Assembly (NCBI GenBank): GCA_965649205.1
Contig: CBFGJV010000013.1
Location: forward strand, 10,566-74,565
Origin: a candidate division WOR-3 bacterium
GTDB lineage: Bacteria; Hydrothermota; Tepidihabitantia; Tepidihabitantales; Tepidihabitantaceae
Length of the DNA: 64,000 nt
Direction of reading: 5' to 3'
Below, one piece after another: positions 1 through 64,000 of the stretch. Position 1 is the stretch's first letter. Each line of letters opens with the position of its first letter. A program made the translations under genes and the position numbers. The notes beneath the pieces were generated by a model, which saw only the letters and a program-made list of their open reading frames with translations, was not told the DNA's origin and made no database searches.

Positions 1-1
1 A

Positions 2-1534
2 AGTTCAAGCATCGATTCGGTGGTGGTGTATCCTCACTTGGTGCAGGTTGTACGTACGGCCCGGGTTTCTGTTTCGGGTCCGGGCGAACTGGTGTTTACT
101 GGGCTGTCTGGTGCTCTGGATGATAATACGGTACGGATCAGTGCTCCCGGGCTGGGCGTGGGTGAAGTCCAGGTGCGGCGGGGTTATCTGGCTGAGCCGA
201 CACCTGCCGTGAAAAAGCTGGAACAGAAGGTAAAAGACCTGGAGGATAAGCTCAAGAAGCTCAGAGACGAAGCAGATATCGTCAAAGCGAAGCTAGAGTT
301 CCTGCAATCCGTCAAGCTGGGAACGCCGGAACTGATAGCCAAGGAATTGCAGCAGGGCAAGGTGTCGGTTCAGTCCTGGCGCGAGGCGCTTTCTTTTCTG
401 GCCGAGGAGATGGCCCGGGCTATGGCGCGGCAGGTTGGACTTGACCGGGAACAGGAGGAAGTAAGAAAGGAGCTGGAAGCCGCCCGACAGGAATATAACG
501 ACGCCCGAGCGCAGATGGAGAATCGCAAGGAGGTGAGGCTGGACTACAGCGCAACTGCAGGTACCTACGAGGTACGTTTGTCTTATGCTGTGCCTTATGC
601 GGCGAGCTGGTCGCCTTACTACGAACTGCGCGCTCAGCCGGATAGGGATAAGGTGGCTTTATCCTACTTCTGCAAGCTTGCCCAGAAGACCGGGGAAGAC
701 TGGGAGCAGGTGAAGGTAGTTATTTCCACCTCTCGGCCTGAATTCGGTGTTACGTTGCCGGCTCCAGAACCCTGGTATGTTTCTTTGATTGAAACTTGGG
801 ACCGTCCCACATACGACGGAGCTATGGCGACTGAGGCCATGCCTGCTCCGGGTGTGGCGATGAAGGCTGAGGTTCCGGGGCGCCAGTATGAACAGGTTGA
901 AGCAGTGGAAACAGGCATTTCACTGCAGTATGTCATACCTGGTCGTGTTAGTCTGAAGTCAGGAGAACCGGCCAAGAAACTTCTCTTGCGAGAAGCGAGC
1001 TTGGCAGCCGAATACAGCTACTTCAGTCTGCCGCGTAGCCGACCCCAGGCTTTTCTGCAGGGCAAACTGGTCAACACCACGCCATTCGTATTTCTGGCAG
1101 GCGAAGCCGGCACTTATGTGGGAGACGAATATACCGGATCCAGCTATCTGCCTGCGGTCGCACCGGGCGAGACCACCGAGCTTAGCTTCGGTACCGATGA
1201 ACGGGTGAAGGTTACGCGGGAACTGGTGAAGAGCTTCAAGTCCAGAGGCGGACTTTTTTCCCGGACGGAGAAGGTTCAATTCACTTACAAAACCACCGTG
1301 GAAAACTACTTGCCCAAGACCATTCGTATAGAGGTGATGGAACAGGTGCCGGTGTCACAGCAGAGCGAGGTGAAGGTCACGGTGAACAGAGTGGAACCAA
1401 AGTTCCTTGAACAGGATAGGGACAATGGCACCTATACCTGGAAGCCGGAATTGGAAAGCAAAGCCAAGTTCGTGATAGACTTGGACTTTACTGTGGAATA
1501 TCCTGCTGGCAAACGAATACAGGGACTATACTAG
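2..1534 (+). CDS. DUF4139/DUF4140 (mucoidy inhibitor MuiA-like) protein, 5'-truncated by the window edge
   Basis: Frame is open from position 2 (SSIDSVVVYP, like the DUF4140 start). Long coiled coil, then ASWSPYYELR, QKTGEDW and LSFGTDERVKV motifs typical of DUF4139. Confidence 0.85.
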   Translation, partial: SSSIDSVVVYPHLVQVVRTARVSVSGPGELVFTGLSGALDDNTVRISAPGLGVGEVQVRRGYLAEPTPAVKKLEQKVKDLEDKLKKLRDEADIVKAKLEFLQSVKLGTPELIAKELQQGKVSVQSWREALSFLAEEMARAMARQVGLDREQEEVRKELEAARQEYNDARAQMENRKEVRLDYSATAGTYEVRLSYAVPYAASWSPYYELRAQPDRDKVALSYFCKLAQKTGEDWEQVKVVISTSRPEFGVTLPAPEPWYVSLIETWDRPTYDGAMATEAMPAPGVAMKAEVPGRQYEQVEAVETGISLQYVIPGRVSLKSGEPAKKLLLREASLAAEYSYFSLPRSRPQAFLQGKLVNTTPFVFLAGEAGTYVGDEYTGSSYLPAVAPGETTELSFGTDERVKVTRELVKSFKSRGGLFSRTEKVQFTYKTTVENYLPKTIRIEVMEQVPVSQQSEVKVTVNRVEPKFLEQDRDNGTYTWKPELESKAKFVIDLDFTVEYPAGKRIQGLY

Positions 1535-1566
1535 ACAGAATTAGGCGAAAATGGGCTAGGCTTCTG

Positions 1567-2427
1567 CTACCTTTGTACTACTAGCTTCTTCGTCTCACTC
1601 CAGTCGTCGGCTTCTAATTTTACCAGATATCTGCCTGCGGGAACCTGGCTCAGATCGATTTGCACCACGCCGTTTTTTTCGGCCATTTCTTGCATGGTCC
1701 TCACCGGCCGACCAAGCTCGTCGAAAATGGTGATGGTAACGGGTCCTGGCCGGGGCAGGTTGTAGCGGACCGTAGCTGAACGGGTTGTGATCAGATTGGG
1801 CGATATGATGAAACTCGGCCGTACGACTAGCGGAGGTTTGGTTACGACTCCGGTGTTCGGCAGTATCGTAATTGGAAAACCAGTTCCTACCCCTACGCTG
1901 TATTGTCGCAGCGGCACACCTAAGTAGTTGAAGCTCTCGTGCACATGGTAATCTATCGAGTAATCTCCAGGAGGCATGTTGCGCGGGACATCAACCTCTA
2001 TGGAACAGGTAAAGGCTCCGGCATCCGCATGATTATAGAGTTCATCGGCATAGCTGAACCAGGCGTATCCCGGCGGCGGAGGAACGCTGTCATTCATGTG
2101 CGTATTGGCTTCTTCGTCCTGCTGGGTTTGTACAAAGCGCGGACAATCATCGGTGTAGTTGAAAATAGCCTGGACCACGGACATCCCTTGATCAGCCTGA
2201 GGCAGAGTTTTGGAAAAGATGAAGCCGCAGGGATTGTAGACGCTTGCCCCTTCCCAGGTGCATTCCATCACCACCCAGTATCGGCTACCCTGCATTGCTT
2301 GGGAAGGCTGGGCAATAGTTCCTCCAGTGAGGTAGCACGCCACGATGAGCAACCCGACCAGCAAAATAGTCAGAGTCACTCGTATCGGTACCCGCAGCTT
2401 CCGCGGCCAGCGAACATTCGTAATCAT
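1567..2427 (-). CDS. Secreted protein with a T9SS type A-like C-terminal sorting domain
   Basis: GGAGG SD before the ATG; basic then hydrophobic N-terminus; C-terminus SPN..ATVRYNLP..VTITIFDELGRPV..IDLSQVPAGRYLVKL..KKLVVQR. Confidence 0.8.
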   Translation of the reverse strand: MITNVRWPRKLRVPIRVTLTILLVGLLIVACYLTGGTIAQPSQAMQGSRYWVVMECTWEGASVYNPCGFIFSKTLPQADQGMSVVQAIFNYTDDCPRFVQTQQDEEANTHMNDSVPPPPGYAWFSYADELYNHADAGAFTCSIEVDVPRNMPPGDYSIDYHVHESFNYLGVPLRQYSVGVGTGFPITILPNTGVVTKPPLVVRPSFIISPNLITTRSATVRYNLPRPGPVTITIFDELGRPVRTMQEMAEKNGVVQIDLSQVPAGRYLVKLEADDWSETKKLVVQR

Positions 2428-2743
2428 CTTACCTCCAATCTGCGCGAGAAGCGCTTCTTGCTGCAGTAGCTGGTTTCCTGCGTCTTCGCTGTCCCCTTCT
2501 TTTTCTGTCTAATACATAAGCGCGGAAACGATATCTGTCAAGTGGCAGGCAAAACTTGTCAAAAGCACAGCTGGTAGAGATTCGGGAAAAGAATTAGTTT
2601 ATGTGGTCTATGGGGCCTCCAGATGGCGCAACCTTGCGTACCGAATGCATGCAAGGTTCAGTACGGTGGTGTCATTGACGAGGCAGTTGACTATGACTGT
2701 TGCTATTGCTTTTGCCACCACGTCGTACCACCCTTGCCTTAAA

Positions 2744-2771
2744 TTGACACTTAGAAGAAATTTGCTATGCT
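2744..2771 (+). promoter_or_regulatory. Sigma70-type promoter of the his operon
   Basis: TTGACA(2744-49)-N16-TATGCT(2766-71) with a TGn extension. Confidence 0.7.
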
Positions 2772-2779
2772 TTCTCCCG

Positions 2780-2875
2780 ATGATATATAGCTTCGGTGTT
2801 CTTCTCGGACTGCATAAGTGTAATCATAAGCATACCACCGGTGGCTCGGGGCCGGTGCAGAGCCGTATGAAGTAG
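2780..2875 (+). CDS. hisL: Putative his operon leader peptide (31 aa)
   Basis: MIYSFGVLLGLHKCNHKHTTGGSGPVQSRMK; CAT codons at 2813, 2825 and 2831; lies between the promoter and a terminator. Confidence 0.7.
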   Translation: MIYSFGVLLGLHKCNHKHTTGGSGPVQSRMK

Positions 2876-2897
2876 AAGCACCGAGTAACCCGAAGCC

Positions 2898-2926
2898 ACC
2901 GTCCCGCAAGGGGCGGTTTTGCTTTT
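2898..2926 (+). terminator. his attenuator terminator
   Basis: ACCGTCCC-GCAA-GGGGCGGT then TTTGCTTTT; competing pairing 2840-2850 with 2889-2900. Confidence 0.75.
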
Positions 2927-2942
2927 GTAAGGAAGAAGAATT

Positions 2943-4001
2943 GTGAAGAAAGATACTTCAGAACCGATTGCTCCGAATCAGACCGTAGGCTTATCGCCCC
3001 ACGTGGTCAGTCGCCGTTGGCGAGCGCAGGAAATAATGCGCCGCACCTTTGAGAAGTTCGGCTATCGTCCGCTGGAAACCCCGGCTCTGTACCGAGCCGA
3101 AGCTGTAGCTCCGGGGTATGGAACCGGAATCCAGGGATTGATGTGTACATTGCGGGACGACAGTGGACAAGAGTTGACCCTGGCCTATGACCTTACGGTG
3201 CCACTGGCCCGCTATGTGGCGGCCAACGCCAAGCGTCTGTCTTTGCCTTTCAAACGCTATCAGGTGCAAAGCGTCTGGAGGCCTCTATCCGGACGGCCGG
3301 GCCATTTCCGCGAGTTTCATCGCTGCGATGTGGATATAATCGGCTCTGCTCATCTGGCCTGCGACGCGGAAATATGCCGGGTTGTCGCCGATACGTTGTC
3401 TGCGTTGGAACTGGAACCTTTTGTTATCTGTTACAATCTGGCAGACCCGGCCCAGGTGGACACGGCTGAGTTTCTTTCCTGTTGTGAGCGGTTGGGTTTA
3501 GCCAAAGAGAGACTAAGGCGGGACAGCGGGTTGGTGCGGGATCTGGGCTATTACACCGGTCTTGTCTTCGCGGTGGAATTGGTCGGTAAGGAAAGTCCGG
3601 TTTGCGTGGGAGGGCGCTACACCATCGCTCTGAGCGGACAGCGTGTTACCGGGGTGGGAGTTTCCTTTGACTTGGACCGGATTGTAACCGAGCTTGCTCA
3701 CCGCAAAAGGGAACGCCACACCAGTGTCAATGTGCTGGTGATGTCGCATCCGCAGCGGGAAAAGCAGACGTTGGAATTGTATCGGGAATTACTGGATTCT
3801 GATGTTTCTGCCAGTTGCTACTTCGAGGCAGTTTCGCTTTCCCGTCAGCTCAGCTATGCCCGCGAGCAGCACATCCCCTTTGCTGCTGTCCCGAATCCGG
3901 ACGTGGGCAACGTTACCCTCATCCATGTTCCTACCGGTCGCAGAAAGAGTATCCCCCGAGGTCAGGTGGCAGAATATCTGCGAGGTTTCTATGATACATA
4001 A
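2943..4001 (+). CDS. hisZ: HisRS-like protein; probable ATP phosphoribosyltransferase regulatory subunit (HisZ-like)
   Basis: Degenerate HisRS motifs (LAYDLTVPLARY, PFKRYQVQSVWR, FREFHRCDVD, RDLGYY, GGRY); immediately upstream of a short hisG. Confidence 0.65.
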   Translation: MKKDTSEPIAPNQTVGLSPHVVSRRWRAQEIMRRTFEKFGYRPLETPALYRAEAVAPGYGTGIQGLMCTLRDDSGQELTLAYDLTVPLARYVAANAKRLSLPFKRYQVQSVWRPLSGRPGHFREFHRCDVDIIGSAHLACDAEICRVVADTLSALELEPFVICYNLADPAQVDTAEFLSCCERLGLAKERLRRDSGLVRDLGYYTGLVFAVELVGKESPVCVGGRYTIALSGQRVTGVGVSFDLDRIVTELAHRKRERHTSVNVLVMSHPQREKQTLELYRELLDSDVSASCYFEAVSLSRQLSYAREQHIPFAAVPNPDVGNVTLIHVPTGRRKSIPRGQVAEYLRGFYDT

Positions 4002-4620
4002 TGGCGTCAGAATTGCCCTGCAGCGCGACGGCCGACTGCGGGCCGGAAGCCTGGCGCTCCTGGCACGTTGCGGTCTGATTCCCCGGCCAGAATCAGAAAG
4101 GGCCCTGGTCGTACCCTGTGGAAAAGGCGTCTCCCTGCTTTATGTCCGCCATCGCGACATCCCCCGCTACGTGGAACTGGGCGCAGCAGACCTGGGTGTC
4201 GTGGGAGCCGACCTGCTGGCTGAACAGAAAACCCGTTGCCAACCGGCCGCCAGACTGGGTTTTGGCCGCTGCCGTCTGGTTATTGCCGTGCCCGCGTCTT
4301 CGCCTGTCCGTCAGCCGTCCGAACTGGAAGGCGAACGTATCGCCACCTCCTACCCGATTACCCTGCGCCGGTTCTTGGCCCGCCAGCATATCTCTGCCTC
4401 AGTCATTGAGCTGTCCGGTTCGGTTGAAGTTGCCCCGGCCCTGGGTCTGGCTGACGCAATCTGTGACATAGTGGAGACCGGTAACACACTTCGGGCAAAC
4501 AACCTTGTTCCGGTAGCGGAAGTGGCAGAATGGGAAGCGGTGCTGATAAGAAACCCGGGAGCGGAAAACCTGGCTGTAAGTGAATGGGTCGCAAAGATAG
4601 CCCGCGAGGTGCAGATATGA
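3991..4620 (+). CDS. hisG: ATP phosphoribosyltransferase (209 aa, no C-terminal ACT domain)
   Basis: RIALQ..GRL, DLGVVG.D, RIATSYP, GSVEVAP.LGLADAICDIVETG.TL; start re-assigned to the ATG at 3991 after GAGG. Confidence 0.93.
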   Translation: MIHNGVRIALQRDGRLRAGSLALLARCGLIPRPESERALVVPCGKGVSLLYVRHRDIPRYVELGAADLGVVGADLLAEQKTRCQPAARLGFGRCRLVIAVPASSPVRQPSELEGERIATSYPITLRRFLARQHISASVIELSGSVEVAPALGLADAICDIVETGNTLRANNLVPVAEVAEWEAVLIRNPGAENLAVSEWVAKIAREVQI

Positions 4621-5912
4621 AACTGTACGATATCCGCCAGAGCGAACCTGCCGAGCTGGAGCATCTATGCCGGCGCCAAACCGGCAATATGGAGTCTGCG
4701 CTGCAAGTCGCCCGTAGAATACTGAGTGAGGTAAGACACAGAGGGGAAGAAGCTCTGCGCGAGTATACAAGAACTTTTGACCGGGTAGAGCTGAAAGAGC
4801 TGGCTGTATCCCAGGACGAAATCGCAACCGCCGTGTCCCGCCTGTCGGATGAGCTTCTGTCCGCAATGAAACAGGCGGCGGACAACATTGAGCAGTTTCA
4901 CCGCTCTCAGATGACAATCTTTCCCCGGCTGGAAACAACTCCCGGGGTTTTATGCTGGACAGAAACCCGGCCCATAGAAAAAGTAGGGCTGTATGTGCCG
5001 GGAGGCAGCGCCAGCCTTGTTTCCACTCTGCTGATGCTGGCGATTCCGGCCCGGCTGGCCGGCTGCCCTACCGTAGTTGTTGTCACTCCGCCAGGACCAG
5101 AAGGTAAGATAGCTGACGCTCTGCTTGCCGCCTGTCATCTGTGTGGCGTGGAAACTGTTTTCCGCGTCGGCGGAGCCCAAGCCATTGCCGCTCTGGCCTA
5201 TGGCCAGGCCGGTCTGCCCAAGGTGGACAAGATATTCGGCCCGGGCAATCGCTATGTGACAGCGGCCAAATTGCTGGTGTCTGCAGACCCTGCCGGCGCC
5301 GCAATAGATATGGCCGCCGGGCCCAGCGAAGCGCTAATCATCGCCGACCGCTTCTGCCGGCCCGACTTTGTCGCCGCCGACCTATTGGCTCAGGCAGAGC
5401 ACGACCCAGATGCCGCTGTGGTACTGGTATCAGACAGAAGTGAAGTTCTCCAGGCGGTAGAAGAAGAACTAGAACAGCAGTTACAGACTTTGCCCCGTGT
5501 CGACATCTGTCGTCGCTCTCTGTCCCATGGCCTGCTGCTTTTGGCCCGAGATCTGTTTCAAGCCCTAGAGTTCTCCAACCGCTATGCACCCGAACACCTC
5601 ATACTGAATGTCGCCGACTGGCAGGAATTTGTTCCTCTCATTCGCAATGCCGGCTCGGTGTTTCTCGGTCCCTATGCCTGCGAGGCTGCCGGCGACTATG
5701 CCAGCGGCACCAACCACTGCTTGCCTACTTCCGGCTGGGCAAGGGCGGTATCTGGCCTTGCCGTCGCTGATTTTCAGAAACGTATTACCTTTCAGACTTT
5801 GTCAGCCGCTGGCGCACGCCAGCTCGCACCAACCGTGTGTCAACTGGCTGCTGCCGAAGGTCTGGAAGCTCATCGCCGGGCTATGGCCTGGCGGGCAGGA
5901 GGAGATGTATGA
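4617..5912 (+). CDS. hisD: Histidinol dehydrogenase
   Basis: GLYVPGG, GGAQAIAALAYG, KIFGPGN, IDMAAGPSE, QAEH, APEHL, GDYASGTNH; ATGA overlap with hisG. Confidence 0.96.
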   Translation: MKLYDIRQSEPAELEHLCRRQTGNMESALQVARRILSEVRHRGEEALREYTRTFDRVELKELAVSQDEIATAVSRLSDELLSAMKQAADNIEQFHRSQMTIFPRLETTPGVLCWTETRPIEKVGLYVPGGSASLVSTLLMLAIPARLAGCPTVVVVTPPGPEGKIADALLAACHLCGVETVFRVGGAQAIAALAYGQAGLPKVDKIFGPGNRYVTAAKLLVSADPAGAAIDMAAGPSEALIIADRFCRPDFVAADLLAQAEHDPDAAVVLVSDRSEVLQAVEEELEQQLQTLPRVDICRRSLSHGLLLLARDLFQALEFSNRYAPEHLILNVADWQEFVPLIRNAGSVFLGPYACEAAGDYASGTNHCLPTSGWARAVSGLAVADFQKRITFQTLSAAGARQLAPTVCQLAAAEGLEAHRRAMAWRAGGDV

Positions 5913-6970
5913 AGTACCGCCCGCCAATTCCTGACCGCATCCGCCGTCTGGACCGGTTTCTTGCTCCTGAAGCTTGTCGGACCACGTACGCCGGCCTGCT
6001 CCTTGACTTCAACGAGCGCACCACCGCCCTCAGTCCTGCCGTGCGCCAGAGATTCCTCCAACTGGCAGCAGATTTGCCTACCCACCTCTATCCAGAGTAC
6101 GATGGCTTGGAAACCCGGCTTGCCCGCTACGCAGGAGTAAACAAGGATCAGATACTTGTCACCAACGGCTCATCCCAGGCTTTGGACATCATACTGCGTA
6201 CATTCTGTGAACCGCGCGGTCAGGTCATAATTCCCCAGCCTTCCTTTTCGGTGTACGAGCGGCTTGCTTTCATCAATCGCTGCCGGATAGTCTCCTTGCC
6301 TCTGTGTCCGCCCCGCTTCACCTTTCCTCTGGCCGCAGTGCTGGAGAACATCCGGCCGGACACTCGTGTGATCATAATCGGTTATCCCAACAATCCCACC
6401 GGCACAATGCCCAGCCAGAAGGCTGTCGCCCGTATCTGCCGCGCTGCTCCCCAGAGCATCGTTCTGGTGGACGAAGCCTACTACGAGTTCAGTGGCAAGA
6501 CCTGCGTAGAGCTGGTTTCGCGCTTTCCCAATATCATCATTACCCGTACTTTTTCCAAGGCTTTTGGTCTGGCTGCGCTGCGCGTGGGCTATCTCCTTGC
6601 TTCTTCCGCTTGCGTGACAGAACTGGCCAAGGTGCGCGGCCCCTTTGATGTGAATCTTGTCGGCTATCTCCTTGCCTGTGCCGCGCTTGACGACCTTGGT
6701 TCAGCACAGGGCTACAGTCGGGAAGTGATGTGTCGGGCCAAGCCGCTGGTAGAGAAGTTTCTGCGTCGTCACCGCATCAGGTTCGCTCCTTCGGCGGCCA
6801 ATTTTATTCTCTTTCAGCCCCGGGACGCCGCCAGCCTGCGCCAGCGTCTGGCAGATACCGCCAGATTACGCGCGGGACCGCCGGGCTGGCTGCGACTTAC
6901 CGTCGGTACGACACAACAGATGCGCAGGTTCATAGACGCCTGGGATAAACTGTTGCAGGAGGGAGGATGA
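5909..6970 (+). CDS. hisC: Histidinol-phosphate aminotransferase
   Basis: PNNPTG, VDEAYYEF, RTFSKAFGLAALRVGY; GGAGG SD and ATGA overlap. Confidence 0.93.
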   Translation: MKYRPPIPDRIRRLDRFLAPEACRTTYAGLLLDFNERTTALSPAVRQRFLQLAADLPTHLYPEYDGLETRLARYAGVNKDQILVTNGSSQALDIILRTFCEPRGQVIIPQPSFSVYERLAFINRCRIVSLPLCPPRFTFPLAAVLENIRPDTRVIIIGYPNNPTGTMPSQKAVARICRAAPQSIVLVDEAYYEFSGKTCVELVSRFPNIIITRTFSKAFGLAALRVGYLLASSACVTELAKVRGPFDVNLVGYLLACAALDDLGSAQGYSREVMCRAKPLVEKFLRRHRIRFAPSAANFILFQPRDAASLRQRLADTARLRAGPPGWLRLTVGTTQQMRRFIDAWDKLLQEGG

Positions 6971-7554
6971 AAGCCAGAAGTCGCACAGCCCGAATCCACC
7001 GCAAAACAAAGGAGACAGACGTCCAAGTGCGAGTGAATATGGACGGAACCGGCCGCGCGCGTATCCGCACCGGTCTGGGGTTTCTGGATCATATGCTAGC
7101 GCTTCTTGCCCGCCACAGTCTGATTGATATCAACCTCGAAGCCAGAGGTGACCTGCACGTGGACGAACATCATACAGTAGAAGACATTGGCATCTGTCTG
7201 GGTCAGGCGTTCAGTCAGGCCTTAGGGGAGAAGCGCGGTATCGGCCGCTACGGCTTCACGGTACCTATGGATGATACGCTGGCAGAAGTAGCCCTTGACT
7301 TGGGAGGAAGGCCCTATCTGGTCTGGCACGCCCGTTTCCGCCGCGAGCGGCTGGGCGACCTGCCCACCGAATTGCTGGAAGATTTCTTTCGGGCTCTGGC
7401 CGACAATCTGGCGGCTAATATCCACGTCAATGTGCGCTACAGTCGTAACGAACATCATCAGGCAGAAGCCATCTTTAAGGCCCTGGGTCGGGCACTGCGT
7501 ATGGCCATCCGGATTGACCCGGCCGAAAAGGACCGCTTTCCCACTACCAAATGA
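6967..7554 (+). CDS. hisB: Imidazoleglycerol-phosphate dehydratase (monofunctional)
   Basis: RKTKETD, FLDHML, DEHHTVED, NEHHQAEAIFKA. Confidence 0.96.
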   Translation: MKARSRTARIHRKTKETDVQVRVNMDGTGRARIRTGLGFLDHMLALLARHSLIDINLEARGDLHVDEHHTVEDIGICLGQAFSQALGEKRGIGRYGFTVPMDDTLAEVALDLGGRPYLVWHARFRRERLGDLPTELLEDFFRALADNLAANIHVNVRYSRNEHHQAEAIFKALGRALRMAIRIDPAEKDRFPTTK

Positions 7555-8138
7555 TTGCTGTCATTGACTACGGGGCAGGCAATATCACCTCGGTTGTAAA
7601 CGCCTTGCGCCGCTTGGGACAGGACTGCGTAGTTACAGCCGACCCTTCCCTGTTGGCTGATTGCGCAGGAGTGGTGATGCCCGGGCAGGGACGAGCCCGG
7701 GCCGCACTGGAGCATCTTGCCCGCACCGGTGCCCTGGCAACCCTCCGCAAACTGCAGAAGCCCTTTTTAGGCATATGTCTGGGAATGCAGATACTGGCCG
7801 AGCATCTGGCTGAAGACAATACCGCCGGTCTGGGTATTCTGCCCGGAGAAGTGGTGCGACTGCCTGCTCTCCGGGTACCGCACATCGGCTGGAATCAGGT
7901 ACACATCTCGGCCACCGACCCTTTGTTGGAGAACATCGGCTCGACCGTCTGGTTCTACTTTGCTCACTCTTACTATCTGGAGGTGCCGGCTGCATGCGTC
8001 CTCGCTTACACCTGGTATGGACTTCCGTTTCCCTCTGTTGTCCGGCAGGCGAACTTCTGGGCCGTACAATTCCATCCCGAAAAGTCCGGGCCGGCGGGAA
8101 TGAGACTGCTTGCCAACTTCTTGTCGCTATGCAAATAA
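7551..8138 (+). CDS. hisH: IGP synthase glutamine amidotransferase subunit
   Basis: IDYGAGN, GICLGMQ, VPHIGWN, QFHPEKS. Confidence 0.96.
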   Translation: MIAVIDYGAGNITSVVNALRRLGQDCVVTADPSLLADCAGVVMPGQGRARAALEHLARTGALATLRKLQKPFLGICLGMQILAEHLAEDNTAGLGILPGEVVRLPALRVPHIGWNQVHISATDPLLENIGSTVWFYFAHSYYLEVPAACVLAYTWYGLPFPSVVRQANFWAVQFHPEKSGPAGMRLLANFLSLCK

Positions 8139-9628
8139 TTCCGGCCCTTGACCTTATGCAAGGACGTTGTGTACGGTTGCAGCAAGGCGACTACAACCGT
8201 GTCAGTCATTACGACGCCGACCCCGTGGAACTGGCCATCCGCTTGGTAGAGGAAGGCGCCCGCCGACTGCACGTGGTGGATCTGGATGGGGCCCGCCTCG
8301 GCTCTCCGTGCAACTATTCCGCTATCCTGACTTTGGCCCAAGCTTTGCAACCTGCTTCCTGCTCTCTGCAGGTAGGCGGCGGGATTCGCACTGTAGAGCA
8401 GGCTCGGCTCTATTTGGACAATGGGGTTGATCGCATCGTATTAGGCACAGCCGCGGTTGAAACTCCTGACCTTATTTCTGCTCTTGTCCAACGCTACGAA
8501 CCCCGTCGCCTGGCCATCAGCCTTGACCTTGCCGGCAGTTTTCCGGCCATAAGAGGGTGGACAGAAACTGCTTCTCTATCTGCCGGCGAACTGTTCTCCG
8601 GACTGCGGCAGGCAGGTGTCAGCGTGTTTGTCATCACGGATACGCGACGGGACGGAATGCTCACCGGCCCCAACCTGGAGCTGGTGCGTCCGTTTGTGCA
8701 ACCCGGGCTGGAAATCATCGTGGCCGGAGGAGTAAGCCGCTACCGTGACCTTTTGGAGCTGAAGCGTCTGGGCGTGGCTGGCGTCATCATCGGCAAGGCT
8801 CTATATGAAAATCGACTGCAGTTGCGCCAGTGTCTTGATGTTATCCGCGAAAGAAGCGACCTCAGCCGCCGTATAATCCCCTGTCTGGACGTGAAAGACG
8901 GCCGTGTGGTCAAGGGCACGCATTTTCGTAATCTGCGTGATGCTGGAGACCCTCTGGAGCTGGGCCGACGTTACAGTGAAGATGGCGCAGACGAACTGGT
9001 ATTCCTGGACATTACCGCCACGGTGGAAGGACGCAAAGCCTGGCTCCAGCTTATCTCCCGTCTTGCCCGCCATCTGACTATTCCCTTCACTGTGGGCGGT
9101 GGAATCAGCACGCTTGCTGACATCAACGCTCTGCTTTGTGCCGGAGCAGACAAGGTGTCGCTCGGTACAGCCGCAGTACTCAACCCGGAACTGGTTGCTC
9201 AGGCGGCGCGCCAGTTTGGTTCGCAATGTTTGGTCGTGTCAGTGGACGCCCGCCGCCGGAACGACAGCTGGATATGTTACATCCGTGGCGGTACTCAGCC
9301 GACAGGCACAGATGCAGTGCAATTCGCCGCGCGGATGGCTCGGCTCGGAGCCGGCGAACTGCTGGTAAACAGTCTAGACCGGGACGGAACCGGGCAGGGA
9401 TATGATTTAGGTCTTTTGACCGCCATATGCCAGACTGTGAACATACCGGTCATTGCCTCTTCCGGAGCCGGCACCATTGAAGATTTTGTTCAGGTTTTGA
9501 CACTTACGCCAGTGGATGCGGTGCTGGCGGCAAGTGTATTTCACTACGAACTAATAAGCATCAGAAAACTGAAGGAGGTACTTTGCGCACACGGCATACC
9601 GGTCCGACAATGCGATTGCGAGACGTAA
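8129..9628 (+). CDS. hisA/hisF: HisA-HisF fusion (ProFAR isomerase plus IGP synthase cyclase)
   Basis: N-half IIPALDL..VRLQQG, HVVDLDGA, QVGGGIR; C-half from ~8861 RIIPCLDV, ADELVFLDI, PFTVGGGI, GADKV; one open frame. Confidence 0.92.
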   Translation: MQIIPALDLMQGRCVRLQQGDYNRVSHYDADPVELAIRLVEEGARRLHVVDLDGARLGSPCNYSAILTLAQALQPASCSLQVGGGIRTVEQARLYLDNGVDRIVLGTAAVETPDLISALVQRYEPRRLAISLDLAGSFPAIRGWTETASLSAGELFSGLRQAGVSVFVITDTRRDGMLTGPNLELVRPFVQPGLEIIVAGGVSRYRDLLELKRLGVAGVIIGKALYENRLQLRQCLDVIRERSDLSRRIIPCLDVKDGRVVKGTHFRNLRDAGDPLELGRRYSEDGADELVFLDITATVEGRKAWLQLISRLARHLTIPFTVGGGISTLADINALLCAGADKVSLGTAAVLNPELVAQAARQFGSQCLVVSVDARRRNDSWICYIRGGTQPTGTDAVQFAARMARLGAGELLVNSLDRDGTGQGYDLGLLTAICQTVNIPVIASSGAGTIEDFVQVLTLTPVDAVLAASVFHYELISIRKLKEVLCAHGIPVRQCDCET

Positions 9629-10248
9629 AAAAACTGGACTTTGCCAAGTTGAACGGCTTGATACCTGCGGTCATCCAGGATGCTGCCGACCGCCGGGTAC
9701 TTATGCTGGGTTTTTTGGACGAAACCGCGCTCCGGCGTACCCTGCGGGAAAACAAGGTTACTTTCTGGAGCCGTTCCCGGCAGCGCTACTGGCAGAAGGG
9801 GGAAACTTCTGGCAATTTCCTGCGCGTAGTTTCGGTGGCTACTGATTGCGACCGGGATGCGGTATTGATAACCGTGCAAACTTCCGGCCCGGTCTGTCAT
9901 ACTGGAGCAGACAGTTGTTTTGACCCGGTTGTATTTACGGCCGACTCGGCCGCCTTTCTGGACCAGCTGTACCGAATCATCCTGGACCGCAAGGAAAAAC
10001 TCCCCTCCAGTTCCTATACCACCAAACTGCTTTCCGGTGGTCTGCCGCTGCTCACCAGCAAAGTGGTGGAAGAATCTGTGGAAACGTGCCAGGCGGCAAG
10101 GAAGGAGTCAGCAGGCAGACTGGCTGCCGAGGCAGCTGACCTGCTCTTTCATCTTCTTGTTCTTTTGGCAGCAAGGGAAGTATCGTTGTCTCAGGTAATG
10201 ACTGTACTCAAGAATCGTCATATTTCTTTTTCAAGGAGGAAAAAGTGA
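9610..10248 (+). CDS. hisIE: Bifunctional phosphoribosyl-AMP cyclohydrolase / phosphoribosyl-ATP pyrophosphatase
   Basis: W.KGETSGN, DCDRD, CHTG..SCF, SYT..L, KVVEE, EAADLLFH. Confidence 0.95.
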   Translation: MRLRDVKKLDFAKLNGLIPAVIQDAADRRVLMLGFLDETALRRTLRENKVTFWSRSRQRYWQKGETSGNFLRVVSVATDCDRDAVLITVQTSGPVCHTGADSCFDPVVFTADSAAFLDQLYRIILDRKEKLPSSSYTTKLLSGGLPLLTSKVVEESVETCQAARKESAGRLAAEAADLLFHLLVLLAAREVSLSQVMTVLKNRHISFSRRKK

Positions 10249-11150
10249 GCATCATCTCTGCCATTGGCAATACGCCTCTCGTAGAACTGACCAATCTGCA
10301 TTCTGGCCCGAACCGTATCCTGGCCAAGTTTGAAGGTGCCAATCCCGGTGGGTCAGTCAAAGACCGGCCGGCCCTGTATATGATAAGGCGGGCCGAAGCA
10401 GCCGGAGAGTTGACTAAAGACAAAACCATTCTGGAAGCCACTTCTGGTAACACCGGCATCGCTCTGGCTATGATAGGTGCGGCGAAGGGTTATAGGGTGC
10501 AACTGATGTTGCCCGAATGCGTGAGCGTGGAACGTCGCCATGTCCTTGAGGCGTTTGGAGCCAAAGTGGTGCTGACGCCGGCAGCAGAAGGCACAGATGG
10601 AGCCATTCGCCGCTGTCGAGAGCTTATCGCCCGCGAGCCCGAGCACTACTATATGCCCGACCAGTTCACCAACGAATGCAATATCTTAGCCCACTACGAG
10701 ACTACCGGGCCGGAAATCTGGCGTCAGACTGAGGGGACAGTGGACATTTTCGTGGCCGGTCTTGGTACTTCCGGAACCCTGATGGGAGTAGGCAGATATC
10801 TGAAGGAGAAGAAACCTTCGGTACGGATTGTGGCGGTAGAACCCACACCCGGCCACCGGATTCAAGGGCTGAAGAATATGTCGGAGTCCATCGTGCCGGC
10901 TATCTACGACCCGCAAATGTTAGACGAGAAACTCACGGTTGAAGACGAGGAAGCATTTCACTTTACCCGTCTGCTGGCTACCCAAGAAGGTATTTTCGCC
11001 GGTATGTCAAGCGGTGCGGCTGTTGCTGGCGCTCTGCGCCTTGCCCGCACCACCAGCGGAGCCACTATCGTCGTCCTTTTGCCCGACCGCGGCGAACGAT
11101 ATCTGAGCACCGGACTTTTCCGCTCGGTCTGTGGCCGCTGTTCTCCCTAA
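10245..11150 (+). CDS. cysM: PLP-dependent cysteine synthase (CysM/CysK family)
   Basis: IGNTPLV, NPGGSVKDR, EATSGNTG, GTSGT, GMSSGA, LPDRGERYLS. Confidence 0.9.
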   Translation: MSIISAIGNTPLVELTNLHSGPNRILAKFEGANPGGSVKDRPALYMIRRAEAAGELTKDKTILEATSGNTGIALAMIGAAKGYRVQLMLPECVSVERRHVLEAFGAKVVLTPAAEGTDGAIRRCRELIAREPEHYYMPDQFTNECNILAHYETTGPEIWRQTEGTVDIFVAGLGTSGTLMGVGRYLKEKKPSVRIVAVEPTPGHRIQGLKNMSESIVPAIYDPQMLDEKLTVEDEEAFHFTRLLATQEGIFAGMSSGAAVAGALRLARTTSGATIVVLLPDRGERYLSTGLFRSVCGRCSP

Positions 11151-11162
11151 AAGGAGACCTGA

Positions 11163-12482
11163 ATGATAGTAATGAAATTCGGTGGTACGTCTGTGGCTGA
11201 TGCCGCAGCCATTAGGCAAGTGGCAGATATTGTCGGCTCCCGGCTTGCTCTTCGCCCCGTCGTGGTCGTAAGCGCCATGGCTGGCGTGACGGATACGCTC
11301 ATTCGACTCTGCAAAGAACCAGATTGCCGCAAGACGGAAACTGCCCGCCTGGTGAAACGACACTTGAAGACAGCCCGGGAACTAGGCCTGGACGAAACCA
11401 CCGTCGCAGCAGAATTAGCTGAACTGGAGCAAACTGTGTTTCGTTGCGGCCAACGTCGGAAACTCTCTTCGGCCGAGACCGACCTTATCCTCTCCTTCGG
11501 CGAAAGACTCTCAGCCCGATTGGTAGCCGGGTACCTAAACCAGACAGTTGCGCCGGCTAAGCCAGTAATGAGCTATGAAGCGGGGTTGGTGACCGATGCC
11601 AACTTTGGATGCGCTGAACCTCTGCCTGTGTCGCGCATCAACCTGCGTCGCTCGCTTTCTCGCATCAGAGAACTGTCCGTGATTACCGGTTTTCTGGGAC
11701 GAACTCCAGATTGTCACCTGACTACGTTGGGACGAGGTGGTTCTGATTTCACCGCCGCATACGTGGGTGCCGCTCTGGGTGCCCGCCGGGTGGAAATATG
11801 GACAGACGTGGACGGAATAATGACTGCCGACCCCAGAGTAGTGCCCGGCGCCCGTACCGTTTCCCGTCTGTCTTTTGCCGAGGCTGCCGAGCTGGCTTAT
11901 TTTGGCGCCAAGGTGCTCCACCCCAAGACTTTGCTTCCTGCCATAGAAATGAACATACCGGTATGGGTGCTCAATACTTTCCGTCCTGCCGGAAATGGTA
12001 CGATCGTGACCCGGTCCAGCCGAAAGAGCGCAGAAGTGGTGAAAGCTATCGCCTGCAAGAGAAACATCCATGTACTTAACGTGGTATCCACCCGCATGTT
12101 GATGGCGCATGGGTTTCTCGCCCGGCTGTTTCAGGTGTTTGCCGACCTGGAAATCGTAGTCGACCTACTCGCAACTAGCGAAGTCTCTGTTTCCCTGACG
12201 GTGGACTGTCCAGACCGGCTGCAAGAGGCGTCGCGTCGCCTCGCTCGTCTGGCCGAAGTACGTCTGGAACAAAATCGTGCGTTGGTGTGTGTGGTTGGCG
12301 ATGGCATAGGCAAGACCCCGGGACTTGCCGGCGCCGTCTTCTCCATCTTGGGAAAGGCCGGCATCAATGTGGAGATGATTTCTCAAGGCGCATCGCGTAC
12401 TAATCTGTCCTTTGTTGTGGACAACAGATACTCCCGCCGGTGCGTCCGCCTGCTGCATGGCTACTTCTTCGGCAACAAATGA
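11163..12482 (+). CDS. lysC: Aspartate kinase
   Basis: MKFGGTSV, VVVVSAM, TLGRGGSD, WTDVDG, GAKVLHP, two C-terminal ACT domains. Confidence 0.95.
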   Translation: MIVMKFGGTSVADAAAIRQVADIVGSRLALRPVVVVSAMAGVTDTLIRLCKEPDCRKTETARLVKRHLKTARELGLDETTVAAELAELEQTVFRCGQRRKLSSAETDLILSFGERLSARLVAGYLNQTVAPAKPVMSYEAGLVTDANFGCAEPLPVSRINLRRSLSRIRELSVITGFLGRTPDCHLTTLGRGGSDFTAAYVGAALGARRVEIWTDVDGIMTADPRVVPGARTVSRLSFAEAAELAYFGAKVLHPKTLLPAIEMNIPVWVLNTFRPAGNGTIVTRSSRKSAEVVKAIACKRNIHVLNVVSTRMLMAHGFLARLFQVFADLEIVVDLLATSEVSVSLTVDCPDRLQEASRRLARLAEVRLEQNRALVCVVGDGIGKTPGLAGAVFSILGKAGINVEMISQGASRTNLSFVVDNRYSRRCVRLLHGYFFGNK

Positions 12483-13714
12483 AGCTGACCACAAGGAACA
12501 ATCAGTTGCTGTGGGGCGGCGTAAACTGCGAAAAACTGGCTCGCCAATACGGCACGCCGCTGTATGTGTACGACGAATTCGTTATTCGCCGCCAGGCTCG
12601 CCGCCTCCGTCAAGCATTCTCTGCCTGTTCTCCTAGGCTGCTCTACTCTGCCAAAGCAAACACCAACCTTTCTATTCTTCGCGTGCTCCGGGAAGAGGGA
12701 TACGGACTTGATGTTGTTTCCCCAGGCGAAATTCTTCTCGCCCTGCGGGTCGGCTTCAGTCCCCGCGACATCCTCTACACCGGCAACAATCAGACTGAAG
12801 CGGAATTGTGCTTCGCTTTGAGCAGAGGGGTGGCTGTAACAATAGATTCTCTTTCTGCTCTGAAACTATTCGGCAAACTGCGGCCGGGCGGAAAACTCGC
12901 CGTACGTATCAATCCCGCCATAGGAGCAGGTCATCACGCCCACGTCATCACCGGTGGCCCGGAATCCAAGTTTGGCGTCTGGGTAGGTCAGCTTGAAGAA
13001 ATACTGCGGCTGGCAGCGCATTACCGTCTGAAAATAGTCGGCTTGCATCAGCACATTGGCTCCGGTATCCGTTCGGTGCAAATTTTTCTACGCGCAATGT
13101 CCGCACTCCTGAGGATAGCTGACTCTTGCCCGGACTTGGAATTCCTGAATTTGGGCGGCGGTCTGGGCGTACCCTATACACCACGTCAGCGACCTCTGGA
13201 CGTTTCGCGTCTGGGCAGGGCCGTCTGCCAACGTTTCCGCAACTTTTGCCAGAGGTATGGCCGTCGGCTGCGGCTTCTCCTTGAACCAGGTCGCTATCTG
13301 GTAGCCGAATCTGGTATCCTCTTGACCCGTGTAACTACAGTGAAAAGCACGCCTGGGCACACATTTGTCGGCACCGATTCCGGTTTCAACCACCTCATCC
13401 GGCATCCCCTTTACGGCGCACATCACGAAATAGTGAATGCCAGCCGCGTACGCGGACCGCGTCAATTTGTCGCCGTGGCAGGTAACATCTGCGAAAGCGG
13501 TGATTTGTTCACCCATGGCCGCAACATAACTGCTCCGCGAGAAGGAGACCTGTTAGCAGTTCTTAACGCCGGCGCTTACGGTTACGTGATGGCCAACCAG
13601 TACAACTCCCGACCCCGACCAGCAGAAGTAATGGTCAGGGCTGGCCGCTCTCGCCTTATCCGCGCCCGGGAAACACTTTCTGACCTCCTGCGCGGTCAAA
13701 CAATCGGCAATTGA
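12479..13714 (+). CDS. lysA: Diaminopimelate decarboxylase
   Basis: GTPLYVYD, YSAKAN, SKFG, HQHIGS, LEPGR, GNICESGD, GAYG, YNSRPR; ATGA overlap with lysC. Confidence 0.95.
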   Translation: MKLTTRNNQLLWGGVNCEKLARQYGTPLYVYDEFVIRRQARRLRQAFSACSPRLLYSAKANTNLSILRVLREEGYGLDVVSPGEILLALRVGFSPRDILYTGNNQTEAELCFALSRGVAVTIDSLSALKLFGKLRPGGKLAVRINPAIGAGHHAHVITGGPESKFGVWVGQLEEILRLAAHYRLKIVGLHQHIGSGIRSVQIFLRAMSALLRIADSCPDLEFLNLGGGLGVPYTPRQRPLDVSRLGRAVCQRFRNFCQRYGRRLRLLLEPGRYLVAESGILLTRVTTVKSTPGHTFVGTDSGFNHLIRHPLYGAHHEIVNASRVRGPRQFVAVAGNICESGDLFTHGRNITAPREGDLLAVLNAGAYGYVMANQYNSRPRPAEVMVRAGRSRLIRARETLSDLLRGQTIGN

Positions 13715-13738
13715 CAGACAGTCTCCGGACGCTATAAT
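13711..13738 (+). promoter_or_regulatory. Sigma70-type promoter of trpB2
   Basis: TTGACA(13711-16)-N16-TATAAT(13733-38), overlapping the lysA stop codon. Confidence 0.8.
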
Positions 13739-13746
13739 GCCCGCGA

Positions 13747-13833
13747 ATGGCTGACGGCCTCAATCTCATGCGGAGCAGCGCTTGGCGCTGGTGCCCTGCT
13801 TTGCCAGGGAGGTTGGGGCTGATTCGGCCATAA
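13747..13833 (+). CDS. trpL: Putative trp leader peptide (28 aa)
   Basis: MADGLNLMRSSAWRWCPALPGRLGLIRP; TGG codons at 13783 and 13789. Confidence 0.75.
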   Translation: MADGLNLMRSSAWRWCPALPGRLGLIRP

Positions 13834-13852
13834 CGGCTTAGAATTGCCCAAC

Positions 13853-13884
13853 AACCACCTGGCAATGCCAGGTGGTTTCTTTTT
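13853..13884 (+). terminator. trp attenuator terminator
   Basis: AACCACCTGGC-AAT-GCCAGGTGGTT then TCTTTTT; antiterminator 13801-13818 pairs with 13847-13865. Confidence 0.85.
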
Positions 13885-13931
13885 AGGGCAAAGACGATAG
13901 TAGAACCGTAAACAGAAGAAAGGAGAAGCAT

Positions 13932-15287
13932 ATGTCCGAACAACGTATACTGCTCAGCCCGAAGGAAATCCCGCAGGCTTGGTACAATATAATACCAGAC
14001 CTGCCCGCACCACCCAGTCCGCCCCTGCATCCGGGAACCCATCAGCCGGTCACCCCCGCGGACCTGAATCGGGTTTTTCCTCTGGAGCTTATCCGCCAGG
14101 AAGCCACCTCCGAACCCTTCGTTCCTATTCCGGAACCGGTACTGGAAGTGTATCGGTTGTGGCGGCCAACCCCGCTGTGCCGAGCCCGCAACCTGGAACA
14201 GGCCCTTAATACTCCAGCTCGCATCTACTACAAGAACGAAAGCACCAGCCCGGCCGGTAGCCACAAACCCAATACGGCTGTAGCTCAGGCGTACTACAAC
14301 AAACAGGAAGGCGTGACTAGGCTCTGTACCGAGACCGGAGCCGGACAGTGGGGTAGCGCTCTGTCCTTTGCCTGTCAGCACTTCGGTCTGAAGTGCACCG
14401 TGTATATGGTAAAGGTCAGCTATCAGCAGAAGCCCCAGCGTAAATCACTGATGGAAGTATGGGGAGCCGAGGTATTCGCTTCTCCCAGCGATCGCACCAA
14501 CTTTGGTCGCAAGGTGCTGGCCGAAAACCCCAACTCATCTGGCAGTCTGGGGATTGCCATCTCCGAAGCTCTGGAAGATGCGACCAGTCACGACGAAGCC
14601 AAATACTCTCTGGGCAGTGTACTGAATCACGTTCTTTTGCACCAGACCATAATCGGCCTGGAGTTGAAACAGCAGTTGCAGATAGCTGAAGAAAAGCCGG
14701 ACGTTATCGTCGGCTGCGTTGGCGGCGGCAGCAACTTTGCTGGCGCTGTTTTCCCCTTCGTCCAGGATAAGCTCAAAGGAAATGATATCCGCTTCGTGGC
14801 GGTGGAACCGACCGCTTGCCCTACCCTGACCAAAGGTCCTTACCGCTACGATTTCGGTGATACCGCTGGAATGACTCCCCTTCTCAAAATGCACACCCTG
14901 GGCCACTCCTTCATGCCTTCGGGCATTCATGCCGGAGGCCTGCGCTACCACGGTATGGCCCCTCTGGTCTCCCTGCTCGTCAATCAGAAACTTATCGAGC
15001 CGCGCGCTTACCCTCAGACGGCAACCTTTGATGCTGCCTTGCTCTTTGCCCGCACCGAAGGCGTCCTGCCTGCACCCGAAACGTCTCATGCCATCAAAGC
15101 CGCAGTAGATGAAGCAATCCGGTGTAAGGAAACCGGCGAAGAAAAATGCATAGTTATCGCCTTCAGCGGTCACGGTCACTTTGACCTGGCTGCCTACGAA
15201 GACTTTCTGGCCGGCAAACTTACCGACTATGAACATCCGGAGGAAAAAATCGAGCAGGCGCTCAGGGAGCTGCCGCCCATTGGTTGA
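13932..15287 (+). CDS. trpB2: TrpB-like PLP enzyme (TrpB2)
   Basis: [61 protein letters not shown]. Confidence 0.95.
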
Positions 15288-15505
15288 CCTACTTGGCGCA
15301 GAACCTGTCTTCTCGCCGATGCGAAACCGGAAGAAAGCTCTGTTATCCTGCAGGACCCAGGCCTATGGGTTTGCGAGCGGGGCTTTCTTCCGGTTTCCCT
15401 CTAGAAGTCCCACATAACCAGCGGGAACAGGTGTCTGCGCGAGTCAGTTGCAGCCACCCTAAACTCTCCAACACACCCTGCACAGATTCAAGGTAATGTG
15501 TCAGA

Positions 15506-16873
15506 TTAAGTAGCGTCGTTCCACAGTCTGACAGAAAATTCCTTTGCTGCTGCCAGTGCCCGCTCAGATAAAAGTCGCTTTTTCTCCCGTCCTTTTGCTT
15601 TGGACTCCAGCGGCGGCAACAGGCCAAAGTTGGCATTCATCGGCTGAAAACTTGGCACCCTATCTTCTGTGCTTGTAGCAGAACTATTATCTTCGTTCTC
15701 ACAACCTGTGCCAGCTACATAGAGTAGCAGGCTTCCCAGCATCGTTTCCTGGGGTGGCACAACCGGCTTCAGGCCCCGCACCCATCTGGCCGCATTAGTA
15801 CCCGCGATCAGTCCGGCGCCGATTGACTCTACATATCCTTCTACCCCGGTCAGTTGTCCGGCAATGAACAAATCCGGCCGCGCCCGAGTCTGCAAAGTAG
15901 GCAAGAGAACCTTTGGCCCGTGCAGATACGTATTCCTGTGCATCGAACCATAGCGCAGAAATTCAGCCTTCTCCAAACCCGGGATCATTCGGAACACCCG
16001 AGCTTGTTCGCTGTACTTCAACCTGGTCTGGAAACCAACCAGGTTATACATCGTGCCGGCGGCATTCTCCCGGCGCAACTGGACAACCGCAAAAGGTCTC
16101 CTGCCTGTTGTCGGATCGAACAGGCCTACCGGCTTCATCGGTCCGTACGCCGGCGCCAGCCTGCCCCTTCTGGCAATCTCTTCTATGGGCAGACAGCCGG
16201 CAAAAAATTTCTTCTGCTCAAACTCGTGTGCCGGATGCAATTCCGCCTCGAGCAATGCTTCAATGAACCGGTTATATTCCTCCTCCGTCATAGGACAATT
16301 CAGATAATCCGCTCCCGCGCCGTAGCGCGAACCGACAAACACCCGGTTCATATCTACAGACTCGGCAGTCACAATCGGTGCGATGGCATCGTAGAAGAAT
16401 AAACTTTCTGCTCCCAGAAGTGTCTGCAACTCCTCTGCCAGCGCAGGCGACGTCAAAGGTCCGGAAGCAACAACGCAAACCGCATCCTGAAAACCCGGAC
16501 GCGAAAATTCCTTCACTTCCTCTCTCACAACTTCTACTCCTGCCCGGTTCAACTCTGTCTGCACCTCGGCGGAAAACCGCCTGCGGTCCACCACCAGGGC
16601 TCTGCCGCCCGGAATCCGCGCCCGTTCTGCACACGCAAGCAGAACCGAACCCAGAATCCGCAACTCGGCCTTGAGAAGTCCGTGTGCGTTATGGGGCTCA
16701 TCTGACTTCAAGGAATTGGAACAGACCAGTTCGGCCACATCTCCGGTCTGGTGCGCCTCGGTCATCCTCACCGGCCGCATCTCCCAGAGCCGCACCGCCA
16801 CGCCGTGGCGGGCGCATTGCAAAGCTGCCTCGCAACCTGCCAGCCCTGCGCCGATAACCGTCACGCGGTCCAA
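15506..16873 (-). CDS. trmFO: Folate/FAD-dependent tRNA m5U54 methyltransferase TrmFO
   Basis: VIGAGLAGCEAA, ELVCSNS, FFYDAIAP, GPMKPVG, NLVGFQT, GQLTGVEGY.ES, FQPMNANFG. Confidence 0.96.
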   Translation of the reverse strand: MDRVTVIGAGLAGCEAALQCARHGVAVRLWEMRPVRMTEAHQTGDVAELVCSNSLKSDEPHNAHGLLKAELRILGSVLLACAERARIPGGRALVVDRRRFSAEVQTELNRAGVEVVREEVKEFSRPGFQDAVCVVASGPLTSPALAEELQTLLGAESLFFYDAIAPIVTAESVDMNRVFVGSRYGAGADYLNCPMTEEEYNRFIEALLEAELHPAHEFEQKKFFAGCLPIEEIARRGRLAPAYGPMKPVGLFDPTTGRRPFAVVQLRRENAAGTMYNLVGFQTRLKYSEQARVFRMIPGLEKAEFLRYGSMHRNTYLHGPKVLLPTLQTRARPDLFIAGQLTGVEGYVESIGAGLIAGTNAARWVRGLKPVVPPQETMLGSLLLYVAGTGCENEDNSSATSTEDRVPSFQPMNANFGLLPPLESKAKGREKKRLLSERALAAAKEFSVRLWNDAT

Positions 16874-17310
16874 AGAGTCAAATCTCCTTCTACATCAAGA
16901 CGTGCCGTCCAGAAACTAGGAAGGCGGCCGAGGTATTGTTCTCGCACGTCGCCCACCCAACTATGGCAGCGGTTTTAGGCTCAACCGAATAGGCGCGCAC
17001 AAGCGCAACCGAAAGACGCAACACCGCCGGCACAGGGAAAGTCTGCCGCATGCTCATGCCCTCAGTATCGGTGAATTCTTTTATCCGTCAATGACCTGAC
17101 CGTTCCTCAAGGGCGTGCTGGAACACCTATTTGGTATTGTTTACGGTTCAGCGGCATAGGGACGAGTTAGCCCGAAAAAGTGTGCAATTGTCTTCATCTG
17201 CGTAATCTGGCTGGCAGGAGGATAGCTGGGAGTATGGAATGCTGGCGGAAAGTTGCCTGCTGCCCGAGGGAGTTTTGACTTGGCAGGGAGGGAGGTTAGC
17301 ATATGACTGG

Positions 17311-18825
17311 ATGAATACGGGAAAGTTTGTGGCAGTGGTCTGGGCTCTGACGATCAGCGCCGGAGCCGGAACTTGGCTGGCGCAGGTTTTTCCAGAGAGC
17401 CCGGCCCAATTGGCGGGAGCAGGTCTTCCGGTGGTGTTTGTCGGGCCGGGATACTGGCTGGTGAAGCTGGAGGAGGGAGCGCCGGCTCCGAGTCTGCCGT
17501 TTAGGCTGTTGGATAGGGAGCCGGAAAAGAAGGAGTATGTGTATGTAATGTGGGAACCCGGGTTCGACCGGCGGACGCTGGCGCAGTACGGCACGTTGCT
17601 GCTTGAGGACGAGGGGGGAGCGCTTCTGCGTACCGGGGCAGAAGGAATAGAAGGGTTGAATACTTTGCCGGTGGAGTTGTGTGGTGTTGGTATGGAGCCC
17701 CTAGTGCCAGGGCCGCTTTTTGTGCCAGAGCCGCTGTCAGTGTCCGACAGTCTGATAGAGGAGCTGGTCGCCCGCGTGAGCGCAGAGAGTTCGGAGCAGA
17801 ATCTGGTGAGGCTGCGACAGTTCCGCACCCGATATTCCACGACCGATTCCTGTCGCCGGGCTGTGGAATGGATGCAGAAACGGTTGCAGGAGTACGGTTG
17901 CGACAGCGTCTGGTTGGAGGCGTTCCGGTCCGGCTATGCGCCGAATGTGGTGGGCAGGAAGCAGGGGAAGGTAAGTCCGCAGCAGGTATATGTGGTCTGC
18001 GGTCATATAGACTGCACCTCAGAGTCGCCCACTACGCTGGCACCGGGTTCGGATGATAATGCTTCAGGTGTCAACGTGGTGCTGGAAGCATGTCGGGTGT
18101 TTCAGGATGTGGAGTTTGAGAAGACGGTGTTGTTTATCGGTTTTTCAGGAGAAGAGCAGGGGCTGGTTGGCTCGGACAGTTTTGCGCGGCGGTGCAGGAA
18201 TCGGGGAGATTCAATAGCCCTGGCTATCAATTTTGATATGGTTTCCTATGCGCTTACCGATTCCCAGCTAATTGTCTATACCTCGTTTTTGCCGCAGACA
18301 AAGCAGTTTGCGGAGCTTTTTGTGGCGCAGGCCCAGAGGTTTACGGAGTTGAAGTGCCGGACGATGCTGCTGGATGATGCGGTTTCAGACCACTATTCAT
18401 TCTGGAAGTACGGATACCTTGCCATTCGCAGCCGATACAAGGACCGAACACCTAAATACCACACAACCGGGGATACTATCGGTCCCTTTCGGTATGTGAA
18501 CTGCGGCACGAATAATTTTCCTATGCATGTGGAGGTAATCAAGGCGCTGGTGGCAACGGTGGCCAGACTGGCCGGAGCCTATGTGCCGGTAGCCGTAAAG
18601 GAACGCGGGACGCCGTATGTTGTCGGTTTTGAGTCCGGGCCGGGCGTTGTGCGGGGTGAATTGGGCAGGCTTACCGAGCTGGGGCCGGGCTGGCTTTTGG
18701 ATGCTACCGGCAGGAAGGTGCAGGAGCTTGGTTCTGGCAAAAGCGAGGCGGGAAGGTTGAGTCCAGGCGTGTACTTTGTCTGGCGAGGAAGAAAGAGTAT
18801 GACAAAGCTGGTGGTGGCGGATTAG
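17311..18825 (+). CDS. Secreted M28 family peptidase with a degenerate T9SS-like C-terminal domain
   Basis: Signal peptide; GHID, PGSDDNASG, GEEQGL.GS, SDH, YHT..D; C-terminus LLDATGRKV..LSPGVYFV..TKLVV. Start position uncertain. Confidence 0.88.
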   Translation: MNTGKFVAVVWALTISAGAGTWLAQVFPESPAQLAGAGLPVVFVGPGYWLVKLEEGAPAPSLPFRLLDREPEKKEYVYVMWEPGFDRRTLAQYGTLLLEDEGGALLRTGAEGIEGLNTLPVELCGVGMEPLVPGPLFVPEPLSVSDSLIEELVARVSAESSEQNLVRLRQFRTRYSTTDSCRRAVEWMQKRLQEYGCDSVWLEAFRSGYAPNVVGRKQGKVSPQQVYVVCGHIDCTSESPTTLAPGSDDNASGVNVVLEACRVFQDVEFEKTVLFIGFSGEEQGLVGSDSFARRCRNRGDSIALAINFDMVSYALTDSQLIVYTSFLPQTKQFAELFVAQAQRFTELKCRTMLLDDAVSDHYSFWKYGYLAIRSRYKDRTPKYHTTGDTIGPFRYVNCGTNNFPMHVEVIKALVATVARLAGAYVPVAVKERGTPYVVGFESGPGVVRGELGRLTELGPGWLLDATGRKVQELGSGKSEAGRLSPGVYFVWRGRKSMTKLVVAD

Positions 18826-19465
18826 TTTGAGAGGGCAGAATTCCGGCGGATTGTAGGGATACTTTCCAGACCTGTCTGTTGTTCTGAGTCTGGTCGAGAG
18901 GAAGCCGCAAGGTAGTTTTTCTCGCCAGCTAAATAATAATACTAATGAGTATTATTTTCAGGAAGGCATTTTCCAAGATAAGTGATTACTTTTCAGGGGG
19001 TTGGTTTATTCGGGCATTCACCCGCTCCCCAGCTCCCCCCGCCGTTCCCCCCTTCGCTTAGGGGGCGGTCTGGAAAGTAGTCTGGTTAGCGGCGGGGTGA
19101 GGGGTTGGGTAGGTTTGGCGGTGAGCTTCCGGCTGGACGGTGGACAGAGTTTCGGGCGGGGCGGGGCGCTGAGCTTCTGGCCGGGCCGGAGCTTGAGCCG
19201 GCGGATAGATTGTTCGGCTGGTTTGGGGCTGAGTTCGGGTGAGGGCAGGATAGCGAGGGGATGGGTGAGGAGTTCTAGAAGTTGGTCGGCAGACTGCGGG
19301 GATGGCAGGGGGGAAGAAGGGCGGTAAAGAAGGGCTGTAGGCCGGGTTATGCCGATTTTGGTTGCGGGTTTGTCAGAGGGGTCGGCTTGACACTTGCGGT
19401 CGCCAGAACTAGCATTTCGCAGTTCTATGCCGTTCGGCCATAGTGCGGGTACGAAGGGAGATGTT

Positions 19466-20731
19466 ATGAATATCCGTGTTTTATTAGGCTGTTTTCTTAT
19501 TTTGCTGCTGGTGTCCTGCGCGGCGTATCTGAATCTGGAGCGGGCGAGCCGGACGGCAGTGGCCAGGGGCGATTATGATGCCGCGGTGTATTACGCCTGC
19601 GCTTCTTTGCGCCATAAGCCGGACAACCTGCGCGCGCAGCAGTTGTTGCAAGATGCTTTTCGCATTGCGGTGAATCGACGGCTGGACCGGGTGAAGGAAC
19701 TTGCCGGTTCCAGTAACAAGTTCCGCTGGGACGAAATAGTGGCGGAGTACGAAGCCCTGGTTAGTCTTAATCGGGCAGTGCGGGATTTGCCTACTCTGGT
19801 GAATCCGGTGTTGCCGGGCGGTGTGTTCACAATTCCTACGTCTGACTATACCGCGGCTCTGGCTGAGGCAAAGCAGCGAGCGGCAGAGGAGCATTATCAG
19901 GAGGGAATCAGGCTGTCGGCCAATCCGGAGGATGTGGCGGCGCAGAAGCAGGCGGCGCTGGAGTTTCGCCGGGCTGAGGAGTTTGTAGCCGGATACAAGG
20001 ATGCTGCCGCCCGGTTTGCCGCGAGTCGCAAGGCAGGGACCACCCGACTGGCGATTGTGCCTTTTGAAGACCGTTCCGGCCAGACGGCAAAGTTCGGAGC
20101 TATGGTCGAGCGGATTGCGGACGAGGCGATAAGCCGGTTGCTGGCTGATGCGGCGGCGAGCGAGTTTCTGGAGGTGGTGACGCGGGAGCGGCTGGAGCAG
20201 GTGATGCGGGAGCAGAATCTGCAGTTTTCCGGGCTGGTGGACCCGGCCAGCGCGGTGCGGCTGGGAAAGCTTCTGGGTGCGCATTACATTCTTACCGGCC
20301 GGTTGACGCAGGTGCTCTATGTGCCGCCGCGGGTGGAGAGTCGCAAGCTGGAGCTGGAGAATAAGGTGGTGGTGCGTCGGGAGAAGCGGGTGGATTCTAC
20401 CGGCACGGAAGTGGAAGTGCCGATAGAGTCAATAGTGCATGCCACGGTTACGGTGTTTACCAAGAATTCATCCTTGAGTCTGGCAGGCGCCTACGAGGTT
20501 ATCAATGTGGAAACCGCCGCCATAGCCAGGACAGAGACGGTGGAAGGCAAGGACGAGTACAGCGCAAGGTGGGCAGTGTATGAGGGTGACCGGCGGGCGG
20601 TGACCGGCGAGTATGGCGAGCTGGTGCAAAAATCAGAGCCGGACTCGCCGACCGAGGCGGAGATGATGTATAACGCCGCGGCCCGGGTGGGTCAGAAGAT
20701 GGCAGAAGGTCTGCGGGCGTTTTTCCGCTAG
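19466..20731 (+). CDS. Lipoprotein with helical repeats and a CsgG/HfaB-like domain
   Basis: Lipobox LVSC; LAIVPFED, VVTRERLEQVMREQ.L..SGLVD...AVRLGKLLGA.YILTG. Confidence 0.75.
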   Translation: MNIRVLLGCFLILLLVSCAAYLNLERASRTAVARGDYDAAVYYACASLRHKPDNLRAQQLLQDAFRIAVNRRLDRVKELAGSSNKFRWDEIVAEYEALVSLNRAVRDLPTLVNPVLPGGVFTIPTSDYTAALAEAKQRAAEEHYQEGIRLSANPEDVAAQKQAALEFRRAEEFVAGYKDAAARFAASRKAGTTRLAIVPFEDRSGQTAKFGAMVERIADEAISRLLADAAASEFLEVVTRERLEQVMREQNLQFSGLVDPASAVRLGKLLGAHYILTGRLTQVLYVPPRVESRKLELENKVVVRREKRVDSTGTEVEVPIESIVHATVTVFTKNSSLSLAGAYEVINVETAAIARTETVEGKDEYSARWAVYEGDRRAVTGEYGELVQKSEPDSPTEAEMMYNAAARVGQKMAEGLRAFFR

Positions 20732-20767
20732 GCCCGTGTGCAGAACCGGATAACCGGTTTTTCCGCG

Positions 20768-21874
20768 CTAAGTTAGAAGAAACTTTCCGTTGCGGGCGAT
20801 GAGCTGTCCGTCGCCGTAGATGGAGGAGTTCTGCCGGGTATCGCAGACCATATCCCAGTGAATTGCAGATTTGTTTTTGCCGCCGGTCTGGGGCAAAGCC
20901 GCGCCCAGAGCCACGTGCACGGTGCCGCCTATCTTTTCGTCGAAGAGGGTATTCTTGGTGAAGCGCTGGATGGAGTAGTTTGTGCCGAACGCCAGTTCTC
21001 CTACGCGGGATGCGCCCGGGTCGGTAGCGAGCATAGCCCGGAGCAGGCTTTCATTCTTGTCCGCAGTGGCTTTTACCACCTTGCCTTGGCTGAATTCCAG
21101 GCGCACGTTTTCCACTTCCTTGCCCATATATACGGCGGGGAAGCTGTAGCGAATGTAGCCTTCGGTGCCATCTTCGTGGGGGCTGGTGAACACTTCTCCG
21201 TCCGGAAAGTTTATCCGGCCGTCGCAGTTGACCCAGCGGCGCCCGCGCACCTGGAAGGTTATGTCTGTATCCGGTGCCTGGATGCGTATCTGGGAGAAAC
21301 GGTTGAGCTGGCGGACCAGTTTTGCCTGACGCCGGGAGAGCTTTTTCCACTCCGCGATGGGGTCTTTTTTGTCCAGCATACCGGCGCCGAAAACAAATTC
21401 TTCGTATTCTGGCCGCGACATTTCTGCATCCTGGGCAGAGGAGAAGTTGGGAAACAGGGTTCCTACCCAGCGGAATTTGCCCGCGGCTTCGCGGCGCAGC
21501 CGTTTTTCAAACAGGGGCCGACGCGCTGCTGCGGCCAGGGCAAGACGTTGGGGCTCTATGCCGGTGAGTTCGCGGGTGTTCCAGCCGCCCCAGATGAAGA
21601 GCATGGCATCAAGTTTTTCCACAACCACTTTGTCTAGAGGGCTGATGAACTGGAGCTGGTCGGAAGAAGCGTGTTTGTAGAACAGGTAGTTGACATCGGG
21701 CAGGTTGATGCGCAGGCTGGGGTAGGCACCCACGGCCAGAGCTTCCACCAGGCAGGCGCGGATGAGTTCTTCGGCATTGGCCGGGCCGATTATTTCCACC
21801 CATTCTTTTTTCTGCAGCCGCAGACTATAGCGTACGAGCAGACGGGCCAGGTTTTCTATTCTTTTGTCAGCCAA
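20768..21874 (-). CDS. M29 aminopeptidase (AmpS/PepS family)
   Basis: NFPDGEVFT, GELAFGTN, FDEKIGGTVHVALG, SAIHWDMV. Confidence 0.93.
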   Translation of the reverse strand: MADKRIENLARLLVRYSLRLQKKEWVEIIGPANAEELIRACLVEALAVGAYPSLRINLPDVNYLFYKHASSDQLQFISPLDKVVVEKLDAMLFIWGGWNTRELTGIEPQRLALAAAARRPLFEKRLRREAAGKFRWVGTLFPNFSSAQDAEMSRPEYEEFVFGAGMLDKKDPIAEWKKLSRRQAKLVRQLNRFSQIRIQAPDTDITFQVRGRRWVNCDGRINFPDGEVFTSPHEDGTEGYIRYSFPAVYMGKEVENVRLEFSQGKVVKATADKNESLLRAMLATDPGASRVGELAFGTNYSIQRFTKNTLFDEKIGGTVHVALGAALPQTGGKNKSAIHWDMVCDTRQNSSIYGDGQLIARNGKFLLT

Positions 21875-21943
21875 GTAACACCTCCTAAGTGTTTGGTAAC
21901 TGTTTTTTGTATTCCTGCCAAGTCCAGAGTGGGGACATTTCGT

Positions 21944-23326
21944 CTATCCTATGTTTTTTCCCCGGGTGAGTAGTAGTCCGGTTCCGGCCAGAGCAGTGGT
22001 CAGGGCGCCCACGCCCAATAGCAGATGCCGGACCGCAAAAAGACGGGTGAGCTGTCCCAGCAAAAGAGAAGTAAAGGCAAAGCAGAGGGAGAGCAGCCAT
22101 TCTCGGGTGGAGAAGATGCGCCCGCGGATGTTTTCGGGTACGGCCTCGTGCAGGAGCGTGTCCATACCGATGTTGATGGGCGAAAGGGCTAGTCCGGCCA
22201 GAAAGGCCAGAGGGATGACTAGAAGAAACTGACGCAGGAGGGCCAGGGCTATGGTGATGAGACCGAGGAGAGAGAAGGAAGCGAGCATTACCTTGTGCTT
22301 GCGGAAGCGGTGACCGAGGAGTCCGTAGGCCATGGAGGAAAGCACCAGTCCCACCGAGCCGATGGCGGCAATATAGCCTACGCCTTTGGTGCCCAGGCCG
22401 ACCCCGTCCAGTTCCCGGCCGGACTGGACGATGGGAATGTAAAGCACAAACACAGCCGACCCGAGTATCACATACATCAGCACTGCGCAGTTGACGAAGA
22501 ACACCGTGGGCTGGCGGGAGACCAGCTGCCACAGTTCTCTGACCTCGCGCAGCATGCGGGATTGCTGGGAAATAAATATTCTGGTTTCGTCTTTGACCCG
22601 GAGCCGGGTGCGGGGTCGCTGCCAGTTGCCGGCTAGGCGCCGAAACACAATGAGCAGCGCAAGGACCGAAAGGAAATAGGTGAGTGAGTCAAGATAGAAG
22701 CCGGCGGTCCACACCGGCCGGATGCCCAGGCGCAGCCAGCCGGACCAGTCCACGATGAGCCCGCCCAAAAGCACGCCCAGAAGCGTCGCCACCCGGCCGA
22801 TGAGGTTCATAAAGGAGTTGGCGCCCAGCACTCGATCTTCGCCCACCAGATTGGGTATGATGGCGAGACGGGAGGTGTTGAAGAACAGACCGAAGAGAAA
22901 GACGCAGAAGGCCAGAGTGTAAATAAGATAGAGGCTGCGGGTGGCAACGGCCAAAAGGGGAATGGCCAAGACCAGCAGCGCCCGCGCCGTGTCGCACACC
23001 ACCATTACTTTGCGCCGGTCCCAGCGGTCCACGAGAATACCGGCCAGAGGGCCGAAGAGTATGGTGGGCAGGGCGATGACAGCAGAAAGAAAAGAAATGG
23101 CCTGCGCGCTTTTCCAGCCGAACTCGGCGGAATAGTAGGCGATCATTGCCAGCAGGGCCATATAGTCCAGTTTGTCGCCAAAAAGCGAAACAGCCTGGGA
23201 GACGGAGAAAATGAGAAATTCGGGCAGGCGCAGAACAAGCAGCAGGGTGCTACGTCTGGTGGTCAGCAGTCCCAGCTCTTCGCCTGGTGAAGACAGGGCA
23301 GCCGGACCGGGCGGTTCAGCCGGCAC
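21944..23326 (-). CDS. MFS transporter (DHA3-like)
   Basis: About 12 hydrophobic segments; GILVDRWDRRKVM (motif A), RGRIFS. Confidence 0.9.
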   Translation of the reverse strand: MPAEPPGPAALSSPGEELGLLTTRRSTLLLVLRLPEFLIFSVSQAVSLFGDKLDYMALLAMIAYYSAEFGWKSAQAISFLSAVIALPTILFGPLAGILVDRWDRRKVMVVCDTARALLVLAIPLLAVATRSLYLIYTLAFCVFLFGLFFNTSRLAIIPNLVGEDRVLGANSFMNLIGRVATLLGVLLGGLIVDWSGWLRLGIRPVWTAGFYLDSLTYFLSVLALLIVFRRLAGNWQRPRTRLRVKDETRIFISQQSRMLREVRELWQLVSRQPTVFFVNCAVLMYVILGSAVFVLYIPIVQSGRELDGVGLGTKGVGYIAAIGSVGLVLSSMAYGLLGHRFRKHKVMLASFSLLGLITIALALLRQFLLVIPLAFLAGLALSPINIGMDTLLHEAVPENIRGRIFSTREWLLSLCFAFTSLLLGQLTRLFAVRHLLLGVGALTTALAGTGLLLTRGKNIG

Positions 23327-23329
23327 AGT

Positions 23330-24550
23330 TTACTCCTCGCGGCCCAGACGCGGCACCGGATAACGGGCGAGCAGTTCGTAATAAAGGTCTTCCACCTGTT
23401 CGGCCACCCGGGACCAAGAGTAGTAAAGGGCCTTTTTTCTCCCTGCTTCGCCCATCTGCCGGCGTAGGTCGGGGTCCTTCAGCAGTCGGACAATAGCCTC
23501 GGCGATGCGTTCCGGGTCGCGGGGAGGGACTAATAGTCCTTCCTTGCCGTGCTCCAGAACCTTGCGATAGCCTTCTATGTCCGAAGCGACTACCGGTTTG
23601 CCGGTAGCCATAGCTTCCAGGAGAACGATGCCAAAGCTTTCAAAGCCGATAGCTGGAGAGCAGTACACATCACAGGTGGCGTAGTAACGAGGTCGGTCTT
23701 CATTGGGAATCACGCCCGCCCAGTGGACGTGCGATTCCACTTCTTTGTCCAGATAGCTTTTGTAGGAATAACCGAAAAGGCCAGCGCCCACCGCTATCAG
23801 TTGTACGTCCGGGACCTGGCGGACTATTTCCGGCAGCGCCATCAACAGATATTTCAGTCCCTTGCGGGGTTCAAAGCGGCCCAGGAAAAGAACGTTGGGC
23901 CGACCGTTGTCAAGCTCGGGTATTGGTTGCACATCGGGCCGGAACAGATTGGTATCCACGGCGTTGGGAATGATGCGATAGGGTCCGGGGAAATACTTAG
24001 CGGTGGAGTCACGCGCTCGTTCGGACACTGCCACCAGTCCGTGCAGGTGATGAAAGTAGGGCCGTAGCGCCGGCCAGAAAAGCACATAGGGAATGCTGCG
24101 TTGGTAATCTGAATGCATCGTCATCACATTCACCACCCGGGAGGCCCGGATAGCGACCAGCGGCAGAGTAGGAGCAAGGGAGCCGTGAATGTGGATGATG
24201 TGGAATTTTTCCCGGGCAAAGAACCGTTTTACCTTGTCCACCGGACGCCAGGCGACCGGTACCCGGGCAAATGACTTGTTGGAGCGGATGAGCAATCCTT
24301 TGCCTACGCGGTAGATATGCTCTTCATCCGGAGCCGCGGGCAGACATTCTACGGTACTGCCGCCGTAATGAGTGGTGAGTACCTTTACGGTATGGCCTTT
24401 CTTGCGCAGTTCCGAGGAAAGGTGGTAGATGTGATCCGGTATGCCGCCAATATAGGGATAATAGTTGTCCGATACCATGCAGATGCGCAGAGAAGAGGGG
24501 ATGCGTTCGGGACTGCGGCGGCCCGGCGTGGCCGCTTCTATTTGGTTCAT
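23330..24550 (-). CDS. GT4 glycosyltransferase (PimA-like)
   Basis: GGIPDH, IPNAVD, FLGRFEPRKG, ESFGIVLLEAMA.GKPVVASD. Confidence 0.9.
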   Translation of the reverse strand: MNQIEAATPGRRSPERIPSSLRICMVSDNYYPYIGGIPDHIYHLSSELRKKGHTVKVLTTHYGGSTVECLPAAPDEEHIYRVGKGLLIRSNKSFARVPVAWRPVDKVKRFFAREKFHIIHIHGSLAPTLPLVAIRASRVVNVMTMHSDYQRSIPYVLFWPALRPYFHHLHGLVAVSERARDSTAKYFPGPYRIIPNAVDTNLFRPDVQPIPELDNGRPNVLFLGRFEPRKGLKYLLMALPEIVRQVPDVQLIAVGAGLFGYSYKSYLDKEVESHVHWAGVIPNEDRPRYYATCDVYCSPAIGFESFGIVLLEAMATGKPVVASDIEGYRKVLEHGKEGLLVPPRDPERIAEAIVRLLKDPDLRRQMGEAGRKKALYYSWSRVAEQVEDLYYELLARYPVPRLGREE

Positions 24551-25755
24551 CGGCTCTGGTTGTACGCAGCCAGACCGGCGGCGAGCAATTTCATCGCTCT
24601 TTCCAGCTCGGTGCAGTTGAGTACATAGGCAATGCGTACTTCGTCCTTGCCCGCTCCGGGCGTGGCGTAGAAGCCGTCCGCGGGCGCCACCATTACCGTC
24701 TCCTGGTTCTGCTGGAATTCGGCGAGAAGAAAGGTGGCGAATTCTTCCGCGTCGTCTATGGGAAGTTTAGCCATCACATAGAAGGCGCCGGCCGGCTTCC
24801 GACAGAAAACGCCTGGCATGGCGGCAAGGGCCTCGCATACCAGGTCTCGGCGTCGCCGGTATTCGTCTCGTACAGCGGCGAAATAGGAAGGCGGAGCGGA
24901 AAGGGCTGCCTGAGCGGCAAGCTGGTCCACGGTTGGAGCACAGAGCCGGGCCTGGCCGAATTTGAGCACGGTCTGCATGAGCTCTCGGTTGCGGGAAACA
25001 ATGCAGCCGACGCGGGCTCCGCAGGCAGAATAGCGTTTGGAAACAGAGTCCACCATTACGGCCCGATCAGCAATGTCAGCCAGGTTAAGCACGCTATGAT
25101 GTGTGACGCCGGAGTCGTAGATGAACTCGCGGTACACCTCGTCCGCAATAAGGTAGAGGTTGTGCTTGAGCGCCAGTTGCCGGAGAGTTTCCATCTCTTG
25201 TTGGGTGTAAACCACGCCGGTGGGATTGCCCGGGTTGGAGAAAAGAATGGCGCGGGTGCGAGGCGTAATCCGGGTTTCGAATTCTGCGGCCGGCGGCAGG
25301 GCAAATCCGTTTTCGGCCCGGCTGGTTACGGGCACCAAGGAAATATTGTTCATGCAGGCGTAGCCGGCGTAGTTGGTGTAGAACGGTTCGGGAACCAGGA
25401 TTTCGTCTCCCGGGTCGGTAATGGCCTTGTACACAAAGGATATTGCTTCGCTGCCACCGGTTGTCACTAGAATGTCGTCTGTTTCAACCTTGATGCCCAC
25501 GCTGTCATAGTAACGGACTAAAGCGGCAAGGTAAGAGCTCAGTCCGTTGGAGGGGCCATAGGCGATTACCTTGAGGTTGAGATGGCGGTACGCGTCCAAC
25601 ATCTCCTGCGGGGTTTCAATGTCGGGCTGGCCGATGTTTAAATGATAAACTTTGATTCCCCGGCTTTTGGCCTTTTCCGCCAGAGGTACCAGCCGACGAA
25701 TGGGAGAGGCAGGCATCTGCCGGCCTCTTGCCGAAATCTGCACCTTTCCGGGCAT
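24547..25755 (-). CDS. Class I PLP-dependent aminotransferase (aspartate aminotransferase-like)
   Basis: LNIGQPD, NPGNPTG, ADEVY, SVSKRYSACGARVG; AAGGAG SD before the ATG at 25755. Confidence 0.92.
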   Translation of the reverse strand: MPGKVQISARGRQMPASPIRRLVPLAEKAKSRGIKVYHLNIGQPDIETPQEMLDAYRHLNLKVIAYGPSNGLSSYLAALVRYYDSVGIKVETDDILVTTGGSEAISFVYKAITDPGDEILVPEPFYTNYAGYACMNNISLVPVTSRAENGFALPPAAEFETRITPRTRAILFSNPGNPTGVVYTQQEMETLRQLALKHNLYLIADEVYREFIYDSGVTHHSVLNLADIADRAVMVDSVSKRYSACGARVGCIVSRNRELMQTVLKFGQARLCAPTVDQLAAQAALSAPPSYFAAVRDEYRRRRDLVCEALAAMPGVFCRKPAGAFYVMAKLPIDDAEEFATFLLAEFQQNQETVMVAPADGFYATPGAGKDEVRIAYVLNCTELERAMKLLAAGLAAYNQSR

Positions 25756-25799
25756 AATACTCCTTTCCATCAAGTCCCGGCCGTTTTTCTGGCCGGCAA

Positions 25800-27065
25800 C
25801 TATTGCAGAAGCCGTACAAGCTCGGCCGCAGAAAGTGGCCCTACCGCGGCTGCACTCCAGCCATCCGGACTAACCACCTCTGCACACAGCCGGTTGACTT
25901 CTTCCAGCGTCAACCGGTCCAGGGCCTGCAGTGTTTCCCCGATAGGCTGTGGCCGGCCCAGCAGATGCATGGTGCGTATCAGTCGCATCAGGCGACCGGT
26001 GGGACTTTCCAGGGCCAGAAGCAGTGAGCTTCTGGTCATGACCAGGGCGCGTTGAAACTCTTCGACGCTGAGCCGGTCGCTACGGAACCGATTCAACTCC
26101 TCGCGGAGCACTTCCAGACACCGGCCGAGCTTACTGGCTTCAGCCGCAAAGTAAATACCAAGCATGCCGCTGTCCTCAAACAGATCGGCAAAGCTGGATA
26201 CGGAATATACCAAACCTTCGCTTTCGCGCAAGCGCTGGAAGAGGCGGGAGGAAAGACCACCACCCAGAGCAGTGTTGAGCACGGCAAGCGCATGGCGGCG
26301 CGGGTCTTTGTAGGCAAAAACCGGCCGGGATAGACACAGGTAAACTAAAGACAAGTCTTTGCGGGTTTCGGTGCGAATACTGCACTGGGAAACTATGGGC
26401 GGGCGACGTACCATGGCCGGGCCCGGTTGCCAGTGGCCGAGTTTACGTTCCAGAACAGAGAGCAGTTCTTCGTGGCGGACATCGCCCACCGCCACTACTA
26501 CACAGGTGCCGCTGTGGTACCAGTCAGCATAGGTGCGACGCAGCAGTTCCGCGTCTATGCGGGCCAGAGTTTCGGGCCGGCCGTTTACTGGTCTGCTGAG
26601 CGGGTCCGAGTCGAAGAGCGACTCAAACGCCAGCTGGAAGACTTGCGAATCCGGGTCTTCGTCCGCGGCTCTGATTTCCTCCACGATTACCCCTTTTTCC
26701 TTTTCCAGCTCAGCCGGTGCAAAAGCGGGATGAGCCACTATTTCCGCCAGAAGTTCGGCGACCGCTGTCTGCTGGTCAGAGGGAAAACGGCTGTAGAAGC
26801 AGGTAAGCTCCTTGTCAGTGAAACCGTTGAGTTCCGCGCCTAAAGACTCCGCCGCATAGGAAATAGCTCGGGCGTCCAGTTGTTCTGTCCCCTTGAATAC
26901 CATGTGTTCATTGAGGTGACACAGTCCGGTCAGGTCGTCCGGGTCGTCTCGTCCACCTACGCGGAAGGAAATACCCAGCGCCAGAGAACGGATATAGGGC
27001 ATCTGCTGGGTTACGAACAGAAGCCGATTGGGGAGCGTGTCTACTCTGGGCGAATCGGCAAACAT
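25800..27065 (-). CDS. M16 (pitrilysin) family peptidase
   Basis: HLNEH inverted zinc motif, LGGGLSSRLFQRLRE..GLVY; usual position after pnp. Confidence 0.92.
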   Translation of the reverse strand: MFADSPRVDTLPNRLLFVTQQMPYIRSLALGISFRVGGRDDPDDLTGLCHLNEHMVFKGTEQLDARAISYAAESLGAELNGFTDKELTCFYSRFPSDQQTAVAELLAEIVAHPAFAPAELEKEKGVIVEEIRAADEDPDSQVFQLAFESLFDSDPLSRPVNGRPETLARIDAELLRRTYADWYHSGTCVVVAVGDVRHEELLSVLERKLGHWQPGPAMVRRPPIVSQCSIRTETRKDLSLVYLCLSRPVFAYKDPRRHALAVLNTALGGGLSSRLFQRLRESEGLVYSVSSFADLFEDSGMLGIYFAAEASKLGRCLEVLREELNRFRSDRLSVEEFQRALVMTRSSLLLALESPTGRLMRLIRTMHLLGRPQPIGETLQALDRLTLEEVNRLCAEVVSPDGWSAAAVGPLSAAELVRLLQ

Positions 27066-27121
27066 CTCTTCCGGTCCCGGACATTCAGACCGGGCTGTTT
27101 TCTGGCACGAAGACCTGGTTT

Positions 27122-29332
27122 CTATTTTCTTCTCTTGTGGGTTCGGCCGCGGTCCTGTTTGTCGCGGCTGTGTCCTTCCCGTTTCGGTGGTCTGCGGGCC
27201 ACACCGGTGTCGTCCGAAGGAGGGATTTCTCCCCGCTCTTCCAGCGCCTTTTTACGGGAAAGATTAACCCGCCCCAAATCGTCAATTTCTATGACCTTTA
27301 CCCATACCTTGTCGCCAACCCGCACCACATCCTCTACCTTGTTCACCCGGTCTTCTGCGAGCTGGGAGATATGGATCATGCCTTCCTTACCCGGGAGGAC
27401 TTCCACAAAGGCGCCGAAATTCATTATGCGGGTGACAGTGCCCTGGTAGATTTTGCCCACTTCCACCTCGGCAACCAGCGATTCCACCCAGGATTTGGCT
27501 TTCTCCAGCGCCTCTGCCTTGTTGGAGGCGATGGTTACAGTGCCGTCGTCTTCGATGTCTATGGTGCAGCCGGTTTCTTCGGTGATCTTGCGAATCGTTT
27601 TGCCGCCCGGCCCGATCACCGTGCCTATCTTATCCTTGTCTATCTTCAGGAACACAATACGGGGAGCCAGACGGGATATTTCCGGCCTGGGCTTGGCCAG
27701 CGCCTGATCCATGATGTCCAGAACGTGCAACCGGGCGGCAGTGGCTCGGCGGATGCCTTCAGCCAGCACCGCATAGGGGACTCCGGGCAGTTTCAGATCC
27801 AATTGTATGGCGGTGATGCCCTGTCTGGTTCCGGCTACCTTGAAGTCCATATAGCCGTAGTGGTCTTCGTCGCCCAAGATGTCTGTGACCAGTCGGTAGG
27901 GAGCTCCCTGCGCTATGTCTCCGTCGGTGATGAGCCCCATGGCCATGCCGGCTACAGCCGCCCGTATCGGTACACCGGCATCCATTAGGGATAGAGAGCC
28001 GGCGCATACCGAGGCCATGGAAGAGCTGCCGTTGGATTCCAGAATGTCGGAAACAACCCGGATGGTGTAGGGGAAATTCTCCTCTGCGGGTATAACAGAG
28101 GCGAGAGCCCTTTCCGCCAAGTCGCCGTGACCAATGTCCCGACGGCCCGGACCCCGCAGGAATTTTACCTCTCCGACCGAGAAGGGGGGGAAGTTATAGT
28201 GGAGCATGAAACGTTTGGTTTCTTCCATTTCCAGCTCCACGTCGTCTACTATCTGTTCGTCCTGTTTGGTGCCAAGGGTGGTGGCGGCTAGCGACTGTGT
28301 CTGCCCGCGAGTAAAGAGCGCAGAACCGTGGGCGCGGGGAAGAACTCCTACCTCGCAGGTAATGGGTCGGATTTCGTCTTCTTTCCTACCGTCCAGCCGC
28401 ACACCATCCTGAAGAATGCGCCGGCGCATATCTTCGCCGAACATCGCATCCAGTACGCCCTTTATCGGCCCTTCTGAATCGGGGAACTGTTCTTCCAGTT
28501 CGGCTACCAATTTACGGGCCAGCTCGGTGCGGGCATTGCCGCGGGCGAGCTTGTCCTGAATGTCATTGGCCGCTTTTACGGCATCGGCTGCGCGTCGGCG
28601 TACTTCTGCCTCCAGTTCAGGTGCCAACAGAGGCTGGTCGGTTTTGAGTTTGGGTTTGCCGGCGAGTTTCTGCAGTTCTAGCTGCAGGTCTATCGTCTGA
28701 CGTATGACCGGAAGAGCCAGTTCCCAGCCTTTATCTATGTCTTCCGGACTGGCGTCTTTAGCCTGGCCGGCAATGGTCATTACCCGGTCGGCGATACCGA
28801 CATATATCATCCACATATCCGCTTCTTCTTCTCTGGTCATGGGCGGATTCAGGACAAACTCGTTGCCAAACTTGCCGACGCGACAGGCACCGATGGGGCC
28901 AAGGAACGGAATTTCCGACACGGTGAGAGCCGCGGAAGCGGCAATAAGACCCAGAAGTTCGCTTTCGTTTTCCAAGTCAGTGGAAAGGAGGAAGGCTACT
29001 ATTTGTGTCTCGGAGCGGAAGTTGTCTGGAAACAGGGGGCGTATGGGCCGATCAATTAGCCTGGCCGTTAACGTCTCTTTGTCCCGGGGGCGACCTTCTC
29101 GTTTGAAGAATCCTCCGGGAATTTTTCCCGCGGCATAAGCCAGTTCGCGGTAGTCAACCGTAAGGGGAAAGAAATCTTGGTAGGTTTCCAGCGGCTCCTT
29201 TTTGTAAACGGCGCTGGCCAGAATCACGGAGTCACCATACCGGGCAAGGACCGCACCGTCAGCCTGACGGGCAACGCGACCGAATTCCAATGATAAGGTC
29301 CGGCCGCAGACCTCTTGTTGTACGCGGGTCAA
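27122..29332 (-). CDS. pnp: Polyribonucleotide nucleotidyltransferase
   Basis: FFPLTVDY, RLIDRPIRP, HGSALFTRGQTQ, ESNGSSSMAS, DFKVAG, KH and S1 domains. Confidence 0.98.
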   Translation of the reverse strand: MTRVQQEVCGRTLSLEFGRVARQADGAVLARYGDSVILASAVYKKEPLETYQDFFPLTVDYRELAYAAGKIPGGFFKREGRPRDKETLTARLIDRPIRPLFPDNFRSETQIVAFLLSTDLENESELLGLIAASAALTVSEIPFLGPIGACRVGKFGNEFVLNPPMTREEEADMWMIYVGIADRVMTIAGQAKDASPEDIDKGWELALPVIRQTIDLQLELQKLAGKPKLKTDQPLLAPELEAEVRRRAADAVKAANDIQDKLARGNARTELARKLVAELEEQFPDSEGPIKGVLDAMFGEDMRRRILQDGVRLDGRKEDEIRPITCEVGVLPRAHGSALFTRGQTQSLAATTLGTKQDEQIVDDVELEMEETKRFMLHYNFPPFSVGEVKFLRGPGRRDIGHGDLAERALASVIPAEENFPYTIRVVSDILESNGSSSMASVCAGSLSLMDAGVPIRAAVAGMAMGLITDGDIAQGAPYRLVTDILGDEDHYGYMDFKVAGTRQGITAIQLDLKLPGVPYAVLAEGIRRATAARLHVLDIMDQALAKPRPEISRLAPRIVFLKIDKDKIGTVIGPGGKTIRKITEETGCTIDIEDDGTVTIASNKAEALEKAKSWVESLVAEVEVGKIYQGTVTRIMNFGAFVEVLPGKEGMIHISQLAEDRVNKVEDVVRVGDKVWVKVIEIDDLGRVNLSRKKALEERGEIPPSDDTGVARRPPKREGHSRDKQDRGRTHKRRK

Positions 29333-29334
29333 GG

Positions 29335-29604
29335 CTAGCCCCTCAACCCGAGTTCTTCCACTATTTTCTTATAGCGGTCCTTATGACGTTCGGCCAGGTA
29401 GTTCAAGTGACGGCGTCTTTCGTTGACCATCTTGATGAGGCCGCGGCGCGAATGCTTGTCTTTCTTGTGTATTTTGAGGTGTTCGCTCAACAGGCTGATA
29501 CGTTCGCTCAAAAGAGCGATTTGTACCTCCGGCGAACCCGTGTCTTTTTCGTGCAGCTGGTACGTGTGAATGAGCTGCTCCTTTTTCTCTTTTGCTATTG
29601 GCAT
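29335..29604 (-). CDS. rpsO: 30S ribosomal protein S15
   Basis: [23 protein letters not shown]. Confidence 0.98.
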
Positions 29605-29626
29605 TTTTTAGTCTTCCTCCGGCCTA

Positions 29627-29654
29627 AGAATACTCAAATTCCCGACATTGTCAA
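29627..29654 (-). promoter_or_regulatory. rpsO-pnp promoter
   Basis: Minus strand TTGACA-N16-TATTCT. Confidence 0.65.
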
Positions 29655-29803
29655 TTATACATACTATCTCGCATTCATAGAATTGTCACTGTAACTATTC
29701 GCAAATACGACACATACAAGTCAGGACCAATGGCAGGCGGTAAAGATTTTACAGTATTAGCGGGCGGCTAGGGATATTTCCAGGTGCAGGGCTCGTGGTT
29801 GCG

Positions 29804-29832
29804 TTGACATAAGGGAAATAACAGCATATAAT
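29804..29832 (+). promoter_or_regulatory. tRNA-Val promoter
   Basis: TTGACA-N17-TATAAT, 9 nt before the tRNA. Confidence 0.8.
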
Positions 29833-29841
29833 AGCTACACA

Positions 29842-29915
29842 GGGCGATTAGCTCAGTTGGCTAGAGCGCCTCCCTTACAAGGAGGAGGTCATCTGTTCAA
29901 TTCAGATATCGCCCA
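29842..29915 (+). tRNA. tRNA-Val(TAC), CCA not encoded
   Basis: Acceptor GGGCGAT/ATCGCCC, D arm GCTC..GAGC, anticodon arm CCTCC-CTTACAA-GGAGG, T loop GTTCAA. Confidence 0.96.
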
Positions 29916-30180
29916 TCTTCTAACATAAACCAAGTCAACAGGTTAGATACATTCCGTCCCTAGCAGGGCAAAGGAGTTTATTTGCTGGTCTTGGAATCTA
30001 ACCGGCATTTTCGTTGGTCTAATGGTAGCGAATGGAAGGTAGTTATTTGCAGGGTTGTCTGCAAATAGTCAGTGGTAATGCTGGTTCAGCATAATCCAGC
30101 AAAGAACAGGAAGTGCCGCAGAGCCCGGCATAATTGCCGGGTCACGGGCAAAGGTGCTAAAAGTCAAACTGGAGGAAATG

Positions 30181-30474
30181 ATGAAAGTAAAACCGCTGCA
30201 GGATAGAATCCTGGTAGAGCGAGTAGAGGAGGAAGTGAGAAAAGGCGGCATCATCATCCCGGATACGGCGAAGGAAAAACCGCAGAAGGGAAAGGTGATT
30301 GCCGTCGGGCCGGGTCGCGTGGATGAAAACGGAAAGAGAATCCCGATGGATGTGGCCAAGGGCGATTATGTCCTTTTCGGCAAGTACGCGGGTAATGAGA
30401 TACGCATAGACGATAAGGAGTATCTCATTATGCGCGAGGAAGACGTCCTGGCCATTATTGAAAAGGAAAAGTAG
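30181..30474 (+). CDS. groES: Co-chaperonin GroES
   Basis: [38 protein letters not shown]. Confidence 0.98.
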
Positions 30475-30485
30475 AGGAGGACTGA

Positions 30486-32138
<1,653 letters not shown>

Positions 32139-32145
32139 ACTCAGA

Positions 32146-32240
32146 ACGGTGGCCAGGTGACCGGGCAGTCGGGTGTTGAGTTTCCGCAAGCAGCGAGCGG
32201 GACACCTGATTACCTGGTCACCTGGTTGCCCGATTACCGT
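32146..32240. repeat. Long hairpin built from degenerate 8-mer repeats
   Basis: 32151-32177 pairs with 32201-32227 (one mismatch, several G-U); right arm ACCTGATT ACCTGGTC ACCTGGTT GCCCGATT. Confidence 0.8.
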
Positions 32241-32253
32241 AGAGGTTAGAACC

Positions 32254-32520
32254 ATGCCTACCTACGAATACGAATGCAGGAAATGCGGCCACCGGTTTGA
32301 CGTGTTTCAGCGTATAGTGGACCCGCCGGTGAAAAACTGTCCCCGGTGCAAGAAAAGGTCCTGCGTGGAACAGATCATATCCGGTGGCAGCGGTCTTATC
32401 TTCAAAGGGTCGGGCTTCTATATCACCGATTACAAGAAAAACTCCTCACCGCCGGACGACGGAAAGGGAAAACCACCTGCAGAAGGTAAGAGTTCGGCGG
32501 ACACCCAGAACAAAAACTAG
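32254..32520 (+). CDS. FmdB family zinc-ribbon protein
   Basis: MPTYEYEC..CGH.F, CP.C, IFKGSGFYITDY. Confidence 0.92.
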   Translation: MPTYEYECRKCGHRFDVFQRIVDPPVKNCPRCKKRSCVEQIISGGSGLIFKGSGFYITDYKKNSSPPDDGKGKPPAEGKSSADTQNKN

Positions 32521-32886
32521 AAACGGCCGCGGGCCGCTGGAATAAGGTTGGAGTACAGGACCGCGCGGCCTGTTTTGTCGTATTACGGATGGCATATTTA
32601 GCGACCCTGTTACTCGGGGATTTGAGTGGGAAAATAGGAGCCCAAGCATGTACCAGCTTATCCCTGTGGTTTCACAGACGAAAATCGTCTTCTTGACATA
32701 ATGTGTCATCCTGGTATAACGCGTTGTTGGCGGAAGCGTGCCACAAAGTGCGTTTGGGTGCAACACCCGGACGAGACAGCAGAATTCCATTGAGTGAAAA
32801 GATACCCGTTTCAACGGCGGCACCGGTATATTTTGAGGAACTCAAGTCTTAGGTGCGACACGGCTGGTAGAGATGCAGGAGGTACT

Positions 32887-33570
32887 ATGATGAAGTTTAG
32901 GTCGCGGGTTGTTTTCGTTCTGGTTCTGCTTGTGGGATGGGCGCTAGCTGAGGGCTTTCAGGTCATCTATCTCGCGAACGGAACCTCTGTCAGGGGCATC
33001 GTCGCGAGAGAAGGGGTAGATACGCTCTATGTGGAAACAGGCTATGGCCGACTTGGTATTCCGAAAGCGAGGGTGCTGGGAATGGACTACGTTCAGGACA
33101 CCGGTCAGTTCTCGCTGGGACCACGGGTGGGCGGGTTGGACTGCGGCAACTCGTGCAGTCCAAAGCCTAAGAATACATGTTTGGGTTGCTTGTTTTGCTG
33201 GCTTGTGCCGGGGGCGGGCATGCTGTACGCTGAACAGTACGCGGGGGCTGCCGGGTACTTTTTGTTCTGTACGCCGTTGACCGTCTGGTACGCGATTGAG
33301 GCCAAGTCGGATCGAGGCGATAGAAGCCACCCTCCGATTCTAGCCATTTTGGTTCCCATTCGCATTCTAGAGTGCATCCATACATACGTCGCTGTCCAGA
33401 GCTACAATGAGACGCATGGATGGGCGTTCAATTGGAACAAGCATCAACACACTGCCGGGCTTGAATATAGATTTGGTCCGATTGGAACAGATATGCAGCC
33501 CGCATTGGCACTGGATTTCTCCGCCGACCGTCCAGAGGTCAAGGCCGGCGTCAAGTTGTGGTTTCAGTAG
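32887..33570 (+). CDS. Hypothetical exported/membrane protein
   Basis: GGAGG SD; signal peptide; IYLANG..VRG.V small beta-domain; TM2-like LVPGAG.LY segment; C-terminal amphipathic strands. Confidence 0.7.
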   Translation: MMKFRSRVVFVLVLLVGWALAEGFQVIYLANGTSVRGIVAREGVDTLYVETGYGRLGIPKARVLGMDYVQDTGQFSLGPRVGGLDCGNSCSPKPKNTCLGCLFCWLVPGAGMLYAEQYAGAAGYFLFCTPLTVWYAIEAKSDRGDRSHPPILAILVPIRILECIHTYVAVQSYNETHGWAFNWNKHQHTAGLEYRFGPIGTDMQPALALDFSADRPEVKAGVKLWFQ

Positions 33571-33990
33571 TCGAATCGTCTCTGGATGGCCACGTTGTAA
33601 AGGAGGGCGGCGACCGGAAAGATGTTGCCCGCAGAATGCTGTTCATCGCCAGTATTACTCAAATGTGAGTCTTGGAGAGAGAAGTAAGGAGGTCGGGTTT
33701 GCGGTGATAGATAATGTCCTGTACGGCAGTTATCTTCCGGCCGGCGTTGCGGAACCCGAAGCTGAAATACTTCCGGCTAGTGCGTGTGAAATGGATTAAA
33801 CTCTCTCAGGTATTTTGGCTGCTATGGAGTGTGCTTGTTTAGGTCAGGACTAAAGAAAGTTCTTGACAACCTGTCTTTTTAAGCTCCCACAGGTTTGCGT
33901 CTTTTCTGACGAAAAGACTGTTTTCGGGGCAGATTATTTCTGAGGAAAGTCGCTGTCTTGACATAGCCAAGCTTTAGTATATAAGTTGTC

Positions 33991-35187
33991 GTGCGAGTTC
34001 TCGCTTTAGACCATCAGGCTGACCTGGAAACTGAGCTGGCGCGAGTGGGCGCAGACCCGGCGTCGTGGTCAATTTTTGCGGCCAAGGCAGAGGTATTGCC
34101 GATATGGATTGATAAACTGTCTACTGCCGGGGCAAATATACTGAAACAGACAGCTCTGGCCTGCGGCGGGGATTGCGCCGTCCATTCCGGTACTGTGGGG
34201 GGCAGGGTAAGATATACGAGCGCAATCCTGTTTCTGAATCGTAGACAATTGAAGAATCTGACTGACAGGTTGTTGCAGCAGCCGAATTGTGTGGCTGCAC
34301 TGGTTCCGCAGTTGATTGCTCTGGATAATGCGTTTCACCAGCAGGAATTCCGTATGAGCGTGGGGGGTAGGACGTTTGACTTGGGGTCACGTACTTATGT
34401 CATGGGCGTGCTCAATGTTACGCCGGATTCCTTTTACGACGGCGGCAGGTATCTGGAGCCGAAGAATGCTGTAGAACAGGCAGTGAAGCTGGAGCAGGAA
34501 GGAGCTGATTTTCTGGATGTTGGTGCCGAGTCAACCAGGCCGGGGGCGAAGCCGGTTCCGGCCCGTGAGCAAATTTCTCGTCTGCGGCCGGTGCTGAAAG
34601 AGCTGCGAAGAAAGGTCAAGATTCCTCTTTCAATTGACACCACCAATGCGGAAGTGGCAAGAATGGCTCTGGACGCGGGCTGCCACATGGTCAATGACAT
34701 ATCCGGTTTTGGTTTCGACCCGGGCATGGCAAAATTGGTTGCTGTCACGGGCGTGCCGTGCGTGGTGATGCATATGCGCGGTACACCCAGAACGATGCAA
34801 AAGAATCCCCGTTACAGAAACCTGATGCAGGAAATAATCACCAGATTGAAAGAGGCGATAGATAGAGCAGGGCAGGTTGGCGTGAAGCCTGAGCAGATTA
34901 TTGTAGACCCCGGCATAGGGTTCGGTAAGAAACTGGAACACAATCTTGAAATTCTGCGTCGGCTGACCGAGTTGCGTTCTCTGGGTCGGCCCATCCTGGT
35001 GGGACCTTCGCGCAAATCCTTCATTGCCGGAGTGACAGGGCTGGAACCGCAGGAACGCCTGGAGGGTACCCTGGCCGCGGTGGTACTCGCAGCACAGAGG
35101 GGAGCGAACATTGTACGGGTGCATGATGTACGGGAAGCGGTGCGCGCGTTGCGGGTGGTAGATGCAATAGAGGGAAAGGGCAGATAG
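33991..35187 (+). CDS. folP: Dihydropteroate synthase with an ~130-aa N-terminal extension
   Basis: MGVLNVTPDSF.DGG, GAESTRPG, SIDT, DPGIGFGK, SRKSF, RVHDV. Confidence 0.95.
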   Translation: MRVLALDHQADLETELARVGADPASWSIFAAKAEVLPIWIDKLSTAGANILKQTALACGGDCAVHSGTVGGRVRYTSAILFLNRRQLKNLTDRLLQQPNCVAALVPQLIALDNAFHQQEFRMSVGGRTFDLGSRTYVMGVLNVTPDSFYDGGRYLEPKNAVEQAVKLEQEGADFLDVGAESTRPGAKPVPAREQISRLRPVLKELRRKVKIPLSIDTTNAEVARMALDAGCHMVNDISGFGFDPGMAKLVAVTGVPCVVMHMRGTPRTMQKNPRYRNLMQEIITRLKEAIDRAGQVGVKPEQIIVDPGIGFGKKLEHNLEILRRLTELRSLGRPILVGPSRKSFIAGVTGLEPQERLEGTLAAVVLAAQRGANIVRVHDVREAVRALRVVDAIEGKGR

Positions 35188-35951
35188 TGTTGTATCTATC
35201 CTTCCTTAAGTTCAGGTTGGTTGATGCGGTGGACGTTCTTATCGTGGCGCTCATAGTGTTTTACTTCTTGCGGTTCTTGAAAGGTACTAGGGCAATCAGG
35301 ATGCTTTACACACTTCTGTTCCTAGTGGCCGTGTCTCTCGTGGCTCGCTGGTTGGACTTCCGGGCTTTGGGTTTGATAGTGAATTCTCTGACCACTTTGT
35401 GGATAGTGGCATTCGTCATTATTTTCCAGCCGGAGATACGCAATATGCTGGCCAGGGTGGGAAGATTGCGTCCTCTGCGTTTTTTGCTGAAACAGGAGGC
35501 GAGCCGGGAAGTGCTGGAAGAGCTGGTGGAAGCTGCAGTACAGATGAAAGAGAATCGTATTGGTGGTTTGGTGGTGATTGAGCGGGACTTAGGTATCAGA
35601 GAGTACGCAGATACCGGAACACGTCTGGACGCAAAGGTGTCGTCTGCCTTGATTGTTTCCATTTTTACCCCGCCTTCACCTCTGCACGATGGTGCGGTTA
35701 TCGTGGTGGGCGACCATATTGTGGCCGCGGGCTGTACTTTGCCCTTGAGTGACGTGGCATATCAGGATGGTTTTCTGGGAATGAGACACCGCGCCGCGCT
35801 GGGAATAGCCACGGTGTCTGACGCCGTGGCTATTGTCGTCTCTGAAACCACCGGAAGAATTAGTTTTGCCAATCGCGGAAGATTGATATTGAATTTGACC
35901 ACTTCCCAACTCCGTTATAATATGACGCAAGCCCTTCTAAAGGAGGCCTAG
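35187..35951 (+). CDS. cdaA: Diadenylate cyclase CdaA
   Basis: Three N-terminal TM helices, FQPEIR, SPLHDGA, GMRHRAA, VSETTG. Confidence 0.95.
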   Translation: MLYLSFLKFRLVDAVDVLIVALIVFYFLRFLKGTRAIRMLYTLLFLVAVSLVARWLDFRALGLIVNSLTTLWIVAFVIIFQPEIRNMLARVGRLRPLRFLLKQEASREVLEELVEAAVQMKENRIGGLVVIERDLGIREYADTGTRLDAKVSSALIVSIFTPPSPLHDGAVIVVGDHIVAAGCTLPLSDVAYQDGFLGMRHRAALGIATVSDAVAIVVSETTGRISFANRGRLILNLTTSQLRYNMTQALLKEA

Positions 35952-35954
35952 TTT

Positions 35955-38792
35955 ATGACTGAGCGCCAGGTGCGCATTATTGTTTTCGTACTGATCTTTC
36001 TGGTAGTAGGTGGAGTCTATCTGTATTCGGCCGCGCCTACTGCGTCTTTCTGGGATTGTGGCGAGTTTATCGCCTGCTCATACGTTCTGGGTATTCCTCA
36101 CCCTCCCGGAACCCCTCTGTTTGTGGCCATTGGGCGGCTGTTTACGCTTCTGCCAATTGGTCGAGAGGTGGCTTTCCGGGTGAATCTCATTCCCGTCTTG
36201 TTTGGCGCATTTTCATGCGGACTCATCTACCTTATCGTGCTCAGGCTGATTTCTTATTACTCCGACAAGGACCGTTTTCCCTGGCTCAAGCATGTGGCAG
36301 GAGTGTTGGCGGCGCTGGCTTGCGGGTTTGCGTATTCCTACTGGGATAACTGTGTGGAGGCGGAGGTATATGCGCCCTGTGTGGTGGTGGCTCTGACTGT
36401 GCTCTATATGGCGCTGCACTGGCGAACGAAAGTGGAAACGGCTACAGGAGACAACCGGCTGATATTGCTTGCCATATTTATTCTGTTTCTTTCCACCGGC
36501 ATTCACTTTACGCCCATGCTGGTAGTATTTTCTGTAGTCATATTTGCGCTGATAGTGGACCGCGATTCCATACTGCAGCTGCGACTATTCGAGTTTGTGA
36601 TGGGGTTTCTGATAATCTTGAGCGTGAACGCTATGGGCGGAGATGGAGCCGAAGCAGGTATACTCAAGGCGGTAGTAGCGGCGCTGATGCTGGCAACGAC
36701 TTGGTTTGGTATCCGGGTTATAGAGCGCTCACAGAACAATGTGTCTGTGTTGTGGGGACTATGTCTTTTGGCGATTTCGTTTGGCATCGGATACGTGGCT
36801 TCGGGTGGGGACGTGATGGACAATACTGTGTTGTTTCTGGCATCTCCGGCTGTCGCTTTCATAGAGATGTGGGTGGAGTCCAAGATACTCCTCATACTGT
36901 TTGTGTTGGGTTATGGAGGCTATCTGGCCTGGTTGCACTCTCAGGGTAAGCTGAGACCCGGGTATGTGGGTCTGATGCTCGGCCTGATTTTTGTGGCAAG
37001 TTCTGTACAGTTTTTCTTGTTGGTGCGGGCAAAAGTGGGACCGCCCATCAACGAAGTAGACCCGTCGAACTGGCGAGATTTTGTTTCGGTATTGAGACGT
37101 GAACAATATGACCCGATGAAGCTGTATCCGCGTAAGACGATGTTTCTTACTGAGGATGACTACCGGCAGAACATAAACGCACGCTACAGTTTCTTGGTGG
37201 GCTATTTCGAACAGATTAAGTTCTACGTACGGTACTTCCTCTGGCAGTGGGGCAACGAGAGGTTTTTCGACATATTTCTGGGTGTGAAGTGGCAAGCCCT
37301 TTTGGGTCTGATACCGCCGTTGTTGGGTATCTGGGGCATGTGGCATCAGTTCAAAAAAGAGAAGAAGTCTTTTGTTCTTATATTTATTGCCTTTCTGGTT
37401 GCTTCTCTGGTGCTTCTTACTTATCTCAATCTTAAGTACTCGCCCTCTGACCCCCGGCCGCATTTACGTTTCCGGGAGGTCCGCGAACGTGACTACTTCT
37501 TCGCCTTTTCCTTTGTGTTCTATACCATATTCGTGGGGATAGGCGCCTACGCTTTTCTGCGCTGGATAACCGAACAACTACGAGCCAAGAAGGTAATGGT
37601 AGTCGGACTTTCTTCCTTGACTATTGCCTACGGATTTGTGCCCATGTTTCTGAATTACGATACGGTTACGCGCAGGCACAACTGGATACCGGCAGAATAC
37701 GGATACAATATGCTGGTCTCCTGCCCGGGCGAACATGCGGTTCTGTTTACCAACGGCGATAACGATACTTTCCCCCTGTGGTTTATGCAGACCGTTCCTT
37801 CCCAGGTTGCCGGTCTGGACCCCAACTTTGGCAAGAACGTGGCTGTGGCCAACCTTTCTCTGCTCAACACCAATTGGTATTGTCGGCAGCTTAAACGCTG
37901 GGGAGCGCCGATTTCCTTTACGGAAGAAGAGATAGACCGACTGCCGCAGGGATTTGTCGGACAGAACGGACGAACTGTTCTTTTGAAGGACATAATGATA
38001 CGGGACATAGTGGCTACGAGCGCAGGGGTAAAGTTGCGCTGGCCGGATGACTATGGCTCCAGTTCTAAGGAGTTTATGGCCAAAGTTTTTACGCCAGACT
38101 ATAAACCCAAGACACCGGTTTACTTTGCGACTACGGTTTCCAGTGATAATCTGCAGGATGTGGAGCCGTATCTGCGGTTGGAGGGATTGGTGAACCGGGT
38201 GGTGCCGGAGCGCGGACAGCGACAGGTTGATGTTGAACGCACCCGAGAATTGCTGTTTGAGGTATACAAGATGAACTCTATGCTGGACAAGCGGGTGAAG
38301 AAGGATGAGAACACGCGTGGACTACTTATCAACTACGCGGCAAGTTATCTGGCGCTGGCGCAGGAATACCAGCGCATGGGCCGTAATCGGGAAGCGCAGG
38401 AGGTGATGACCAAGGCTTTGGCTTTTGACCTGGATAGAGAACGAAAGATACCTCTCTACTACCATTTGTCTATTTTTGCCATGCTGAACGGAGATTTTGA
38501 CAATGCTTTGGTCTATCTTGACTCTATTCAGGCGCAGGGATTTGACGACCCGGAATTTATGCTGCGGCGGGGTTTGGCTTACCAAGGTAAGGGAGACTAC
38601 GCGCGAGCCGAGCAGTATTATCGTCAAGCAGCCGAGGCGTCGCCGGAAAGGCCGGAGCCGGTACAGGCTCTCTATAAGCTATATCTGGAAGACATGCATG
38701 ATACAGCGCGGGCATGGGCGGTACTCGAAGGTTGGCTACAGCGGGTGCCGAATGACAGCGTGGCCAGGAATATACTGAAAAACATTCGTTAG
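35955..38792 (+). CDS. DUF2723 (TMEM260-like GT-C glycosyltransferase) membrane protein with C-terminal TPRs
   Basis: SFWDCGEFI, HPPGTPL, EAEVY, RERDYFF, FTNGDNDTFPLW, NLSLLNTNWY. Confidence 0.92.
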   Translation: MTERQVRIIVFVLIFLVVGGVYLYSAAPTASFWDCGEFIACSYVLGIPHPPGTPLFVAIGRLFTLLPIGREVAFRVNLIPVLFGAFSCGLIYLIVLRLISYYSDKDRFPWLKHVAGVLAALACGFAYSYWDNCVEAEVYAPCVVVALTVLYMALHWRTKVETATGDNRLILLAIFILFLSTGIHFTPMLVVFSVVIFALIVDRDSILQLRLFEFVMGFLIILSVNAMGGDGAEAGILKAVVAALMLATTWFGIRVIERSQNNVSVLWGLCLLAISFGIGYVASGGDVMDNTVLFLASPAVAFIEMWVESKILLILFVLGYGGYLAWLHSQGKLRPGYVGLMLGLIFVASSVQFFLLVRAKVGPPINEVDPSNWRDFVSVLRREQYDPMKLYPRKTMFLTEDDYRQNINARYSFLVGYFEQIKFYVRYFLWQWGNERFFDIFLGVKWQALLGLIPPLLGIWGMWHQFKKEKKSFVLIFIAFLVASLVLLTYLNLKYSPSDPRPHLRFREVRERDYFFAFSFVFYTIFVGIGAYAFLRWITEQLRAKKVMVVGLSSLTIAYGFVPMFLNYDTVTRRHNWIPAEYGYNMLVSCPGEHAVLFTNGDNDTFPLWFMQTVPSQVAGLDPNFGKNVAVANLSLLNTNWYCRQLKRWGAPISFTEEEIDRLPQGFVGQNGRTVLLKDIMIRDIVATSAGVKLRWPDDYGSSSKEFMAKVFTPDYKPKTPVYFATTVSSDNLQDVEPYLRLEGLVNRVVPERGQRQVDVERTRELLFEVYKMNSMLDKRVKKDENTRGLLINYAASYLALAQEYQRMGRNREAQEVMTKALAFDLDRERKIPLYYHLSIFAMLNGDFDNALVYLDSIQAQGFDDPEFMLRRGLAYQGKGDYARAEQYYRQAAEASPERPEPVQALYKLYLEDMHDTARAWAVLEGWLQRVPNDSVARNILKNIR

Positions 38793-38808
38793 CCGTCCAG
38801 TCTCTTTC

Positions 38809-39195
38809 ATGCATGAGTTGACCGTGACCAGGCACATGCTGGAGCAGGTATTGACTGAGGCCCGCAGGATAGGAGCGGAACGTGTTACCAAAATAAACCT
38901 TGTGGTGGGCAGAGAAGCAGGGGTGGTACCAGATTGCGTTCGCTTCTATTTTGACCTTCTGAAGCCAGGCACGGTGGCCGCTGAAGCAGAACTATGCTTC
39001 AGAATTACTTCTCTACGGCTTAGATGTCGTTCTTGTCAGAAGGAGTTTTCCACACTAGAGCATATGTGCGAGTGCAATTGCGGAGCGGATATCATAAGCG
39101 GCCAGGAGTTGGTTATTGAGAGTATAGAAATAGCCAATTTACCTGTTGAAAGTTCGACCGCACAAGGGCAGGTTACAGAACTAGCAGCAGGGTAG
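38809..39195 (+). CDS. hypA: Nickel metallochaperone HypA
   Basis: MHE start, I.LVVG...GV, CRSC, G.EL.I.SIE. Confidence 0.88.
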   Translation: MHELTVTRHMLEQVLTEARRIGAERVTKINLVVGREAGVVPDCVRFYFDLLKPGTVAAEAELCFRITSLRLRCRSCQKEFSTLEHMCECNCGADIISGQELVIESIEIANLPVESSTAQGQVTELAAG

Positions 39196-39209
39196 GTTAA
39201 GGCGGGGTT

Positions 39210-41171
39210 TTGGTTATCTTAGTAGTGTTAGCAGCTCTGGTTGCGGTTCTTGCCGGAGGATTAGCGATTTTTGTTTTTCGTCACCGCGCTTCTGGTATCA
39301 GAATGTTGGAGATGGAAAAGCGACTTTATCGGCTGGAAAGGACTTCTTCGCGCGGCATCCAGGAGCGGTTGCGGCAACTGCGTCAACGTGTGGGCTTGGT
39401 GTATCTGGATGGATTAGCTGCTGCGGGAGGTGAGAATGGACGGAGGTTTGAACAGGGCGTGCAGGCGGCAGCGCGAGGAGATTGGAAGAGGGCGCTTGCC
39501 GAATGGAGGGAGGCAGAAAAAGAGGCGAAGGGAGGGCAGAGAGTAGCCCTGCTTTTTCTTGTGGCATCCTGCCAGTGGTTGAGTGGAAGCCTTGACGAGG
39601 CAAAACAGAATCTGCAGCTGGCCCTGGGTCTGGCACAGAGTCTCAGAGACCGGGCGGGTGAGGCCAGCTGTTTGTTTGTATTGGGAAGAATGGAACAGGA
39701 AAGTGGATTATTGAAAAACAGTCGGGGGCGCTATCTGAAGAGCGCTCGTTTATGGAGTCAACTTGGCGATGTGCCGTTAGAGGTGAAAGCGCTGGTGCGC
39801 GCAGCGGAGGTAGAGGAGCAGCTGGGAAGGACAAATCAGGCGTTGGAACTGCATCGACGCGCCCTTACCATATGCGAAAGAGCTGGAGACAGGTCGGGTG
39901 CAGCTCAGCGCTATATTGCTACGGGGCGGATACTGGAAGCGGGTGGGACGTTGGACCGAGCCCGGGCCGCCTACGAGGATGCGCTTCATCTGGCAAGAGA
40001 GTGTCAGGACCGAACTGCGGAGGGTGCGGCACTTGCTGCCATTGCGGGAATCCATGCCAGGCAGGGTGATCTAAAGCGTTCACTGGAAACATACAGCAAA
40101 GCTCTGCGTCTGTATCGCGATACCCAGCAGTTTTCCCGGCAGGCGTACACCTTGCTACAGGTGGCTTCCTGTCACGAACAACTGGGTGAGGCGGCGACAG
40201 CTCTGGAAGTGTACGAGCAGGCTCTGCGTCTGGCGCGGCGGATGGGTGACAAGAAAGCTATTTCCAAATCTCTTGTCGGGATGGCCGAGGGGTTGTTGTT
40301 GCACAGCGAATATGAGCGAGCGGCAGCTTTGTTGGAAGAGGCGGTATCTTTGGACCGGGAAAGCAATGACAAGCAGGAGCTGAGTCGACACCTGATTATT
40401 CTAGGCCGGGTGCTGTTGGAGCAGAACGAGACGGAAAAAGCCCAGGAGGTATTGAGAGAGGCATATGAACTCGGTCGGATGCAGAAGGATGGAGATGTGG
40501 AACTGCTCGCCGCGTTGGAATTGGGGCGAGCGCTAAGAGAATCAGGACGTACCGAAGAAGCACTCACGCTGCTGCAGCATTACCGCGAAACGAAAGACAA
40601 GGATAATCAAGTAGTAGCGCGGTTATGCGAAGAACGGGGACTGTGTTTTCTACGACTCGGTCGGGCGGCAGAGTCAGTAATTGAGTTAGAACGTGCAGCA
40701 GAGTTGAGAAGGAATAAGAACGACAGAGAATATGGGCGAATACTGGTGAATCTTGGGGTCGCCTTGAGCGGTAGTGGGAATGTTGAATCGGGTTTCCACA
40801 AGGTTCAAGAGGGGATCAATGTTTTGCACAGCTGTGGAGCGACGAGCGAAGAAGTCCGGGCCTTAAGGACTCTTGCTCGGCAGGAAAAAGAGCAGGGGAG
40901 AAAGGAACTGGCGCGGCAGAGTCTAGAGCGGGCTCTGGCCAGAGCAAAGGAAGCCGGGGAGGAGGTGGAGGAGGCGAGGTGTTTGTCTGAACTGGGCAGG
41001 TTGGCAGTGGAAAGCGGAGAGAGTGCTCGGGCACGTACCTATTTGGAACAGGCGGCAAAGGTTCTTATCCAAGCCGGGAAAAACGAAGAGGCACGTGCGG
41101 TGCTGGATGAATTGTTACGTCTGCCCCACGAGGGCGTAGGCGTGCAGCTAGTTGACGAACGTGACGTGTAG
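39210..41171 (+). CDS. Membrane-anchored tetratricopeptide repeat protein
   Basis: N-terminal TM helix followed by many ~40-aa TPR-like repeats (A...Y..AL.L.R..GD). Confidence 0.85.
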   Translation: MVILVVLAALVAVLAGGLAIFVFRHRASGIRMLEMEKRLYRLERTSSRGIQERLRQLRQRVGLVYLDGLAAAGGENGRRFEQGVQAAARGDWKRALAEWREAEKEAKGGQRVALLFLVASCQWLSGSLDEAKQNLQLALGLAQSLRDRAGEASCLFVLGRMEQESGLLKNSRGRYLKSARLWSQLGDVPLEVKALVRAAEVEEQLGRTNQALELHRRALTICERAGDRSGAAQRYIATGRILEAGGTLDRARAAYEDALHLARECQDRTAEGAALAAIAGIHARQGDLKRSLETYSKALRLYRDTQQFSRQAYTLLQVASCHEQLGEAATALEVYEQALRLARRMGDKKAISKSLVGMAEGLLLHSEYERAAALLEEAVSLDRESNDKQELSRHLIILGRVLLEQNETEKAQEVLREAYELGRMQKDGDVELLAALELGRALRESGRTEEALTLLQHYRETKDKDNQVVARLCEERGLCFLRLGRAAESVIELERAAELRRNKNDREYGRILVNLGVALSGSGNVESGFHKVQEGINVLHSCGATSEEVRALRTLARQEKEQGRKELARQSLERALARAKEAGEEVEEARCLSELGRLAVESGESARARTYLEQAAKVLIQAGKNEEARAVLDELLRLPHEGVGVQLVDERDV

Positions 41172-41471
41172 CGTATCACGCTGTGCTACGATTTCGGTCC
41201 GGCGATAATTTCTGCGGTGATGGATTACTCTGTCCGTTGCGGTTGAGGCGGGGTTGTTGCATTTGGGGAGAAAGAAGAACCCTTTGTTTTCACGCGCCTC
41301 GTCGGAAGCGGACCTACGCTTCTTTTTGGCAGCAACCACGTTAGTTCGATTCTTTGTTGGTTCGTGCCTGCTTCTAGCTGACACAACTTATTTTTGCCAC
41401 CGTTGTTTGACTCCGGCAGTGAAAATGACTATATTTCTCGCCTAAAGCGTAACCAATACAAGGAGTGTGAA

Positions 41472-42449
41472 ATGGCCAGAAAACAGATAAAGAGGATTCT
41501 TGTAACCGGCGCTGTTGGACAGATAGGCTCGGAGCTCACTTTGGCTCTGCGCAAGAAGTACGGTGCGGAGAATGTAGTTGCTACCGGTAGGAAAACGGCT
41601 CCTAGTGAGGAACTTAAGAATTCTGGTCCCTTTTACTTCATAGATGTTACTAAGCGCGAAAGTCTAGAAGAGGTAGTCAGAAAACATAACATAGACACAA
41701 TAGTGCACATGGCTGCCATTCTGTCTGCTGTGGGCGAAAAGAATCCTCTCTTGTGCTGGGATGTTAATGTTAACGGTACCCTTACCGTGTTGGAATGTGC
41801 CCGGGAACACGAGATGGCTCAGGTTTTAATTCCCAGCTCGATAGCTGTTTTCGGACCGGAGACTCCCAGAGATAATACGCCCAACGATACTATTCTAAAA
41901 CCGAAAACCATGTACGGTATAACCAAGGTGGCGGGCGAGCTGCTCGGGGATTACTATTTCTATCGTTACGGGCTGGATGTGAGAGGTCTGCGTTATCCGG
42001 GCATCATATCTCACGAAACCCCGCCGGGTGGTGGTACGACCGATTATGCTGTAGCGATATACTACGAGGCGGTGAAGCACCGTCGCTATACCTGCTTTGT
42101 CCGCGAGGATACGAGATTGCCGATGATGTATATGCCTGACTGCTTGAAGGCGACCATGGACCTGATGGAAGCAGATTTGTCTCGACTAAAGCATCATTGT
42201 GATTTTAACGTAGGGGCGATGAGTTTTAGCGCTGGTGAGTTGGCAGCGTCTATCAAGAAGTACTACCCAGATTTTGTTTGTACCTACGAGCCGGACTTCA
42301 GGCAGCAGATAGCAGATTCTTGGCCTAAGTCACTGGACGATAGCGCCGCTAGAGAGGAATGGGGCTGGCAGCCAGCTTACGACTTGGACGCCATGACTAG
42401 AGATATGCTGGCAAACCTGGAGCGCAAACACCAGCTCGGTAAGATTTGA
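41472..42449 (+). CDS. L-threonine 3-dehydrogenase (extended SDR type)
   Basis: TGAVGQIG, AILSAVGE, YGITK, PGGGTTDYA, MMYMPD, RQQIADSWP; AAGGAG SD; upstream TTGACT-N17-TATATT (41407-41435). Confidence 0.9.
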   Translation: MARKQIKRILVTGAVGQIGSELTLALRKKYGAENVVATGRKTAPSEELKNSGPFYFIDVTKRESLEEVVRKHNIDTIVHMAAILSAVGEKNPLLCWDVNVNGTLTVLECAREHEMAQVLIPSSIAVFGPETPRDNTPNDTILKPKTMYGITKVAGELLGDYYFYRYGLDVRGLRYPGIISHETPPGGGTTDYAVAIYYEAVKHRRYTCFVREDTRLPMMYMPDCLKATMDLMEADLSRLKHHCDFNVGAMSFSAGELAASIKKYYPDFVCTYEPDFRQQIADSWPKSLDDSAAREEWGWQPAYDLDAMTRDMLANLERKHQLGKI

Positions 42450-42488
42450 TCCTCTTGACGGTTTCCTTCGGCTGGAATACTATAACTT

Positions 42489-42983
42489 ATGCTGCACTAT
42501 CCCAAAAGAGACCTTTCTAAGCTGTTCGACGTTGACCGTATCTATTATGGGCAGGGTCGCGGGGAAACCGGTGTATGTCTGCACATTCCTTTTCGAAACC
42601 ACGTCGCCGGCAGTGCTCAGTCGGAAGAGCATATTATCATGATAAATGTAGCCAATAACCTCATTGAGTTTCTGCGCTACAAACGAGCAATACGTGGTCC
42701 GCAACTCTGGGACTACGATGCAGAGAAGGCGGCCGAGCCGTACACCGTGTGCGGCGACAATCCGAACGGCAGTGGTGTCATCATCCAGGATATGAGTTAC
42801 ATCGGTGGGCCGAAGTTGCAGATTTTTCTGGACAAGACGTTCGGAGCTAATGAAATAGCAGTACTGTGGAGAAATCAGATGGTGGGTGATGACCGACTAC
42901 TCCATGACTATGAACAGTACTTAAAGGAGACGCTTTCTCAAGGCGGAGAAACAGAGTCCGAGCAAGCGGAAACTGCACCGTGA
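42489..42983 (+). CDS. Hypothetical protein
   Basis: 164-aa ORF filling the gap, own promoter, stop overlaps the next ORF; no recognised family. Confidence 0.75.
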   Translation: MLHYPKRDLSKLFDVDRIYYGQGRGETGVCLHIPFRNHVAGSAQSEEHIIMINVANNLIEFLRYKRAIRGPQLWDYDAEKAAEPYTVCGDNPNGSGVIIQDMSYIGGPKLQIFLDKTFGANEIAVLWRNQMVGDDRLLHDYEQYLKETLSQGGETESEQAETAP

Positions 42984-43021
42984 AAGCCAGCGACACTGCT
43001 GGTTCGTTAGGAGTAGGTACA

Positions 43022-43714
43022 ATGCAAACAGACTTTGTGGGCGTGGCAGAGACAGGGCCAACATTCCGAGCTGTAGTGAAAGATCCGGAAGTTACCGCGT
43101 TGGTGCGAGAGGCTGACCGGCAGCTTGCCATCTTGGGGTATACTGAACACGGACAGCGTCATGCCAGGTTAGTAGCGAAGAATGCCCGTGCGATACTTCT
43201 GGCCTTAGGTAAGGAAGAAAGACTGGCTGAGTTGGCTGCCATCTCCGGTTATCTGCATGATATAGGCAACGTGGTAAACCGGGAACAGCATGAGCAGATG
43301 AGTGCTATTTTAGCCCGCGATGTGCTGCTCCGGTTGGGAATGAAGTATGAAGAAGTATTGCGGGTGATGGGGGCAATAGGAAATCATCACGAGGAGAACG
43401 GTAATCCGGTATCAGAAGTGTCGGCAGCGCTTATTCTGGCGGATAAGGCTGACGTACACAGAAGTCGGGTACGCAATCCGGCCTTTGTGAAGTTTGACAT
43501 TCATGATCGGGTCAACTACGCGGTGCGTAGCTCCACATTATCTGTTGACCATCAGGCCAAGAAAATTGTTTTTGAGCTCAAGGTTGATACGTCCATATCA
43601 CCGGTGATGGAATATTTTGAGATATTTCTGTCCCGCATGACGATTTCCCGACGGGCTGCCAGTTTTCTTGGGCTGCATTTTGAGCTGCGCATAAACGGAA
43701 CGAAGCTAGTTTAG
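43022..43714 (+). CDS. HD-domain phosphohydrolase
   Basis: GYTEHG.RH, GYLHDIGN, IGNH, ILADKAD, DIHDRVNYAV; alternative start GTG at 42980. Confidence 0.9.
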   Translation: MQTDFVGVAETGPTFRAVVKDPEVTALVREADRQLAILGYTEHGQRHARLVAKNARAILLALGKEERLAELAAISGYLHDIGNVVNREQHEQMSAILARDVLLRLGMKYEEVLRVMGAIGNHHEENGNPVSEVSAALILADKADVHRSRVRNPAFVKFDIHDRVNYAVRSSTLSVDHQAKKIVFELKVDTSISPVMEYFEIFLSRMTISRRAASFLGLHFELRINGTKLV

Positions 43715-43731
43715 CACGAAACTGGAGAAGC

Positions 43732-43760
43732 AAACGGACGGGCATTTTGCCCGCCCGTTT
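43732..43760. terminator. Terminator hairpin between convergent genes
   Basis: AAACGGACGGGCA-TTT-TGCCCGCCCGTTT; pairs fully (with one G-U) on the minus strand. Confidence 0.75.
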
Positions 43761-43775
43761 CTATGTCAGAGATGA

Positions 43776-44087
43776 CTACTGATTGTCCGCAGAACCCCGG
43801 TTTCTTGCAGAACCACCTGAACGGCCCGGTTTACCTTCGGTACGAGGTCGGGCTTCGTTTACGGTGAGGGGGCGGTTTTCTAGATTATAGCCGTTCAAGG
43901 CAGAGATGGCGGCGGCAGCTTCGTTGTCTGAAGCCATTTCCACAAAACCAAAACCGCGAGAACGGTCGGTGAATTTGTCCCGTACGATTTCTACGGACGT
44001 CACTTCTCCGTGCTGGGCGAAGAGCTCGCGCAGCTGATCTTCTGTGGTCGTGAAGGGAAGGTTCCCTACGAACACACGCTTTGCCAT
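43776..44087 (-). CDS. RRM (RNP-1) RNA-binding protein
   Basis: RNP2 VFVGNL, RNP1 RGFGFVEM, VNEARPR, Gly/Arg tail; GGAGG SD. Confidence 0.95.
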   Translation of the reverse strand: MAKRVFVGNLPFTTTEDQLRELFAQHGEVTSVEIVRDKFTDRSRGFGFVEMASDNEAAAAISALNGYNLENRPLTVNEARPRTEGKPGRSGGSARNRGSADNQ

Positions 44088-44419
44088 TCTTACATACCTC
44101 CGGTCTGTGCCTAGCTTGAGATGGGTTCCAAGTTTCCGTACGGTGCGTAGCGGGAAGTTGCGCAACCTGCCGGTTTCCTGGAAGAGCTACCTGCAAGCCT
44201 TGTCGGGCCTCTTATCTACACGGTCGCTTGCCCGGCCCCGGGCAGGCGGCAAAACATTATAGTATTCTCCATGCAGTCGTCAAGGGAAATCTTGACCGGG
44301 TTATGCAGGGTAATGCGCGGGTTATCGGTTGGGTGCCCCAAGTCAAAGAAGGTCTGTTTCGCAGGAGAATTGCCTACAAGAGGAAAAATGTTTTCTTCAG
44401 CCGTTCTGGCCGGTGGAGG

Positions 44420-45430
44420 CTAACCTACCCAGCGTTCAAAGGCAGCTATGTAGTCTTGGCTTGGTTTGTGCAGGGCTGCAGCTTCCAGTATTTTACGGGC
44501 CTGTTTACGGTCGAGCGGAGACCAGTGCTGCCATTTGGTCGGTCCATAGTTCTTTAGTCCTTCCAGCACCATGCTGGTACGGCCTGAGGCTAGCTCGGCT
44601 GCCGTGCCGAATTGTTTTTTCATTTCCTTTGCTTTGTCATAAGCGAGCTTGAAAAAAGCGGGGTAGCGATAATCTCGGGCCAGGTGATGGTCAATTACTA
44701 GAGTGACTAGCTCGGGCTGGGAAAGTATTCGGCATATGTTGATTATGCTTCGTATGAGATTGAGGTCAGGCCCGGCTTTGCTCATTACCGCGGTAGGGTA
44801 GCCATCAAGGACAACGGTTTGAGCTTTGGCCGCACAGATAAGGTCTGTGATTTCCTCTTCTACGGGACCGCTCACGTCTGAGGTGACAAGTACTTTTTCC
44901 TTGCCTCTGCTGACTTCAGTCATTATCACCGTACCAGGTTCGGCGTCTTTGGTGCCATGCCAGACCGGTCGGGAAAAGCTGATTTCTGTTTTCTTGAAGC
45001 GGAAACGTCGTCCGTCGGCTTCGATAATGTCGGTGGGCAGACCGTCAATGGAGCGGAGGAACCTTTCGGCGCGTTCAGTTTGGCTGGGAGGCAGGTCTTG
45101 GCGTGATTTTATGAAAAGCGTTTTGCGGGAGTATGCTTCCACGGAGCGTTGCGGTAGGAAGTGGTCCAGATGGTAGTGGGATATGACTATGGCAGTGGAG
45201 GAACTGCAGGTAAGGCGACATACTTCCTGGTATCTTCTAGCCAGTTCAGCTCTCTTTTCTTCCGGCAGAGGAAAGGATGCGGCTTCAGCCGAAGCTCCGG
45301 GGTCGATAGTGAGGCAGAGTTCGGGAGTAGTAATGCGGGTGCACATGCTTTTTACGCCGTGCGAGTCAAAGGCCACATACTCAACTCTGATGCGAGGCTG
45401 GTTTCCAAAAACCGAATCAGCGAGTCTCAT
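44420..45430 (-). CDS. MBL-fold metallohydrolase, UPF0282-like
   Basis: AFDS.GVKSM, IDPG, ISHYHLDH, VWHG, TSDV.GP, DGYP, IDHHLARD. Confidence 0.8.
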   Translation of the reverse strand: MRLADSVFGNQPRIRVEYVAFDSHGVKSMCTRITTPELCLTIDPGASAEAASFPLPEEKRAELARRYQEVCRLTCSSSTAIVISHYHLDHFLPQRSVEAYSRKTLFIKSRQDLPPSQTERAERFLRSIDGLPTDIIEADGRRFRFKKTEISFSRPVWHGTKDAEPGTVIMTEVSRGKEKVLVTSDVSGPVEEEITDLICAAKAQTVVLDGYPTAVMSKAGPDLNLIRSIINICRILSQPELVTLVIDHHLARDYRYPAFFKLAYDKAKEMKKQFGTAAELASGRTSMVLEGLKNYGPTKWQHWSPLDRKQARKILEAAALHKPSQDYIAAFERWVG

Positions 45431-46239
45431 ACCAGATAGAGTTGAAGGAGGTAATACCAGGCAGGAATGACGAACAGCAGGCTATCAACGCGATCCAGAA
45501 ATCCGCCATGTTGACCGAGTACACTGGAAGTGTCTTTTAGCCCGGCGGCTCGCTTGAAGATCGATTCGAACAAGTCTCCTATATGGGCGACTGTGCCGAG
45601 TCCGATTCCATACAATGCCAGTAAAGTCCAGTGTTTTCCCGCAAATGTTTCCGGAAACCGAGAGAGAAAAAGGCCGGCCACGATGGCCGAGACCAGTAGC
45701 CCGGCGAAAAATCCTTCCCAAGTTTTGTTGGGACTCAGAAGAGGGGCTAGCTTGCGACGACCCAGCAGGCTGCCCACGGCCCAGGCGGCGGTATCGTTCA
45801 TCCAGGTGAGAAGTAGGGGAAAGAAAACAAGCCAATTTGAGGCGGCAGCGCGGACACAGGCTGCTTTGAGCATTACCAGGTGAGCGGGCAGGAATCCGAG
45901 ATAGATTATGGTGAAAACACCATAAACTGGTATTCGAGGTTTGGTTTCGTTCAGAGCGACTGCCGCAATCAGGACAGCGGCGATAGGAGCGAGCAGGAAG
46001 TGGGGCAGCCACCCGCGCCAGGCTGCAGCTGTCACGGAAAAATTGAGTAGTCCGAGAAACCAGGGGTTGAGTTCAATGTCAGCGGTCCGCAACAGGCGGA
46101 CGAATTCCAGGGTGGCTAAAACTGACCAACAGGCAACCAGCAGGACCAGAAGGAGAGAGGGGCCATAGAGGACGGTCAGGAACACAGCGACGGCGAGGAA
46201 GGTTCCTATGCTCACTCTGCCCAGCAGGCCTGACTTCAT
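45427..46239 (-). CDS. cdsA: Phosphatidate cytidylyltransferase
   Basis: SPNKTWEG, GDLFES.FKR..G.KD, HGGFLDRVDS. Confidence 0.96.
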   Translation of the reverse strand: MKSGLLGRVSIGTFLAVAVFLTVLYGPSLLLVLLVACWSVLATLEFVRLLRTADIELNPWFLGLLNFSVTAAAWRGWLPHFLLAPIAAVLIAAVALNETKPRIPVYGVFTIIYLGFLPAHLVMLKAACVRAAASNWLVFFPLLLTWMNDTAAWAVGSLLGRRKLAPLLSPNKTWEGFFAGLLVSAIVAGLFLSRFPETFAGKHWTLLALYGIGLGTVAHIGDLFESIFKRAAGLKDTSSVLGQHGGFLDRVDSLLFVIPAWYYLLQLYLV

Positions 46240-46934
46240 ATACGTCCGAATCTTCTCTGGCGTTTGCCGAATTCTTCCAAGGCAGCTTCCAGATGAGCAG
46301 GCGTAAAATCGGGCCAGAGTGTCTCGGTAAAGTAAAGTTCTGTGTAAGCCAGCTGCCAGAGGAGGTAGTTGGAAATGCGGTAATCGCCACCAGTGCGGAT
46401 GAGCAGGTCAGGGTCAGGCAGAGATGGGTCGTAAAGGAAAGCCGCAAAGTCGGCATCGGTATCCACAGAAGCATGTTTGGCAATGGCGCGGCGACAGGCG
46501 TCAACTATTTCCGCGCGTCCTCCATAGCTTATGGCCAGGGTAAGAACTAAGCCGGTATTTGCGGCAGTGTCAGCGATAAGTTTCTGGAGTTTTCTCCTCA
46601 GGGCTTCGGGAAGGTCCTGGCTGCGGCCAATGGTGCGCACCTGGATGTTGTTCTTTATGAGACCGGGCCTTTCCTGGTCCATTGTACGACCCATCAGAGA
46701 CATCAAATTCTTTACTTCTTTGTCAGGCCGTTGCCAGTTCTCAGTAGAAAAAGTGTAAGTAGTGAGATACTTTATGCCCAAATCAGAACAGGCAATGACA
46801 ATGTTGTGGAGGGCTTTGACGCCTTGGCGGTGTCCCATAACCCGGGGCAACCCGCGGCGGCGGGCCCAGCGGCCGTTTCCGTCCATTATGACGGCTATGT
46901 GCTGAGGTAAGCGCGAGGGGTCAAGTTTTTTCAT
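46236..46934 (-). CDS. uppS: Undecaprenyl diphosphate synthase
   Basis: HIAVIMDGNGRWA, FSTENW.RP, DLLIRTGG..RISNYLLWQ, RRFG. Confidence 0.97.
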   Translation of the reverse strand: MKKLDPSRLPQHIAVIMDGNGRWARRRGLPRVMGHRQGVKALHNIVIACSDLGIKYLTTYTFSTENWQRPDKEVKNLMSLMGRTMDQERPGLIKNNIQVRTIGRSQDLPEALRRKLQKLIADTAANTGLVLTLAISYGGRAEIVDACRRAIAKHASVDTDADFAAFLYDPSLPDPDLLIRTGGDYRISNYLLWQLAYTELYFTETLWPDFTPAHLEAALEEFGKRQRRFGRI

Positions 46935-46992
46935 CTTACGGAGAAGGCGACCGCTGCTGCCTGTAAGCAGGAGGCGGTATTATTGCTTAGCC

Positions 46993-47550
46993 TTACTTCT
47001 CCAGTATTTCTGCTTCCTTGTTTTTCAGAAGTTCGTCCAGTTTCTTGATGTACTCGTCTGTTAATTCCTGCGTCTTTTTCACTGCGGCCTTGGAGTCGTC
47101 TTCGGAAATTTTCTTTTCTTTTTCCAGCTTTTTTATAGCTTCATTGGCTTCGCGACGCAGGTTACGAATAGCGATGCGTGCATCTTCTGTTAGCTTGGCG
47201 CAGAGACGGACCAGTTCTTTTCTCCGTTCCTCGGTAAGCGGGGGAATCTGCAACCGAATCAGGTTGGCCTCTACTTTCGGGTGCAGACCGAGTTCCGCCC
47301 GATGGATGGCCTTTTCGATTTCGGGTAATAGACTACGGTCCCAGGGTTGTACTACAAGTTGGCGGGGTTCAGGTACCGATATGCTTGCCACCTGTTTGAG
47401 CGGGGTGGGGGTATCGTAGTAGTTCACCCGGACGCCATCCAGAATCGCAGGATTGGCGCGAGAAGTACGGATGCGGGCGAACTCCGCTTCCAAAACTTCT
47501 AGCGTCTTGGTCATTTTGGTTCTGAGGTCTTTATACACTTGTTCTAGCAT
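46993..47550 (-). CDS. frr: Ribosome recycling factor
   Basis: IRTSRA, PPLTEERRK, IRNLRR, ISEDD. Confidence 0.97.
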   Translation of the reverse strand: MLEQVYKDLRTKMTKTLEVLEAEFARIRTSRANPAILDGVRVNYYDTPTPLKQVASISVPEPRQLVVQPWDRSLLPEIEKAIHRAELGLHPKVEANLIRLQIPPLTEERRKELVRLCAKLTEDARIAIRNLRREANEAIKKLEKEKKISEDDSKAAVKKTQELTDEYIKKLDELLKNKEAEILEK

Positions 47551-48242
47551 ACTAGACTCCCTATTTCTTTCCCTGATATGATATTGATTATCGAATCTGG
47601 CTGGTGCAAGTTAAATATACGGATGGGTATCTTTTGTTCCAGACAAAGGGCAAAGGCAGAGAGGTCCATTACGGCCAGGCGTTCCTGCAGGGCCTGTTCA
47701 TAGGACACTCGGGGGTAGAATTTTGCCTGTTTGTGCTTTCGGGGATCAGCCGAGAATATACCGGCAACATTGGTGGCCTTGAGCAGTATCTCTACGCGCA
47801 GTTCGGCCGCGCGCAAGGCGGCAGCTGAATCTGTGGAGAAGAAAGGATTGCCGGTACCTCCTGACAGAACCAGCACTTCCTTACGTTCCAGCGCTTCTCT
47901 TCCTCTGGCTACAGAGTACCGTTCGGTAATACCGGAGATGTCCAGGGCGCAGAGGTGGCGACTGGGAACTTTTTTCTGAAGAAGCGCATGTAAGCGGATA
48001 CCGTTGATGACAGTGGCGAGCATTCCACAGTGATCAGCGTCCACGCGATCGAGTTGCTCTTCGTCCCGACCACGGAGCAGGTTGCCGCCACCAACAACAA
48101 TGGCTAGGGCCACTTTTCTTTTTCTCGCCAGAGTCACCTGACGGACCAGGTCGTCAACTCTAGAAGGAGAAAGAAAATACTCTCCGGAGAGCTTGAGGAG
48201 AACTCTATGGTAACGGCAGCCCCGATTCGGGATTTTACTCAC
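47544..48242 (-). CDS. pyrH: UMP kinase
   Basis: RVLLKLSGE, VVGGGN, GMLATVING, GTGNPFFSTD; start placed at the GTG overlapping the tsf end. Confidence 0.94.
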   Translation of the reverse strand: MSKIPNRGCRYHRVLLKLSGEYFLSPSRVDDLVRQVTLARKRKVALAIVVGGGNLLRGRDEEQLDRVDADHCGMLATVINGIRLHALLQKKVPSRHLCALDISGITERYSVARGREALERKEVLVLSGGTGNPFFSTDSAAALRAAELRVEILLKATNVAGIFSADPRKHKQAKFYPRVSYEQALQERLAVMDLSAFALCLEQKIPIRIFNLHQPDSIINIISGKEIGSLVC

Positions 48243-48828
48243 CCACCTTGAAACGGACAAAACGTCGTATGCGAATGTTCTCGCCGAACTTGGCGATTTG
48301 CTCCTTCAGATATTGACCGACAGAAATCTCCGGGTTCTTCACAAAAGGCTGCTCTAAGAGACATACGTCTGTGTAAAACTTTTCCAGCTTGCCTTCGACT
48401 ATCTTGGCTATGACATTGGCCGGCTTACCCGACTGGGCTACCTGTTCTTCATAGATGCGTTTTTCTCTTTCCAGCATTTCGGCCGGCACACCGTCCCGGT
48501 CAATTGCCACCGGGTCGGCTGCGGCTATCTGCAGAGCCAAGTCCCGCACGAAGCGGCGAAATTCCTGATTCTTGGCGACAAAGTCGGTTTCTACGTCTAC
48601 CTCAATAAGTACGCCCAATCGTTCGCCAGGATGAATGTAGGCATCCACCACTCCGGCTGAAGTCGGACGTTCTGCTTTCTTTTCGGCTTTGGCTATGCCC
48701 TTGGCGCGCAGAATCTCAATGGCTTTGTCAATGTCGCCAGCGGCCTGTTCCAAAGCAGTTTTGCAGTCCATCATACCGGCGCCGGTGCGCTGGCGCAGGC
48801 TTTTTACTAGTTCTGCCGGTTGACTCAC
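48235..48828 (-). CDS. tsf: Elongation factor Ts (short form)
   Basis: LRQRTGAGMMDCK, ETDFVA, LLEQPF. Confidence 0.97.
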   Translation of the reverse strand: MSQPAELVKSLRQRTGAGMMDCKTALEQAAGDIDKAIEILRAKGIAKAEKKAERPTSAGVVDAYIHPGERLGVLIEVDVETDFVAKNQEFRRFVRDLALQIAAADPVAIDRDGVPAEMLEREKRIYEEQVAQSGKPANVIAKIVEGKLEKFYTDVCLLEQPFVKNPEISVGQYLKEQIAKFGENIRIRRFVRFKVGE

Positions 48829-48837
48829 AGTTCCTCC

Positions 48838-49569
48838 CTAGATGTTTGTTCTTGCCGAGTCTGTATAGTCTGGCTCGGGTTCGTGTGCTTTGTGTCCTTC
48901 CATGTAGGCGTTGGCTATCGTGCTTGTGACCAGCTTGATGGCGCGCAGAGCGTCGTCGTTGCCCGGAATGGGGTAATCTACCAATTCCGGGTCGCCATTG
49001 GTATCTATCAGGGCTATAACTGGCACTTTCATGCGGCGACATTCGGCAAGGGCGGTTTCTTCTCTCACCGGGTCAACAATGAAGACTGCGCCTGGTAGGC
49101 GGTCCATGGTTTTGACCCCGGAGAACATCTTGGCCAGTTTGCGGTATTCGCGCTGCAGAAGCAGAGCTTCCTTCTTTGTGGCCCCGCCGAAGTCAGATTC
49201 CGCTATCATACGTTCCAGCTCTGTCATTCTCACGATACGTTTAGAGACTACTTCGAAGTTGGTCAGCAGACCGCCAATCCAGCGCTCGGTTATGTAGTAG
49301 GCACCGCAGCGTCTGGCCTCTTCTTCAATGATGGGGCGAGCCTGCTGTTTGGTACCTACAAAGAGCAGGTCCTGGCCGGACTCGGCGATATTTCGCACTG
49401 CATCGTAGGCGATACGAAGTCGTTCGAGAGTTTTCTCTAAGTCAATGATATAGATGCTGTTCTTCTTACCGAAGATGAATGGCTTCATCTTCGGATTCCA
49501 CTTGCGGGAACGATGGCCGAAATGCAGTCCGGCCTCAAGTAATGTTTTCAGGTCTAACGTTTGGTCCAC
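48838..49569 (-). CDS. rpsB: 30S ribosomal protein S2
   Basis: AGLHFGH, WNPKM, RWIGGLLTN, DTN, PGNDD. Confidence 0.98.
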   Translation of the reverse strand: MDQTLDLKTLLEAGLHFGHRSRKWNPKMKPFIFGKKNSIYIIDLEKTLERLRIAYDAVRNIAESGQDLLFVGTKQQARPIIEEEARRCGAYYITERWIGGLLTNFEVVSKRIVRMTELERMIAESDFGGATKKEALLLQREYRKLAKMFSGVKTMDRLPGAVFIVDPVREETALAECRRMKVPVIALIDTNGDPELVDYPIPGNDDALRAIKLVTSTIANAYMEGHKAHEPEPDYTDSARTNI

Positions 49570-49943
49570 TGGAAACGTTTCCTCCTTTTGGCAAGGCCAT
49601 ACTTCATACGTTCTTTTTCGCGCGGGTCTCTTTTCAACAGCTCCGCATCTTTCAGGGTCTTACGGAATTCTGGATTGGCTGCTACCAGTGCCCGGGCCGT
49701 GCCCAGAGCAACAGCATCAGCCTGCGCCGCCAAGCCCCCACCTGCCACCTGAGCACGCAGACCGAATTGGGAAAGAGTGTTGGTAGCATTGAGGGGAGCA
49801 AGGGCGTCTCGTACCAGATCGGCGCGACCGAAGTATTGCTCACAGGGTCTGCCGTTGACTGTTATTTCGGTGCTTCCGGGAACCAGCCAGACTTTCGCCG
49901 TGGCGGTCTTGCGGGAGCCTGTGGCAAAGTATGTTTGATTCAT
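49554..49943 (-). CDS. rpsI: 30S ribosomal protein S9
   Basis: TG.RK, GGG...QA, RDPR.KER.KYG...RK..Q..KR. Confidence 0.98.
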   Translation of the reverse strand: MNQTYFATGSRKTATAKVWLVPGSTEITVNGRPCEQYFGRADLVRDALAPLNATNTLSQFGLRAQVAGGGLAAQADAVALGTARALVAANPEFRKTLKDAELLKRDPREKERMKYGLAKRRKRFQWTKR

Positions 49944-50368
49944 AGTGTTATGGGTTTCGGGTTTTGGGCCTGGTGTTTATGCTCCGGTCCTGGGTAGATG
50001 TGCAGCCGGTTCATGCGGCGGGATTGCAGGCGGTTCTTGGGCAACATACGTTTGACGGCAAGTTCCAGAGGTCGGGTAGGAAATCGTGCTCGCATTTGAC
50101 CGTAGGTTTCTGATTTCAGTCCGCCGGGATACATACTGTGACGGTAGTACACCTTGTCAGTGACTTTCTTGCCTGTTACTACTATACCTGAGGCGTTTAC
50201 TACAACCACGTGGTCGCCTGCGTCCACGTGCGGGGTATAGGTAGGCTTATGCTTGCCCATCAGGAGCCGGGCAATGCGCGAAGCCAGTCTGCCTAGAACC
50301 TGACCGTTGGCATCAACCAGGTGCCAGTTGCGGGTAACTTCTTCTTTTTTAGCTACAAACGTTTTCAT
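49940..50368 (-). CDS. rplM: 50S ribosomal protein L13
   Basis: LGRLAS, GKHKP.YTPH.D.GD, HS.YPGG, MLPK; promoter TTGATT-N16-TATAAT (50464-50437). Confidence 0.98.
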   Translation of the reverse strand: MKTFVAKKEEVTRNWHLVDANGQVLGRLASRIARLLMGKHKPTYTPHVDAGDHVVVVNASGIVVTGKKVTDKVYYRHSMYPGGLKSETYGQMRARFPTRPLELAVKRMLPKNRLQSRRMNRLHIYPGPEHKHQAQNPKPITL

Positions 50369-50523
50369 TTACAACTTCCTTTTCGCATTCTGCAATACTG
50401 TCAAGGTGTTGACTCTGACCCTGACGATGAAGCCACATTATACGCATAATTGAGGTTGAATCAAGATGATAGTAGCATAAGGAGAAGATATGGGCCTAAG
50501 GCTCAAAGAAGGGGGAGGACAGC

Positions 50524-51486
50524 TTAGGTGTGGCGTGCAGGCGCCGCAGAACTGTGGGTTTCCAGCCATTGCAGAATCTCCGAGACGCGTCCGTAGGCTA
50601 GGCCGATACAAGTGTCCGCAGCACCATAATAAAGGTAGATGGTGTCACCATCCGCTCCCAGGGTATAGCCGCAGGGAAAGACTACATCGCTCACATCCCC
50701 CTGACGTTCGTAATCCTCCAGAGGACCGAATATCCACTCGTCGCCACGAGCTAGAACTCGACGGGGATCAGCATGGTCAAGCAGGGCTACGCCCAGTCGA
50801 TAAAGACAGCCGGCCGCAGTCTGACGGACACCGTGGTAGAGCATCAGCCAGCCGCGCGGTGTTTCCACAAGGGGAGGGCCTAGTCCTATCTTGTTAGCAT
50901 CCCACCAGGCACCGCGTCGGGCTGCCAGTAAGAGCTGGTGTCTGCCCCAGTGTACCAGGTCAGGAGATTCAGCCAGCCAGATGTCTGAACCCAGCCAGGT
51001 ATGCGGACGGTGCAACATCAACCAGCGGCCATTATAGCGTCTGGGAAGCAGGGCAGCGTCTTTGTCATCAGGAGGCATGACCACGCCCATGCGTTGGTAG
51101 GTGCGAAAGTCGGTGGTCAGAGCTAGGGATACGGCCGGCCCGGTTTCAGAGTAGGCCGTGTAGGTTACCGCATAGCACTGAAGTTCCTCCAGCCAGACAA
51201 TTCTGGGGTCTTCCACACCCCAGGTTTCCTCCGGGTAGTTTTCAGGGTCGGGGACCAGAGAAGGCTGGGGATCAATGTGCCAGTTGGAGATGCCGTCGGC
51301 AGAGCGGGCCACCCAGAGGCAAGAGATGCCCCGTCGGTCCTCCACGCGGCACAAGAGCAGGGTGGTACCATCAGGGAGTTTCACCGCACCGGGGTTGAAA
51401 ACAGCGTTTATGGTATGGGGCCAGTCTGCGGCAGTGAGTATCGGATTTCCCTCGTAACGTCGAAACAGCGGTTGCGGATTCTTCAT
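50524..51486 (-). CDS. GH130 glycoside hydrolase/phosphorylase
   Basis: NPIL, AVFNPGA, GVEDPRI, DKDA, YHGV, VVFPCG, YYGAAD. Confidence 0.92.
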   Translation of the reverse strand: MKNPQPLFRRYEGNPILTAADWPHTINAVFNPGAVKLPDGTTLLLCRVEDRRGISCLWVARSADGISNWHIDPQPSLVPDPENYPEETWGVEDPRIVWLEELQCYAVTYTAYSETGPAVSLALTTDFRTYQRMGVVMPPDDKDAALLPRRYNGRWLMLHRPHTWLGSDIWLAESPDLVHWGRHQLLLAARRGAWWDANKIGLGPPLVETPRGWLMLYHGVRQTAAGCLYRLGVALLDHADPRRVLARGDEWIFGPLEDYERQGDVSDVVFPCGYTLGADGDTIYLYYGAADTCIGLAYGRVSEILQWLETHSSAAPARHT

Positions 51487-53753
51487 CTGTGTTCGGTTCC
51501 TCCTACAGTTTCGGCATAGCGCATGCTGAGCAGAGCGGCAAGAAACGCCAGGGTCGACTCGGCTCCTTCATTGGCATTGACTCCCTCGGTGTGCAAGCCG
51601 TCGTGACATCCACCAGTGGCGTAGTCGTAAAGCGGTCGCCCCAAGTCATTGCGACCTAAGAACCATTCAAACGCCAAAGTCATCTTTTCCCGCCAGTGCC
51701 GTTCCCCCGTAGCGAGCCAGGCCCGCAGGCAGGCTTCAACGGTGCACTGGGCTTCTATGGGCTGCTGATCAAAACGGGGTCGCTGTCCGGTGCGATGCCA
51801 GCCGGTATTGGGAACCGGGGCAAAGTGCCCCCCAGGAGCGGTCTGGATTTTCACCAGCCAAGCAAGCGATTCTAGTCCAACTGAGAGCATTTCTTCGTTA
51901 CCCATATCCGCGCCGGCACGGATGAGAGCCTGACTCAGTCGCGCGTTAGCGTAGGCCAGCGACTGTTCGAACCAGGGCCAGTCGGGCGTGGCGTTTGCGC
52001 GGTAGAGCAGAAGCAGACGTTGAGCCAACGCTTCCCGGAAACGTCGGGCGGCGCTGGCTCCGGGAAACCGTTTGATATAGGAACAGGCGCCGAGCAGAGT
52101 GTAGGCCCAGGCGCGGGGGCTGGAAAACATTTCTACCGCCGGCAGAGCTGCGTCAAACAGGTTGACCGCCCGGGCCACTATGCCTTCGTCTGTGGCAGCG
52201 CCAATGGCCGAACCCAGACTCCAAAGCGCCCGTCCGTGGGCGTCTTCCGAGCCGGCCTGTTCCAGCCAGCGTCGGTCGTAGGAGAGGAAATTCCGAAAGC
52301 GGCCATTCTCGCGGTTGAAGGCAAAGTCAACAAAGGCTAGATACCTGCAGGCCAGACGCCGCAGAAGCGCAGTATTCCGTTCCAGCTGCCAGGCACGCAG
52401 GGTGACAATCAGGGCCCGGCCATTGTCGTCGGTAGTGTAGCCTTCCTGCAGATTGGGTATGGTGTTGCGCGCATGCTGGATGATGCCGGTGTCATCAGAG
52501 AGTATGAGGAGATGGTGCAGATTGAGTTCCGGCAGTTCCATATCCAGCGGGTCTTCCACCGGAATCCGGTCCACATAGACCGGTTCTCGCAAACGTTCTT
52601 CTGCCGCACGCTGGAAGGTGTTGAGGTATTCGCGGGCCACTTCTTTCCAGACCATCTGGCGCCCGAAGGCATAGGCGCGCTTGCGCATAGCGTGCCGTTC
52701 TGCTTCGTTGGCAAACAGCTCTGTTACGGTTTCAGCCAGCGCTTCGGGGTCGCGGAAGGGAACAAGGCGGCCTCTGCCTTCGGCCAAAAGTTCCTCCGCG
52801 TACCAGTAAGGCGTAGATACCACGGCTTTGCCGGTGCCCAGAGAATAGGCCAGAGTGCCGGAGACTGCCTGGGCCGGATTCAGATAGGGCGTCACATAGA
52901 TGTCCGCGGCGCCGAGGAAGCGGCAGAGTTCATCCAGTTCTACGAAGCGGTTGTGAAATATGACCCGGTCGTGGACTCCGGTTTCGCGGGCCAGCCGTTG
53001 CAGGCTGATGCGATACTCTTCTCCTTTCTGGCGTTTGACGTGGGGGTGAGTGACGCCGAGCACTAGATATACCACGTCAGGAAATCTCTGACTGATGGCG
53101 GGCAGCGCCTGGATCATATTCTCGATTCCCTTGTTGGGGGAAAGCAGGCCAAAGGTGAGTATTACCCTGCGTCCTTCCACTCCGAACAGGTCCTTGTAAT
53201 AGTTCGGGTCAACAAAGGGCATATCCGGAATGCCGTGATGAATGAGGTCTATCTTCTCCGCAGGTACGGCGTAGATTTCCTCCAGAAACTGGCGGGAGCG
53301 TTCGCTCATAACCACGACCCGGTCGGACAGGCGGCATATTTCCGCAAGCACGTTACGTTGCTGTTCGTCGGGCTCCTTGAGCACGGTGTGCAGAGTTGAG
53401 ACCAGAGGCATATGCAAACGTCTCAGTGCCAAGAGAAGATGGCTGCCGGCCGGACCGCCGAAAATGCCATATTCGTGCTGCAGGCATACCAGGTCCACCC
53501 GGGTGATGTTCAAAAAATCCGCCAGCTGGCGGTATTGCTCGGCGTCGTTCTGGTTTACTTCAAACCGTACCCGTTCCGGATAGTCATAGCCTTCGTCAAT
53601 GTCGTTCATAGCCGCAACCAGGCATTCGGTGTCCGGCACTTCCTGGGCGACGGCTTCGCACAAATCAGTAGTAAAGGTGGCAATACCGCAGCGCCGCGGC
53701 AGGTAGTTGCCTATGAAAGCAATCTTGTGGAAAGAATGCTTGGTCTTGGTCAT
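51483..53753 (-). CDS. GT4 glycosyltransferase fused to a C-terminal helical (six-hairpin glycosidase-like) domain
   Basis: PRRCGIATFT, QHEYGIFGG, TFGLLS.NKG, SGTL, STPY; C-half GIIQHA, YTTDDN.RAL, FDQQP.E, N.GAEST. Confidence 0.9.
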   Translation of the reverse strand: MTKTKHSFHKIAFIGNYLPRRCGIATFTTDLCEAVAQEVPDTECLVAAMNDIDEGYDYPERVRFEVNQNDAEQYRQLADFLNITRVDLVCLQHEYGIFGGPAGSHLLLALRRLHMPLVSTLHTVLKEPDEQQRNVLAEICRLSDRVVVMSERSRQFLEEIYAVPAEKIDLIHHGIPDMPFVDPNYYKDLFGVEGRRVILTFGLLSPNKGIENMIQALPAISQRFPDVVYLVLGVTHPHVKRQKGEEYRISLQRLARETGVHDRVIFHNRFVELDELCRFLGAADIYVTPYLNPAQAVSGTLAYSLGTGKAVVSTPYWYAEELLAEGRGRLVPFRDPEALAETVTELFANEAERHAMRKRAYAFGRQMVWKEVAREYLNTFQRAAEERLREPVYVDRIPVEDPLDMELPELNLHHLLILSDDTGIIQHARNTIPNLQEGYTTDDNGRALIVTLRAWQLERNTALLRRLACRYLAFVDFAFNRENGRFRNFLSYDRRWLEQAGSEDAHGRALWSLGSAIGAATDEGIVARAVNLFDAALPAVEMFSSPRAWAYTLLGACSYIKRFPGASAARRFREALAQRLLLLYRANATPDWPWFEQSLAYANARLSQALIRAGADMGNEEMLSVGLESLAWLVKIQTAPGGHFAPVPNTGWHRTGQRPRFDQQPIEAQCTVEACLRAWLATGERHWREKMTLAFEWFLGRNDLGRPLYDYATGGCHDGLHTEGVNANEGAESTLAFLAALLSMRYAETVGGTEHR

Positions 53754-53844
53754 AAAGACTACTGGTTTGGCGGGCGATTATATACCGTAATCCGGCTGAC
53801 TGTCAAATGGAGGCAATGCTTTTTCGCAACAAACAAGCCAGTAA

Positions 53845-53926
53845 TGCCGAGGGGGGGATTTGAACCCCCACGGAGTTACCCACTAACTCCTGAGGCTAGC
53901 GCGTCTGCCATTTCCGCCACCTCGGC
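53845..53926 (-). tRNA. tRNA-Leu(CAG), CCA not encoded
   Basis: Acceptor GCCGAGG/CCTCGGC, anticodon loop CTCAGGA, long variable arm, GGTTCAAATCC; promoter TTGACA-N16-TATGCT (53979-53952). Confidence 0.96.
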
Positions 53927-54065
53927 AGCTTCGCAACGGCCAGAACGAGTAAGCATAGCCGTAAAGTGGGAAGTGTCAATATGTCCTGCAATCGGCAGGG
54001 CGGGGTTCTTTGCAGACCGGAGAGGAAGTTGACTTATGGGTGCGCATGGATATAGTTGTGGCCCG

Positions 54066-56486
54066 ATGGCGCAAGACGGAAATATAGTTCCAGTATATAT
54101 CGAAGACGAAATGCGTAAGTCCTTTCTGGACTACGCCATGTCGGTCATTGTCGCTCGTGCCATACCCGACGTACGAGACGGACTGAAACCGGTGCAGCGT
54201 CGCATCCTGTACACAATGTATGAGATGGGGTTGATGCCGAACCGGCCCTTTCGCAAATCGGCCTCGGTGGTGGGCGATGTGCTGGGCAAGTATCATCCCC
54301 ACGGAGATGTGGCGGTTTACGATGCGATGGTGCGGATGGCGCAGGATTTTTCTCTGCGCTACACACTGGTGTCAGGACAGGGCAACTTCGGCTCCATAGA
54401 CGGAGACGCCCCCGCCGCCTACCGTTATACCGAAGCTCGGCTTTCACCTCTGGCGGTGGAGCTGCTCACCGACCTGGAAAAGGATACTGTCAACTTTCGC
54501 CCCAATTTTGATGGTCGCCTGAAAGAACCGGAGGTTCTGCCTGCGGCTTTTCCTAATCTGCTGGCGAATGGGGCTTCTGGCATTGCGGTGGGTATGGCCA
54601 CCAACATACCGCCGCACAATCTGGGCGAACTGATTGACGGACTGGTGGCATTGATTGATAACCCGGATTTGGATGTGGCCGGGCTGATGAAGTATATAAA
54701 GGGTCCGGATTTTCCCACCGGTGCGACCATCATCGGCACGGAAGGTATCAGAGAGGCGTACGAAACCGGTCGAGGTAAGCTGGTGCTGCGGGGCAGGGTG
54801 AAGTTTGAAGAGGTGAAGGCGGGTCGGGACCGGCTGGTTATTACCGAGATTCCCTATCAGGTAAGCAAGACTGCGCTCATCGAACGCATTGCCGCACTGG
54901 TGCGGGAAAAGAAGATTCAGGGCGTGGCGGACCTGCGCGATGAATCGGACCGGGAGGGTATGCGCATTGTTCTAGACCTCCGGCGCGACACGTCCATGGA
55001 GCTGATATTGAATCAGCTCTACAAGCATACCGATATGCAGTCCACATTTGGCGTCACCCTCTTGGCTTTGGTGAACGGCCAGCCCAAGACGCTCAATCTG
55101 AAGCAGTTGCTGCAGAACTTTCTGGATTTCCGGCTGGAAACGGTTACTCGGCGCACCAAATTTGACTTAGCCAGGGCAGAGGAACGGGCGCACATTCTGG
55201 AAGGTCTGAAGATTGCGCTGAAGAATATTGATGCGATAGTGGAGCTGATAAAACAGGCCAAGGATACAGAGGCGGCCCGTGATGGTTTGATGAAGAAGTT
55301 CAAGTTGAGTCAGCGTCAGGCCGAGGCGATACTGGATATGCGTCTGGCCCGGCTGACCGGTCTGGAGCGCACCAAGATTGACGAGGAATACAAGGAGTTG
55401 ATAAAAGAGATTGCCCGGCTGAAGAGCCTGCTGGAGTCCCGCAAGATGATGATGGGCCAGATAAGGGCCGAGCTGGAGGAACTGAAGAAGAAGTACGCGG
55501 ACGAACGTCGGACCGAGATAGTAAAAGGAGAAGTGGAAGAATTCTCCATCGAAGACCTGATAGAGGAAGAGGATATGGCGGTTACGGTTACTCACCGCGG
55601 ATACATCAAGCGGATGCCGGTAAGCGTTTACCGGCGGCAGGGCCGGGGCGGACAGGGTCGGACCGGTGTGAGCGTGGCGGACGAAGATTTCGTGGAAGGT
55701 CTTTTTATTGCTTCCACGCACGACTACATGATGTTTTTCACGGACCGGGGACGATGCTATTGGCAAAAGGTTTACGAGTTACCGGAGGGTTCGCATGCTT
55801 CCCGGGGACGCTCCATAGCCAATCTGGTGGAAATGGGTAAGGATGAGGTGCTTACCTCTTACGTGGCAGTGCGGGAGTTCAGTAAGGATAAGTATGTATT
55901 TTTTGTCACCCGCAATGGCAAGGTGAAACGTACTACTCTGGAAGCGTTTGCCAATCCCCGGCGGAAGGGCATCATCGCCATGAAAGTGGACGAGAAGGAT
56001 GCGCTCATAGCCACCTTGCTGACTTCGGGCGATGATGATGTGTTGCTTGTGACCCGCGAGGGCCGGGCACTGCGGTTCCACGAGAAAGAGGTGAGGGATA
56101 TGGGGCGGAATGCGGCCGGAGTTCGGGGAATAAGGTTGAAGAAAGGTGATGTGGTGCAGGGCGCGGTGTTGTGTCGGCCCGACCGCATGCTTCTTGTGGT
56201 CTCGGCCAACGGATTCGGAAAGAGAACCGCCTTCGACCTGTTTCCTTGCAAACACCGGGGTGGTCAGGGGGTGATTGCCGCCAAGCTTATGGATAAGTCG
56301 GGCCGTCTGGCTACCGCCCAGTCGGTCAGTGAAAACTCAGAGGTAATCATTACCACCAAGCAGGGCGTGGTAATCCGTATCAAGATGTCGGACGTGCGCA
56401 AGTGTGGGCGTCCCACTACCGGCGTCAAACTGATGGAGGTAAAGAAGGGCGACGAGGTGGTGGATGTGGCTCTGGTCGAAGACTAA
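54066..56486 (+). CDS. gyrA: DNA gyrase subunit A
   Basis: [22 protein letters not shown], GyrA-box RQGRGGQG, C-terminal pinwheel repeats. Confidence 0.98.
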
Positions 56487-56521
56487 AACCGGCACCGAAA
56501 CAACCTGCTTCTGCAATTTTG

Positions 56522-57517
56522 ATGGACTGCGCTGACGAAAAGGTCCGTCAGAATGAGTTCCGCCTGCTGGTGCGGGAGATTTTCCTGAATCTGCAACGGG
56601 CGCAGGCAGGGGACACTTTCAGTAACCGAGAGGGAGGGGGTATTGAACAGCAGCGGGACAAGAGACTGCAACTTCACCACTGTGCCAATTACGGGGCAGC
56701 TCTGCTGCTGCTTAGGGAAAAGTACAGGAAGACGATAGGGGGAGAGGAGCAGGCAAGAGAGGAAAAATTGTCAGTTCCCGGCTTGAGGATTCTGGAGTTG
56801 GGATGTGGTACCGGCGTGCTGTCCTTTGCGTTGGCACGGTTGATGCCGAAGAACTGGCAACTTACCGCCACAGATTACTCCCCTCAGCTTATCGCCCATG
56901 CCCAACATCAGTTTGCGCATGATCGCCTGCGTTTCGTACACCTGAACCTGAAAGAGTTGACGCCGGCGTTACTTGCCGGTTTTGATGTGGTGATGGCCCT
57001 AGAGGTTATAGAACATCTGCTGCCGAGCGAGGTGACACTTCTGCTCCGAACGCTATACACCGGGCTGCCGGCCGGAGCCTGTCTGGTGCTCAGCACCCTT
57101 GACCGTACGCCGTTTCCCAGACCTTTTTCAGGTTATGCGCCACATCAGGTAGAGTACAAATATGATTCTCTGGTTTCATTTCTGCATAATCGCCGGAACA
57201 ATCCGTTTGGACGGGCGCGGGTGATGCGACTTGTTTCTCCGCGTATTGCAGAAGAAGCGGTGAGAGCAGAGCAGAGAGGGGGGTATCTGGCTAACCGGGT
57301 GCAGAGATTGGCAGCAGGGTTGGCGAGCAGGTCGGAGGCGTTTCGGCGAATTTATGCCGGAATGGTCGCTCTTGGCTTTAGGCTTTATGCGAAGTTGCCT
57401 GCCAAACAGGATTTTGACCTGGATGGCTATGTGGGTTCGTTGGAGTTTATGCAGGAACCATCAGCAGAATGCGGCCAACATTCTTTTAGCCTTTTGGCCC
57501 TGCTGGAAAAGCTGTGA
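56522..57517 (+). CDS. Class I SAM-dependent methyltransferase
   Basis: ILELGCGTG, TDYS, FDVV.ALEVIEHL; start position uncertain. Confidence 0.85.
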   Translation: MDCADEKVRQNEFRLLVREIFLNLQRAQAGDTFSNREGGGIEQQRDKRLQLHHCANYGAALLLLREKYRKTIGGEEQAREEKLSVPGLRILELGCGTGVLSFALARLMPKNWQLTATDYSPQLIAHAQHQFAHDRLRFVHLNLKELTPALLAGFDVVMALEVIEHLLPSEVTLLLRTLYTGLPAGACLVLSTLDRTPFPRPFSGYAPHQVEYKYDSLVSFLHNRRNNPFGRARVMRLVSPRIAEEAVRAEQRGGYLANRVQRLAAGLASRSEAFRRIYAGMVALGFRLYAKLPAKQDFDLDGYVGSLEFMQEPSAECGQHSFSLLALLEKL

Positions 57518-58146
57518 AGGGGATTCTTTGATCTTGCATTTCGAGGAAAGGGAGAGGAACCGGGAAAGGAATCTGGCGGTTTCTGCGGGCAACAGCTTAC
57601 CATAGCTTACCGCATACTTCCGGGTCAAAAGTGGTGCAGATGCCTGTCCGGGTTTGCAAACAGACTCAGGGACAAAAAGGCTGCCTGTCTGACCCGGATT
57701 GAACTATTCGGCGGGCAGGACGAATAGCAGCAGGAAATACAAACCAGGTTGCGGAGTCGGAGGAACAGAAAGGCGCTTGCCGCAGGCTTTGACAAGTTGC
57801 CCTCAGGGTGGCCCGGGGAACGGTTGGGGGAGCTGGGGAGGGGGTTGTAGTGTAAAACGGAATAACTGACAGCAGGAAAAGAAGTTAGCCGCCGAAAGTG
57901 CCAGTCCGTGGGTAATGTAATACAGAACAGTATTATTCTTCAGGTGCGGATAACAGGATATTTTGATGGCCAAAAGTATGGTAGCTATGGTTGTTTCGTC
58001 GGAGCGAGTTTGTGCTGGTAGAAAAAGAGGGTCGGACAGTTTTTCCTACCAGCCGGACAAAGGTCAGGGCTGGCAGGCAATGCTGGTATTTGTCTGCTGC
58101 GCTTTTTTGGTTCTTGACTGAGATGGTGGTCGGTCTATAATCGGCC

Positions 58147-58722
58147 GTGCCTTCCGAAAAAGAAAAGCGTCCCGCGGCAAGTTCGGCTGCGCCAGCTTTT
58201 CGTAAGACAGGGGTAATTTCCACCCGGGAGTTACGGGAGTTTGGTTGTATTCCGTCCTTCTCTCGGCTGCGTAAGGGGTCGGTGGTGGTGGTGGAGTGTG
58301 TGGAGCATATTCCCTGTAATCCCTGTGCCAGCGCCTGTCCCCGACAGGCTATTACCATTACCGGCGGGCTGACAGAACTGCCCAGAGTGGATTTTGAGAA
58401 GTGTAACGGTTGTACTGTGTGTATAGCTCGCTGTCCGGGGCTGGCGATATTTGTGGTCAATTACAATTATTCCAAGACAGAGGCAACGGTAACACTGCCC
58501 TATGAAATGCTTCCCCGTCCAGTGGTGGGGGATAAAGTGGAGGCTCTGGACCGGTCGGGCAGGAATGTGGCGTTGGGCAGGGTGGTGAGAGTGCAGGATA
58601 CCAAAGCGCAGGATCGGTGTGCAGTGGTGACTGTGGCGGTGCCGAAGCATTTGTGGAATAAGGTGAGGAGCATAAGGGTCAGGAAACAGGGTGTGGAAAG
58701 CAGCGCCCCAGGGAGGAAATAG
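58147..58722 (+). CDS. 2x[4Fe-4S] ferredoxin-like subunit (proline dehydrogenase/sarcosine oxidase complex type)
   Basis: EC...IPCNPC..ACP, C.GC..CI..CPGLAIFV, TLPYEMLP.P; promoter TTGACT-N16-TATAAT (58114-58141). Confidence 0.85.
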   Translation: MPSEKEKRPAASSAAPAFRKTGVISTRELREFGCIPSFSRLRKGSVVVVECVEHIPCNPCASACPRQAITITGGLTELPRVDFEKCNGCTVCIARCPGLAIFVVNYNYSKTEATVTLPYEMLPRPVVGDKVEALDRSGRNVALGRVVRVQDTKAQDRCAVVTVAVPKHLWNKVRSIRVRKQGVESSAPGRK

Positions 58723-60923
58723 TGACGAGTATTTTTGTGTTATGCTGTATATTAGCGGGTGCAGCGCCGCCGATACCAGCGTCTGTTGCCACCGGGGAAG
58801 GAGCTCTGGCGGCGGTGGGCAATCCTGCCGCTCTGGCTGTATCAACTGGTTCTGAACTGTGTTATCTGTACAACTTCCGCAGTGCCGGTATCCTAGACAA
58901 CAGCTGTTTGTGTGTTTCTGCGGCAGGCTTCGGCGGGTTCTGGGAGCCGGGCAACAGATACGGTTTCGCGTGGAGTGTGGGCAGGGATGGCTATTACGGC
59001 GGAGTTCGTCTGGTGCAGGATACAGTTTCTCGCTGGGACCTGGGCGGTCTGGTCAGACCTACATCCTGGCTTTCACTCGGTGCGGTATGGACTGATGTCG
59101 GGTCTGGTTGTAACGGAGTGCGTGCTGGCGTCGGTCTAAGGCCTCTGGGTAATCGGCTGACCCTGACCGCAGACGTTTTGGCCGACAGGCCGACAGTGCC
59201 GGTGCTGGGATTGGAGACAGAACCACAGGACGGCTTGCTTCTGGCAGGAACGTTCAAACCTGCTGACAAAAGTTTCGGAATGGGTTTGACATTTGGGCTG
59301 GGCCACGTTTCTGTTGGCGGCGTGCACAGTCAGGCGGGCGAGACACGTCAGGCCGGGCTAATGGTGCGTGCGGGGCAGGAAAGGCGTCGCACGCTTCTGC
59401 CCCAGCCGAAGCGTTTTCTGGAGTTGAGGCTTTCCGGCTCGGTGGCTGACCAGCGGCCGGGCTTCAGTCTGACGGGCAGTCGTCCGGCCCGAACCACTTG
59501 GGAATTGCTTAGGCTGATAAAGAAGGCAACGGATGATAAGAGTGTGGCAGGTATGGTGCTTAGACTGGACGGGTTCAGTTGCGGCTTGGCGCTGGCTCAG
59601 GAGATCCGTTCAGCGCTGGTGCAGTTTCGCAGCCGGGGAAAGAAGGTGTTTGTGTATGCGCCGAGATTGAGAATGTGGGAGTTCTATATTGCCTCGGCCG
59701 CAGACCGTATATTCTCTTATCCTTTAGGGGAAGTGGCGATTCCGGGGGTGGTTTCTGCTTCTCTTTTTGTGAAAAATGCGTTAAAGAAGATTGGCGTGGA
59801 GCCAGAGGCGATACGACACGGTAAGTACAAGTCGGCAGTGGAGATGTTTACCGAGGATTCACTTTCGGAGCCGAATCGGGAGCAGATAGAGGCAGTGCTG
59901 GAAGCAGTGTATCGGGATTTTCTGGAGCAGGTCGGCGCCGGCAGAAAAATCAGTTCGGACAGTCTGGAGCGATTGGTGAATACAGGTTTTTTCACTAGTG
60001 CCGAAGCGGTGGCTTGCGGTCTGATAGATACGTTGTGTTATCCCGACGAGCTGGACAGCATTTTGAAGAAGGAAGTGCCCGGGTTCAGGAAAACAGGGGA
60101 GCGGGCTTATCACTTTGGACAGCAGTATGAGTACGACTGGAAACGTCCCCCCCTGGTGGCAGTAGTCTATGCCACTGGTTCCATTGCGGCGGAAGAGTCG
60201 GGCACAGATTTTCTGACTGGGGAAATGACGATGGGGGCCAACACCATTGTTCGGGCTCTGGCCGCGGCGCGAAAGAACAAGAAGGTGAAAGCCATAGTTC
60301 TGCGGGTTGACTCGCCGGGGGGCGACGGTTATGCTTCAGACCTTATCTGGCGAGAGGTGGAGCTGTGCCGGAGGAAAAAGCCGGTTGTGGTTTCTATGGG
60401 CAATATGGCTGCTTCGGGTGGCTATTACATTTCCTGCCCGGCGGATAAGATTTTTGCCAGTCCGGGTACAGTTACGGGTTCTATCGGTGTCTTCAGCCTG
60501 CGGTTCATAACCCAGGGGTTGTACGAGAAGCTGGGCATAAGGCGTCAGGTAATAAAGCGGGGAGAGCGAGCAGATGCGATTTCAGACCTGCGCAGGCTTA
60601 CTCCGCAGGAGGAGTCGCTCTTTGGGCGGCAGATAGATGAGTTCTACCGTCAGTTTGTGGGCAAGGTGGCGACCGGCCGTCGGCTCAGCTTCGAACAGGT
60701 GGATGCGGTTGCTCAGGGCCGGGTGTGGATTGGTGCCGATGCGCAGCGAGTCGGACTGGTTGATTCTCTGGCCGGGATGCTGGCGGCTGTGGAGTGGGCC
60801 AAGCAGCAGGCAAAGCTGAAGGAATGTGAATACGTATTCTATCCCAAGCCGAAATCAGGTCTGGGCGCGCTGCTGCAGGAATTTCTGCAGTCAAGAACAC
60901 GGGGGATGAGTTTATGGCCATGA
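58722..60923 (+). CDS. sppA: Signal peptide peptidase SppA (S49) with an N-terminal beta-barrel-like domain
   Basis: GKYKSA.E, LRVDSPGG, SMG.MAASGGY, TGSIGV, AQGRVW.G; signal peptide plus ~210 aa of amphipathic strands. Confidence 0.9.
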   Translation: MTSIFVLCCILAGAAPPIPASVATGEGALAAVGNPAALAVSTGSELCYLYNFRSAGILDNSCLCVSAAGFGGFWEPGNRYGFAWSVGRDGYYGGVRLVQDTVSRWDLGGLVRPTSWLSLGAVWTDVGSGCNGVRAGVGLRPLGNRLTLTADVLADRPTVPVLGLETEPQDGLLLAGTFKPADKSFGMGLTFGLGHVSVGGVHSQAGETRQAGLMVRAGQERRRTLLPQPKRFLELRLSGSVADQRPGFSLTGSRPARTTWELLRLIKKATDDKSVAGMVLRLDGFSCGLALAQEIRSALVQFRSRGKKVFVYAPRLRMWEFYIASAADRIFSYPLGEVAIPGVVSASLFVKNALKKIGVEPEAIRHGKYKSAVEMFTEDSLSEPNREQIEAVLEAVYRDFLEQVGAGRKISSDSLERLVNTGFFTSAEAVACGLIDTLCYPDELDSILKKEVPGFRKTGERAYHFGQQYEYDWKRPPLVAVVYATGSIAAEESGTDFLTGEMTMGANTIVRALAAARKNKKVKAIVLRVDSPGGDGYASDLIWREVELCRRKKPVVVSMGNMAASGGYYISCPADKIFASPGTVTGSIGVFSLRFITQGLYEKLGIRRQVIKRGERADAISDLRRLTPQEESLFGRQIDEFYRQFVGKVATGRRLSFEQVDAVAQGRVWIGADAQRVGLVDSLAGMLAAVEWAKQQAKLKECEYVFYPKPKSGLGALLQEFLQSRTRGMSLWP

Positions 60924-61267
60924 AGAGGACGCGACAGGTCAGACGAGCGCAAGCGAAGGCAAAACCTCAGCGCAGACGCAACCAGCGGGATTCTCAGGCT
61001 TCTTTCGCTGTGGTCTGCAGATGTGAAGAAGTTACAGAGCAGGAAATCAGGCAGGCGATTCGGCAGGGTCATCATTCGTTGGAGGAATTGAAGCGGGTGC
61101 TGAGGACGGGAATGGGGCATTGTCAGGGAAGAGGGTGTATGCGCATCATCGCTCGTCTCATAGAGGAAGAAACGGGCATTCCGGCCGCAAGTCAGAAGTT
61201 GCCTTTTCCTCGGCCGCCTCTGAAACCCCTGCCTCTCGGGATGCTGGCAAATTGGAAAGATGAGTAG
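60920..61267 (+). CDS. BFD-like [2Fe-2S]-binding subunit
   Basis: VCRCEEVT..EI..AI, LKR..R.GMG.CQG..C, RPPL.P; ATGA overlap with sppA. Confidence 0.9.
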   Translation: MKRTRQVRRAQAKAKPQRRRNQRDSQASFAVVCRCEEVTEQEIRQAIRQGHHSLEELKRVLRTGMGHCQGRGCMRIIARLIEEETGIPAASQKLPFPRPPLKPLPLGMLANWKDE

Positions 61268-62390
61268 GACGGCAGACACGGTAATCATCGGTGCGGGCAT
61301 CATCGGTGCTGCCACTGGGTACTATCTGGCAAAGCGGAAACACAAGGTTATCGTGCTGGAAAAGGATTTTCCTTGCGCTGGTTCCACCGGCCGGTGCATA
61401 GGTGGCATCAGGGCTCAGTTCACGCACGACCTGTCCATCCGGGTGATGCAGGAGTCGGTGAAAATGTTTGCCGGGCTCACAGAGGAGCTGGGTGTGGATG
61501 TGGAGTGGTATCAGGGTGGCTATCTGTTTCTGGCTTTTGACGAACAGAGAGAGGCGGCTTTTCTGCGGGCTATTGAGATACAAAGACGCTATGGACTGAA
61601 AGTTGAGTATATCTCGGCAGACGAATGTTGTCGGATTGTGCCCGGTCTGAACGCCGACGGTCTGCGGGGCGGAGCTTGGGGTCCGACAGACGGTCAGGCC
61701 AATCCTTTCAAGGTGACCTACGGTTATCTTGCCGGCATCAGGCGTCTGGGAGGTGAGGTTGTCGTCGGTGCGGAAGTAAGGAAAATAAATGTCAGTTCCG
61801 ACCGTGTGGTGTCGGTAGTTACGGATAAAGAGGAGTTTTTCGCGGGCAACGTGGTGAATGCAGCCGGCCCCTGGGCCGCACAAGTGGGAGAAATGGCCGG
61901 CCTGAAAATTCCGGTGAAGCCGGACCGGCACGAGTGTATAGTCACCGAGGCGGCAGAGCGTTTGTTTGATCCAATGCTGGTTGACTACCGGCCGGATGGG
62001 TGTTATTTTGTCCAGCACGTAGGCACCGGGCATTTTTTGGGCTGTTATACGCCTTCCTCGCTTGTTCCCGGCTATTCGCTGGAGGCGAGTCACGAGTTCC
62101 TGACCGAGATGCCCAGACGTATGGTGCGGTTGGTGCCGAAACTAGCGGGATTGAAAGTACTCAGGCAGTGGGCCGGTTCTTACGAGATGAGCCCGGACGG
62201 CAATCCGCTCTGCGGCCGGACTTCTCTGCAAGGTTTCTATGCGGCCTGCGGTATGAGCGGACACGGGTTCATGTTCGGTCCCGCAGTAGGCAAGCTTATG
62301 GCCGAGCTTATTGACTGCGGGCAACCGTCGCTGCCTCTGGACCAGTTTGCCCTCGACCGGGACTTTGGTCTGGTCGAGGCTATGAAGTAA
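61260..62390 (+). CDS. FAD-dependent oxidoreductase (proline dehydrogenase beta / sarcosine oxidase beta family)
   Basis: IIGAGIIG, GSTGRC.GGIRAQF, VVNAAGPW, RQWAG.Y..SPD, G.SGHGFM.GP. Confidence 0.9.
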   Translation: MSRTADTVIIGAGIIGAATGYYLAKRKHKVIVLEKDFPCAGSTGRCIGGIRAQFTHDLSIRVMQESVKMFAGLTEELGVDVEWYQGGYLFLAFDEQREAAFLRAIEIQRRYGLKVEYISADECCRIVPGLNADGLRGGAWGPTDGQANPFKVTYGYLAGIRRLGGEVVVGAEVRKINVSSDRVVSVVTDKEEFFAGNVVNAAGPWAAQVGEMAGLKIPVKPDRHECIVTEAAERLFDPMLVDYRPDGCYFVQHVGTGHFLGCYTPSSLVPGYSLEASHEFLTEMPRRMVRLVPKLAGLKVLRQWAGSYEMSPDGNPLCGRTSLQGFYAACGMSGHGFMFGPAVGKLMAELIDCGQPSLPLDQFALDRDFGLVEAMK

Positions 62391-62413
62391 CAACCGAATA
62401 CAAGGAGGTTGGC

Positions 62414-63601
62414 ATGAAGATAAAGATTTTAGCGCTGGTGCTGGTTTGCCTGATTGCGCTGGCAAGGGCGGAGTTTTCCGGCCGGACCGTGGTCCAGGTG
62501 GAGCAGGATGTGCCGCGCCAGATGAATCTGCAGGGTTTCTTGACCGACAATCAAGGTAATCCGATTAGCGGAGCACGTCCAGTTACATTCAGAATATATT
62601 CCGGTTCTGCGCTGAAGTGGGAGGAGACCCAGACGTGCACAGTGGTGGCAGGGTTGTTTCATGTGCTCTTGGGCAGAGTCGTATCGTTGCCTGATTCCGT
62701 ATTTCTGCCGGGCAGCGTGCGCGAGTTGGAGCTGGTTCTGGACGGGCAGCTTCTTTCACCGCGGGTGGCGCTGACCAGCGTAGGTTTTGCCTTCCGGGCT
62801 GGAGCTGTGTCAAGACCTTTTTCGCCACCGGTGGCCAGCGCCGAGATAGCGGATGGTGCGGTGACGATGTCCAAACTGAACGATGCCGGGGCTGAGACTG
62901 GTTATGTGATAAAATGGAACGGGTACGAGTGGCAACCTGCGCCGGATGTGGCCGGAGGACCGCCCAGCGGCGCAGCCGGAGGCGACCTTTCCGGCAGTTA
63001 TCCCAACCCTACAGTCGTCAGACTGCGGGGGAGGGAAATATCCACCACCACGCCAACGGACGGCGCAGTTTTGTCCTATGACGGATTGCGCTGGGTACCG
63101 CTCAAGCCGGACGGAGATGTGAGCGGGGAAATAGGTGCTTTAAAGGTGACCGGGCTGCAGGGGCGGGCAGTGTACAACACTACCCCCTACACCGGTGAAG
63201 TGCTTACCTGGTATTCGGGCAGGTGGGAACCAAGACCTCTGGGCGGAGATGTGAGCGGATACGCCTACGACTTGCGCGTAACCGGTTTACAGGGCAGGCC
63301 GGTTTCCAGCACTTCTCCCAGTTCCGGTCAGGTGCTTACCTGGTATGCGAGTCAGTGGACACCCAGGTCCTTGCCGGGTCAGGACCAGTTTGGTTCAGTG
63401 CGTCTAGAGGATGGGCGCGCCAGGGCGACTCTGAACGAGGATATGCGGCAGAGGGGAAAAGCTGGATACTATGTTTTTGTACAACAGACAAGGGGAGAAC
63501 CGGTACCAGTGGTGGTACACAAACATGAGGGTTGGTTTGAACTGCTAGCCCCGACCGGAACAGACGCAGAATTCGATTTTCGCGTCAGTACGGCAGAATA
63601 G
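62414..63601 (+). CDS. Secreted fibre-like protein with three 44-aa repeats
   Basis: AAGGAGG SD; signal peptide; VP..MN.QG.LTD..G.P N-domain; repeats GD.SG......V..L.GR.....P..G.VL.....W.P at 132-nt period (62981, 63113, 63245). Confidence 0.85.
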   Translation: MKIKILALVLVCLIALARAEFSGRTVVQVEQDVPRQMNLQGFLTDNQGNPISGARPVTFRIYSGSALKWEETQTCTVVAGLFHVLLGRVVSLPDSVFLPGSVRELELVLDGQLLSPRVALTSVGFAFRAGAVSRPFSPPVASAEIADGAVTMSKLNDAGAETGYVIKWNGYEWQPAPDVAGGPPSGAAGGDLSGSYPNPTVVRLRGREISTTTPTDGAVLSYDGLRWVPLKPDGDVSGEIGALKVTGLQGRAVYNTTPYTGEVLTWYSGRWEPRPLGGDVSGYAYDLRVTGLQGRPVSSTSPSSGQVLTWYASQWTPRSLPGQDQFGSVRLEDGRARATLNEDMRQRGKAGYYVFVQQTRGEPVPVVVHKHEGWFELLAPTGTDAEFDFRVSTAE

Positions 63602-63646
63602 AACAGTTTTACCAGTTTCTTTTCCCTTTTCTTTTTCCTTCGGCGT

Positions 63647-63727
63647 AAAATTGCTCGGTCCGGGTGCACCTCGCGGCGCACCCGGACCAAGAGCAAAGGA
63701 GGCAGAGATGCTTTTTCCCCTTTCCCA
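63647..63727 (-). ncRNA. Candidate small RNA, copy 1
   Basis: Minus strand TTGCAA-N17-TAGTCT (63762-63734), conserved core with CCTCCTTT, then a GC-rich hairpin with a GCGA tetraloop and short U run. Confidence 0.55.
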
Positions 63728-63860
63728 ACTGTTAGACTACCAAAAAAATACGATGGTTGCAAGTTTTTTTGCTTTTTGGTGATAAAAAGGCCGGCCTGGA
63801 CCATAGACAGCCCAGGCCGGTCAGGAAGGAGCAAAGGAGGCAGAGATGTCTTTTCCCCTT
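63691..63860. repeat. Direct repeat of 32 nt at 138-nt period
   Basis: GAGCAAAGGAGGCAGAGATG(CT/TC)TTTTCCCCTT at 63691-63722 and 63829-63860 (30/32 identical). Confidence 0.95.
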
Positions 63861-63862
63861 GT
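63784..63862 (-). ncRNA. Candidate small RNA, copy 2
   Basis: Minus strand CATAAT (63873-63868), same conserved core, then a CCGGCCTGG..CCAGGCCGG hairpin followed by TTTTT. Confidence 0.55.
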
Positions 63863-64000
63863 CATTTATTATGACGCAGACAGACCAGAAATGGTTGCAT
63901 GTCAGAAATTTTGCTCCGAAACGGTGAAGGATTGGGGATTATCACCCGGCAGGTAGGCGGGCTTCAGATTGTGAATTCCCCAGAATAAGTTAGTGACGAC

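Follow-up and report, generated by a model that had tools for sequence, protein, structure and literature searches.

What could two tandem units with nearly identical cores, each complementary to a ribosome-binding site and start codon, be doing in the intergenic space between an exported-protein gene and a TtcA-like gene of an uncultured WOR-3 bacterium? In the window (the whole analyzed stretch of 64,000 nt, whose right end is the end of contig C13), the 32-nt cores of these units (63691-63722 and 63829-63860) are identical at 30 of 32 positions and spaced by 138 nt, and the motif ATGGTTGCA is found at an equal offset in both (63753-63761 and 63891-63899); recomputation returned the same figures as the initial annotation of this DNA. 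We consider it fairly probable that the array encodes two sibling small RNAs (sRNAs) that are induced by an ECF sigma factor and repress translation, independently of Hfq, by covering ribosome-binding sites (RBSs).

Organization of the Locus

The array is flanked by a plus-strand gene of 395 aa (62414-63601) and by the final 33 codons of a TtcA-like PP-loop protein gene on the minus strand (63902-64000), which is cut by the contig end and lies upstream of unit 2 on the same strand. The TtcA-like identity was assigned via the same-genus genome G001, where the best match of the orthologous protein is TtcA (NF007972), below the cut-off. The convergent left neighbor has a signal-peptide-like N-terminus, belongs to a family with multiple copies in related genomes, and gave no significant Pfam match; it contains internal repeats, the number of which varies among relatives. 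A pyrimidine-rich plus-strand tract (63600-63645) is located between its stop codon and the hairpin of unit 1. A small gene with a FlgD/T9SS-type tail (L002:942-1484), missing from the host genome (G000), intervenes between the exported-protein gene and the array in G001, G022, and locus L162.

Read on the minus strand, the units have a common layout, (G/C)AACC-N16/17-GTC(T)AA, followed by approximately 25 purine-rich nucleotides, the seed CAUCU(CU)GCCUCCUU, and a GC-rich hairpin. In unit 1, the ECF-type −35 box TGCAACCA (63754-63761), which corresponds to ATGGTTGCA on the opposite strand, and the −10 box AGTCTAA (63732-63738, 18 nt past the AAC) precede a predicted sRNA of ~81 nt (63647-63727), whose ends were assigned from the promoter and from the hairpin with its U-run. 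Its seed (63691-63711) consists of the anti-AUG triplet CAU, CUCUG, the anti-Shine–Dalgarno (anti-SD) element CCUCCUU (63702-63696), and UGCUC, and the 3' GC hairpin (63647-63696), with a GCGA loop at 63671-63674 and a UUUU run, is a likely intrinsic terminator. In unit 2, the −35 box TGCAACCA (63892-63899) is located 3 nt past the stop codon of the ttcA-like gene and is followed by the −10 box CGTCATA (63870-63876), a second predicted sRNA of ~81 nt (63784-63865, ends likewise inferred) with an anti-AUG plus anti-SD seed (63829-63848, anti-SD at 63840-63834), and a 3' GC hairpin with a U5 run (63784-63820), which appears terminator-like from the terminator scan and folding.

ECF-Type Promoter Motifs and the Presumed Cognate Sigma Factor

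The motif ATGGTTGCA, which the initial annotation had listed while overlooking its resemblance to a −35 box, reads TGCAACCAT on the minus strand, and GTC(T)AA is located 17-18 nt past its AAC in nearly every unit. According to the respective reports, the hallmarks of ECF promoters are AAC at −35 and CGT at −10, many ECF genes being autoregulated (PMC8103513), and the sigma-E promoters of Fusobacterium nucleatum consist of AAC and GTCWAA (PMC9546586). On these grounds, ATGGTTGCA is the reverse complement of a putative ECF-sigma −35 box, and the RNAs would thereby be tied to a specific stress sigma factor. No sigma-70 promoter was detected at the window units on either strand by a simple scan.

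Six genes of the sigma-70 family are present in G000, five of them of ECF size. A homolog sharing 65% identity with the ECF sigma of the host groups with a protein annotated as 'candidate division WOR-3 bacterium', in agreement with the likely WOR-3 affiliation of the host. One ECF gene on contig C1, located before a gene for a zf-HC2 anti-sigma factor, carries the motif just upstream; among the 44 genomes of the family there are 29 orthologs of this gene, and the motif is found 5' of all 29. A matrix built from 13 sRNA promoters exceeds 10 bits 5' of 29/29 ECF orthologs, 60-132 nt before the conserved core, and in 0/29 cases in each of two control windows. A matrix derived from the 29 ECF promoters, in turn, reaches at least 8 bits in 11 of the 13 units that had been found without a promoter term, whereas only 5 of the 336 CCTCCTT sites in G000 pass it, two of these being the window units themselves. 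Built from ECF-gene promoters only, this matrix gives 22.4 bits for unit 1 and 12.2 bits for unit 2. The exceptions are the G005 unit, with a degenerate box (5.7 bits), and the second G022 copy, which is devoid of the ECF motif and looks sigma-70-like by eye. Since ECF sigma factors are often autoregulated, the C1 sigma, rather than another of the five, is the presumed reader of the sRNA promoters. As judged from these promoter sequences, transcription of the sRNAs and their induction by the ECF sigma are very probable, and the motif common to the units and the putatively autoregulated sigma gene would place the units among the ECF/sigma-E-dependent sRNAs.

The top six motif sites in a scan of G000 include both window units (which belong to the training set of the scan), the leader of a DUF2089 operon, hsp20, the ECF gene, and one intragenic site. 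The analysis thus provides this ECF sigma with a well-defined promoter consensus and a predicted regulon of modest size. The predicted regulon sites in G000 (C1 ~66245, L262:1392; C12 ~56167; C2 ~84182; C8 ~51219) would cover its own operon (the anti-sigma gene and two further genes), hsp20, the DUF2089 operon, which encodes small membrane proteins, and an AAA-ATPase-like gene, the G015 ortholog of which carries the same ECF motif. The sRNA was detected in 10 of the 29 genomes with an ECF ortholog versus 0 of the 15 without it (p 0.008, a value confounded by kinship); the remaining 19 of the 29 have the ECF ortholog and no detected sRNA copy.

Phylogenetic Distribution and Genomic Context

Even when up to 6 of the 32 core positions are allowed to mismatch, the 2.15-Mb host assembly contains no copies beyond the two in the window. 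In the 44 genomes of the family, DNA search combined with seed patterns and two models recovered 16 units, distributed over 10 genomes. Two units each were found in G000, G001, G015, G022, G031, and G035, and one each in G005, G013, G021, and G027. The promoter-plus-seed pattern additionally retrieved 103 metagenome loci, 7 of them with the extended seed; all 7 are followed by a hairpin with a folding energy of at most −26 kcal/mol, whereas the other 96 reach −23.8 kcal/mol at best. The element GCCTCCTT is invariant in the alignments (A4 and A5), with CAT located 2-5 nt upstream, whereas the purine-rich 5' part is variable and the hairpin differs among homologs in both sequence and length. As the initial annotation noted for the two units, hairpins are retained without sequence conservation.

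Units recur at two genomic positions, behind the ttcA-like gene and in front of uvrA, and are otherwise scattered. Such positions could mean that the units act in cis and were duplicated by chance, either terminating the ttcA-like gene or serving a downstream gene as an ECF promoter with a leader or attenuator; the start of unit 2 only 3 nt past the ttcA-like stop codon and five homologs that precede uvrA in the same orientation fit this explanation. However, uvrA has a TTGACC/TATACT-like promoter of its own past the hairpin, and in the window the array faces a convergent gene, so that a cis leader would have no gene to lead. Moreover, the neighbors differ among members while the seed is invariant, which makes the array independent of its flanking genes, and tandem pairs in which each unit has its own promoter recur (G000, G001, L244, L234, and L162/L198). 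We therefore regard an origin as cis elements as very unlikely and retain the interpretation of the units as stand-alone sRNA genes.

Several further elements were observed alongside these units. A second kind of unit with an ECF promoter, a core ending in UACUCCUCGG, and a GC hairpin is found at L402:923-973 (minus strand; G035 C161) and L403:708-758 (plus strand; G021 C92), where it adjoins a short-chain-dehydrogenase-like gene in convergent orientation; the G035 unit stands in tandem behind a main-family copy that has diverged, and this kind of unit was not found in G000. Another family of the class (G213, G204, and G205; L087, L102, L103, L104, L083, and L084) has a distinct ~38-nt repeat in several copies per genome, which shares the purine-rich core, is bounded by a terminal inverted repeat of its own, and is possibly REP-like. 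In six genomes (L377-L381 and G000 C10 ~15990), uvrA is apparently leaderless, with its TTGACC/TATACT-like promoter ~8-13 nt before the start codon.

Outside the family, no convincing member was found in 26 genomes searched with model R1, 88 searched with model R2, and 228 searched with the strict pattern, the filters of these searches being strict enough to miss diverged seeds. The phylum-wide strict pattern produced four matches outside the family, none with the seed and fewer than its reversed-pattern control; the GTDB-wide pattern, run on a set that may not include close relatives, produced eight matches with one genuine member; six seed matches in viral contigs included none with a hairpin; and a loose promoter-plus-CCTCCT pattern gave noise at chance level in 132 genomes. 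An exact seed match in G002 proved to be an ordinary RBS and was discarded.

A scan against Rfam 15 yielded no known family: the five matches in window positions 62500-64000 are all far below the gathering thresholds, and among 14 homologous loci only tRNA passes, BjrC68 (25 versus 39 bits) and SorX (23 versus 47 bits) being weak. The literature searched contained no description of an sRNA in WOR-3. The sRNA family is thus likely undescribed, as far as these sequences tell, while the kind of regulator that it represents is already familiar. The initial annotation had suggested either an undescribed tandem sRNA family or an antisense/small-peptide system; homologs, individual promoters, hairpins, and the lack of an Rfam match argue for the former, that is, a family of tandem sibling minus-strand sRNAs with an anti-SD core. 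It would give the uncultured WOR-3 phylum a candidate sRNA family and, in the ECF sigma, a predicted regulator of it.

Folding, Strand Preference, and Putative Terminators

The predicted RNAs are more stable than their shuffled counterparts, with z-scores of −6.0 and −3.3 for the minus-strand 86-nt segments and −4.2 and −3.0 for longer segments (0 and 1 of 200 shuffles were as stable); the plus-strand segments are likewise stable (−4.9 and −3.5). Both hairpins are more stable on the minus strand (−38.5 versus −34.1 and −24.2 versus −18.2 kcal/mol), and the GCGA loop and the U-runs are found there, in agreement with the strand preference proposed earlier. Among 19 hairpins of the family, chosen for an energy of −22 or better, the promoter strand folds better in 13 cases, equally in 2, and worse in 4, and GNRA loops occur on it in 9. 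The suggested terminator-like character of the hairpins was recovered by a simple scan for hairpin 2 (63820-63791, minus strand), whereas hairpin 1 was not called. The U-tails are clear in the window and weak in many homologs (1-5 U in 8 nt).

Comparison of the orthologous unit 1 hairpins of G000 and G001 revealed two compensatory changes and a one-sided G-C/G-U change, the whole loop being different; the compensatory count was matched by 127 of 500 shuffles and is not significant alone. Family-wide, the hairpins do not align, and model R1 accordingly holds just five pairs. The pairing of both variant core positions in a plus-strand stem, described in the initial annotation, is not a family-wide feature. 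The anti-SD is predicted to be mostly paired in the window units (unpaired probability 0.20 and 0.32), the range being 0.20-0.95 over 22 units. Selection on the purine-rich 5' part for masking of the anti-SD found no support: pairing exceeds that of the median shuffle in 9 of 22 units, and a single unit of the 22 falls in the lowest tenth.

Predicted Seed Pairing and Candidate Targets

The end of the seed resembles the host 16S 3' tail CCUCCUUU. In pairing to the 224 AGGAGG start regions, the real seed was reached by 1 and 2 of 150 flank-shuffled seeds, whereas each flank alone is weakly better than random (3-9 of 60 shuffles reach it). Alternatively, the ECF-induced RNAs might act as decoys or sponges, the partner of the 16S-tail-like seed being a protein or some other G-rich RNA rather than the RBSs of mRNAs. 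The resemblance to the 16S tail, the failure of specific targets to emerge from the duplex and seed-site searches, and the lack of detectable Hfq and ProQ in five of five genomes are compatible with this role; on the other hand, the conserved CAU is positioned where a start codon would pair, and the advantage of the real seed over its shuffled versions at AGGAGG sites speaks against it, even though each flank contributes weakly. A decoy function hence seems improbable, and repression by base-pairing of the predicted sRNAs with other mRNAs is, judging by seed complementarity, probable.

The RBSs with a full AAGGAGG are enriched about 2.5-3 times on exported-protein genes of G000. Signal-peptide-like N-termini are encoded by 50 of the 88 AAGGAGG genes versus 148 of the 650 genes with a weaker SD (1518 genes of at least 100 codons, p 3e-10), and by 52/88 versus 189/650 in an any-start control, figures that come from crude scripts of our own for gene calling (1625 genes scored, the ECF gene being missed) and for a hydrophobicity-based signal-peptide test. 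A marker that does not depend on start-codon calls agrees: a FlgD/T9SS-type tail domain is found at the C-terminal end of 128 of the 1625 called genes, and 24 of these have the full AAGGAGG versus 84 of the 1497 others (p 1e-6), the remaining 104 tail-domain genes being without it. Genes that are not signal-peptide-like constitute 53 of 108 AAGGAGG genes and include Hsp20 and, by eye, EF-Tu and ribosomal proteins.

The predicted duplexes give a less uniform picture. No enrichment for exported proteins was observed among the 25 best (6/25, p 0.81), whereas 30 of the best 100 are exported (p 0.046), and signal-peptide-like N-termini were observed at 14 of the 25 non-sRNA loci among 30 of 63 seed matches. 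The recurrent target candidates, namely the gene of a small membrane protein in the DUF2089 operon (G000 and G015) and exported proteins of the left-neighbor family (G000, G015, and G022), do not exceed the AAGGAGG baseline. Seed-like sites are as numerous in five genomes without a detected sRNA (31, 22, 19, 3, and 11) as in five carriers (6, 26, 11, 5, and 15), and thus there is no sign of co-evolution between seed and targets. The top seed duplex genome-wide falls around the start of a gene from the CRISPR RAMP family (G000 C31 ~16365-17370, L331) and is probably due to chance. That exported or envelope proteins are the main targets is conceivable, though we lean slightly against it.

Since exported proteins are ~3 times over-represented among the full-AAGGAGG genes, SD strength itself could serve as a class label, with the seed complementing the strongest generic RBS of the lineage (AAAGGAGG, a purine spacer, and AUG) instead of particular mRNAs. 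This extension is possible but rather unlikely; if true, a single Hfq-free mimic of the 16S tail would hold down much of the exported proteome whenever the ECF system senses stress.

With respect to protein partners, neither Hfq (PF17209) nor ProQ (PF04352) was found in the five carrier genomes analyzed (86-98% complete), which sets the units apart from the Hfq-dependent sRNAs of enterobacteria. KH_KhpA-B was found in all five, and Jag_N was not found in the search of carrier genomes. KhpA/B may be considered a candidate partner in place of Hfq.

Reading Frames Opposite to the Seeds

Both plus-strand ORFs reported in the initial annotation are present, one of 24 aa (63708-63782) and one of 36 aa (63846-63956), and both were judged non-coding. 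They had been offered as possible small-peptide genes, i.e., a type I toxin–antitoxin system in which SD-led plus-strand ORFs are translated and silenced by the minus-strand RNAs. An antisense RNA over a toxin SD indeed has this geometry, SD and ATG are kept in all examined units, and the end of the first ORF is mildly hydrophobic. Against this, the corresponding ORFs of homologs range from 9 to 88 aa and share nothing past 2-4 codons, with an SD-ATG spacing of 3-5 nt; the orthologous unit of G001 encodes an unrelated 13-aa peptide; and no Pfam match was obtained for the mini-ORFs, so that a conserved short hydrophobic toxin is not seen. Furthermore, no plus-strand sigma-70 site was found by the scan, the first ORF crosses the promoter of unit 1, and the second overlaps the 3' end of the ttcA-like gene. 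We give almost no credence to this proposal.

The perfect plus-strand SD and ATG, together with the convergent layout at the ttcA locus, could also suggest a cis-antisense RNA that acts against read-through from the convergent exported-protein gene by covering the SD-AUG of that transcript. This scenario is highly unlikely, given that members before uvrA and elsewhere face different opposite-strand neighbors and that the antisense ORFs are unconserved. The plus-strand SD-ATG is best understood as the opposite-strand reflection of a putative anti-SD and anti-AUG seed.

Proposed Mechanism and Comparison with Known Systems

We propose that a stress ECF sigma would switch on two sibling ~80-nt minus-strand sRNA genes, each from its own ECF-type promoter, and that each predicted RNA would end at its 3' hairpin. 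The sRNAs would then base-pair in trans over the SD and start codon of their targets and block translation. A promoter motif like that of the stress sigma gene, combined with a complement of the RBS, makes it likely that the translation of some mRNAs is damped under stress. The sRNA pair would thus constitute the non-coding arm of the ECF stress response, acting on strong RBSs.

Tandem sibling sRNAs with a shared seed are exemplified by LhrC1-5. LhrC1-5, as well as OmrA/B, PrrF1/2, and AbcR1/2, have other regulators and sequences, and no Rfam match to them was obtained here. The latter three resemble the present array in their head-to-tail paralogs with a common seed and divergent promoters (PMC4211561). 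The initial annotation had also pointed to cuckoo RNAs. The cuckoo RNAs CcsR1-4 of Rhodobacter are likewise tandem siblings with an anti-SD motif and are stress-induced, carry CCUCCUCCC in two hairpin loops, and are processed from one RpoH-driven DUF1127 transcript (PMC8034643). In contrast, the units analyzed here have a single CCUCCUU outside and 5' of one strong hairpin, an ECF promoter motif per unit, and TtcA-like, UvrA-like, or exported-protein genes as neighbors instead of DUF1127, so that they do not fit the definition of cuckoo RNAs; LhrC gave no match in the Rfam scan.

The predicted regulation is closer to that of sRNAs under ECF control. MicA, RybB, and MicL are Hfq-dependent and have a seed layout of their own. 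They differ from the present units, which gave no Rfam match, come from a host where Hfq was not found, and have an internal anti-SD as the seed. What they have in common with them is the arrangement as stand-alone sRNAs under an ECF stress sigma that form its repressing arm, here that of E. coli RpoE (PMC8103513).

The nearest counterparts are FoxI and FoxJ, the sigma-E-dependent sRNAs of F. nucleatum, for which repression of envelope mRNAs was demonstrated (PMC9546586, PMC11005410), whereas it is inferred for the units described here. The likeness comprises an AAC/GTCWAA ECF promoter common with the sigma gene, a C-containing seed, and a host without Hfq or ProQ and with KhpA/B-type proteins, KhpA/B binding FoxI in F. 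nucleatum (PMC11039985). The seed of FoxI resides in a linear stretch, and here it is located 5' of the hairpin. The WOR-3 units differ from FoxI/J in their full anti-AUG plus anti-SD seed, in being paralogous siblings that are often arranged in tandem, and in sequence, with no match in the Rfam searches. ECF stress sigmas with a repressing sRNA arm are known in Proteobacteria and Fusobacteriota, and the present units would extend this arrangement to another Hfq-less lineage.
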